From Octopus sinensis (taxonomy: Eukaryota): 64,000 nucleotides of DNA. How positions within the stretch are numbered: position 1 is the stretch's first letter; each line of letters begins with the position of its first letter. The stretch spans positions 60,946,001 through 61,010,000 of the forward strand of contig NC_043004.1 in NCBI RefSeq assembly GCF_006345805.1, given 5' to 3'. Below the pieces are notes generated by a model, which had not been told where the DNA came from, did no database searches, and was given only the letters and a program-made list of their open reading frames with translations. Below, piece by piece: positions 1 to 64,000 of the stretch. A program made the translations under genes and the position numbers.

Positions 1-379
1 GCAACTATGTGGTTGGGAAGCAAGCTTCTTACCACACAGCCGCTCCTGCGCTTGTTTACAAAATAAATATAAAATTTAAAAAAAATTTGTCAACTTTTAT
101 TATATTCATTATATTTATTGTTTCTGGTATAAATTAATATTACTATGAAATATTACCGGTCCCTGGCATATTTGAAAAAAAAAAACAACTTCCGGTACAC
201 CACATCAGATAGTTTAAGAAGCACTGTTATAGGAAACATACTAGCTTCAATTGATGAGGAGGTCTATAAGTAAAAGGGAAGAGGATATTTTTCCACAGCA
301 TACATTTGAATATACAGTATACATAATATCCTTAAAGAAGCATTGGAATGCAGCATATGATACAATAAAGCAAAGCATA

Positions 380-771
380 TCTTTATATATAAAAGTGAAG
401 TAGTGTGTTTGTCTCCTACGATTTAGATTCCTAACTACTCCCACATTTTGCGGTGCAGTGTAACCAAAAGCGGGTATCTTATAGTCGTGATTCATATCGA
501 GCCCTTCTGGGTATTAGCGCGCGTCTACGATGAGTCTACGATTTAAAAAAAAAATTTACCATTAATTTTTCCCATTTTTAATGCATTTTTTTGCTATTAT
601 ATAAGGGAAGTAACTCTCTAAAATTTATTAAATCTCAGAACGTAAAAAGCTACAGTAACATCCCCTTTTGTGGTTAGCCATATTCAGATGGCTATTATAC
701 TTTACATCTCTAAAAATGCTTATATAGTTATTTCCCTTACAAACCCGAGCAACGCCGGGCGATACTGCTAG
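380..771 (+). mobile_element. Non-autonomous Helitron-like element (~392 bp), copy 1
   Basis: Begins a|TCTTTATATATAAAA and ends in the hairpin cccgagcaacgccggg followed by ...tgCTAG|t. Sits between A and T with no TSD. Near-identical to 6294-6686 and 30519-30917. Confidence 0.8.
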
Positions 772-1829
772 TAGTATATATACGTAAAAAAGCCCGAGGA
801 TATAATTGAAATAGAAATATAAAAGATATGTTTTATTCTAAGTAAAGTAGCCTCGTAAAGCACATCTTTCCTTCTTCACTGCTTGCGGATGACTGAAGCT
901 ACAGTGATGCGTGCACGTCTCTGTGTAGCTAAAGTAGTCTAAAATTTGCCAGATGCTCATTTTCCAAAATTACATCTATTATTCTGTTTTGTCTTTTTAT
1001 GTCCTTTTTTTTTAGTATGGAAATTAATAATAATAAAATAAACACAAGAATAAAATTCAGGCATAACGGTAAAATGCCATAATCGAGTTATTGAAGAAAC
1101 GGTACGTAACAGGATTATTATTATTATTATGTTTTTTTTTTTGTTTTTCTTTTTGTAATTTTTGAAATAAGGTAAAAATTGATCAATTTTGTCAAATAAA
1201 TGCGATATTCTTTCTTTAGGGGAAATAATTTAAATAAATTTCTGCGGAGTTAAGTCCCTTTATTTTCCCAAATTACTGTTTCTGCACCTTCGTGCAAGTA
1301 TACGAAGGTGCACAACTATTATTTAGATTGTTTTCGCATATTTATTTCGTGTAAATGCTGCCGGTGAGTTTATGGACCTGTATGTTGGACTGCGTTTACT
1401 CCAGTGTACTTGTACGTTTCTTCATCTGTAAACTGTGTGTACGTGTGCTTATTAAGGTCGCTCTTTTTTAATATTGGCGACACTACAGGTGAATATTTGG
1501 TTAGTCCTAATGAAGACTAGATTAAAAGAAAAAGAAAAAAAAAAAGAAAGTGGAAAGTGTAAAAAGTTAAATTATCGGAAAAAAAATTATCTTTTCCTTT
1601 AGAAAAAAACTATATGTGAAATCAAAAACCAACCACAGAAAGCTCAACAATACTTCAGCAAGGAAACAAAGAGAAGGAAATAGGAATTTAAGTAAGGAAA
1701 GAAACGGGGACATTATTAACAATGGCGTTGCCGCGGAGAAATGCCAGCAGCACCAGTTATTATAACAAAACTCTTATTTGTTACGCTTATTTTTGTTCCA
1801 TCTAACTTTAAATATTGTGCTGTTGTTGT

Positions 1830-1965
1830 CTTCTTCTTCTTCTTCTTCTTCTTCTTCTTCTTCTTCTTCTTCTTCTTCTTCTTCTTCTTCTTCTTCTTCT
1901 TCTTCTTCTTCTTCTTCTTCTTCTTCTTCTTCTTCTTCTTCTTCTTCTTCTTCTTCTTCTTCTTC
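1830..1965. repeat. (CTT)n microsatellite, ~45 units
   Basis: Perfect trinucleotide run; source of the poly-K/F/S/L ORFs. Confidence 0.97.
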
Positions 1966-2253
1966 CTCCTCCAGTCTGGACTCACGCCATTAGCCACAGA
2001 GAATAATTTCTAATTCGAGCCTACACTAAGCTACTAAGAATGCATGTGGGAACTTGAAGATCCACCCACCACACGCGATAAACTGGCGGTTGTACGGGCG
2101 TGATAGCTACGTTGTTATCCTCATTCCGTAAACGGTGGCTTTTAACGGGTGGAGAGCTGAACCATCCTGGGGTACTGAGGATTCTCAATCTAGACTTGGT
2201 TCTGAAAGTTTACCACACCATAGTGGTTTACACCATGGTTCCTCTGTTTTGTG

Positions 2254-2454
2254 ACAGAAGTAGGAAGAAAGAGTGAGAGAAAGTTGTGGTGAAAGAGTAC
2301 AAGGGGGTTCACCATCACCAACACCCCCGCCGGGGCCTCGTGGAGCTTAGGTGTTTTTGTTCAATAAACACTCACAATGCCCGGTCTGGGAATCGAAACT
2401 GTGTTCTTACGACCGCGAGACCGCTGCCCTAACCACTGGGTCATTGCGCTTCCA
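2254..2454 (-). mobile_element. tRNA-derived SINE family A, 5' half
   Basis: Reverse complement of the head and body of 2735-3115. Confidence 0.8.
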
Positions 2455-2734
2455 CTCTGCTGTTGTTCTCTTTGCTTCCCAAGATCTTTTCCAACCCTCA
2501 CTCAACTGTTTCTCCTTTTCCGTTCTCTACTCACAATTTCCATCTTGACTCCATCTACTTTCTTTCTTACATTCTTTTTTCCACACTTCCATGTGTTCAC
2601 ATCGTATTTCACTCAGGTATCGCATCTCTGATCATTACTTGTCATTTCTCACACAGTCTCTAGTAAACAATTTATTTACGAATAATTGTACCAATTAAGC
2701 ACTGGAGTAGGTATCAGTGACTCCTTTTTAGCGT

Positions 2735-3115
2735 GGAGGCGCAATGGCCCAGTGGTTAGGGCAGCGGACTCGCGGTCGTAGGATCGCGGTTTCGATTCCC
2801 AGACAGGGCGTTGTGAGTGTTTATTGAGCGAAAACACCTAAAGCTCCACGAGGCTCCGGCAGGGGATGGTGGTGATCCCTGCTGTACTCTTTCACCACAA
2901 CTTTCTCTCACTCTTACTTCCTTTTTCTGTTGTACCTGTATTTCAAAGGGCCGGCCTTGTCACTCTTTGTGTCACGCTGAATATCCCCGAGAACTACGTT
3001 AAGGTTACACGTGTCTGTGGAGTGCTCAGCCACTTACACGTTAATTTCACGAGCAGGCGGTTCCGTTGATCGGATCAACCGGAACCCTCGTCGTCGTAAC
3101 CGACGGAGTGCTTCC
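2735..3115 (+). mobile_element. tRNA-derived SINE family A, full length
   Basis: Pol III A-box (tggcccagtgg) and B-box (ggtttcgattccc). Near-identical copies at 32101-32480 (-) and 49317-49697 (+). Confidence 0.88.
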
Positions 3116-4420
3116 CATTTTAGCATTTTGGCAAAATTTGAAACCAAGATTTTCTGTGTTCTGAGTAAGATATTAAGATATCTCTGCATCTTGTTATGAG
3201 GTTCCTGCTCGAGTCTTCAAAAGTCCTGATTATGAAGTTACGTCTTAGTCACTACTACTCCCACGTCCGATGTAGCCTGGGGTGGCAGTACCACTCCAGA
3301 GACCCATTTATGGGTTAAATAACAGAAGATGGCGGCCCTGTTGATTAGGTATACAATACTTGGAGTAGGCCTGGCTCCTAGGCATATATCACACAGTGCC
3401 ATAGGTGTATGTATGGACAGCTTGTTTTCTTCTTAAGTGTTAAATAGGCTTTGTGCCTCGAAGGTAAGCTTGGAAGAGCAGAAGAATAGCAGAGTTAACT
3501 CTAAATAAACAGGCAGAAAGTAGTGAAAACTCAGTTTTGCATCCTCTGATTTTCCTAATCAGATATCTTCATATTTTAGTGTAAAAATCCATGATCTCCG
3601 ATTCTCCTGAGTACAGCACACAAAACGAATTTTCTAGTAGCATTCTGGACGTTCAACTTTCTTTGCTAGCCACTTTCTTCGATACCTTCTGAGTGCGTTT
3701 TAAGAAAGCACTAGCTTACTCTACAATCTTGCCTGAGACATCGGTTCCCTTTTCTTCTAATTCTTGTTTCGTCCTCATCGTGCTTTAGATTATTGATCCT
3801 CCAACATCACATTTCTCTCGATTCTGCCAACCTTATTCTCCACATTTTACTTTCGCTTTAGTCACATCATCATTTTAACTCCTGAATTTCCCAAATCCCT
3901 TTCTCAAATACATACCCGAACACTTAGCTCTTGTGAGGAGTGGGGTGTATGATATTTGTAGTGGTATCATATGCACCATTTTTTCCGGGGGTGTAGATAT
4001 ATATAACTGTGTTCGTTGATCTGAATTTTTTCAGTAAATGATAAATTCGTAGGGTTTTTTTATGTTAGCGTGCGATGTGTAATGAGTGTGTAATGTGTGT
4101 GTGAGGTATCTGTATAAGTGTGAAAGTACTATTTGTGTGCAGGGTTAAGTGTTGGGGGTGGTGTCCTCCTTATAGGGATGTGCTTGTGTGTACATGGGTG
4201 CATTGGTGTGTGCTTTGATCAAACTCTTTTTGGCGGGCCCGGGGGCATTGGTGGAAGGCCGTTGACGGAAGGTCGAAGCAGGGGTCCTGGTGTTGCAGTC
4301 ATGTTGGAACGCGCAGGTACGAGAAGATGTACTTCCTTTTATGCGGGCAATGATTAAACATCCCACTCCTGCTATTCATGTATGCATACGTATATATATA
4401 AATAAATATATATGTTACCT

Positions 4421-4465
<45 letters not shown>

Positions 4466-4472
4466 ATATATA

Positions 4473-4511
<39 letters not shown>

Positions 4512-4565
4512 CTACATACATATATACATACATACTACATACATACATACATACATACATACGTA

Positions 4566-4619
<54 letters not shown>

Positions 4620-5254
4620 TATATATAGTACATACATACATACATATACCATATATATCATACATATATATATATATATATACACATACACACACACACA
4701 CACACACATACACACACACACACATATATATATATATAAACATACATGTTTCTTTATGCGGTCAAATACGCCCGTAAGTGTATATATATATTTATGTGTA
4801 TGTATGTTTGTATTTATCTTTATGTGCTTGTGTATTTGTGTGTCAACCTCTATGTATACACATGTACGTTTGTGGGTATATTTATATACACGTATAGTAG
4901 GACAGTCTCCCCAATATCTCAAATATAATTTGAGAATGGAAACATTGATGCGTTTGTTAAATCAATCCTGATATATATATTATTTGATATTTTGTACCTG
5001 TTTAAACGCTTCTGTATCTGTGAGTGTGTGATGAACAATTTCTCTTTGCAACCATGTTGTTTGGGTGTCTTGGGCAAGTGATTTCTATAATACCTTCGTG
5101 GCGACTAATGGCTTTGTAAGTGAAATTAGTTAATGGAAACTGTGGAAGTCCGTCGCTTAGAAACAAGCGTACACATGCGCGCGCTCATATACATATATTT
5201 ATGTGTGTATTTATACTTTTATTCTTTTATGTATGTACATATATATATATATAT

Positions 5255-5406
5255 GCTGTGTGGTAAGTAGCTTGTTTACCAACCACATGGTTCCGGGTTC
5301 ACTCCCACTGCGTGGCACCTTGGGCAAGTGTCTTCTACTATAGCCTCGGGCCGACCAAAGCCTTGTGAGTGGATTTGGTAGACGGAAACTGAAAGAAGCC
5401 CGTCGT
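5255..5406 (+). mobile_element. SINE family B, 5' part
   Basis: gctgtgtggtaagtagcttg...ccttgggcaag...gacggaaactgaaagaagcccgtcg; many copies in the window. Confidence 0.8.
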
Positions 5407-5407
5407 A

Positions 5408-5456
<49 letters not shown>

Positions 5457-6059
5457 TATATATGCGTGTGTGTGTTTGTGTGTCTATATGCATACACACA
5501 CACATACACACGCACACACAACTACACGCCATGTGAACGCACGTACATACACACACACACACACAAATGAACCCACACATACATCCCATACACACAGCAC
5601 ACACGCACACAATTATACATACATGTATACACACATACGTACATATAAGCACACACGCACACATACACAAAGTAAAGCACAGTTATTCGCCACACACAAA
5701 CTCTACCCAAACACACACGAGCACACACATACATACACACACACACTACAAACAAAACACACACATAATACATATACATACACGCACGCACACACACACA
5801 CACATACTTCAAACTACCAGTACCGTTCACTGACCATTCTTCCACATGGTTAGACGCAAGAGCCACTCCTAATTCATTCTTCCTTGACCTTAAACAATAC
5901 TAAGTCCTACCACACACATAGATTAACAGCCACAATCACACACGCACACACACACACACACACACGCACACGCAGACCTGCGCGCACGCACATATCCACA
6001 CTTACACACACATACCTCCTCTTGCACTCTCCTGTCTTTGAAAGAACTTTTTCTTCACC

Positions 6060-6293
6060 AATTCCCTTCCGGTCATTGAAAATGTGACGGCGTGTGTACC
6101 GTTGGCGAATGTTTTCCTCCGTCTTCCCTTCGTTGGATCTTTCCTTTTCCTATGTTTCTGACGAAGAGCTCCGCTCGAAACTTTAAACCCTCCTTCTTTC
6201 CTTCTTTCCTGAGCGTCCAATAATACTATACTTGTTCCACGTCCTCGCGTTGTTGTGTTTTCTCTTTGTGTTTTCATGTTTGGATTAACTATA
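6060..6293 (+). mobile_element. Penelope-like element 3' end / pLTR fragment
   Basis: Pyrimidine-rich tail with a minimal hammerhead at 6154-6188. A related degenerate copy lies on the minus strand near 59168-59340. Confidence 0.55.
6154..6188 (+). ncRNA. Minimal type I hammerhead ribozyme (stem III degenerate)
   Basis: gttt-CTGACGA-agagc tcc gctc-GAAA-cttt-aaac: stem I gttt/aaac, stem II gagc/gctc. Confidence 0.6.
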
Positions 6294-6685
6294 TCTTTAT
6301 ATATAAAAGAGAGGTTGTGTGCTGTCTGTCTCCTACGATTTAGATTCCTAACTACTCCCACATTTTGCGGTGCAGTTTAACCAAAACCGGGTATCTTATA
6401 GTCGTGATTCATATCGAGCCCTTCTGGGTATTAACGCGCGTCTACGATGAGTCTACGATTTAAAAAAAAAATAACATCAATTTTCCCCATTTTTAATGCA
6501 TTTTTGGCATATAAGGGAAGTAACTCTCTAAAAATTTATTATTAAATCTCAGAACGTAAAAAGCTACAGTAATCCCCCACCCTTTGTGGTTAGCCATATT
6601 GAGATGGCTATTATACTTTACATCTCTAAAATGCTTATATAGTTATTTCCCTTACAAACCCGAGCAACGCCGGGCGATAGTGCTA

Positions 6686-6686
<1 letters not shown>
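6294..6686 (+). mobile_element. Non-autonomous Helitron-like element, copy 2
   Basis: 5' TC, 3' hairpin plus CTAG, A|T insertion site; homologous to 380-771. Confidence 0.8.
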
Positions 6687-6727
<41 letters not shown>

Positions 6728-6971
6728 GTATATTTATATATATATATTATATATAGTATGTATATGTATATTTATATATATATATGTATATATATATATG
6801 TATATTTATATATATATATGTATATATATATGTATATGTATATATATAATATTATATATATATGTATATATGTAAATGTATATATATATGTATATATGTA
6901 AATGATATATATATATGTGTGTAATGTTTTATATAAATGTGTATATGTATATATATGTATATATGCATGTG

Positions 6972-7059
<88 letters not shown>

Positions 7060-7287
7060 CCGGAGTAAACACATAAATGTGAAACAAGGGGAAAAAAGAG
7101 TACTAAATACCAGTGGTAGAGTAATATACTTATTTAAAGCATCAGAAATTTCAACAAAACCTGTTACTCTGAGTTTCCCGTTGCCGTTTATCGGACAGTT
7201 TTTGCTAGCAAAAACTGTCCGATGAACGGCAACGGAAACTCAGAGTAACAGGTTTTGTTGAATTTTCTGCTACTTTAAATAAAGTTT
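7060..7287. mobile_element. Palindromic Penelope-like end insertion in (TA)n
   Basis: Inverted repeat ~7128-7285 centred on gctagc (7204-7209). Both flanks are TA-rich microsatellite, and each arm carries a hammerhead-like core. Confidence 0.75.
7215..7251 (+). ncRNA. Type I hammerhead-like motif with CCGAUGA core variant
   Basis: ctgt-CCGATGA-acg gcaa cg-GAAA-ctc a gag-TA-acag: stem I ctgt/acag, stem III ctc/gag, GUA site. A diverged copy lies near 58207-58243. Confidence 0.6.
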
Positions 7288-7304
7288 ATATATATACATA
7301 TATC

Positions 7305-7340
<36 letters not shown>

Positions 7341-7396
7341 GTGTGTGTATGTGTGCGTGTGTACGTATATATGTGTTAATATATATATATATATAT

Positions 7397-7456
<60 letters not shown>

Positions 7457-7514
7457 TATACATATATTATATATATATAACACACGCACACAGACACTCA
7501 CACACACATGCAAG

Positions 7515-8345
7515 TTCTTGCAGATAAATTGAGACAATTTTTAAGTTGCATAAAACTGGTTATAAATACTAAAATAATGGTAGCAGACAAATATAATTTC
7601 AATGTAACATTTATTACAACAACACCATTTCATCAATCAATGTGGCCGCCCTTTTGGGCAATTACTGCCTCCACACCTAATGATTTTTTTTGCAGCTGCT
7701 GCAACCCCTACTCTTTTGATTTCGCGTGTCGCACGCACGACACTGGTCTTCAAACTGTTGACACTTCAGTGTAGTGAAGTATTGGTCCTCACCCGAAGCA
7801 CCCTCCATAAAATGTAACCGAGAAGGTTTAGATCTGGAATATTACTGGGCCAGAGGTTGGCCCCCCACAAAGAAATGGCACCTTCTCACCAAGAAAGGCC
7901 TGTGTTACTTTTGGTGCATGGCATGGCGCAGAATCTTGGATAAGCACCACGTTGTCAAGCTTAAATTTCTGCTCCATCCAAGGTAACAAAGAGTTCGTCA
8001 GGATATCCAGATACTTCTTTTTGTCGATCTTCAAGCCAGACTCAATGAAGTGTGGATCCATGACACTTCCATCACTCGTTACGGATCCAAATACCATCAC
8101 AGAGGCAGGATTCTTAATCCCAAACACAGGTTTGGATGTTAGATGAGTTGTATGTAATCACTCGAGAATTTCTGCGATTTACCTCAGCGTCCACAGTGAA
8201 CTTCTCGCTCACAAACAAGACATTTTTCCTGCTCTTTGATGCTTGATGAATGACAGAAGCTTTGGGAATCTCTCGAGTATGATTGCTTTGGCCTTGGCTG
8301 TTAGGCGGTAACGGCGTCGTCGAACACATAGCTAGCAATGCCAAG
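7515..8345 (-). mobile_element. Decayed Tc1/mariner-superfamily transposon (maT/DD37D-like)
   Basis: Frameshifted transposase pieces: EKFTVDAEVNRRNSRVI and VMVFGSVTSDG...YLDIL...LLPWM...LIQDSAPCHA. Confidence 0.8.
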
Positions 8346-8446
8346 GTTCCTGTTCACACCTCTGGACACCGTGGAAGAGTACACATTGCGTTTCTTTGCG
8401 CTATATTGTTGTTTTACATACGAAATTATTTCCTTTATTCTTTCCT

Positions 8447-8487
<41 letters not shown>

Positions 8488-8493
<6 letters not shown>

Positions 8494-8728
8494 ACAAAAA
8501 TGGGACAAAACGCAAAACATCCAGGCAGTTAGGTGATACAAAAATGGGACAACAAAATATCCAGACAGACGATACAAGGAAAACAAGGACGGGTCATTCG
8601 GAGTTTTCGTTCCTCAGGCGAGTTCCAGATTATCTTTGCAATTTCGGTTATATTCGAGATTGCTCCAACCTGGCCAGTCCCAAGGAAAAAGCTAAGAGCA
8701 TTATATTCCTTGGAAGAAAGCAACGAAT
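8488..8728 (-). mobile_element. Probable Penelope-like 3'-end fragment within (TA)n
   Basis: Bounded by (TA)n on both sides, with an internal duplication (atacaaaaatgggacaa x2). Only a degenerate ctgagga...gaaa on the minus strand. Confidence 0.4.
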
Positions 8729-9244
8729 ATATATATATATATAAATGTGTGTGTGTGTGTGTATACATGTGTGTATGTATCACTATATCACCCAGAATAT
8801 CGGATATTGTTATACATCGCTGTATGTATGTTTATATATGCATATATTATTTGCATATTTACTTGTCCATATATTCATTCTTTCTTTTACCATCTTCCTC
8901 TTTTTGTTATTTCTTCCTATCTTGATGCATCTAGTCTGAGAACGGTGTTCTGATAAACAGAACAGTTCTAATTATGTGGGTAAATATAGCTTTTGAATTA
9001 ATTTAATTAAAATTATGTATCCTCATTATGTAATTGTAGATTTACTGATGTGTATGTTAATGGAGCAGCTGTTGAGTATTTATTAATTAAAATGTGAATT
9101 ATCTGAGAATTTATTTGTTTTTTCTGCTTTTCTATTAAACGCACACGCGCGAACACACACGTGCTAACACACATACATACACATACATGCACACAGATAT
9201 ACACACACATAACTAAAACACATACATTTGTCGTTTTCCGCAAT

Positions 9245-10512
9245 TTTTCTCAAAATAATATACAATTGGAAGCCAACAGTTATCGGCAATTCACCAAAAC
9301 TTCCTGTAGATAGGCCGCATCGTCTTCAGCGCCCTCGTGCCAAAAGGTTGTACAATTATGGTTAACAAACCGAGATTTTAAATTTCTCTCTCAAGTTTTC
9401 TTTCTTCTATTACTTAGTAAACATGGCTGCTACCATTGGCGGTGTGCTTCTTTCGTGTGAAGGTGTTAGGGGCTGAAATTCATCCCAAGCTTTTAGGACA
9501 ATACGGGGACAGCGGTCTACTGTGTAGAAATATGTATGACTGGATAGGGAAAGTTTAAAAATTGCCGGATAAGAGTGAAGCACGAAGAGGGGTCAGGATA
9601 CCCTTAAATCTCCACCACTGATGTGAAGAATCAAACAAGCTCGTATGATGGCTTTGGTGAACTGACTAGTGACCATCGATGAGGTGGCATGTTCTCTGTA
9701 AATTAGTCAGGGTCCTACATCTGAGATCATTCAATCAAGACAAGCTTCGCTTCCGTACAGTCTTTGAGATGGGTGCCAAGAGAGCTTACCGAAACTCATA
9801 AGCGCAATCGCGTGGAGATCTGCCACCATGGATTCAACTGATAATACAATAAAAACGAAAAGCTGTTTTTGGAGACAATAGCCACAAGAGACAAGACTTG
9901 AGTCCGGCACTTTCAGTCAGAATCCAAAAGGCAGAGTGTAGAGTGAAAACGAAACCCAGAATCGCCCACGACAAATAAATTCAAGTCTCAACCTTCCACA
10001 GAAAAAAGTGATACTGATCGTTTTGGGGGACGCAAAAGGGCCTAAACTGGAACAATACCTAAAAAAATATGCTTACATATGAAAGCCAACAAATTGAAAA
10101 CAATGATTCGTATCAAATGCCTAGGTCTATTTCCAAACCAAGTGTTAATATTGTACGGCAACACGTGCCCACATGCGGCCGTCCACATCGTTGAAACAAT
10201 TGAAAACTTTGGTTTCGAGGTGAAGGAATATTCTGTATGCAGTCCAGATTTCGATCCTTCTGACCACCACCTCTTTGAACCGCTCCAACATCTTTCACGA
10301 GGTAGTTGGTTTGCTACAGACGAAGAAGTGTAGGAAGCGACCAGCCGAAGACATTCTTCTCTGATGGGATAAGCAAACTTGTGGACTGCTGGAAGAGGGG
10401 CATCAAAAAACACAAGAGATGAGGTCGAAAAATAATGTAATTGTTCAACTCCTGCTTTTGTTTCAATAAATTACAGAAACAAGAGTGAGCTTAATTGTTG
10501 ACTTACCCTCTG
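9245..10512 (+). mobile_element. Decayed mariner (DD34D-type) transposon
   Basis: tgggtgccaagagagctt = WVPREL motif; CSPDFDPSDHHLF resembles YSPDLAPSDxHLF; TIR-like end ttaattgttgacttaccctc; many stops and frameshifts. Confidence 0.85.
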
Positions 10513-10616
10513 CACTCTCTATTGTATCTTTCTGCACCAAAAATGTATTGTGCATATACACATAAACTTGCCCCGCCTCTCTCTCAAACACACACACACG
10601 CACACGCACACGCACG

Positions 10617-10695
<79 letters not shown>

Positions 10696-11894
10696 ACATT
10701 ATTCAGATAATTAATTCCAAAACTAAAGATGAAAAGTGTTTTCATATTACATCTCTGCGGTTTCGAAAGGTTTGATCTCCAATAACTTTCAGGCATTTTA
10801 TTCCTAGATATGTTCATAAAATCCGAATTGGGTTCGAATTAGGAACCTTTAATTCTGAAACTAAAGTGTTTTTTATGCTGTTTAATTTATTTATTTTCAC
10901 CAGTAAACGCTACCATATTGATTTAATAACAGCACTGAGATTACAAATCGAGTTTCGGTAATCTGTATTAGAAGGAACAATGAATAAGATAAATGTGCGT
11001 AGAAACATTTTAACGAAGAATAGTTGAAGATAAATGGCGCAAGAAAAGAAATCATATACGGCTGTGGAAAGAAATTTCGATAATTGATAGAAACCACAAC
11101 GGAAATTAAGAAAAATCGAAGAATATATAGAGCGTGTTAAAAGATCAACAAGTCAGGTTTGCACTGACATCGGCTCGATAGGCAGCCTTTATTGAAAAAA
11201 CAGAAGTTAACCTCAAAATATATAGCATTAATTTTATATGAATCACTAGCCTTGTGCTATGATGTGGAACCCATTTCTTCTGCCTTGGCCCACAATATAT
11301 TTTTCATATCATCTATGGCCCACCTAGTATCGACTTAGTAAATCAAAAATATAATTTAACATAAAAAACAAAACAAAACACAAGTACATATCTGAAGGGT
11401 AAAAACATCAAATTATCTATATGCATAAAGGCGGCAAATTGGTTTAGTCACTAGTGTGTTGGATAGTTTTTCCTTGCGTTATTATTCCTACTCTTGTATG
11501 GTTTCAACCCAAATTGCACCGAAGCTGATCTTTCCTTTTATTCTTCTGATTGGGATCGAAAAAAGTACAAATCACAGCAGGTAGATTGGCAGAGCTGTTA
11601 GAACATCGAATCAGCTGCATAACGGTATTTCTTCATACTCTTTGAGTTCTGATTTCAAACCCCGTTGATATCTACGTGAGCAATAAACTTCACCCGGCGC
11701 GTAATTCAACACCACTACTTAACATTTTAGGTACTTTTTGCGGAGTTTACTCCGTTGTAAACATTCGGTTTGAGAATATATTTTCCCCCAATATCCCAAC
11801 AGATTTTGAGGCCTTTTAAAGGGCCTGGACATTAACTTCTTTTCTGGGTACATGATAAACAAAATCAAATTTCTCTTGTATATACAAATATTTA

Positions 11895-13085
11895 GCTGGA
11901 TGATAGGCCGGCTCCCAGAGGATTGGCAACTGGAGGTAATCGACAAGCTCCCAAATTGCAATAATTCGAAAGGGATTACGCTTCCATCTGTCCCCAGAAA
12001 AGTCTTCTGTACCGTCCTCTTAATACGGTTGCAACGGGCAGTGGATAAGAGACTCCGGAAAGAACAAGCCGGTTTTCGATGCGGATGGTCGTGCAATGAA
12101 CAAATCTTCACGTTGCGCAACATTATCGAACAAAGCCTGGAATATCAGCAACGGTAATCAATAATTTTTGTTCATTTTCTCAAGTCATTGGACAACGTAC
12201 ACCGGAGTTCGTTGTGGTGCAAGCATTTCGTCGAGGCCTTTCGGGGACTTTACTGCCAGTCTAAGTGCTGTGTTCGAACGAAGACGAGTTACACCGATTA
12301 CTTTGCCATTGAGACCGGTGTTCGGCAAGGGTGCATTCTATCCCCTCTCCTATTTCTTATGGCGATCGACTTCGTCATGCGAGGGGCGATGCGCCGACGC
12401 GGATTTGAGATTCCGTGGTGTGGGGTTGGAACGGGAGGCGGCCAAGACCGGACTCTGCATTAGTGCAAACAAGACGGAGAACTTGAGGATTGGATATGTC
12501 AATGAGAATAACAATGGCGTCACCTTGATTACTAGATAACACCAAATCGAAGAAGTCGATGTGTTCACCTATTTGGGCAGCGTCGTGGCCAACGACGGAG
12601 ACGCCGAACGCGACGTTGCTTGCCAGATTGGGAAGGCCTCGGTTGTCTTCCAAAGAGTCAAACCCATCTGAGCAGGCAGGGCGAGCTCCACCAAGACCAA
12701 AGTGCGCCTCTTCAACAGCATCGTCATACCATCGGTAATATACGCGGCGGAAACGTGGAAGACGTGAGCTAAGATCGCGCGAAGGCTCAATGTATTTCAG
12801 CTACAATGCCCCCGGCCGATACTGCGAATATCATACCAGGACACCATCACCAACGATGAGATACTTCGCCGAACTGATACCTGTCCACTCAATGACGTTG
12901 TCGCTGAGCATCGCTTGCGATTCGCAAGCCATATCCTCCGATTACCATCGTCGCGGCATGCGAAAACCGTTATTCTGTGGAAGCCACCGCATGGTAAGAG
13001 AAAACTTGGCGCCGCACGTTCATCTATGACCTTTTCATGAGATGAAGCTGAAATAGAAACCTTGTTGGAGAAGCCTTGCCGCCAG
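11895..13085 (+). mobile_element. RTE-clade LINE reverse-transcriptase fragment (degenerate)
   Basis: GITLPSVPRKVFCTVLLIRL...LRKEQAGFR...SCNEQIFTLRNIIEQS and TGVRQGCILSPLLF, spread over shifted frames. Confidence 0.9.
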
Positions 13086-13402
13086 AGCGTCACACAAACG
13101 CAGGAGAACCTAAAACCTAAGACTATATACAAATATAGGTCACTAAAAGTTTTTCATGACATACTTTGTGCTATGTGTCTCACCTTGTGCACCGTTGTTT
13201 TACTGCACAAAAGTGTTACTACTCCTATTTTAGAAATAAAAGTTCTTAGATTTCATCCCATGCCTGATACACATTAAGGAATATGATAACTGTCGACGAT
13301 AAGATATTAAATCAATCGTAGGTTAATGTCGATGTAAATTTTGAAACGTCGTTATAGATGGAGAGAGTTAATTGTTGGAATAAATATAATCTTGTTACTC
13401 TA

Positions 13403-13569
13403 CAGGTGTCGCTGTCTGGTAAAAAAATCTGTTTCTCAACCATGTGATTTAAGGTTCAGTCCCACTGTGTGACACCTTGAGCAAGTGTTTTCTATTATAG
13501 CCCTGTAGCATCGGTCCGATCAAAGCATTGTAAATGGATTTGGCAGACAGAAAATGAAAGAAGCCAGTT

Positions 13570-13615
<46 letters not shown>

Positions 13616-14225
13616 CAATAATAATTCTCTAAACGAGATATAAACAGTAACTGCTCCATAACATAAGGGACATCAGCCATCTGAATGTGGCTAGGGACAG
13701 GGCAGGGTGGTGGGGGTGTTACTGATGCATTTAGCCCCAGGCGATCATCAACGTCACCAGGAGGGCTGACATCACGGTGTCCTATAGCCTGCAAAGGGAG
13801 ATCATTCCCCGAAGAAGCGGATGCCGGCATCCGCTTCTTCGGGGAATGATCTCCCTTTGCAGGCTAGAGGACACCGTGATGGTGTCAGCCCTCCTGGTGA
13901 CGTTGATGATCGCCTGGGGCTAAATGCATCAGTAACACCCCCACCACCCTGCCCTGTCCTAGCCACATTCAGTGGCTGATGTCCCTTATGTTATATATAT
14001 ATGCATATGATGTGTGTGCGCGAGTGTCTGTGTTTGTCCCCCACCGCCGCTTTACAACTGGTGTTGATGTGTATATGTTTCCGTAACTTAGTGGTTCGGA
14101 AAAAGATACCGATAGAATAAGTACCAGGTTTAACAAAGAAAAGAAAAAGCAATGTGACCGATTCATTCAACTAAAACATTCAGGGCGGTGCCCCAGCATG
14201 ACCGCAGTCTGTTGATTGAAATAGA
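13403..14225 (+). mobile_element. SINE family B, split by the palindromic insertion at 13615-13994
   Basis: The 5' part (13403-13568) and 3' part (~14010-14225) match the uninterrupted copy at 14908-15335. Confidence 0.7.
13615..13994. mobile_element. GC-rich palindromic insertion (~168-bp arms) in (TA)n
   Basis: Near-perfect inverted repeat 13658-13994 centred on gccggc (13823-13828), with no spacer. The left arm extends ~43 bp further. Confidence 0.85.
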
Positions 14226-14907
14226 TGAAGGATATAGATTATAAAATATAAAAATGAAAACATGTATGTTCTGAATTATAAATCACATATTTGCGCCTAA
14301 TGAGCTGAAATTTACACAACTTTTTAAATAACCCTGGTTTATGTAACCTTTTCTGATGTCTTTTAAAAAATGAATTTCATTCATCCAATTATTTCGAATG
14401 AATCAATATTCTGCAATCAACTGAAATCTGTCGGCATGATTTTAAAGCAATTTATCCTAAATATAATGAATTCATATAAATTGTATGCATTTTACATATC
14501 ATTAGGCCTGTAGTCTGGTGTTTATGATGTTGTACTTGCTATCGGTAGTTCGTGATTTCAATTCCTGGATAGGACAGTAGTTGTGTTCTTGAGTAAAACA
14601 CTTCATTTCCTGTTGCTCTGTAATCAATTCGACACCTGATGTGTGATACATCGTGCACCTGTACAGGCAATGTCGACTTGATGGAAGGAGATGGTCATCG
14701 CTCAGCAAAATTGAAGACTGTAAGCAAATAATCTGTGCAGGCTGTTCAGCAACATGTGGCAGGATTCTCAGTTGTCGTTTATGGCAGAGGATCTCACTAC
14801 GTACTAATAAATCCAGGTGTATCCAGGTATTGCAGCTAGTTCAATTTATATAAAATAGCAGTAGTATATGTCTATGTCTTCATAGATTTATATTTCAAAC
14901 TAGGCGT

Positions 14908-15079
14908 AGGCGCGCGCAAGAGTGACTGTATGGTAAGTAGCTTGCTAACCAACCACATGGTTCCGGGTTCAGTCCTACTGCGTGGTACCTTGGGCGAGTG
15001 TCTTCTACTATTGCCTGGGGCTGACCAAAATCTTTTGAGTGGATTTGGTAGACGAAAACTGAAAGAAGCCCGTCGTATA

Positions 15080-15118
<39 letters not shown>

Positions 15119-15335
15119 GTGTGTGTGTGTGTGCGTCTGTGTTTGTCCCCCCCCCCCAACATCGCTTGACAACCGATGCTGCTGTGCTTACGTCTGCGTA
15201 ACTTAGCGGTTTGGCAACAGAGACTGATAGAATAAGTACTAGGCTTACAAAGAATAAGTCCTGGGGTTGATTTGCTCGACTAAAGGCGGTGCTCCAGCAT
15301 GGCCACAGTCAAATGACTGAAACAAATAAGAGAGT
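14908..15335 (+). mobile_element. SINE family B, full length with internal microsatellite
   Basis: Head, internal (TA)n(TG)n, then tail ...ggcggtgctccagcatggccacagtcaaatgactgaaac. Confidence 0.85.
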
Positions 15336-15349
15336 AAAATAGTATAGCG

Positions 15350-15930
15350 AAGGCGCGTAGCTTAGTGGTTAGTGTATTCGGCTTACGATCGCGAGTTCGA
15401 TTCCTGGCGGCGCGTTGTGTCCTTGAGCAAGAGACCTTATTTCACGTTGCTCCAATCCACTCAGCTGGCATAAGTGACTTGTACCTGTAATTCAAAAGAC
15501 CATCCTTTATTTTATTTTATTTTATCAAATTGGCCATGAAGGCCTTACAGAGAAGCAATGCTGGCTGGACATGAAAATCACAAATACGAATGATGTAAAT
15601 GGGAAGGGTTTTCGGCGCCCGCAGACCGAACATCCTTCGAAATCTTAGGTTGTTTTATTACATAAAAATCAAAAACTCAATCAAACATCAAAAATACACT
15701 ATCACTTTTCCCTTCCTCCTCCTTCCGGACCCCCAGTCAAATATCTAGCCACCTGCAGAGCAGACCGCAGTGATAGGCCATCCTTGTCACATTCTGTGTC
15801 ATGCTGGGTCTCCCTGAGGACTATGTTAAGTGTACGCATGTCTGGGCAGTGCTCAGCTTGTTGGTTTTACGAGCAGGTTGTTCCGTTGATCGGCTCAACT
15901 GGAACCGTCGACATCATAACCCACAGAATG
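15350..15930 (+). mobile_element. SINE family D, interrupted by a ~270-bp minus-strand retro-insert
   Basis: tRNA-like head plus tccttgagcaag core. The insert (~15508-15775) has a (TTTTA)n tail and an apparent TSD ccatcctt. Confidence 0.65.
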
Positions 15931-15957
15931 CCACTAAAAGTAACTTTAAAAGATACA

Positions 15958-16372
15958 CATTTCTTTACTACACGCAAGGGACTAAACACAGAGACGACAA
16001 ACAAGGACAGACAAACGGATTAAGTTGATTATATCGACCCAGTGCGTAACTGGTACTTATTTAATCGACCCCGAAAGGATGAAAGGCAAATTCGACCTCG
16101 GCGGAATTTGAACTCAGAACGTAGCGGTAAACGAAAAAGCTATTTCTTTATTACCCACAAAAGGCTAAACACAGAGCGGACAAACAAGGACAGACAAACG
16201 GATTAAGTCGATTACAACGACCCCAGTGCGTGACTGGTACTTATTTAATCGACCCCGAAAGGATGAAAGGCAAAGTCGACCTCGGCGGAATTTGAACTCA
16301 GAACGTAGCGGCAGACAACATACCGCTAAGCATTTCGCCCGGCGTGCTAACGATTCTGCCAGCTCGCCGCCT
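15958..16372 (-). mobile_element. SINE family C (Nin/Deu-like core) with internal tandem duplication
   Basis: Head ggcggcgagctggcagaa. The core gcctttcatcctttcggggtcgat..aataagtacc is repeated in ~180-bp units. Confidence 0.8.
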
Positions 16373-16775
16373 TGTAACTTTAAAATATATAAGCGAAAGT
16401 GTGTATGCCTCGAAATGTAGGTCATTGTTTTACGCTAGAAATTTTACATAAGCGTACATCATTTATTGAAGGAGACGGTTATAGGTTATTGAATTTTTGT
16501 TCTGATACGCTATGTATCTTTTTAGAAAATTTATAATAATGGATAGTTATACAAATTGCAAGAATCATTGGAATAAATTATTGATTTAAGAAAAACAAAA
16601 CAAAAAGCTATTTAAGATAATTATGCAAATTAGGAGAGCATTTTTTAACAAAGCATGTTTACTAAAGCAATGAAAAATTGCAAAATGTTATTATATATTC
16701 CATATATATATATTTAATCAATTAATTTATTAAATAATTAAATAATTAACTAAATTTATAATTATTATTATTCAG

Positions 16776-16936
16776 ACGCATGAGTGGCTGTGGTAAGTAG
16801 CTTGATTATCAACCACATGGTTCCGGGTTCAGTCCCACTGCGTGGCACCTTGGGCAACTGTCTTCTGCTATAGCCTCGGGCCGACCAAAGCTTTGTGAGT
16901 GGATTTGGTAGACGGAAACTGAAAGAAGTCCGTCGT
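16776..16936 (+). mobile_element. SINE family B, 5' part
   Basis: Matches 5255-5406. Confidence 0.8.
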
Positions 16937-16959
16937 ATATATGTATATTATATATATGC

Positions 16960-17120
16960 TTACTTGTTTCAGTCATTTGACTGTGGCCATGCTGGAGCAC
17001 AGCCTTTAGTCGAGCAAATCGACCCAGGACTTATTATTTTGTAAGCCTAGTACTTATTCTGTCGGTCTCTTTTGCCGAACCGCTAAGTTACGTAGACGTA
17101 AACACACCAGCATCGGTTGT

Positions 17121-17193
<73 letters not shown>

Positions 17194-17368
17194 TATATAC
17201 ATATATACGGCGGGTTTCTTTCAGTTTCCGTCTTCCACATCCACTCAAGGCTTTGGTCAGCCCGAGACTATAGTAGAAGACACTTGCCCAAGGTTCCACG
17301 CAGTGGGACTGAACCCGGAACCATGTGGTTGGTAAGCAAGCTACTTACCACACAGCTACTCCTACGCC
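16960..17368 (-). mobile_element. SINE family B, full length
   Basis: Reverse complement of 14908-15335. Confidence 0.82.
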
Positions 17369-17372
17369 TTAA

Positions 17373-17491
17373 TGCTTGCAGCACCTAGGCCCCCCAAGTG
17401 GTCACCCATCTAAGTACTAACTAGGCTCGATGTTGCTTAACTTCTGTGATCGGACAAGAACCGGTGCTTTCAACGTGATATGGCCGTAAGC
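17373..17491 (-). pseudogene. 5S rRNA copy (probable pseudogene), 119 nt
   Basis: Reverse complement reads gcttacggccatatcacgttgaaagcaccggttcttgtccgatcacagaagttaagcaac...ttagtacttagatgggtgacc...ggtgctgcaagca. Canonical 5S landmarks with several substitutions; solitary copy with no T-run terminator. Confidence 0.9.
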
Positions 17492-17502
17492 CATATACCT
17501 CT

Positions 17503-17569
<67 letters not shown>

Positions 17570-17573
<4 letters not shown>

Positions 17574-18470
17574 TAGCTCTATTTTTATAGCGTGCTTTCA
17601 CTTCACTACCGAGCGCAGCTCTGTGTGCCTTGGGTATGTACTGTGATTTGTTGTGATGCTCTGATAGTTACTGTATTGAAAGTGTTTTGCGTAGGATGTG
17701 TGCAGTGCCCAGTAGTGCAATTTTCTGTATGTTATATGTGTTTGTAAGACCTGGTGTTTTTGTTATGTATTTGTCTGAATATTTTTTTATCATGCCTAAT
17801 GCGCCTACTATGATAGAGTTTGTTCTGTTTTTAGATTCTACATTCTGGTTACCTCTATTTCCAGGTCTTTGTATTTTGAAAGTTTCTCCATTTCTTTTAG
17901 AGACACGTTGTCATCCGCTGGTATTGATACATCAATTAGAAAGCAGTTTTTTCTTCATGATCTCTGACAACTATATTTGGCCTGTTGGCCTGAATTTCTC
18001 TATCGTTGTGTATTGGTATATTCCTGAGTATGGTTGCTTTCTCGTTTTCTGTGACCTTTTCTGGTGTGTGCTTATACCATCTTTTTTTCTGTTGTTATTC
18101 CATAATGTTGGCATGGCTTCCAGTGTACGTAGTTCCCAACTCTATCGTATCTGTGTATATATTCCTTCTCAGCCATGCCTGGACAGCCAGAGATAATATG
18201 ATTTATTGTTTCTTGTCCATCTCCACATATTCTGCAGTTACTTGTTATATTTCTTTTCATTACATGTTTTTGGTAATTTCTGGTGGGGAGGCTTTGGTCT
18301 TGTGCTGCAATTACAAATCCCTCTGTCTCTGCTTTGAGTCCTGAGCTTCTCAACCATTGCTGAGATTTTTCTTTGTCTATTTCTTTTGCATTTAGTTTAG
18401 TCCAGTATTTACCATGAAGGGGCTTTTCTTGCCATCGTTTTATCGTAATCCGTTACTGTTCTAGTTTTAT
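17570..18470 (-). mobile_element. R4/Dong-like non-LTR retrotransposon 3' fragment (zinc knuckle and RLE region)
   Basis: GLKAETEGFVIAAQDQSLPTRNY...CRICG..ETINHIISGC...EYIHRYD. The 3' end abuts (TAA)n at 17506-17570, the known Dong target repeat. Confidence 0.82.
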
Positions 18471-18484
18471 TTTATTTTTATATA

Positions 18485-18880
18485 TTTTTTATTTTTATCT
18501 AGTTTCAGCTCACAAGCTGTGGCCATGCTGGGGCACCGCCATTTGGTGTTGCTACATGATTTTACTTCACGAATGCTTTTTAGCAATTGCCATTTGGTGC
18601 ATGAGAGAGTTCGATGCAGCTGCCCTCATCTGCACCTCCCGCCGTGAAGCTGGTTCATCTGGGACACCTGACAAGAAGAGATCCAGTTTTATTTTAAAGA
18701 CATCTGCATCCACCCCATGCAGGTCTCTTAGGTTCTTCGGGAGGATATCGAAGAGCTGTGGGCCTCGGAAGCCCAGGCTATCACAGTATCTTGTCCTACA
18801 TCTTGATGGCAAATTTGGAGTCCTTGGCACTATGCAGTGGCGCCCAGTTCTGGCATTTGTGTAACTCTCGATGCCAAAGT
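18485..18880 (-). mobile_element. CR1-like LINE 3' fragment
   Basis: SLGFRGPQLFDILPKNLRDL...FKIKLDLFLSGVPDEP C-terminus; 3' tail ggcggtgccccagcatggccacag. Confidence 0.78.
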
Positions 18881-18993
18881 TTGGATTTCATTTGTTTTAT
18901 AGCTTTATGCAAATGTATCTTTATGCAACAATTGAAATAATAACAAAGGGGAGCGGTGTATAATACGTGTCAATAGACGAACAAATAATAATG

Positions 18994-19032
<39 letters not shown>

Positions 19033-19043
19033 TAATAATAATA

Positions 19044-19086
<43 letters not shown>

Positions 19087-19153
19087 GAAATCATACCACC
19101 TAACAAATATGAAGAAAAAGAAGAAGAAGAAGAAGGAGGAGGAGAAGAAGAAG

Positions 19154-19185
<32 letters not shown>

Positions 19186-21873
19186 TTGGAAGAAGAAGAA
19201 GAGGAAGAAGAAGACGACAACAACAACACAGTACATAATAGTCAGCGTCTCAACAGACGGAGTACCCCAACCATTATAAACGTTTATTATTCTCACATCT
19301 TCCGGAAGCTCAGTTTGAACCCTCTTCTGGATGGTTTGGACGCAACAAGTCTGAACCAACAGTCAAGGATTAACCGAACATTGTTAGCTCCTTTTTAAAG
19401 TAGTTTATCCAGGCATTCATGTGGCTCTATTTATTTCTGGTTTTAATAAACCCGAATAAGGTCGAATGTTGGCGCTAGTTTAATATCTTTACTAATATTT
19501 ATTTTAATCTTTATGAAAGAAGAGAGGATAAAGCAGAAATATGAGGACCGACGTTGATAATATGGAACATATTTTATTCTTCTTAATCCTCTGAATCAAG
19601 GCTGTTACCTTACTATTCCTTATGTAATAGTTGTATATGTTAAAGAGAGAACAGTAGCCAAACCTTCCTCGAACATACCATAACGCTTTCATAAATGAAA
19701 AAAAGTATTATCTTATAATTGTAAAGAAACGTAACTTTGTTGTTTTTCTAGGTTAATTAGAGAAGGAGTTTGATGGTCCCCGAACTTTTCTGATTGACCT
19801 GAACTGGTGAGCAGGACTAAATTAAGACACAAGAATGCTCCAAAAACAGCTCAACAATGGTGTCGCCTTCACAATTCCATTGTGTAACTGAGAGTACGAG
19901 GCATTAAAAATACTGAATAAGAAATAATTGTATAAAAATAATTGTTTTCCAACTATATTAAATACCAGCTTGGGTTTTAATTATATTTAATTAACACTAA
20001 TTATCAGCAAGCAATACAAGTATAAATTATCGATGTATAATTAAGCTGCAAATTGACACAGCCGCAAGAGCATAAAACAAAATACTTTGTAGTATATATT
20101 TTAGTTTTCTACACTTTGAATTCCCATGCCTGGTAGATTAGATCATCGTTGCCTTTTATCTTTTAAGATTCGGTAAAATAAAGAATCAACTAGAGTAGTG
20201 ATGGGTGGATTTGTAAGAGACCTGCAAAATGCATTATGTTCTGCCATTTGCAGTCTGTGTTCTTGGGTGGCTGACTTAATCTATATCCGGTTTAGCACTA
20301 CCACTAGGTCCTTGTCTATCTAAATCCTTTGACAGCGTAATTAAATTTCCATGGTCATTCTCGTAATTATGATAAGTGTCCACCGGAAATTGAATTAATA
20401 TTTTCTACGTCAGCAATACTTTTTCAGTATTCCATGTAAACAGAGATTTGAAGAAATATGTAAAAGAGTTAAGAAGATCTGAAAAATTGGCTTTTGTAAA
20501 TTGTGCTGGTGGAAAGGGCTTTTCAAAGACGTGGGGGAAAAACTGCTTTCCACAGTTAATAGTTATAACATTTTGAACGTATATATCTGCTTTTCACGTT
20601 CAAATGGCTAATCAGAGTCCACTCTGTTGCAAGCATACAGAACAGGTTTCCATTTTCAGTATAATTTCCTCCCTACACCCCAGCAGTCTAGGAGGTCATG
20701 AAAAAGTAAGGTATTGTGGGTGCTGCCCTTCAATTTCCGACTAAACAATAAAAACAAGGGAGGAGGAGCCACAAGAAAATTTGGCATAATGGAGTGTTTT
20801 TCTTTTCCTTTTGTTGTCGCTAGTCTTACCATGGTGCGAATTGTTAGTTATAACATTTCTGTTAAACATTTATGAAAAATGTTACGCCGAAAATTTACAT
20901 TTTTCCCTCTTAAGCATTTATGTTTTAATGTGTTTTCGGTTAGACAATGGAAAGGCCAAATAGATATTATTGTTTGGCTGTGTTTAGGGTATCATATAGA
21001 GATTTATATTTATAGAACAAAAAGTGAGCAATCTGGAAAGGGTTGGTATATATGTCTGATCGTACACATTTGCTGGGGATGAAGGAGCAGAGAGTGTGCA
21101 AAATACTTAAAACAAGTCCGCCAAGCTGACGAGACTGATATTATATAATATTTCCCACGAGCATTTGAAAATCGATGACTGCGGTAAATGAACAAGCAGT
21201 GAAGTAATTCCAGGGGACCGGTGGGAAAGTTTTGTGGATAATGATTAGTGTAGTATCTGACGTGTGGGTGTGGGCCCAACAAGGGAGGTGGAAGGGAGAA
21301 AAGCTAGAAAAGCGAGAAAAGCGAGAAAAGCGAGCAGAACGAAAACTTCTAAGTAGAGGTTGCATAAGCGGAAGAAGTATTCGTTGTGTTAATTCAGTCG
21401 CCATATTTGGTATACAACAAAAACTAAACACAAGACATTTTCTAAAGCTTTACCTTTCCACCCTTCACCACGCTTTCTTTTAATTAGCAAATCATATTTA
21501 ATAATCTCGTTGATTACAACTCTCCTCCTCATGTAGCCGACAAAAGTCACGAACTTCTTTTGTTCAATAAACAATAAACTAAATCAATTTTTTTTTCAAT
21601 TATTAATCTTTTGATATTACATTTCTAAGTGATAATTGGGCAAAGATTTCCCGATAGATTTGTCTATGACGGAAAATGGTTCACGCTGTAAAACAAAAAA
21701 TAAATTTCTACTCGTGGAGTCAGCGATCGAACTGTGTTCAATACTCAGTGACAAAAGTTTGTAGATGCCAATAATAAAATCCCCCGACATAAACAGGGAC
21801 ATAGCAGCAGTATCATCTAGCTTATTGTCATACGGTGTGTGCGTGCGTGCGTATGTGTGTGTGTGTGTGTGTA

Positions 21874-21910
<37 letters not shown>

Positions 21911-22149
21911 TAGAAAGCGAGCTTGTGCATGAGCATGAGTGGTGTATACATATCAGCAATGAAACACATATAAAAGTGTTTGTATTCAAACAGTACTTGC
22001 AGAATATGAAGTTAATGAACTGAGAAACACACACACACACACACGCACACACACACACACACGCACACACACACGCACACACACACGCACACACGCACAC
22101 ACAAACACACAACACACACACACACATAAAGGATAAAGACACATTTCAA

Positions 22150-22348
22150 TCATGAATCACCCTGGCATTGCACCTAGAAAGTTACCCCGTGAGACACGAG
22201 CCCGGGAATGTTGTTTATGGAAGACCAGCAGTTACCCGTGCATACCCGCTTTCTTTCCCCACGCCTCCACTGTTACCCAGGGAAAAGGCAAAACCTGATA
22301 CAGTTTGGTACCAGTGACATCGTAACTCATTTCTACAGCTGAGTGATC
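22150..22348 (-). mobile_element. SINE fragment (3' part of the 23262-23587 type)
   Basis: Shares attgcacctagaaagttaccc...ctcatttctacagctgagtg. Confidence 0.6.
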
Positions 22349-23261
22349 TAGAGCAAAGGTTCTCAACGGGGGCGATATCGCCCCCGGGGGGGGGGGTGGC
22401 ATCTGGAGCTCGAGGGGCGTTTTGGAGCAAAGGGGCTCTCTTGTACCAAAGAGCACGCTTTCGATAGACAGCGCGTTGATCTCATAAGTGTCGCAAGGTA
22501 GAAATAAACAAAAGTACCAAACTTTCAATTCATTATTTCGTTTTTGTTTTTGCATTTCAATTTGTACATTCTACCAATATAAAACACATACAGACCCATA
22601 TAAACTTTGGGACCAATCATAAACGGCCCCTACACACAATCACAAGCACATGTATATACACTCACGCATAGAAACGTGTACAGAGACACACACACTCACA
22701 CCATTCTGACCTCTAAGACCAGTCCCAAAAACCATTGAACCATGACAGACTAAGCCAGAAGCAAAAAAATCCTTTTGATTCCACATTGCTCTCCCTTCCC
22801 CTCCCCCAACCAACCTCCCACACTGTCCCTTAAAATAGCAAATATTCCTTAGCTACACACAAGACAGAAAATGTCAGAAAGACAGGTCAATTCCTCTCCA
22901 ATATTTTGTACATTTTCTTAAATATATCTCCCTCTGTTTATATATATACTACCAAACAAACATGATTTTTATTGAACTCATAATACTTTTTGAATACTTT
23001 CTTAAATACTTTCTTGTAAACTGTTTTTAACATTTTCTTATTATTATCAAAAAATGGAGAACTGTATTTTAATACTTTTGTAATAACAAGTGCTTAAGAC
23101 AACAAAACATATAGAAAGCTTTACATTTTACTTTTGACAATCTTTTTCTAAAAAAGCGAAACCGGTCATGTTAATAAACATCTTTAAAATTGCCTTTTCA
23201 AACCTTCTTACATAAATATATATATATAATATATATATATACACACATATATTGAAACCCC

Positions 23262-23587
23262 CTTTGATTATGAATGACCATGGGATTGCACCTAGAAAGT
23301 TACCCTCCCAGGCACAAGTCCAGGCAAGGTTGCTTATGGAACACCTGCAGTCGCTCATGCATACCAGCCTCCCCTCTCCACACCACCGATGTTATCCAAG
23401 GGAAAGGCAAAGGCCGATACAGCTTTGCACCTGTGACGTCGCAACTCATTTCTACAGCTGAGTGAACTGGAGCAACGTGAAATAAAGTGTCTTGCTTAAG
23501 AACACAAAACGTAGCCCGGTCCGGGATTCGAACTAACAACCTCACGAACGTAAGCTCGACGCTCTAACCACTGAGCCATGCGCCCTC
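23262..23587 (-). mobile_element. tRNA-derived SINE (family D core, different tail)
   Basis: On the minus strand: A-box tggctcagtgg, B-box gttcgaatccc, core caagacactttatttcacgttgctccag. Confidence 0.75.
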
Positions 23588-23614
23588 ACACACTCACATA
23601 CACACACACATATG

Positions 23615-23676
<62 letters not shown>

Positions 23677-23965
23677 ATACGTATATATGTATGTATGTAT
23701 GTATGTATGTGTGTGTCTATGTACATATATCCTACTTAAATGTGGCTGTTGTATTAGAACGCAAAATATTGCGATTATTACCATGAGAAAATCTTTCATA
23801 CAAACCTGTGATGCATATAAGCACACATGTTTATATACAGAAGCTCATATAAGAAGGATTCTGCGTTGTAACACATCTACTTTTAAGTGAGGATAGGTAT
23901 TACGGGTTGATATTAATACTGCTTCTGTCATTTACAATTGTTACATATACATGCGCACATATATA

Positions 23966-24030
<65 letters not shown>

Positions 24031-24235
24031 TGGTAAAACGGTAAGATAACAAAAGAAGAAAGAGACCTCAATATTATGTAAATAGAGGAATTTATCTCAG
24101 AGTTTTATCTTGACTATCGAGTAATGTAACGTATTATTATTATTATATATATATATATATAATATATATATATATATACATGTGTGTGTGTGTGTGTGTG
24201 TATGCGTGTGCGTGCGTGTGCGTGCGTGTATACAT

Positions 24236-24281
<46 letters not shown>

Positions 24282-25284
24282 ATATATACACACACACACA
24301 TATATATATATACATATGCACATAGATGATAGATAGATAGATAGATAAAAATAGATTGTTAGATAGCTAGACAGATATGCATGTACAATCATATATACAC
24401 ACATGTGTTCTTGTATCCTCATCGCCGTCATGGTCAACATTATTCACATCATTCTTCTTACGTTTTTTGATATTCACTTCAAATAATTGTTTGCATGCTG
24501 TTTCGTCATCTGGAGACAGAGAAAAAAGGAAATTTTCAACAGAAATTACGCTACAACAGACTATAAATACAACCGATCAAATGGAGCGGATGATTTAGTA
24601 TTTCTAACCTTAATTCCCACCAGAAAGGAAGTGGCGGGAGGCAACATTATCTCTGATCCCTCTAAAATCGATCAACAGTTTTAACGTAAAAGTCATAACA
24701 GCGCAAATAACCGGAGGTCAATTATTAGATGCTATTGTTATGAATGTAACAGAAACCCATTAGAAAAAGGTGGCAGAATGGTGGACTGGTAGAGTTGCGG
24801 ACTTTGGACAAAATGGCTGCCATATTTAGTTAGTTTTTTTTTTGTAATTTCATTTTACGGCTTGCTTTCAAATCCCGCAGAAATGGCGTTTGCTTTATAT
24901 CTTTTTATACTTCAGGGGTTCATAAAATGAGGCAACAACTCACCCATACCATATAAGTGTAATTTGTTTAGATAGAAACTCTGCAGGAGCAGATAATGTG
25001 AGCGCACGCGGAGGAGTGTTTGCGTACACGCTTATGTTTACGTATACTTTGTGTGTGTCTAGTATGCACAACTGAAGCATTATCAAATTAAAATAGCTCT
25101 CTATGTTTCATGCTTCATGTATACACTTCGTTGACAGGCAATTTACAGCAGAATTTGTCCAATGATAACATCTGTTATGAGTATGCTGTGTTTTAAAAAA
25201 GCTTATATCTGATGGATATATAAGTGAGTGAATGTGTGTGTGTGTGCGTGTCTGTGTGTGTATGTATATATATATGGATCAAAA

Positions 25285-26250
25285 CAGTTTGATTCAAATT
25301 CGTTGGCACACTTGAGTTTCAAGCTCCATGCTAGTCGTCTGCCATTTTGAATTTGAATGACAGAAGTTGATTGTTATTCCCGTAAAGCGGCCTGCGATTG
25401 GTCGAGGAAGGTTACGCCTTGTCATGGTTTGATATTGGTGTATATTGATATTGGTATACCCACCCCATACATATAACTTAGAATAACTTAGAAAGGTTTT
25501 TGGCCAGTATTGGCCCAGGCCATGTCTAACTTAATAGCACCACCTGGCGAAGTCTTTCAGTTCAGGATTTGGGCACCAAGGCCCATTGCGAGCCAGAGAG
25601 TTATTGTTTGCGGAGACATATCCGGGTGTGGGTGGTTTGTCTGGTACTTTTTGAAGGAATTGTCCAAAGACTTCTTGAATTTTGTGTGGTCAGTTTCTTT
25701 TTTGACGTGTCCTGGTGTAATGTTGAAGAGAGCAGGTCCAAATGAGGTGAAATAGTTGTGCCGTATTGTCGTTATGTGATGCGCGATTTAGATTTTTGTT
25801 GTGGACGGATGGAACGTGGTCCAAGCCTTGGATGCATTTTGAAGGTGATGCCAACATCATTCGGACAGTGCTGATGGAATATTTTCCACATCATACAGAT
25901 AATGTAGCGTTCACGGCGTCGTGGAGTGAATACAATTTCAGCTTCTCTAGTCTACCCCAGTAGTCAAGGTCTGACATGCCATCTATCTTTTTGTGATTGA
26001 CCTTTGGGGAGCTTCAATTCTCAAATATTTTGTTTTGTGTAGGGAGACCACAGTGGACAGCAGTATTCAAGGTGGGGTCGGGCAAAAGTGGAGAAGAGAA
26101 GGATAATAGCGTGGGAATCTCTCGACTGGAAGGTTCTGAGAACAGGAAACACATTCTGCGGGCCATGTCAACTTTGCTGCTTATATGTGTAGCCCAGCTT
26201 ATGTTGTTGTCCACTGTTACTCCCAGGTCTCTGATGTTGTTGGATGCCAT
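25285..26250 (-). mobile_element. CR1-like LINE 3' fragment
   Basis: [27 protein letters not shown], followed by degenerate C-terminal RT sequence. Confidence 0.78.
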
Positions 26251-26582
26251 GAGAATATATATATATGTATATATATATATTGGATGCCATGAGAATATAT
26301 ATATATATTATATATATATATATAGATATATATATATGTGTGTGTGTGTATGTGTGTGTATATATATATGTATATATATATATGAATATCGGTATATACA
26401 TGCACACACACAAATATGTAGATATGTATTGATATATGCATTTATGTATATATATATAATATGAATAATATATAAATATATGCACATATGCATACATATA
26501 TGTACATACCTACATATATATGTATATATACATGCATAAATGGGTACAGGACACCAAAAAAATGTTGAACACAATGAGAAAC

Positions 26583-26624
<42 letters not shown>

Positions 26625-27218
26625 GTATATATGTATGATTATGTATGCGAGTGTACCGCCCACACACGCACTTTTGTAGTTGCTTTTATTGGATATATGT
26701 TTATCGGTTAAAGTACACTTTCGTTTTAGAAGAATGTCGCCATCCCCGACGTATCTATATAACCAACCTCTCACTATCAGAAGCTAATATATATTCCTCT
26801 TTGCTGTCTAGTACGATATATATATATATCATCCTTTTTCGTCTGTACTATCATCCTCAGTACGGTCTTATGAAGTTCATGGAATAAATAAATAAATAGA
26901 TAAGCAATAAAAAGAAAAAAAAATAAACAAGATAGATATATAAACAAAACAGAACCAAAGCTCTATGGCGGCCAATTGATACAGGAAACGACCTATGCAC
27001 TGCGAGTGAATTTGGATCTGAACACATGATAACGTATATGTTCAAACGTATCCAGATGGATATTATTATGTTTCTGGAATTTGGATAATTTGAAAAATAA
27101 AGAATAAATATAAATAGACATGACTTTTGCGATCTTTGAGTTTAGGATATTACTTTCACTTTTGTCATCTGCATTTAGTATAATTTACGTTGGCGGTCGT
27201 TGTTGAATCTTGAATCTC

Positions 27219-27454
27219 CGGCGGCGAGCTGGCAGAAACGTTAGCACGCCGGGCGAAATGCTTAGCGGTATTTTGTCTGCGTTACGTTGTGAGTTCAAAT
27301 TCCGCCGAGGTCGACTTTGCCTTTCATCCTTTCGGGGTCGATAAATTAAGTACCAGTTTCGCACTGGGGTCGATGTAATCGACTTAATATCTATGTCTGT
27401 CCTTGTTTGTCCCCCACCTCTGTGTTTAGCCCCTTGTGGGCAATAAAAAAATAG
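27219..27454 (+). mobile_element. SINE family C
   Basis: Same head and core as 15958-16372. Confidence 0.8.
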
Positions 27455-28574
27455 GTCGTTGTTGAATCTTTTTCTTTTCTTTCTGAAATCGTGCATGTGA
27501 CCAAGTGCTTTGTTGTAGGCTTGAAATTGCATTGCTTTTCATTATAGTTGTCATAGTTACACAAACGCGGACACTCTCACACACTCAAACACATACATAT
27601 GGAATATAATGACTCTAGTTATGATTGAGAGAAAATATATTATAGGAGTGTTCCACTTGTTCAATACAAATAAGCTAGGGTTTTATACGTCTTATTTTAT
27701 AAGTTAATCAACCGACATTATCCAGGCAATTATAGAGCAAGAATTCTGTCTATTGACATCAAAAAAAAAAAAAAAGAAGAAAAATCAACAAAAGCAATTT
27801 GTCCAGAAATTTCAGTCAACTAGAACTTCCTTGCTTGTTGCTGTCTAGTTGTTAAATATCTCAAGTTTTTGTCAGCTAGTTGCTAAGATAATCTCTTTTG
27901 TAGGAAGATTTTCTTTTAATTCATCATATTGGGTATAAGGAACTCTGTTATTATGTCTATAGTCAAAGCAGTAAATTGCCAGAGTTATTCAAGTGTTGGA
28001 TAGAATAGTTCGCAATATTTGTTTCGATTCTTCACGATCTGACTTCAAATTCCGCTAAGGTCACTTCTGCTTTTCCATTTTTGTTTTCGAGGTTAATAAA
28101 ATACCAATCCGGAGCGGTGGTTTGGCGGAACTATTAGAGAATCGCTCCGGGTGCCTTGAAGTATTTGCTCGTATTCTTTGCACTTTAAGTTCGAATCCAC
28201 TCATGGTTAATATTGCTTTTCATCGATGGAAATGTAGCAGTTGAACTGTAAGGACGAAAGTGAAATGCATTGCAATATTTGTTCCGAGTTACAGATGGAA
28301 TCCCATCGAGGTTAATTTTACCTTTCATCCTTCTGAGGTCGATAAATAGGAGACAATCCAAGGCGATGGCCTTGGAACTGTTAGAGGTTTGGACCAGAGG
28401 CCCAGCGGAATGCGTTCCAGCTCTTTGTGTTCATACAGATATCAAGCCGTGGCGGCCCAACTCCGCAGCCTTTTACTTTGCTAAACATCAGTGACGTGGA
28501 TAAAGATGACTTACATACATGGACAACTGTCAAAATTAGTTGCTCACATTCATGTACGTATGCATGTTTAATAT

Positions 28575-29010
28575 TCTTTTCTACTTTAGGCACAAGGCCC
28601 GAAATTTGTGGTGAGTGGGGGGAGAGGCAGTCGATTAGATCAACCCCAGTACGCAACTGATACTTAATTTATCGACCTCGAGAGATGAAAGGCAAAGTCG
28701 ACCCCGGTGGAATTTGAACTTAGAACGTGAAGACAGACGAAATACCGCTAAGAATTTAGCCCAGCGTGCTAACGTTTCTTATTTCTTTACTGTCCACAAG
28801 GGGCTAAACATAGAGGGACAAACAAGGACAGACAAACGGATTAAGTCGATTATATCGACCCCAGTGCGTGACTGGAACTTATTTAATCAACTCCGAAAGG
28901 ATGAAAGGGAAAGTCGACCTCGGTGGAATTTGAACTCAGAACGTAACGGCTGACGAAATACGGCTACGCACTTCGCCCGGCGTGCTAACGTTTCTCCCAG
29001 CTCACCGCCT
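28575..29010 (-). mobile_element. SINE family C with internal duplication
   Basis: Same head and core; head-to-head with a diverged copy at 29045-29235. Confidence 0.78.
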
Positions 29011-29959
29011 TGTATGCATGTTTAATATTAACTGACAGATTAAGTCGGCGAGCTGGCAGAATCGTTAGCATGCCAGTCAAAATGCTTAGCAGCATTTCGT
29101 CTGTCTTTGTGTTTTGAGTTCAAATTCCACTGGGATCGCGTTTGCCTTTCATTCTTCCGGGGTTGAGCACTGGGTTCGATTGAATCGACTTAGCTCCTCA
29201 CTCATAAACTGCTGGTCCTATGTCAAAATTTGTAACCGATATTAACCGACAGAATCTCTACAAATAACCCTTTGAGGTTGTCAGAGAATTCTTTTAATGA
29301 ATAAATGATAGAACATAGCAAATCCGTTAGCTGGGAAAAGATATTCATTGACGGCAAGTTTTTATTTTAGCGACGACGAAGAAATAGAAAGAAATCGATT
29401 AAACACTTTTTTAAAACTCGTGTATTTAATATGAACCATTGATTGAGATGTTAGCATTTCTTCTACTCAATGAATTAATCTTCATCATGACTGAATAAAG
29501 GATCCCACATCCGTATTTACTGACCCCTACAAACTTCAGTTATTATTTGAGATGGTACAAAGAACTTTAATAAATTTTATTTAGATTGTCTGAAACAAAG
29601 TTCATAGAATAACCAGAATTCATGATATCGCAACGTCGATAAAATGTAATTTCTTTTTAACTTTTTCTAATTTTGGCATAAGCCAGAAATTTTATTGAGA
29701 GGCTAAGAAGGATACATTGCCCCTTGTACTTGACTGGTACTTATTATATCTATCGCAAAAGATGTGAGTTAAAATGATCTCGGCAGACTTTGAACTCGGA
29801 ACATAAAGAGACGGGAGAAATGTCGATTAGCATGTTGTCCAACGCGCTAATCCTGTCAACTCGCCACCTGTTTTAAATTTTAATGCAAAGCTAGCAATTT
29901 TAGTGGCTATAGGATAGTCGATTATATCAACTACAGTATTCAACTGATACTTATATCAT

Positions 29960-30350
29960 TTTCTGTTCTAGGCGCGTGACTCGAAATTATGGAGGAGGCG
30001 CCAGTTTATTAGATCGACCCAAGTACGCAACTGATACGTAATTAATCGACCCCGATAGGATGAAAGGCAAAGTCGACCTCGGCGGAATTTGAACTCAGAA
30101 CGTAAAGACAGACGAAATACCTATTTCTTTACTACCCACAAGGGGCAACACAGAGGACAAACAAGGACAGACAAACGGATTAAGTCGATTATACCGACCC
30201 CAGTGCGTAACTGGTACTTATTTAATCGACCCCGAAAGGATGAAAGGCAAAGTGGACCTCGGCGGAATTTGAACTCAGAACGTAACGGCAGACGAAATAC
30301 GGCTACGCATTTTGCCCGGCGTGCTAACGTTTCTGCCAGCTCACCGCCTT
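29960..30350 (-). mobile_element. SINE family C with internal duplication
   Basis: Same head and core. Confidence 0.78.
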
Positions 30351-30518
30351 TGATACTTATTACATCGACTCTGAAAGGAAATAAGGCAAAGTTAACCTCG
30401 GAGGAATTTAAACTTAGAAAGTAACAATCAGAAAAAATACTGTTAAACATTTCAACTGACGAGTTAAGGATTCTGCTAGCCAGCCGCCATTGATGATGTA
30501 AAACAATTTTATTTTCCA

Positions 30519-30917
30519 CTAGCAGTATCGCCCGGCATTGCTCGGATTTGTAAGGGAAATAACTATATAAGCATTTTTAGAGATGTAAAGTATAATAGCC
30601 ATCTCAATATGGCTGACCACAAAGGGGGGGTGTGTTACTGTAGCTTTTTACGTTCTGAGATTTAATGATAAATTTTTAGAGAGTTACTTCCCTTATATAT
30701 GCCAAAAATGCATCAAAAATGGGAAAAATTTATGGTAAATTTTTTTTTAAAATCATAGACTCATCGTAGACGCGCGCTAATACACAGAAGGGCTCGATAT
30801 GAATCACGACTATAAGATACCCGGTTTTGGTTAAACTGCACCGCAAAATGTGGGAGTAGTTAGGAATCTAAATCGTAGGAGACAGACAGCACACAACCTT
30901 ACTTTTATATATAAAGA
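30519..30917 (-). mobile_element. Non-autonomous Helitron-like element, copy 3
   Basis: Reverse complement of 380-771, with TC...CTAG termini. Confidence 0.8.
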
Positions 30918-31672
30918 TTTATTCTTTCTTCTACCAATGCATTAGTAGGAGAAGGAGGTGAATAAATGGTTGATTGAATTTGCCCTGGGTGTATAACTGG
31001 TTGTTATTTAGTCGATGCCGTAAGGAGGAAAAAAAAGGTCCACGATGACGGGATCTGGAACCAATGTTTATAGGATATAAGTAAAGAGATCAATTCGTAT
31101 ATTCGGTACGGTCTTCTACCATTTCTGCCGCCACTCCAATGCTTATTGGTCTGAGATGTGTCACTGATGTTTGGCTCTAAGATATTGGTCCTATATAAAG
31201 CTGTAATGCGTTTGATAATAAGCCAGAACGATCAGTACTTGCTTGAGAATACATAACAAAATAACCCATACTAATTTTGTCAACAAGATACTTACAAATG
31301 AATAAATAATAAACAAAAAAATAAATAGATATATAATGAATAAACAATTAAAAAGGTAAATAAACAAACAAATACACAAATAAATAAATAAATGAATAAA
31401 TACATAATGTGAACTTACCCCCACACAGTCAGTTGTTAAGTTAAAACAACTGAACACTAGAAGCAAGATTTTAAACGATTTATCGATCCGTATAATGATG
31501 ATCAATAAACATGGTAGCCACTCAACATATTAGCATTTCGATTCTCAACTGAAAGGAAAATCTTACCGAAAAGCTATGTTTATGAATAAATAAATAATTA
31601 GATGAATAAATGAATAAATATAAGAATATAAATGTATACTGTGTATATGTATATATATATATATATATATAC

Positions 31673-31799
<127 letters not shown>

Positions 31800-32100
31800 A
31801 TACATATACATATATATATACATATACATATATATATCTATATATATATATATGTATGTATATTTATATAAGTATGTACATACATAAAAAATAAACTCTT
31901 TCACTGCTTCTTTTCTTTTACTCTACGACAGTCACTGAATATTTTAACAAGGTCAACATTGATTTTTCTTTGGTTGGGGCAAATGGAGATATTAACAAGT
32001 GCATTCAATTGTAGGTGCATTTGTAAACTGCTAAACATACCAGTGCAAGTGTGGGTTATTAGGTGCAGGTATAGTTGTGTTATTAGTCATGTTGTCTTGT

Positions 32101-32480
32101 GAAGCACTCCGTCGGTTACGACGACGAGGGTTCCGGTTGATCCGAATCAACGGAACAGCCTGCTCGTGAAATTAACGTGTAAGTGGCTGAGCACTCCACA
32201 GACACGTGTACCCTTAACGTAGTTCTCGGGGATATTCAGCGTGACACAGAGAGTGACAAGGCCGGCCCTTTGAAATACAGGTACAACAGAAACAGGAAGT
32301 AAGACTGAGAGAAAGTTGTGGTGAAAGAGTACAGCAGGGATCACCACCATCCCTGCCGGAGCCTCGTGGAGCTTTAGGTGTTTTCGCTCAATAAACACTC
32401 ACAACGCCCGGTCTGGGAATCGAAACCGCGATCCTATGACCGCGAGTCCGCTGCCCTAACCACTGGGCCATTGCGCCTCC
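32101..32480 (-). mobile_element. SINE family A, full length, nested in an older family-B copy
   Basis: Reverse complement of 2735-3115; diverged family-B sequence resumes at ~32481-32597. Confidence 0.85.
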
Positions 32481-32728
32481 ACGGTGTTTAGTCCTACTAC
32501 ATGGCACACTGGGCAAGTGTTTTCTACTAACGCCCCTCGACGACTAAAGCATTCTGAATGGAGAATTTCGTAAACGGAAGATGGAAGAAGTCCATTGTGT
32601 GTGTATGTGTATGTACATATACACCCGAGTACTCTTCATTCTATTATTGTTTCCAGTGTTATTTTGGTGGTTTAAACGAGGGTTTTATCTCTCATTCCTA
32701 GCAGGTAGACGTATGCGCACGCCTTTAT

Positions 32729-34556
<1,828 letters not shown>

Positions 34557-34651
34557 GGAGGTGCAATGGCCCAGTGGTTAGAGCAGCGGACTCGCCGTCG
34601 TAGGGTCGTGGTTTCGATTTCCAGACCGGGCGTTGTGAGTCTTTATTGAGC
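34557..34651 (+). mobile_element. SINE family A head (truncated)
   Basis: Matches 2735-2830. Confidence 0.7.
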
Positions 34652-35734
34652 GTTTTGTTTGTCTGTTTGTATGTGTGTGTCTTGTAGGATCTCGGGCATT
34701 CTCCATCCGATTGCGCTCAACTTTGATATGTAGATACCGACGGTATCAGGGCGTGTATAAATCTTGAAAAAATTACAAAAATCGATTCCAGGTGAGAATG
34801 CGATCGATAAAGCTGTGGGAACGTGCATTTGCACGCGCAAGTACATCAGCTTCTGCGATCGATTCTACGCGTACGCGAAAAAATGCACGTGCAGTTTGCG
34901 CAAAAAAGTCGGCTGGCTTGAAATAATGCCACAAAATGCAGAATATTTAAGAGACCAAAAAAAGTAAGATGCAAAAGAGATATTTTCTTCAAACTTGGCA
35001 TGAAGGAAGGAAAGACTATTTGGTTTCTCAAGAAGTTTTGTTTTTGCCTTAACTTTGTTTAACAAAACCAAAAATTTTATTGAAATAAAGGCATGCTTAA
35101 TTATTTTTTAATGAAAAGAAAACACTGATTGCTTTCTATTCAAAGAAGAAAATACTATTTTCTTGCTAATAAACTCCCCCAGTCAACATCCTTATCATTA
35201 CTGGTACTTTAAAACCTTCGGTTGCAGATTTGTGTGAATAAAATCGTTTTTCTTTGGAATAGAATAAAGGTCTATCTTTATTTCTTCTTTTGCTGGTGTC
35301 TCAATTTTAGGTTAAGTCAGTGTTTCTCAAAGGGGAGGCCTATGGGACGGTCGGACAAGTTGAGAAAATTTGTTTTAAATGTTTGACAACTCAGCACCAT
35401 CCATTGGGCGGGGAAGGGCGTTTCGATCGTATATATATATATATATATATATATAATTGTGTGTGTGTATACATCAATATACATATCCACGCATACATCT
35501 ATCTCTATAAGGCATATTCCTCCCTCGCCTTTACATTTGATCACAGATTTCATTATAGAACCTATTCGAATTTCGTAATCCTTTAAATCCAATTTATATG
35601 TGATATGACATGATCTTGATCTTACATTAATGTTCTCGTTGTCTTCTATGAAATTACTTCAGCAAACAAAATAGCGCAGCTCCAGGAAAACATGACATTC
35701 AGACTTCCAAGGCATGCAAATAGTTTCAGTCGTC

Positions 35735-35737
35735 TCC

Positions 35738-35774
<37 letters not shown>

Positions 35775-36370
35775 TGTCTTTCTATCTCTCTCTGTCTGCC
35801 TGACTCTCTCTCTTTGTGTGTGTGTGTCTCTCTCTCTCTCTCTTTGTGTCTGTCTGTCACTCTCTCTTTGTGTCTGTCTGTCACTCTCTCTTTGTGTCTG
35901 TCTGTCACTCTCTCTTTGTATCTTTCTATCTCTTTCTGTCAGTCTCTCTCTCCCTTTGTGTCTATCTCTCTTTGTGCCTTTCTATCTCTCTCTGTCTGCC
36001 TGTCTCTCTCTCTTTGTGTCTATCTCTCTCTCTCTCTTTGTGTCTGTCTGTCACTCTCTCTTTGTGTCTGTCACTCTCTCTTTGCGTATGTCACTCTCTC
36101 TTTGTATCTTTCTATCTCTCTCTGCCAGACTCTTTTTCTCTCTCTCTCTCTTTGTGTCTGTCTCTCTCTGTCAGTCTCTCTCTTTGTATCTTTCCATCTA
36201 TCTCTGTCAATCTCTTTCTCTCTCTCTTTGTGTGTGTGTGTCTCTCTCTCTGTCAGTCTCTTTCTCTCTCTCTCTTTGTGTCTATCTCTCTCTGTCAGTT
36301 TCTCTCTTTGTGTCTTTCTATCTCTCTCTTTCAGTCTCTCTCTCTTTCTCTGTATGTGTCTCTCTTTTTC
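35735..36370. repeat. Complex CT-rich mini/microsatellite
   Basis: Reiterated ctctctctttgtgtctgtc variants, followed by (CTT)/(CCT)/(CTA)/(CTG) runs to ~36835. Confidence 0.9.
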
Positions 36371-36697
36371 GCACACGCTTCTTTTCTTTTCTTTTCTCAA
36401 CACCGCCATTCTTAGATCTTCCTTTGTCTCTATTCTCTTGTTGATTCTCTCCATGCTTTCCTTTAACTCCTACTCCATCCATTCCTCACCATTCCTCCTC
36501 CCCTTCTGGCATTTCTTCAACCTATTTCTTTTCTTTCTTTTCTTCTTCAACATCTCTTCTTCTTCTTCTCCTCTCCTCCTCCTCCTCCTCCTTCTTCTTC
36601 TTCTTCTTCTTCTTCTTCTTCCTCCTCCTCCTCCTCTGCTTATCTTTTCCTTTGTCATCATCATCATCATCAACTTCCTTTTCTTCTTCTTCATCGT

Positions 36698-36746
<49 letters not shown>

Positions 36747-37048
36747 GTCTTCTTCTTCGTAATCATCTCCTCCTCCCCCTCTTCCTCCCCTCCCCCTCCT
36801 GTTCCTCCTCCCTGCTGCTGCTGTTGCTGCTGCTGCAAGTATTTCTGGTGATTCATTCCAAATATTAGTTAGTTAAGCTTATTGACAAACTTCCTTATGC
36901 AAACACGCGTCCACGTCTAGACGGAGATGTCAGAAGTGACGCTAGACAACTTTGCAGGAATCCCGAGACAGTCAGCAAGCAGTTTAATGTCATCAATCAA
37001 GACGAGATAAATAATATGTATGTATGTGAATGTATGTATGTATGTATG

Positions 37049-37433
37049 CGGGCGAAATGCTTAGCGGTATTTCGTCTGCGTTACGTTGTGAGTTCAAATT
37101 CCGCCGAGGTCGGCTTTGCCTTTCATCCTTTCGGGGTCGATTAAATAAGTACCAGTTACGCACTGGGGTCGATATAATCGACTTAATCCGTTTGTCTGTC
37201 CTTGTTTGTCCTCTCTGTGTTTAGCCCCTTGTGGGTAGTAAAGAAATAGGTATTTCGTCTGCGTTACGTTGTGAGTTCAAATTCCGCCGAGGTCGACTTT
37301 GCCTTTCATCCTTTCGGGGTCGATAAATTAAGTACCAGTTACGCACTGGGGTCGATGTAATCGACTTAATACCTATGTCTGTCCTTGTTTGTCCCCTCTG
37401 TGTTTAGCCCCTTGTGGGTAATAAAGGAATAGG
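37049..37433 (+). mobile_element. SINE family C, duplicated core
   Basis: Two ~180-bp core units. Confidence 0.8.
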
Positions 37434-37808
37434 CATGTATGCATGTACGTATGTATGTGTGTATTCATGCTTGTATGTATATGTGTATGTATATGAATGT
37501 GTTTGTATGTATGTACGCCTATATGTATGTATGTATGTATGTGTGAATATATGTATGCATGCATGTACGTATGTATTGTATGTATATGTGCGATGGTTGG
37601 GTGCTGATAAATCTGGGTGCATATGGGCGCATGCATCTGCATACATAAACACATATATGTTTATAAATGTGTGTGTGTATATATATATATGTGTGTGTGT
37701 GTGGACATATATATGAGTATATATACGTATATGTATGTATGTGTATGTACGTCTATGTGTATGTAGATGTGCATCGGGTTTTGTAAACGAGAACTGAAGA
37801 AGCCTATC

Positions 37809-37856
<48 letters not shown>

Positions 37857-37857
37857 A

Positions 37858-37892
<35 letters not shown>

Positions 37893-37907
37893 ATATCAGA
37901 TCTAAGT

Positions 37908-38465
37908 TATGGTCAGGTCACTTTTGAGTGCTACTGGTAACATGTAACCCAGTACAACCGGTTGCATGGTCGGTTCGTCCGCCACTAAACCGGCAACCCC
38001 ACCAAGCTTGCTTGGTGAGGAGGGTGTTTATTGGACACCCTGCGGGATGAAAAACAAAACCCGTCAAAGGGCGGAGGAACTCTTGAGAGTCAACGGCCAT
38101 CCAATAAATGCCTTAATGCTGTATCATGCACAGGGACATAGAAATAATCAGACTGCATACCCGATTGCGCGGTTAAACCATTGGGAGTGAAGGACTCCTA
38201 GCCTTTGTTGGGGCATCCTTCTAGGAGAAGGTAACTCAGGTAACTGGGATAACTCCGATATAAAACCTGCGGCTCAGTGGTTACTGATGATGCTGACTTG
38301 TTCTTCTTTTCGGATTATGGCTGCTGGTGCTTAGTGAGTGGGATTGACTCTGTGCACAGCCTTTCCTCTCTTTAAAAAAAATCTTCTTGCACAGGCATTG
38401 CACGATAACAACATTGATTAAGCTTCGTGCAATGGCCATACTCGATAACGAGGGGGCAGCCACCA
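37908..38465 (+). mobile_element. Probable RTE-type LINE 5' UTR remnant
   Basis: gggcatccttctaggagaaggtaactc resembles a motif recalled from RTE 5' UTRs; no ORF follows. Confidence 0.4.
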
Positions 38466-38470
38466 TATAT

Positions 38471-38867
38471 CAGGTACGTGCCGTCAGTAATTACTTAGGG
38501 TAGGTAGTTGGTGACGTTTATGTAGTACAAAAATAAATAAATGAAACACATCCGCGTGACTGAGTCGAGGACAGATTTAATTCGGCCTTTATAGCACGTA
38601 AAGAAAACGTTGTGGTAGGAATGCACGCAGCATTTGTGCTACAGCAATACTATGCGTAGCTTAAATACTGACATTGAAAGGCAGGAGCGAATTATGCTTA
38701 CCTATTCTACAATTTAAAAAAATGCATTTTATGCATAGTAATTAGAATAACCGTCATAATTTTATGGAATTTGGTGCATAGTTTTCCATAAAAGGAAAAT
38801 GTTACTATCGATCTATTTTATTCAGGGTAGGTTCTGCCTACCCTGCTTACCCAGGCGGTACGTCCGT

Positions 38868-38868
<1 letters not shown>
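38471..38868. mobile_element. Possible hAT-type MITE
   Basis: Imperfect TIRs caggtacgtgccg / cggtacgtccgtg, with subterminal gggtagg / cctaccc motifs. Confidence 0.4.
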
Positions 38869-38917
<49 letters not shown>

Positions 38918-39774
38918 AACACACACACATACGTAACAAATAGACTGTGTACCAGGCCTACAAAGAAATAATTACTGGCTGGATTCGTTCGACTAAAGTT
39001 CTTCCAGGTGGTGCCCCAGCATGGCCGGCCGCAGTCTAATGGCAGAGACAAGTAGAAGAAAGACGATAAAAGATAAGAGACATACATGTAGACGAATAGT
39101 GACTGTGTGGCAAGTAATTTGCTTACCAACCAAACGGGTCAGTGTTCAGTACTGCGAGGCACTTTGAGCAGGTGTCTTCTACTTTAACCTTGGGATGATT
39201 GAAATCCTGTGAGTGGATTTGGTAGACAGAATGGGAAAGAAGCCAATCGTGTATGTCGTGTGTGTGTGTGTGTGTGTGTTTGTGTGTGTGTACGTGTGTG
39301 CGTGACCCACCACCACCACCTGGCAACCAGTGTACGTGTATTTACGTCTCCGTACGCTGGCGGTTCGGCTAAAGAAACAAATGGAGTAAGCGCCAGGCTT
39401 AAAAATTAAAAGTAATTACTGGGGTCTATTTAAGGTGGTGCTCCAGCACGGCCGCAGTTTAATGACTGCAGTAAGTGAAAGAATAAAAGATTTAAAGAAT
39501 ATACACATACACACACGCACGTGTACATTAACACATACAAGATTTTTGATGGAGTTTCTGCTAGAAGCGAAAGGAACCAAAAGTGAAGTAGTACATTGAT
39601 TTGATTAAGTAGTACATTCATTTAATTAAGTAGATGTTTATAATTTCATTTAATAAGTCTTGCGGCACTAGAATTGTTGCATTCCTCAAGAATTCATCAG
39701 AAATGTTACTTACGTTTTCTTTTTGTCCATAAAGATAAGAGAAACTCTGATTTATTTGCCCTTACCACTGTTCA

Positions 39775-40380
39775 CATGCATACATACATTGCACTAAAGG
39801 TTTAGAGATGCAGGAAAAGCAGTAACATGTGACAACCGATGCAGACTTTGTGGGGTTTACACTGAAGATATCACCCACATCATAAGCAGTTGTCCTAAAT
39901 TGTCATCATGGTAATATCTAGCGATGAGACATGATGTTGTAGCTAGGTTATTCTATAATGAAATCTGTCGGAAAGATAATCCCAAGGACGTAAAAATATG
40001 AACCCACAATATGATAGAGGTCATAGTGACTCATAAGAAAAAAGGAATACTCAATAAAATGTAAGCACAAAAGACCTGGGAAAGAGAAGAGAAACTACAC
40101 AGTTGTTGAAATTAGCTGCCCAGCGGATATTAACATAAACTAAAGTTCAGAGAAAAAGATTTCCAATATGATGAACTTTTGAGAAATTTGCAGTTACTCT
40201 ATACAGATTACAAGTTCAGGTTTATACCTGTAATTATTAGCACTCTACCTAAATACCAATATTTATGCTTCTCAAAACCAGAAAGGAGAAAGCTAATTCG
40301 AAGACTACAGATCCAATCAATCACTGGAACTGTAAAAATCTGTAAAACTTTCAGAAGTTTATCATTTAAATATATATGAG
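39775..40380 (+). mobile_element. RLE-type (R4/Dong-like) LINE 3' fragment
   Basis: Encodes CRLCGVYTEDITHIISSCPK...RHDVVAR, and later FRFIPVII...RRLQIQSITGTVKICKTF. Confidence 0.7.
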
Positions 40381-40481
40381 CATGTCAAGACATGCAACTA
40401 TATGCATGAAAATACATACATAAAACATACTAATCTGCACATGCATACATACATACATACATACATACATACATGCATACA

Positions 40482-40516
<35 letters not shown>

Positions 40517-40517
40517 C

Positions 40518-41015
40518 CTGTTGTTGACGTTGAAAATTTCTATGAGGGGGCCTTGGATCTAGGTTAGAAACCGGTTCTTTCTCTATTGGCTAAAAATCTT
40601 GCAATAAACTGAATAATGACATACATACATACACATGTGTTTGCAGTCCCGGAATAGGAAATATCAACCAAGTACCTGATGGTTCTTTCTCTATTGGCAA
40701 GAAATCTTGAAATAAACTGAGTAATGACATACATACTCTGTTGTTGATGTTGAAATTCCAATGAAGGGGCATTGGATCTAGGTTACAAACCGGCTCTTTC
40801 TCTGTTGACAAAAGATCTTGAAATAAAACTGAGTAATGACATACATACATACATATATACATACATACATACATACATACATACATACATACATACATAC
40901 ATACATACATACATACACTGTTGATGTTCAAATTCCAATGAAACAGCCTTGGATCTAGGTTAGAAACTGGCTCTCTCCATTAGGAAGATCTTGGAATAAA
41001 ACTGAATAATGACAT
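40518..41015 (+). repeat. Tandemly reiterated ~100-bp LINE tail unit separated by (ATAC)n
   Basis: ctgttgttgatgttgaaattccaatg...ggatctaggttagaaaccgg...aataatgacatac x3 plus a partial copy. Confidence 0.75.
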
Positions 41016-41147
41016 ATATAGCTATTGGCGACAGAAGTGCTCATATAATTTAGTTGTTATTGGCCTGCATATCCTGGAACAAAATACATAGTACTTCATG
41101 GGATACATGGTAAATGATGTTAGCGTAGTGTCTTTCACAAAGTACTC

Positions 41148-41352
41148 AGAGCTTGCAGAATCATTAGTACGCCGGGCGAAATGCATAGCAGTATTTCGTC
41201 TGTCTTTCGTTCTGAGTTCAAATTCCACCGAGGTCGACTTTGCCTTTCATCCTTTCGGTGTCGATGAATTAAGAACCAGATGCGTACTGGGGTCGATCTA
41301 ATCGATTGGCTTATTCTCCCAAAATTTCGGGCCTTGTGGCTAGAGAAGGAAA
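41148..41352 (+). mobile_element. SINE family C
   Basis: Same core. Confidence 0.72.
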
Positions 41353-43281
41353 AATTATTTTATCGGTTCTGGAAGTATAGGAGGAAAGTTGACCACAACG
41401 GGATTTGAACTCAAAATGCAAAGAACCGGATAAAAAACCTTAGCCAATTCTGCCTTTCAACGTGAACAACAAGTGTTTCTTATTCAAACTCATAGCCAGC
41501 AGTTTTGAGGAGAAAAGTCAATCCATACAATCGTCCTCTCTACTTGACCTACTTTACTTTACCAATCCTGAAAGGATGAAAAGCAAAGTAGACGCGGCGG
41601 GATTTGAACTCAAAACAGAGCCGGAAAAAAATATCTGCGAATTTTTTTGCTTTTTAAGCACTGATGATTCTACACCTGATTATACAATTTTTTCTAGCTC
41701 TGGTATAGTGTGTGATTCAGTAGATGCCTTTATCAACACCGGAGGGATAAAAGGCAAAGTTGACCTCGGTGGAATTTGAACGCAGAATGTAAAGAAACGG
41801 ATGAAAAGTCACGTAGCATTTTACAGATGCGCTAACGATTCTTCTAGCTCGCAGCCTAACAGTAATAATTTCTTATATAGAATATTTTTTTCGGTAAATA
41901 GATAAAAATAGACGGGGTTTAATTTATATCCTACGTCTAGATCAATGAAATCGATATCAATAGACTCATTCAAGTAGGGGTCATACTCATCACCTACAAA
42001 TAACAAACAAACATGACCCTGCTTTTTAAATTGTGTGTGCATATGTGTATGTGTAAGCGTGTGTATGTGTGTGTGTGTATGTGTACAGATCGTATCCAAC
42101 GGTAGTGTTTATCCAACCATATGATCAATCAATGGGTTAGAATACGATAAATGACATCGATCAGTCAGATTTGCTTCTTTTCCAATTTCTTCATAAATCT
42201 ATTGAGAGTGGAGGCTAGTGGACTATTATTTCCATAGAATAATTCCTATTTGGCATTAAGTGGAAACATTTATTCTGTTACGAACTCATGAAAATTTCCA
42301 CTTTTTTTCCTGTTCTGTGGTCTTCAATCTATTTCCTTTCTTATTTATTTATTTATTTTTATGTTTGTTTATTCCATCTATTTTCATCACATGCTCCTCT
42401 GCTTATCCCCACTCTTCCTCCTACCACCCCTCTCTGTTCCTTTTTTTTTCTGTATACTTTTTGCTTCAGGCATCATTGTTTTTGTTTTTAATGTTTTTGT
42501 CAGTGCTTCGTTGTTGTTATTGAGGAAAGACTGAAGACGATTTCGATTTCGTTTTTATTTTCCTTTTCGTTTTCATTCAAGGTATTGATTTGAAGAAAAA
42601 AAAAACACACACTCACGCACACTAACACACACACACACACATACACACACACACACACACACATTCACACACACGCACACACACACACACTCACACACAC
42701 ACTCACACTCACACACACGCACACATATACACGCACGCACACACACTCACACACACGCACACACACACACACTAACACACACGCACACATACACACACAC
42801 ACTAACACACACACACATATACACGCACACACACACACTCACACACACTAACACACACACTAACACACACACACACACGCACACACACGCACACATATAC
42901 ACGCACGCACACATACACGAGCGCACACACATATGTATGCATATAAATGTGTGCATGTGTGTCCTTGCGTACACGCACACACGTCAAGTGTCTGATATAC
43001 TGGTATCATTCATTGCACTGCAACCATTTAGGGCCACCGCTATATAGAACTTCAATCAGTGGTAGCGACTTCCAGCGCTTATTTCATTTCATTTTTAATA
43101 CAGCACACTCTTCCTTACGTCTAGTTATCCGTCGGTCCATCCGCCCGTTCGTCCGTCCATCCGTCCGTCTGTCTGTCTATCGTTCCATCTGTCTCTCTGT
43201 CAACCTGTCTGTATGTCTGTCTGCCTATCTGTCTATCCTTGCACCAATATATAAACTTTAGCAGCATTAGATTATTTTTAA

Positions 43282-43878
43282 AGGCGGTGAGCTGGCAGAA
43301 ACGTCAGCACGCCGGGCGAAATGCTTAGTAGTATTTCGGCTGCCGCTACGTTCGGAGTTCAAATTCCGCCGAGGTCGACTTTGCCTTTCATCCTTTCGGG
43401 GTCGATTAAATAAGTACCAGTTACGCACTGGGGTCGATATAATCGACTTAATCCGTTTGTCGTCTCTGTGTTTAGCCCCTTGTGGGTAGTAAAGAAATAG
43501 GTATTCTGTCTGCCGTTCTGAGTTCAAATTTCGCCGAGGTCGACTTTGCTTTTCATCCTCTCGGGATCGATAAATTCAATACCAGTTACACACTGGGATC
43601 GATGTAATTGACTTTGTCCCTTTGCCTGTCCTTTGTTGTCCCCTCTGTGTTTACCCCCTTGCTGGCAATAAAGTAATAAGAAACGTCAGCACGCCGTGCG
43701 AAATGCTTAGCGATATTTCGTCTGTCTTTATGTTCTGAGTTCAAATTTCGTCGAGGTCGACTTTGCCTTTCATCCTTTTGGGGTCGATAAATTAAGAACC
43801 AGTTGCGTACTGGGATCGATCTAATCGGCTATACCCTCCCACCAAATTTCGGGCCTTGTGCCTAGAGTAGAAAAGAAT
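43282..43878 (+). mobile_element. SINE family C with three tandem core units
   Basis: Core repeated at ~43355, ~43520 and ~43735. Confidence 0.8.
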
Positions 43879-45679
43879 AGGAAAGAACACTAAACTCTCT
43901 AAATGATAGCAAGCAAAGTTTGCAAATCTTCGTCTCAATCTAGGGTGCAACTGAAGAATACTTGATCATTTTACTAGCACGAAGCAAATTTTACGATGAT
44001 AGGTGTGTGCAGGATATGTCAAATTATTTCTATGGTATCAAGTAAAACTTTTCCTTTTCCTTTCTTTTAAATTTTGTGCATTTTGCGGACCGTACATTGT
44101 TCCAGGCATGAGAAAAGATCTATTTTGATTGAAGTGAGATGGGATATTGTATAAATGAGAATAAATTGCATTAAATTTCAACGGCAAACACTGTACTAAA
44201 ACTAAAATTAAGAAATTTAAATTACAATATCAACATTATGTGCATCGAAATGTTAACCTGCAACACTCGGCATAGTGTTATACTAATCTTATTAATCTTA
44301 TTACGAAAGTAGGGCTAGATTGCATTAAATTTCTCTAGCTTATAATTGTAAGAAGTATTTGAAATGGTAGTTGCATTTAAACAAGCTGAATGTACAATTG
44401 TAAATCCTATTGTGAATTGAATTAATGCTTCTCAAAGTCTACCGGAAATGATTGTTATGCATAACTATCACTATAGGAAGTTTTATCTTCTTGTTAACAA
44501 GGTTAGCTTTGCTAAATCCAAGCACATAATCATTATTTGTTTTGAATAATATGATACTCTACATAGTTAAAGTAAACTACTATAGAAATCTATATTTTAA
44601 TTCTCAGTAGTTTCGTTGGAACTGTAACTTAACTTTGCACATGTTCATGCACGCAAAGTTGGTGGTTGTGACGTGTCTAGTGTGTTAGCAAGTTGAACTG
44701 TGTACTTGCCACCATCTTGCATTTTACGTTCCACTGTTGTTTAGCTGCAATATGAAAGGGACAGTCGAATGTTTAAGGCTTTCCTCGTCAGGACATCGCA
44801 TCTCTAGAATGACACCCTACTATTAGTGACAAACGGTGGCTAGAGACTCGGCAGGGTGATGTCACTGGAGATAGTCTAGCGAGAGTCATCAGCGTGTGAA
44901 AATTTCCTAGGATACTATGTGTGAAATGGTATCACAGTTCTGTGGTTGACTTTGGTTTGGCAGAATTAGCAGCTAAAAGCCTGGAGATCCATAGATAGTC
45001 AACAGTTGTGCACAAACATATTTGACAGCAACTGCAGTCAAGTCCAGTTTATTCCAAGCGTATAGACTTTAGCTATCCTTTGGAAATTACTATCAAGGCT
45101 GAGAGAGTGAAAGAGAGAGGAAGAGAGAGGGAGAGAGAGAGACAAATTAGTTTGTCTATAGATTTGTACACGTTAAGAAATTGATGGAAGAATTCCAACA
45201 ACGGATAAATAGGGAAAACAGCCATTATCAATTATAAGTCGCCAGGTACTGTGACGTAGAGGGAGACGACAGAATAGTCTACGTCGGTGGGAGAAGCCTT
45301 TTTAACTTCATTGCAATTCTACTTCCCCTCAACTTGAGCAGCCCTCATACTGTAAAGTACTATTCTACCACTGTTTACCAGCCTCAGTGGATGTACTGAG
45401 AATTAGGTACTTTCTGGCAATTGAATAATAACAAAAACCGAAAATGCAAGAAACCAACACTCAGGATTGGGTGGTGGAATGTTTGTAAGACGAGAACTGG
45501 ATTATCTGAAGTAGACTACACATTATTTAGGCAAGAGCTGATGAAATATATTAATGTAGTATCGGGTTTGCTATCATATATAATTTTCAAGCTGTAGATC
45601 TTTGAAATTGGGGCATAAATTGCATGCGTTCCCCAAACATGAATTCGTCTAACGAATTTATCAATAATTTTTTTTTGTG

Positions 45680-46340
45680 TACGAGGTTTGATCAATAAGT
45701 ATCCGAACTGTTGCCATAAAAACGAAGCTAAAGCACGCAGAGTAAAGCTGCACAGCAAAAAGTGACAGTGAACATTGCTATGCATGCGCACTAAGTTTTA
45801 ACGTTCTAGCGTACTTCCGCCGTTTACAGCAGTGCTTCGAAGTAACTTATGAAACGTATGATCGTCGCATTGACCATGACAGAGAAAGTTGTCATGGTGA
45901 TATCTGCTTAGAAAGTGTATGGAGAGGAGGCAGTATAAGAGTGGTTCAGACGTTTCCAAAATGGCCGAAAAATGTCGATATTGACGAACGTTCTGGGAGA
46001 CCTGCAACAAGCAAAACAGAAAAACATCGAAGATGTGCGTGCAGATGAGAGGGGAAATCGTCGAATCACCATCTCTGAGTTATCAGATGATGTGCAGATT
46101 AGTTACAGTTCAGTTCAGCCCATTATCACTGATGATTTGGGTATGAGACGCATGTCTACCAAGTTTGTACAAAAAACTGGATTCAGCAGACCAAAAAGGC
46201 ACTCGGGTTTCAGTTGCACAAGGACATCCTTGATTGTGTCGAGAACGATGAAAATATTTTGAAAACTTTACGTACGCCTCTGAGCAGGTATCGTCAAGTT
46301 TTTAGCAAAATTTGATGCAGATTCTCTGCTCAACTTCCCC
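45680..46340 (+). mobile_element. Decayed mariner transposon, 5' half
   Basis: TA followed by TIR-like cgaggtttgatcaataagtatccg; HTH region NRRITISELSDDVQISYSSVQPIITDDLGMRRMSTKFVQK. Confidence 0.8.
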
Positions 46341-46438
46341 TGTCATGGTCAATGAGATGATCACATGTATATATTCATGTATATATGTGTATATATATAA
46401 GTATATATGTAAATATATATATATATGTAATTATATAT

Positions 46439-46481
<43 letters not shown>

Positions 46482-46490
46482 ATTATATAT

Positions 46491-46560
<70 letters not shown>

Positions 46561-46579
46561 TATATATATACATATATAT

Positions 46580-46622
<43 letters not shown>

Positions 46623-47023
46623 TCAACTTGTGTGTCTGTGTGGGTATCTATGTGTCTGTGTGTTTAACTTCCCGGCACATCTCCTAGCCAACAAATCGTA
46701 GAACCACCAAAAATGGGTCACTTAAAGTTTAGGCGAATGAAAATTGTACTGCGCTATTTCTGTTCCGAAATTCATCTCGCAAGTGCAAAAATCGATAATG
46801 TGTTTGTTTAGGCCGTATTCCATGCATTGAATAGTGAACTTGACTCAATCAGCTGTTTGACGTGAACTGTGTTCACCACGCATGCAAGCATGCGTAAATT
46901 GCATGAAAAATAAAAAATCGAGATATAAAAACGAATCGCCGTAAACATTGTAGAAATTCGGCAAAGAAATGAATTTTCGGGATGTAGCCTGGAGGGTTTT
47001 TTCGTATTAATATATATATATCA

Positions 47024-47080
<57 letters not shown>

Positions 47081-47253
47081 TATATATATATATATATATA
47101 CCAATTAAGGACTGAACACGAAAAGTGGACAGTCAACATGCTAGATATAGACGTCAAATCGCCATTCACCACAAAAGATTATGTTCTCAGATCAAACTCA
47201 ACACAAAACCATAGCAATAAACAAGTGAAAAATATACGAAATAAAATAATTAC

Positions 47254-47318
47254 CCATGTACTAAATTAGTTTCAGCTGTTATTTTCCGCAAGGAAAACTG
47301 CAGCCATCATCAGCATGG
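47254..47318 (-). ncRNA. Type I hammerhead ribozyme (array A; also ~47760-47824 and ~48266-48329)
   Basis: Reverse complement of 48807-48871. Confidence 0.85.
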
Positions 47319-48806
47319 TCCGTTATAAATGTAATTTGCTGGACTAGATGCAAACACGATACCGAAATATCGCGTGCATGGAGTTCAGCCTATTACATTT
47401 GAATATATCTTTCAAATGCCTTTACTTTGGCGCGTTGGAGCCCGAGAAAACTAGCCTGCAGCTAATAATTAGCAGCAGTTAATTTATCGGTTAGAGAACA
47501 TATTTATTTATATAAAATTAATTAAGGTAGAAATTGATATTTATCAATTAAGACCAGTGGTCTAGCATATTAAAAAAGAATCCGAAGATTAAAATATTTA
47601 TATATACCAATTAAGGACTGAACACGAAAAGTGGACAGTCAACATGCTAGATATAGACGTCAAATCGCCATTCACCACAAAAGATTATGTTCTCAGATCA
47701 AACTCAACACAAAACCATAGCAATAAACAAGTGAAAAATATACGAAATAAAATAATTACCCATGTACTAAATTAGTTTCAGCTGTTATTTTCCGCAAGGA
47801 AAACTGCAGCCATCATCAGCATGGTCCGTTATAAATGTAATTTGCTGGACTAGATGCAAACACGATACCGAAATATCGCGTGCATGGAGTTCAGCCTATT
47901 ACATTTGAATATATCTTTCAAATGCCTTTACTTTGGCGCGTTGGAGCCCGAGAAAACTAGCCTGCAGCTAATAATTAGCAGCATTAATTTATCGGTTAGA
48001 GAACATATTTATTTATATAAAATTAATTAAGGGTAGAAATTGATATTTATCAATTAAGACCAGTGGTCTAGCATATTAAAAAAGAATCCGAAGATTAAAA
48101 TATTTATATATACCAATTAAGGACTGAACACGAAAAGTGGACAGTCAACATGCTAGATATAGACGTCAAATCGCCATTCACCACAAAAGATTATGTTCTC
48201 AGATCAAACTCAACACAAAACCATAGCAATAAACAAGTGAAAAATATACGAAATAAAATAATTACCCATGTACTAATTAGTTTCAGCTGTTATTTTCCGC
48301 AAGGAAAACTGCAGCCATCATCAGCATGGTCCGTTATAAATGTAATTTGCTGGACTAGATGCAAACACGATACCGAAATATCGCGTGCATGGAGTTCAGC
48401 CTATTACATTTGAATATATCTTTCAAATGCCTTTACTTTGGCGCGTGGAGCCCGAGAAAACTAGCCTGCAGCTAATAATTAGCAGCAGTTAATTTATCGG
48501 TTAGAGAACATATTTATTATATAAAATTAATTAAGGGTAGAAATTGATATTTATCAATTAAGACCAGTGGTCTAGCATATTAAAAAAGAATCCGAAGATT
48601 AAAATATTTATATATACCAATTAAGGACTGAACACGAAAAGTGGACAGTCAACATGCTAGATATAGACGTCAAATCGCCATTCACCACAAAAGATTATGT
48701 TCTCAGATCAAACTCAACACAAAACCATAGCAATAAACAAGTGAAAAATATACGATATTTCGGTATCGTGTTTGCATCTAGTCCAGCAAATTACATTTAT
48801 AACGGA

Positions 48807-48871
48807 CCATGCTGATGATGGCTGCAGTTTTCCTTGCGGAAAATAACAGCTGAAACTAATTTAGTACATGG
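48807..48871 (+). ncRNA. Type I hammerhead ribozyme (array A)
   Basis: ccatg-CTGATGA-tggctg cag ttttcc ttgc ggaaaa taa cagct-GAAA-cta att tag-TA-catgg. Complete core, three stems, GUA site (predicted cut after 48866). Confidence 0.88.
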
Positions 48872-49110
48872 GTAATTATTTTATTTCGTATATTTTTCAC
48901 TTGTTTATTGCTATGGTTTTGTGTTGAGTTTGATCTGAGAACATAATCTTTTGTGGTGAATGGCGATTTGACGTCTATATCTAGCATGTTGACTGTCCAC
49001 TTTTCGTGTTCAGTCCTTAATTGTATATATAAATATTTTAATCGTCGGATTCTTTTTTAATATGCTAGACCACTGGTCTTAATTGATAAATATCAATTTC
49101 TACCCTTAAT

Positions 49111-49151
<41 letters not shown>

Positions 49152-49159
<8 letters not shown>

Positions 49160-49788
49160 TAAATTAGAGACAAAACCACTATTAGGCAAATCATACAATG
49201 AAAAACTTAAGCCAATACATAAGATTATTTGATTTATATTATTTAAATATATAACAAAAGTTTTTCATTGTATGATTTGCCTAATAGTGGTTTTGTCTCT
49301 AATTTAATATAATATAGGAGGCGCAATGGCCCAGTGGTTAGGGCAGCGGACTCGCGGTCATAGGATCGCGGTTTCGATTCCCAGACCGGGCGTTGTGAGT
49401 GTTTATTGAGCGAAAACACCTAAAGCTCCACGAGGCTCCGGCAGGGGATGGTGGTGATCCCTGCTGTACTCTTTCACCACAACTTTCTCTCACTCTTACT
49501 TCCTGTTTCTGTTGTACCTGTATTTCAAAGGGCCGGCCTTGTCACTCTCTGTGTCACGCTGAATATCCCCGAGAACTACGTTAAGGGTACACGTGTCTGT
49601 GGAGTGTTCAGCCACTTACACGTTAATTTCACGAGCAGGCTGTTCAGTTGATCGGATCAACCGGAACCCTCGTCGTCGTAACCGACGGAGTGCTTCCAAT
49701 ATAATATAATATTTTACTATAAAATTGGATTCAATCCTAAATCTGATTTTTCCCTGTAAGTTTGGATTTATTCCCTAATATTTATTAT
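49152..49788. mobile_element. Inverted Penelope-like end pair, split by a SINE
   Basis: Arms 49157-49208 and 49258-49310 are reverse complements. Sequence shared with 51878-52145. Confidence 0.7.
49317..49697 (+). mobile_element. SINE family A, full length, with 11-bp TSD
   Basis: Flanked by aatataatata on both sides. Confidence 0.9.
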
Positions 49789-49791
49789 ATA

Positions 49792-49829
<38 letters not shown>

Positions 49830-49834
<5 letters not shown>

Positions 49835-50100
49835 GCATGATAGAAGAAGGCTAACTCTTCCTTCCGTAGAAGAACAAATTCAAATCGGACCATGTTAACA
49901 CTAAAAATTATTTACATCAAAAAGGTGCCTATTTTCTATGAAAATCCCTATTTTTTACGATGTTTTGACTGCTGTGTCGCCATTTTTCGGTGTATTTCAC
50001 TTAAAGAGAATAACAAGCTACATACTGCCTAATTTTTACTTTTCAAAAATTCCAATTCTAAAGGGTCTAAACAAACTGCAACGCCGGGCGATACTGCTAG
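49830..50100 (+). mobile_element. Helitron-like 3' end
   Basis: Ends gcaacgccgggcgatactgCTAG|t, identical to the terminus of 380-771, but with a different body. Confidence 0.6.
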
Positions 50101-50337
50101 TATGTATATATATATACATGTATATATATATATGCATATTCATGTATATATATGTATATATATATATATATAATATATATATATATAATATATATATATA
50201 TACATGTATGTTTATATGCATGTATATATTTATGTATATGTATATTTATATTCCTTCATATATATTTATACATACATATGTATATATATATTAGTATATT
50301 TATATATACTTGCATATACGTGTATATAATTCTGAAT

Positions 50338-50372
<35 letters not shown>

Positions 50373-51339
50373 GTAGTAGTAGAAGTAACAGAAAAGAGGA
50401 ATTTCGGTTGTCCCCCCGTGGTGGATTGTAATGTATATAAGAAATTAAAAATGGAAGATACGCACACTTACATGGTTATAGTATATTCCTCTTCGACCAA
50501 AGATAGTGCTCCAGCATGGCGGCAATCACATGACCGAACCTAGTAAAATAAAAAAAAAAACTATGCCATTTTCATCTCGAGCATAAATAAATAAAATAGC
50601 ATATACAGCTCACAAACAGATAAATAAACAAATTGATCTCTTTTCTACTTCAATTATTCCATATTTTTCTCTTATTAACCTACATACAGGCGGAGTTAAT
50701 TATATATGATAATACTTTTAATGCGTCTCCCGAGAAACAGTAAAAGTAATTATCCGATCAACGACGAGTATTACTGCTGGTAGTTAGCTAGAGATATACA
50801 CAAACACGCAAACATGCATACATTTGAATATACATGCAGGTATGCATATACATACACGAACGCACATAAAGCACAAATCAACATCTTTAAATAAATAACT
50901 CCACCCATCATGCATGATTATATGGGATATTACTGAGTCTCGTCTGTAAACTGAAATGTATATATACACACACAAGCATACATATATTTATGTGTGTGTG
51001 TGTGTGTGCACGTGCTTTCGTGTGCGTGCGTGCGAGCATGTGTGTGAAGGTCTCTGTGCGTGTATGAGTACGGATGTGTGTCAGAAGGTAAGATACGTTT
51101 ACGAGCACATGCCTTTATTAAACACAGATTTTGCTGCAATGTGTGATGGTAAATAACTTTGAAAGTTGATACCGACGTAACGATAGCATTAATATTTACC
51201 GGCAACATGGGGGAAGAAGCTCCGATGCTGTGTAATGTGTAATGTTGATGCGTATGTATATATGTATACACACACATAAGCGTAGGTATATATATCGCAC
51301 ACTGTATATATATAATATATATATATAATATATATATAT

Positions 51340-51377
<38 letters not shown>

Positions 51378-51456
51378 AGTTTGTGAGTGTGTGTATATAT
51401 ATATGTATACATACACACACACACACACACACATATATATTTACACACATACATAT

Positions 51457-51858
51457 AGGCGCATGAGTGGCTGTGTGGTAAATAGCTTGCTTACCAACCA
51501 CGTGGTTGCAGGTTCAGTCCTACTGCGTGGCATCTTGGGCAAATATCTTCTACTATACCCTCGGGCCGACCAAAGACTTGTGATTGGATTTGGTAGACGG
51601 AAACTGAAAGAGGCCGTTGCATATATGCATATATATATGTGTGTGTATGTGTGTTTGTGTGTCTGTGCTTGTCTCCCTAGCATTGCTTGACAACCGATGC
51701 TGGTGTGTTTATGACCCCGTCACCTACCAGTTCCGCAAAGTAACCGATAGAATAAGTACTAGGCTTCCAAAGAATAAGTCCTAGGGTCGATTTGCTCGAA
51801 TAAAAGGCAGTGCTCCAGCATAGCCGAAGTCAAATGACTGAAACAAGTAAAAGAGTAA
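51457..51858 (+). mobile_element. SINE family B, full length
   Basis: Matches 14908-15335. Confidence 0.82.
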
Positions 51859-51877
51859 ATATATATATATATATATA

Positions 51878-52145
51878 TAATAATAAATATTAGGGAATGA
51901 ATCCAAAATTACAGGGAAAAATCAGATTTTCATTGATAATTTTATTATTTTATTATTTTAAATTATATTAAATTATATTTTAAAATATTGATATTTTTAG
52001 ATCGAAAATCCACCTGAAGATTGTCGGTAGCAGACATGAAACAATTGTTGTGGCGGTTTATTTAATTTATATTAAAATTTTATGTATTGATTAAGTCTTT
52101 TCTTGTTTGGTTTTAAAATAGTGGTTTTGTCTCGAATTATATTAT
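51878..52145. mobile_element. Penelope-like end pair (inverted) in (TA)n
   Basis: 51880-51930 is the reverse complement of ~49740-49788; 52080-52140 matches 49258-49305; contains a hammerhead. Confidence 0.7.
52010..52053 (+). ncRNA. Type I hammerhead ribozyme
   Basis: ccac-CTGAAGA-t tgtc ggtagca gaca t-GAAA-caattg-TT-gtgg; palindromic stem III, GUU site. Confidence 0.78.
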
Positions 52146-52420
52146 ATATATATATATATAAGTTTAACAATTAAGGATAATCTCTTAATAAGGGATCTTA
52201 ACAAGAAATTATCGGGTAGCTAGCGTGAAAACCTCATAAAAGAAAAGAATCCGAAAATAATTTTTTTCTTTTGAACAAATTAATTATATCTATATTGTAT
52301 AGAGGGCATTATTACACATAAATGCCTCACACTAGGAGGGACAAAGTCATTACTACCAAAAATTATACTAATCATACCCAAATGCAGTTTTTCAAAGCAA
52401 GACATTTAAAAATGAATTAT

Positions 52421-52475
52421 GTTCTGTATCACCGTGATTTCACATACACTTGCGTCTAATGATCGTCAGCAGAAC
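52421..52475 (-). ncRNA. Type I hammerhead ribozyme (array B left arm; also 52900-52955 and 53379-53434)
   Basis: Reverse complement of 53550-53605. Confidence 0.85.
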
Positions 52476-53549
52476 TGATTCTGAATACATCATAAATAAA
52501 CTACCAACCTTACGTAGCGGAGACGAACAGACAACTGCTCACTCCGGCCAAGCACATGGAATGTTTATAAATCATATATCCGGTAAATGGCGGGCTTTTT
52601 ACGAACTGCATGTCGGGTAATGAAAAGTATTTCGGAATAAGTTTAACAATTAAGGATAATCTCTTAATAAGGGATCTTAACAAGAAATTATCGGGTAGCT
52701 AGCGTGAAAACCTCATAAAAGAAAAGAATCCGAAAATAATTTTTTTCTTTTGAACAAATTAATTATATCTATATTGTATAGAGGGCATTATTACACATAA
52801 ATGCCTCACACTAGGAGGGACAAAGTCATTACTACCAAAAATTATACTAATCATACCCAAATGCAGTTTTTCAAAGCAAGACATTTAAAAATGAATTATG
52901 TTCTGTATCACCGTGATTTCACATACAACTTGCGTCTAATGATCGTCAGCAGAACTGATTCTGAATACATCATAAATAAACTACCAACCTTACGTAGCGG
53001 AGACGAACAGACAACTGCTCACTCCGGCCAAGCACATGGAATGTTTATAAATCATATATCCGGTAAATGGCGGGCTTTTTACGAACTGCATGTCGGGTAA
53101 TGAAAAGTATTTCGGAATAAGTTTAACAATTAAGGATAATCTCTTAATAGGGATCTTAACAAGAAATTATCGGGTAGCTAGCGTGAAAACCTCATAAAAG
53201 AAAAGAATCCGAAAATAATTTTTTTCTTTTGAACAAATTAATTATATCTATATTGTATAGAGGGCATTATTACACATAAATGCCTCACACTAGGAGGGAC
53301 AAAGTCATTACTACCAAAAATTATACTAATCATACCCAAATGCAGTTTTTCAAAGCAAGACATTTAAAAATGAATTATGTTCTGTATCACCGTGATTTCA
53401 CATACAACTTGCGTCTAATGATCGTCAGCAGAACTGATTCTGAATACATCATAAATAAACTACCAACCTTACGTAGCGGAGACGAACAGACAACTGCTCA
53501 CTCCGGCCAAGCACATGGAATGTTTATAAATTTTATGTATTCAGAATCA

Positions 53550-53605
53550 GTTCTGCTGACGATCATTAGACGCAAGTTGTATGTGAAATCACGGTGATAC
53601 AGAAC
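53550..53605 (+). ncRNA. Type I hammerhead ribozyme (array B right arm; also starting 54028, 54507, 54982, 55461, 55941, 56421, 56900)
   Basis: gttctg-CTGACGA-t cat tagac GCAA gttgt atg t-GAAA-tcac g gtga-TA-cagaac. Six-bp stem I, GNRA-capped stem II, self-complementary stem III, AUA site (predicted cut after 53599). Confidence 0.88.
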
Positions 53606-56600
53606 ATAATTCATTTTTAAATGTCTTGCTTTGAAAAACTGCATTTGGGTATGATTAGTATAATTTTTGGTAGTAATGACTTTGTCCCTCCTAGTGTGAG
53701 GCATTTATGTGTAATAATGCCCTCTATACAATATAGATATAATTATTTGTTCAAAAGAAAAAAATTATTTTCGGATTCTTTTCTTTTATGAGGTTTTCAC
53801 GCTAGCTACCCGATAATTCTTGTCAAGATCCCTTATTAAGAGATTATCCTTAATTGTTAAACTTATTCCGAAATACTTTTCATTACCCGACATGCAGTTC
53901 GTAAAAAGCCCGCCATTTACCGGATATATGATTTATAAACATTCCATGTGCTTGGCCGGAGTGAGCAGTTGTCTGTTCGTCTTCGCTACGTAAGGTTGGT
54001 AGTTTATTTATGATGTATTCAGAATCAGTTCTGCTGACGATCATTAGACGCAAGTTGTATGTGAAATCACGGTGATACAGAACATAATTCATTTTTAAAT
54101 GTCTTGCTTTGAAAAACTGCATTTGGGTATGATTAGTATAATTTTGGTAGTAATGACTCTGTCCCTCCTAGTGTGAGGCATTTATGTGTAATAATGCCCT
54201 CTATACAATATAGATATAATTAATTTGTTCAAAAGAAAAAAATTATTTTCGGATTCTTTTCTTTTATGAGGTTTTCACGCTAGCTACCCGATAATTTCTT
54301 GTTAAGATCCCTTATTAAGAGATTATCCTTAATTGTTAAACTTATTCCGAAATACTTTTCATTACCCGACATGCAGTTCGTAAAAAGCCCGCCATTTACC
54401 GGATATATGATTTATAAACATTCCATGTGCTTGGCCGGAGTGAGCAGTTGTCTGTTCGTCTCCGCTACGTAAGGTTGGTAGTTTATTTATGATGTATTCA
54501 GAATCAGTTCTGCTGACGATCATTAGACGCAAGTTGTATGTGAAATCACGGTGATACAGAACATAATTCATTTTTAATGTCTTGCTTTGAAAAACTGCAT
54601 TGGGTATGATTAGTATAATTTTTGGTAGTAATGACTTTGTCCCTCCTAGTGTGAGGCATTTATGTGTAATAATGCCCTCTATACAATATAGATATAATTA
54701 ATTGTTCAAAAGAAAAAAATTATTTTCGGATTCTTTTCTTTTATGAGGTTTTCACGCTAGCTACCCGATAATTTCTTGTTAAGATCCCTTATTAAGAGAT
54801 TATCCTTAATTGTAAACTTATTCCGAATACTTTTCATTACCCGACATGCAGTTCGTAAAAAGCCCGCCATTTACCGGATATATGATTTATAAACATTCCA
54901 TGTGCTTGGCCGGAGTGAGCAGTTGTCTGTTCGTCTCCGCTACGTAAGGTTGGTAGTTTATTTATGATGTATTCAGAATCAGTTCTGCTGACGATCATTA
55001 GACGCAAGTTGTATGTGAAATCACGGTGATACAGAACATAATTCATTTTTAAATGTCTTGCTTTGAAAAACTGCATTGGGTATGATTAGTATAATTTTTG
55101 GTAGTAATGACTTTGTCCCTCCTAGTGTGAGGCATTTATGTGTAATAATGCCCTCTATACAATATAGATATAATTAATTTGTTCAAAAGAAAAAAATTAT
55201 TTTCGGATTCTTTTCTTTTATGAGGTTTTCACGCTAGCTACCCGATAATTTCTTGTTAAGATCCCTTATTAAGAGATTATCCTTAATTGTTAAACTTATC
55301 CCGAAATACTTTTCATTACCCGACATGCAGTTCGTAAAAAGCCCGCCATTTACCGGATATATGATTTATAAACATTCCATGTGCTTGGCCGGAGTGAGCA
55401 GTTGTCTGTTCGTCTCCGCTACGTAAGGTTGGTAGTTTATTTATGATGTATTCAGAATCAGTTCTGCTGACGATCATTAGACGCAAGTTGTATGTGAAAT
55501 CACGGTGATACAGAACATAATTCATTTTTAAATGTCTTGCTTTGAAAAACTGCATTTGGGTATGATTAGTATAATTTTTGGTAGTAATGACTTTGTCCCT
55601 CCTAGTGTGAGGCATTTATGTGTAATAATGCCCTCTATACAATATAGATATAATTAATTTGTTCAAAAGAAAAAAATTATTTTCGGATTCTTTTCTTTTA
55701 TGAGGTTTTCACGCTAGCTACCCGATAATTTCTTGTTAAGATCCCTTATTAAGAGATTATCCTTAATTGTTAAACTTATTCCGAAATACTTTTCATTACC
55801 CGACATGCAGTTCGTAAAAAGCCCGCCATTTACCGGATATATGATTTATAAACATTCCATGTGCTTGGCCGGAGTGAGCAGTTGTCTGTTCGTCTCCGCT
55901 ACGTAAGGTTGGTAGTTTATTTATGATGTATTCAGAATCAGTTCTGCTGACGATCATTAGACGCAAGTTGTATGTGAAATCACGGTGATACAGAACATAA
56001 TTCATTTTTAAATGTCTTGCTTTGAAAAACTGCATTTGGGTATGATTAGTATAATTTTTGGTAGTAATGACTTTGTCCCTCCTAGTGTGAGGCATTTATG
56101 TGTAATAATGCCCTCTATACAATATAGATATAATTAATTTGTTCAAAAGAAAAAAATTATTTTCGGATTCTTTTCTTTTATGAGGTTTTCACGCTAGCTA
56201 CCCGATAATTTCTTGTTAAGATCCCTTATTAAGAGATTATCCTTAATTGTTAAACTTATTCCGAAATACTTTTCATTACCCGACATGCAGTTCGTAAAAA
56301 GCCCGCCATTTACCGGATATATGATTTATAAACATTCCATGTGCTTGGCCGGAGTGAGCAGTTGTCTGTTCGTCTCCGCTACGTAAGGTTGGTAGTTTAT
56401 TTATGATGTATTCAGAATCAGTTCTGCTGACGATCATTAGACGCAAGTTGTATGTGAAATCACGGTGATACAGAACATAATTCATTTTTAATGTCTTGCT
56501 TTGAAAAACTGCATTTGGGTATGATTAGTATAATTTTTGGTAGTAATGACTTTGTCCCTCCTAGTGTGAGGCATTTATGTGTAATAATGCCCTCTATACA

Positions 56601-57088
56601 ATATAGATATAATTAATTTGTTCAAAAGAAAAAAATTATTTTCGGATTCTTTTCTTTTATGAGGTTTTCACGCTAGCTACCCGATAATTTCTTGTTAAGA
56701 TCCCTTATTAAGAGATTATCCTTAATTGTTAAACTTATTCCGAAATACTTTTCATTACCCGACATGCAGTTCGTAAAAAGCCCGCCATTTACCGGATATA
56801 TGATTTATAAACATTCCATGTGCTTGGCCGGAGTGAGCAGTTGTCTGTTCGTCTCCGCTACGTAAGGTTGGTAGTTTATTTATGATGTATTCAGAATCAG
56901 TTCTGCTGACGATCATTAGACGCAATTTGTATGTGAAATCACGGTGATACAGAACATAATTCATTTTTAAATGTCTTGCTTTGAAAAACTGCATTTGGGT
57001 ATGATTAGTATAATTTTTGGTAGTAATGACTTTGTCCCTCCTAGTGTGAGGCATTTATGTGTAATAATGCCCTCTATACAATATAGAT

Positions 57089-57140
<52 letters not shown>

Positions 57141-57416
57141 GACACGCACGCGCACCTTCATTTTGAGATCACCAAAACTTTATTATCTCCAGTTCTTCCT
57201 AGTTCTCCTGTCAAACTATTTTCTCCCAACCAGTCGCCATGATTGATCGCTAAATCCACAATTTTTTTAGTTCTGTGTGTTTATTTCCTCATATTCCTTC
57301 ATCTCATAAGGGATGGTTGCATCTAAGGCAATACTAGTTCAATACCTATTGTTAGCAAGGAACAATTGTTAACTTTCTTATCATTTTCTTGTCTTTTCTT
57401 CTTGTAAATGATGTAA

Positions 57417-57458
<42 letters not shown>

Positions 57459-57808
57459 ATACATACACACATACTAAAATAGTTTCCCATTTATTTTTAA
57501 TCTGTAACACCGGATTCGCTCTCACATTTTTTCACTCTCATTATTAATTATTCATTATCTGTTTTGGGGCATTTCCACCCTCAATACGCAAGTTTATTTT
57601 TTGATCGTGTCGCAATATTTATTTCTATTCTTCTTACTTTTATTTTTATATTTATACTTTAGCGATAATTTTCACATCTCCATATCACACACCCAGTACC
57701 GAAAATTATAACGTTATGTCTTGAAAACCTGCTATCCAATCAAATTTAAATGATTATTCATTGATTTGAATTATATCACTTGGCATTACATTACATTACG
57801 TGGAGAGT

Positions 57809-58165
57809 GGAAGCGGAAAGGCCCAGTGGTTAGGGCAGTGGACTTGTGGTTGTAGCATCGCGGTTTCGATTCCCAGACCGGGAGTTGTGAGTGTTTATTG
57901 AGCAGACTCACTTAAAAACACCACAAGGTTCCAGCAGGTGTTGGAGGTGAACCCTGTGCTCTTTCACCATAACTTTCATTATTTCTTTCTGTTTTTGCTG
58001 TACATGTATTTCAATGAGCCAGACTTTTGTCACTCTCAATCTCCCCAAGAACTACGTTAAGGGTACACGTGTTTGTGGAGTGCTCAGCCACTTGCACGTT
58101 AATTTCACGAGCAGGCTGTTCAGTTGCTCGGATCAACTGAAACCCTCGTCGTCGTAACTGTCGTA
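57809..58165 (+). mobile_element. SINE family A, diverged
   Basis: Colinear with 2735-3115. Confidence 0.75.
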
Positions 58166-58294
58166 GTATATGTACAATTATGAACTTAATTCAATAGTTA
58201 TCACAACTGTCCGACGAACGGAACGTAAAACTCTGAATAACAGTTCAGCAATAATTTTGCAAGTTTAACAAAAAAAAAAGCATATACTACTATA

Positions 58295-58570
58295 GTCTCA
58301 GGCCGATCTAAGCATTGTGAGTGAATTTGGTTGACGGAAACTGAAAAAAGCCCACCGTATATATATATATGTGTGTGTGTGTGTCATTGGCCCTCATTAC
58401 CACTTGACAACTGGTATTGGTATTTTTACGTCCCCGTACACTAGCGGTTCGGTTAAAGAGGCCTATAGAATAAGTACCAAGTTTAAAATATAAGTACTGG
58501 GGTCGATTCATTCGGCTAAAAGTTCAAGGTGGTGCCGCAGCATGGCCGCAGTCTAATAACTGAAATATGT
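58295..58570 (+). mobile_element. SINE family B, 5'-truncated
   Basis: Body and tail match 14908-15335. Confidence 0.7.
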
Positions 58571-58603
58571 GTAAGATATATATATATATATATTATAATA
58601 TAT

Positions 58604-58641
<38 letters not shown>

Positions 58642-58771
58642 AAATAATATATATATATATATATATATAATATATATATATATATATAAATATAATATAT
58701 ATGTATGCATGTATGCATACAACACACACACATGTATGTATGTATGTATGTATGTATGTATGTATGTATGC

Positions 58772-58821
<50 letters not shown>

Positions 58822-58824
<3 letters not shown>

Positions 58825-59113
58825 GGTCCCGGGTTGATCCGGGGTTAACACAGTAAGTAAGGTACTCAATACATAGCAGAGTAAAATTAATTTATTATAT
58901 AGAAGGAGCTTCTACAGGACTAGTACTGTTTCATTCAAGAGAATCTTCAGGAAGCTATTAAACAAGAATTGTATTAGCATTTATACATTTAGGCACTCCT
59001 TTAAACCTGCCTAATGTATAAATGCTAATACAATTCTTGTTTAATAGCTTCCTGAAGATTTCTCTTGAATGAAACAGTACTAGTCCTGTAGAAGCTCCTT
59101 CTATATAATAAAA
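58822..59113. mobile_element. Palindromic Penelope-like end insertion in (TA)n
   Basis: Arms ~58891-58995 and 59008-59113 with a 12-nt spacer; each arm has a hammerhead. Confidence 0.82.
59046..59096 (+). ncRNA. Type I hammerhead ribozyme (mirror copy at 58907-58956, minus)
   Basis: agcttc-CTGAAGA-tttc tctt gaat-GAAA-cag tactagtc ctg-TA-gaagct; GUA site. Confidence 0.85.
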
Positions 59114-59167
59114 TATATATATATATTATATATAATATATATAAACATATATATATATATATATATA

Positions 59168-59600
59168 CAGGAAGAATTCACAAAAAAAAAAAAAGACGAA
59201 GACAGGTGGTGTAGACAACAAACAGATCTATTAGTTTAACGCTTTCGAGCCTACGCTCTTCCACAGAAAGGAACACAGAAAAACAGGGAGAGAAAATAAG
59301 GAATTTGTAGTGGCTAGCGATCTATCATGGCGAAAGCCGGACAGAGGAATCCCACAGGAGAGCTAGGCAGAAGGGGAGATAATAAAGTAGTGGTGATCCC
59401 AAAACAAAGGTGTGCGTGCGTGTGTATAAGTGTACTTGTATGTGCGTGTGGAAGAGGGCTGGTGACCTTGACGTGTGTAGGTGTTTGGATAATGGTGTGG
59501 TAGCTGGGAAGTGGCCAGTGCTAGTCTGCGCCAGTTGGTGTGATGTGATGTGCTGTTATATATGTATGTATATAAATCAGTAACAATTATGGACAGTATA
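59168..59600 (-). mobile_element. Penelope-like 3' fragment with degenerate hammerhead
   Basis: Minus strand reads ctgtggaagagcgtaggctcgaaa, the same layout as 6158-6180; abuts (TA)n. Confidence 0.5.
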
Positions 59601-60373
59601 TTTAATAAAATGTACCTGTCCGAATAACTCAAGAGTGGATTATATACTCAGCTGGGTGAAATTGGCTGCATGCACCACTGTAGTAGTTCCCAAACTTTCC
59701 ACAATGTTTCCCAACTCTTTTATTTAAATAAGTTTTCTCACGGATCCTTTTTAATATGCTTACACTTATGTATATGTATATATGTAGATATATGAAATTT
59801 TGAATTTAGTTTACAGACACCCAGCACTACTTTTGCAGTCCACTAGGGTTCCACGAACACCAGGTTAGGAACCACTGCATTTCAGGAATATCATTCTCCG
59901 GTACTTCTGTGCCAAGATTGATGGTTACATAATATTGTTTGTTTTCTGTATACATACACACGCACACAGATAGATGCATAGAGAGATAGATCAGGATATA
60001 TGTGTGTAAGCTTGTATGGAGTGTATGGGCGTGAATGCACGTTCAATATATATTATACAAACACACATCTTCTCACACTCAAATGTTTATTTGGAATTCC
60101 GATTCAAATAAGAGATTCAGCAATACTCACCCAGTCCCTGGCCTTCTTCAAAAATGAAGGCGTAATAAATATTTCAGCAGCTTCGGTGGGAAACCCTGAT
60201 ATGGAACGCGTGGACTACATATATAGGTTCTATATATGCAAATGTTTAAGTGTGCATATGCACACAAATATATTAACGTACACACATACATACATATATA
60301 CATTTATACACATATATATACATATATATTTGCACGTGTATATAAATTTGCATATATATATATATATATATAC

Positions 60374-60427
<54 letters not shown>

Positions 60428-61557
60428 ATATATAATATATATATATATTATATATATATACGCATGTCTTACTATATAGTCTTATTGCAAATGGCATATG
60501 TATATATATATATATATATATAATTATATAACACCAGACCCATAATATACACGTAGATCTTAATATATATATGTCTAATTACAAATGGTGTAATGTATAT
60601 AATATATATATATATATATATACGTGTGTGTGTGGTGTGGTGTGTGTATGTGTGGTCAACATATTTCTATTGATCAGCATACATATACATAATCTGTCGC
60701 CCACACTAGCAATAGGAAATCTAGTGTATAAAACTGATATGAATGAATTAAGATAAAGGGTTGAAAGAGGAACTGTTGCAAAGTAAAACATTTTCAAAAG
60801 AACGGTTTCTTTTTATAATTTTTGTCAAAAAGGAAAGGTAAAATTTCAGGTTCCAAGAAAAGTTTTCTTGCCAAATGTTCTTGGAACGAAAAGGTTAACG
60901 GAAGAAAAAATATAAACCTTAGGCAGGCGTTGGCTTTGAAGTTTGACTATATATATATATAAAAAATTAGATTAAATTTATTTCGTCTGACTAAGCTGTT
61001 ATACAAAGCCTGTTCGTCTGTTTGCCATCGTGTCTCTGTGTGTATATATGTGTGTACACACCTATATAAATACAAATCAAAATAAACAACAGGATATCAA
61101 GACGTGATGCCGTACGACCGTTTCAAGCGGCTCCATTTAATTGAACAATGCAATCATTACATCAATTTAAATGCAGAGCTATCCTCAGCTGCACAAATAA
61201 ATAAATAGAATTTTAATCAATCGGACACAATTATATAATTTTACACAAATTCTCTAATAGTGCAAGAAGATAGAAAAATCCATGTTCTCGCTATTGTAGT
61301 ACTGTTGCCCTCCATTCTAAACAGACGCAATTCTCTCGTGTTAGATTTCGTAGTTAGTGAAAAGACTAATATATTAAAAATGAACCACAGTCCTTTACAA
61401 GCTATGAACCCACCAAACTTCATACATTTCTTGGAAGTGTAGTATATTCTTAGCTACAATAGTGACAACATGGATTTTTTATCTTCTTGCTCTATTAGAG
61501 TATTTGAATAAAATTATATTAATGTGTCCGACTGATTAAAATTCTATTTATCTATTT

Positions 61558-61645
61558 GTGCAGCTGAGGATAGCCTTGAATTTAAATTGCTGTAATGATT
61601 GCATTATTCAATTAAATGGAGACGCTCGAAACGGTCGTACTGCAT
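61558..61645 (+). ncRNA. Type I hammerhead ribozyme in pLTR, long stem II
   Basis: gtgcag-CTGAGGA-tagc...(taatg attg catta hairpin)...gctc-GAAA-cggtcg-TA-ctgcat; diverged mirror copy at ~61108-61195. Confidence 0.8.
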
Positions 61646-61820
61646 TATTACTTGATATGCTGTTGCTCATTTTGATTTTATTCACCTTACTTTGCGCTGT
61701 ACGGATAATGCCGCACTGACTTGGTGCTTCAGCTTAAGAACCTGATTCGACTGAATTTCAATAATTTCTTAACTCGTCAACCAAACCATTACAACGTTTC
61801 TGGTACTTAGCTTCATCAGG

Positions 61821-62445
61821 ATGGACAGAGTAAATATGGAATTTTCTCAGAAGGACATCCCCTTCATAATAAGGATACCTATATGTGGCTGCTAATCCAT
61901 AGGACAAATGAGTTTGTTCGGAGGATGAGGTGGATCGCTTATCATCATGAGGCTAAGAAGAAGAAAAGAAACCTAGAAACATATGATAAGAATTATAAGA
62001 TATTCAAAAGTAGAAAAAATCCTTCACCTAGCCCACTACTGGATAATTTTGAAAAAGACTTATTTGAACTAATAGCCAATGTAAAATTCAAGGAACACCC
62101 ACTTAGAAAAAACTTGCATCTGAGGATCTCTCCTCTACCTATACTGGTAATAGAGCCATACCTAATAATCAAGTCACAATTTTGGGAGGCCTTGAAAGAG
62201 TAGGTAGATACGCCTGAAGTCTGAAAATAAAGACTTGATCTCGTATAATGTTCCCTCCAACTGTGCCATAACCAGAAACATATATAGGAAATTTATGACA
62301 ATTTTAGAAAAACCTTCCCTGCGTCCCATAGATATAATATAATTTTTTCCCGTAAGACAGTTAGAATCTCGTATTATATCCTCCACAATATGGGTACCAT
62401 CATAGCAAGGCTAAATAGAAAGAATATGAAATTAGCAAGAGGTGG

Positions 62446-62486
<41 letters not shown>

Positions 62487-63248
62487 GTGTCAACACTAAC
62501 TTAAGCCCCTACAATGAGAATAATAATGATGAGGTGGGAAATAGAAGCAGCATCTAATATATACATTATAAACTGCAACTCCGAGGTCTATACTAGCACA
62601 GAGATTACTGACAAGCCTGTTGATGCTGAGATGAATTTGAATGGTACTACAGTTGAAGGAAGGATAGATAATAACAGGTATGAAAATAACACATTCGATA
62701 GTATTAGTAGGATTAATAATAATAATAGTGGTATTAATAATAATAATGATGATATATGTATCAATAGTATTAATAGTAGTAATACTCCTGGTTGCAATTG
62801 TAGAGTTAAATCCCAGTGTCCGTTATTAGGCCCATGTCTAATCCAAAACGTAATTTATAAATGCACAATCACAACTGTGGCAGGTAACCTTATATATATA
62901 TATATTGGATGTTCGATAAATATGGAATAACGTATCAATAGCCAGTTTACATAATTTAACCTCAAACATAAAGCCAATTGTACGTCCTTATCTAGCAAGA
63001 TTTGGAAACTGAAGAAAAGCGGAATCGAATTTAGCCTTAAATTGGACATAATAAGGAAAGCGCAGCCTTATAGAGATAGTCGATACGGGCGTGAGCTGTG
63101 CTCTATGGAAACTTATGAGATTTTTAAGTATAGGGACAAGAGTAATCTGATTAGTAATAGATTATATCTAAGGGTATCATGCGAACACAGGGTCACCCGT
63201 ACGTTTAAATGTATTTTCGAAATTAGCGTTTATAGGTGCTATACTTGA
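61821..63248 (+). pseudogene. Degenerate PLE ORF (N-terminal domain, linker, GIY-YIG endonuclease)
   Basis: In successive frames: MEFSQKDIP / LIHRTNEFVRRMRWIAY...FKSRKNP...LDNFEKDLFELIANVKF; FPASHRYNIIFSRKTVRISY; CNCRVKSQCPLLGPCLIQNVIYKC...YIG; TSLSSKIWKLK; IIRKAQPY...LC...E...CEH. Confidence 0.82.
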
Positions 63249-64000
63249 ACTTAGATGGTGGAAATTAATTTTAAGCTTCGTATCTGATGCGAACTTACTC
63301 TCTGTTATTATATATAATAAAATCATAGGATATTGAGTTATATGGTGAATTAAATTGCGTTGCATATGGTGTGATATGTGATGTGCTACATGTAATTACT
63401 ATCCCATGAATAATCCTGCCTAGTTAGTCTGACTTCATCATGTTTTTAGTGATTAAACTATTTGTTCCTTTCTATGATGTTCTACCCTACTGCTCATATT
63501 ATGTATTTTTGTAATGACTTCTATGTAAGTCTCCTAATTATATACTCCCGAGAAACTATAAAATCATGTATGTAATAGGACCGATAACTTTGCAACTATA
63601 AAATACCTCTTCGGTCTGAATACCTCCAACTACCCTCACTACTCCCATACCTATTGCTTCCTATTTCGGGTTATCTTTATCTCTTCCCTACCACAAATTT
63701 TAACAGCCCGTCTCTTTAAATGTAAGTTATATATATTTCTTACTATTCTCTATAAATTCTTATTATTTTGTTTTCTTATTTTGATATCCTTACCTATCAA
63801 TCTCTTATCCCTTATAAGTTGTTACTCTTCTTAAATATAGATATATACTTTCTAGTCTATGCGAGTTGATTATAATATACCCATAATAACGTATAAATAT
63901 TTGTGTATGTTTGCATGCGTGCACATAGATAATTATGAGTGTGTTTATGTAAAAAACATTTATTTTTTTCTGATTTTTAGCTTATAATTAATAAATAGAT

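Follow-up and report, generated by a model that had tools for sequence, protein, structure and literature searches.

Animal non-LTR retrozymes, as described from coral, mussel and axolotl, are tandem arrays of non-coding units, each of which contains a type I hammerhead ribozyme (PMC7229834). A circular template has been proposed as the source of their tandem cDNA (PMC7229834), and the circular-template model of retrozymes was already in print in 2014 and 2020 (PMC4209133, PMC7229834); the idea of a circle is not itself new. Both the mobilising enzyme of animal retrozymes and the circle as template are left open in the published accounts (PMC7229834, PMC7761336, bioRxiv 10.64898/2026.07.22.740005). 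Penelope-like elements (PLEs) have an insertion anatomy that comprises an inverted truncated copy, a tail on one end and a TA bias (PMC8557442, PMC3846280). With one of them, Poseidon PAc of Anolis, both strands are nicked and extended in vitro, and two internal start sites bound the tail (PMC11167929).

The window analysed here, 64,000 nucleotides from Octopus sinensis (NC_043004.1, positions 60,946,001 to 61,010,000), contains two arrays, A and B, of tandem 506- and 480-nt units, respectively. Each is set in (TA)n, which adjoins all four array ends and within which a target duplication is unreadable. Each consists of two outward-facing arms, and in both a second copy lies head to head with the first, inverted and 5'-truncated, a pairing of arms that an earlier, preliminary description of the locus had not stated. 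We regard A and B as new families of non-LTR retrozymes, and the way in which they are inserted points to Penelope machinery. The best full explanation, to which we would give about an even chance, is that they were inserted in trans by the reverse transcriptase (RT)-endonuclease of a PLE; the evidence for this link is mechanistic rather than phylogenetic.

The left arm of array A (47093..48755, minus strand, 3.3 units) runs from monomer position 20 at the centre to position 166 (site 1), numbered from cut to cut, and the right arm (48753..49121, plus strand, 0.73 unit) from position 393 to position 256 (site 2), the two arms sharing 3 nt where they meet. The left end (window 47093-47101) shares an 8-nt match (47093-47100) with the (TA)n target at 47010..47100, and the right end (window 49115-49121), beside the (TA)n tract at 49116-49159, has a match of 6 nt. 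One type I hammerhead extends from core to cut site at 48812..48866 on the plus strand, and further copies have cuts at 48271, 47765 and 47259 on the minus strand. A 90-nt ‘tail’ between the two end sites (monomer 167-256; 47509..47598, minus strand) contains the motif TTCGGATTC, common to array B.

The left arm of array B (52158..53531, minus strand, 2.9 units) extends from monomer position 334 at the centre to position 269 (site 2; window 52158), and the right arm (53535..57091, plus strand, 7.4 units) from position 416 to position 142 (site 1; window 57091). They are separated by three additional T (53532..53534), either untemplated or a 3-nt slip. The (TA)n tracts lie at about 52140-52157 and 57081-57128, and the TA matches are of 3 nt at the left end and 5 nt at the right. 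The tail is 127 nt long (monomer 143-269; 56133..56259, plus strand) and again lies between the two end sites. There are 11 copies of a type I hammerhead with a palindromic helix III, for example at 55947..55990 on the plus strand; the cuts fall at 53599, 54077, 54556, 55031, 55510, 55990, 56470 and 56949 on that strand and at 53385, 52906 and 52427 on the minus strand.

A hammerhead motif was found by pattern matching in all 15 units of A and B that bear a cut site, and the 15 cut-site junctions are all intact and exact. The scan gave 19 matches in the window and none in each of 20 shuffled windows; Rfam, at the gathering score, found no hammerhead. The G10.1-C11.1 pair, usual in hammerheads, is missing from both ribozymes. 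Helix III alone forms no hairpin and has a predicted self-duplex energy of -11.9 (B) or -6.7 (A) kcal/mol, and on this modelling it is predicted to favour dimers and dimer-dependent cleavage. Folds of the circular monomers gave z-scores of -7.4 and -4.9 against 30 shuffles, a score that cannot tell a circle from a linear monomer. The arrays have a GC content of 32-34% and a single stop-to-stop frame of at least 110 aa, which lies in one unit on the strand opposite the ribozyme; an ORF combining RT with GIY-YIG, by which an autonomous PLE is recognised, was found in neither. Hammerhead units of a few hundred bases, two or more in succession, non-coding and of low GC, and for B a dispersed multi-copy family, are the marks of a non-LTR retrozyme. 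A and B are only marginally homologous, a similarity score as high arising in 9 of 200 local shuffles, and are therefore kept apart as two families.

Three short, non-tandem elements, C, D and G2, also have two arms, one longer by a tail. Element C (58822..59112) has a hammerhead in each arm and ends at cut+22 and about cut+92. The left arm of D (49150..49780) ends at its own site 1, and its right arm is split by a SINE-like repeat (49317-49697, with a duplication of about 11 nt), after which about 80 nt lead to its site 2. G2 (51880..52140) belongs to the family of D, has the identical two end sites, adjoins the left end of array B and contains a hammerhead-like motif at 52014-52049. Element E (13610-13994) is not counted with them, as it may be a MITE. 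The near-perfect palindromic centres of C and E would suit a second arm made as a fold-back, self-primed copy of the first cDNA, as suggested for PLE palindromes (PMC3846280). Such a copy could not pass the end of the first arm, yet the arm that reaches site 2 carries the tail beyond site 1, and the left arm of B does not mirror the variants of units BR1 and BR2. The centre junction of B is not among the matches listed in four runs (see below), as might be expected if the inversion were an artefact of assembly or long reads, but the two flanks bear no relation to each other, both ends are found again in short-read contigs, and elements of less than 300 nt have this anatomy too. Fold-back or artefact is barely credible as an explanation.

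The preliminary description was right that the ends stop at differing phases of the unit (A 166/256, B 269/142), none of them the hammerhead cut site; its junction sequences for B are exact, and array A does stop at two different internal TATATA runs. Its 4-6-nt match to (TA)n at each stop holds for the 6- and 5-nt matches on the right and not for those of 8 and 3 nt on the left. Equally long matches occur at 0.2% (A left), 1.0% (A right), 6.7% (B left) and 0.8% (B right) of monomer positions, and because so few positions match as long, TA is favoured beyond chance at three of the four ends. The same description had the target anneal to any UA-rich patch of the template, with rolling-circle RT leaving ends scattered over such patches. 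Three of the four ends do lie in TA runs of at least 5 nt. Neither end of B makes use of the longest TA patch in its monomer, 6 nt at position 332.

Comparison with contigs of public runs covered family B alone. Family B occurs in 790-2584 contigs in each of three probable DNA runs, with other flanks and with 14 substitution sites. Among 24 of 198 loose-end matches listed, TA-joined ends appear only at positions 142 and 269, the two sites that bound the tail, and the best TA patch of B is absent. Ends at 142 are joined to TA in 37 contigs of run X1, 17 of X2 and 3 of X15, with flanks that differ from the window locus, and ends at 269 in 11 contigs, all of X1, with an AT run of 18 nt against 15 nt at the window locus; these are counts of contigs, not of insertions, and a related family with common positions 85-142 may inflate the count for site 1. 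No TA-tailed end is among the six matches listed for run X4. Depth per bin drops past both B sites in most runs, contig depth not being equal to copy number. A contig of X15, a run that is possibly RNA and maybe DNA, goes from site 1 into TA and then into unique flank. With equal use of the 22 patches of at least 3 nt, both B ends would match the recurrent sites by chance once in 231 cases, and with the seven best B patches once in 21. One site in use matches TA over only 3 nt, and site 1 of element C over 1 nt. Minor sites may exist beyond the 24 of 198 matches listed, but priming at any patch is now very improbable, and in place of the expected scatter two sites recur, as they do in D and G2, which share both of theirs. 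We read the end points as a pair of fixed start sites of Penelope type and not as chance stops on a circle.

From the anatomy, the recurrent sites of family B, the clean junctions and the single haplotype described below, we infer four steps. The enzyme would nick both strands of the (TA)n target. The RNA would offer two fixed internal start sites, one to either side of the 90-127-nt tail and both within 142-269 nt downstream of the hammerhead cut, and each target end would then prime cDNA at one of them; a short TA match would assist priming without choosing the site. Each RT would pass 1-8 cut sites and halt at an unrelated phase, and the two cDNAs would be joined head to head via 3-nt microhomology or a short insert.

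Given such Penelope-type steps, the template was, somewhat more probably than anything else, a ligated monomeric circle. From a linear monomer already cut, no more than 142-269 nt of cDNA could be made, so the anatomy narrows the template to a circle or an uncut multimer, which can be distinguished in vitro and by long reads; a dimer-type ribozyme should moreover cut multimers and spare a monomeric circle. The earlier step from permuted ends to a circle stands only in part. In vitro, linear uncleaved RNA allows a PLE two-site internal initiation (PMC11167929), and the ends are therefore not diagnostic: a circular template is still likely, but the ends do not show it. A circle is the likelier template on other evidence, namely the clonal arrays, the dimer-type ribozyme and the circRNAs of other animal retrozymes. 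The earlier proposal that RT begins within the unit, at TA targets, is supported, as is its passage through several cut sites, with all 15 junctions intact. Family B is present in a presumed RNA run, with one contig spanning the cut site, where a circle, an uncleaved multimer or DNA would look alike.

The nine full and two partial units of B, in both arms, are identical at all 14 family-variable substitution sites, and their single haplotype includes the minority allele at position 176. Among the 15 variant columns in the nine units, 13 are singletons and the two shared ones are homopolymer deletions. A divergence gradient typical of stepwise unequal crossing-over, which the preliminary description had named as evidence against its proposal, is not seen along the units of B. 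This pattern makes it improbable that a short PLE-type insertion came first and that unequal crossing-over, slippage or gene conversion later multiplied its arms at the DNA level, the standard model of satellite birth and the one that the discussion in bioRxiv 10.64898/2026.07.22.740005 prefers for retrozymes. Adjacent units BR3 and BR4 do have one homopolymer deletion in common, as amplification would allow, but three of the four arms would have to amplify separately, on both sides of the inversion, and each amplified arm would need to have exceeded one unit in length from the start. We also rejected template jumping from one independently cut monomer to another, since all 15 junctions are exact and ten independent units would share the allele at position 213 with P of 0.013, 0.002 and 0.002 in X1, X2 and X4, as calculated from rough depth-weighted allele frequencies.

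The clonality of B would equally follow from the copying of a homogeneous donor array. PLE two-site priming on a linear, uncleaved read-through transcript of such an array, with no circle, is a serious if unlikely alternative. Many animal hammerheads are slow (PMC7229834; bioRxiv 10.64898/2026.07.22.740005), the missing G10.1-C11.1 pair and the X15 contig fit a linear template, and published observations tell against a circle: the purified Anolis PLE takes uncleaved linear RNA and does not need ribozyme cleavage (PMC11167929), eight of nine Xenopus dimer constructs were uncleaved in vitro (bioRxiv 10.64898/2026.07.22.740005) and linear multimers occur in axolotl (PMC7229834). However, eight consecutive intact sites would be met, in a simple model, with P of 0.61, 0.14 or 0.004 at 6%, 22% or 50% cleavage per site, and partly cut multimers should start arms at the cut site, as none of the four arms does, small as that number is. 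Linear copying can neither lengthen arrays nor spread a new haplotype to all units, and a monomer-to-multimer step is therefore needed somewhere.

A decayed Penelope-like element lies 4 kb from the arrays (61063..63218, plus strand). It has an inverted terminal copy at about 61063-61299 on the minus strand, a hammerhead at 61564-61639 and an interrupted ORF that contains an Asn-rich stretch and resembles GIY-YIG at its C-terminus, the RT core being missing. Pfam and word-based searches gave no placement of this ORF; an exhaustive search gave 1740 matches at E up to 0.001, and three of the ten matches scanned gave GIY-YIG, below the Pfam cut-off. Within the window the monomers of A and B do not match this remnant, and neither an autonomous partner nor pLTR homology was found for them. 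A 25-nt pattern of B had no matches among metagenome contigs.

The circular template can be taken further in a tentative and rather doubtful form, in which one PLE dimer sits on the tail of a circle of 480-500 nt and its two RTs roll that one circle with strand displacement. They would start from the two sites that border the tail, one target end serving each as primer, and would produce two concatemeric arms of one haplotype. If this were true, arrays of this kind would record rolling-circle reverse transcription directly in the genome of an animal, and the cis element by which retrozymes recruit the PLE enzyme would be the tail, including the TTCGGATTC motif that A and B have in common.

In LINE-1 twin priming, both target ends prime on the RNA and the arms are joined, inverted, by microhomology. 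Arrays A and B are similar in these respects, but the start of one arm and the end of the other are 147-270 nt apart on the monomer, and with these gaps an L1-style arrangement, in which one arm starts beside the end of the other, was rejected for both arrays. Only the short element G2 looks roughly adjacent, as in twin priming. Plant LTR retrozymes and viroid-like circles have a hammerhead-processed circular RNA of a size similar to A and B; the plant elements have a type III ribozyme, an LTR with a primer-binding site and Gypsy machinery, whereas the hammerheads here are of type I.

With the animal non-LTR retrozymes, A and B share the tandem non-coding unit and the type I hammerhead in each (PMC7229834), as well as a GC content below 50% and a well-folded monomer (PMC7229834; Li et al. 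2026), and family B likewise has many polymorphic copies. At 480 and 506 nt, their units exceed the 150-450 nt of the first reports on non-LTR retrozymes and fall within the 51-972 nt of the 2026 survey (bioRxiv 10.64898/2026.07.22.740005). Arrays made of two head-to-head arms that have a tail and fixed start sites are not described in the portions of the retrozyme literature consulted. The endonuclease-bearing PLEs compared were Poseidon PAc of Anolis (PMC11167929) and Adineta Penelope (PMC3846280), with an overview (PMC8557442). Arrays A and B differ from these in the length of the tail (90 and 127 nt against 30-40 nt), in having no ORF, in that both arms can be multimers, and in start sites that are TA-like (3-8-nt match) where PAc uses an AC-rich site without target homology. 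They are alike in the inverted 5'-truncated copy, the one-ended tail, the AT-rich or (TA)n target, and an RT start downstream of a dimer-type hammerhead with cDNA that crosses the cut site. Inverted arms, a tail and two start sites past the cut amount to a Penelope signature on a retrozyme.

Arrays A and B, tandem copies of a small ribozyme element in (TA)n, lie in an AT-rich window with many microsatellites, which resembles animal DNA. Array A (47093-49121) is built of 506-nt units, 3.3 of them in its left arm and 0.73 in its right; array B (52158-57091) is built of 480-nt units, 2.9 to the left and 7.4 to the right. In both, the arms meet head to head, and the ribozyme strand of each points away from the centre. 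All units spanning the cut site (4 in A, 11 in B) carry a type I hammerhead pattern, and a scan of 20 shuffled windows gave no match to it in any; an Rfam search of the window found no hammerhead at the gathering score. The short palindrome of helix III does not fold into a hairpin by itself, but two copies pair in a predicted self-duplex of -11.9 kcal/mol in B and -6.7 kcal/mol in A. By predicted pairing, it is of the same kind as in the dimer-dependent hammerheads known from animals (PMC4209133). Judged by sequence, A and B qualify as non-LTR retrozymes. In each B arm, the last full unit before the outer end (BR7 at 56926, BL2 at 52449) is altered in helix II, not by the same change but at neighbouring monomer positions (a substitution at 457, a deletion at 458); this is possibly chance or read error, or a lesion in a common template. 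Further hammerhead-like cores lie in short AT-flanked fragments at 6158-6200, 39624-39700 and, by eye only, 59168-59360.

The outer ends of the arrays fall at differing phases of the unit and never at the cut site, as first described: counted from that site, they lie at positions 166 and 256 in A and 269 and 142 in B. At the centres the arms start at 20 and 393 in A, where they overlap by 3 nt, and at 334 and 416 in B, around a 3-nt insert. Matches to (TA)n, put at 4-6 nt in the preliminary description, are 6 nt (256) and 5 nt (142) at two ends and 8 nt (166) and 3 nt (269) at the others, so that figure is about right.

Penelope-like elements (PLEs) insert preferentially into microsatellites, leaving a 5'-truncated copy in inverted orientation and, at just one of the two ends, a tail of 30-40 nt (PMC8557442, PMC3846280). 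With the purified Anolis PLE, both strands of the target are nicked and extended; synthesis begins at two internal positions on the RNA, one on either side of the tail, and proceeds on uncleaved RNA, ribozyme activity being unnecessary (PMC11167929). The most plausible reading of the 'permuted' ends of A and B is that they mark two such PLE start sites, here sites 1 and 2, and it is highly probable that two-site priming of the PLE type made the A and B insertions. As this signature also arises on linear RNA, the ends alone are no pointer to a circular template. In both arrays (47093-57091), site 1 ends the long arm and site 2 the short arm; the motif CCTTAATT precedes three of the four ends by 10-11 nt.

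A second, independent line for fixed ends comes from short elements inside the window. C (58822-59112), D (49150-49780) and G2 (51880-52140) likewise sit in (TA)n, each with a pair of outward-facing arms of which one is longer by about 70-80 nt. D, split by a SINE-like repeat with a duplication of about 11 nt, and G2 form one family and have both end sites in common. The site-2 arm of G2 halts close to site 1, as would be expected had two RTs collided on one RNA. Array B sits in a TA run at the end of G2, and a TA run is common to the right end of A and D. Element E (13610-13994) has a similar appearance; this near-perfect palindrome without spacer, bounded by TA at either end and with one side extended by 43 nt, could be a PLE-type fold-back or a MITE, and was left out of the two-armed count because of the latter.

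For family B only, one monomer was compared with contigs from 4 of 24 public sequencing runs. Among the best-supported 24 of 198 loose-end rows examined, four run on into (TA)n, at position 142 (37 contigs in run X1, 17 in X2, 3 in X15) and at 269 (11 in X1); contig counts are not insertion counts, and the window itself could come from one of the runs. Both positions coincide exactly with array B's ends. The flanks beyond 142 are unlike the array B locus, so this site is used at other loci, although a diverged relative has positions 85-142 in common; evidence for 269 is weaker (an AT run of 18 nt in contigs versus 15 at B). Run X4 has no TA-tailed row among its six in the best 24. The monomer contains 22 TA patches of at least 3 nt, and the longest (6 nt, position 332) is absent from the best 24 of 198 rows. 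Within these rows, the expectation of ends scattered over any UA-rich patch is not supported. In X15, possibly an RNA run, the dominant B variant differs from array B (compared over 55871-56350) at positions 441, 448, 454, 461, 7, 8 and 176, which surround the ribozyme, and a family-B subfamily other than array B's may be expressed.

A linear monomer cut by the ribozyme would yield no more than 142-269 nt of cDNA, since each start site is downstream of the cut; the arms were presumably copied from a circle, from an uncut multimer or by successive template jumps. The last is unlikely, since the cut-site junctions are exact in 15/15 cases and one haplotype runs through nine full and two partial B units from both arms, with one allele at all 14 family-variable substitution sites; at position 176 they carry the minority allele (15-41% by depth in the family). 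The B units differ at 15 columns, 13 of them singletons, of which 10 are one-base deletions typical of read error; no divergence gradient, which had been named as evidence against a circle, runs along them. Given PLE two-site priming, a circular RNA template is moderately probable. The clonality of B requires a monomer-to-multimer step somewhere, none of the four arm starts is at the cut site, other animal retrozymes build up as circles (PMC7229834), and a dimer-type ribozyme, which cuts multimers and leaves monomer circles intact (PMC4209133), would spare the circle. An uncut linear multimer is less likely, even though the Anolis enzyme works on uncleaved RNA (PMC11167929), cleavage is slow or absent in several species (8/9 constructs; bioRxiv 10.64898/2026.07.22.740005) and a homogeneous donor array would likewise give clonal offspring. 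As the probability of eight consecutive intact sites is 0.61, 0.14 and 0.004 at 6%, 22% and 50% cleavage, the choice between circle and multimer hinges on the cleavage rate. Ligated and uncut junctions are identical in sequence, so junction reads cannot decide, and an X15 contig bridging the cut site is neutral.

At 61063-63218 lies a decayed element with a terminal copy in inverted orientation, a hammerhead and a broken ORF, the C-terminal part of which matches 1740 proteins; one long protein match has weak Pfam matches to RT and GIY-YIG. From its sequence, the element fits a PLE without the RT core. An Asn-rich stretch ahead of the endonuclease part recalls the N-rich inserts of Adineta Penelope elements (PMC3846280). 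Elsewhere, a 5S rRNA copy at 17373-17491 (-) adjoins one arm of an inverted repeat (16770-16948/17195-17373), and three near-identical 580-nt tandem blocks at 33105-34637, each a SINE-like repeat plus a microsatellite, reflect either local duplication or an assembly effect.

Reverse transcription of circles into more-than-unit cDNA has been proposed (PMC4209133, PMC7229834, PMC7761336), as has the descent of retrozymes from PLE terminal repeats, or pLTRs (bioRxiv 10.64898/2026.07.22.740005). The literature searched gave no account of retrozyme arrays that combine two arms, a tail and fixed start sites, though subscription papers or supplements may contain one. This anatomy, with its PLE-like ends, is a useful mechanistic clue. 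The tails, the monomer stretches between sites 1 and 2, have in common a 9-nt motif, TTCGGATTC, found nowhere else in the window; they measure 90 nt in A and 127 nt in B, in contrast to the 30-40 nt of PLE tails (PMC8557442, PMC3846280).
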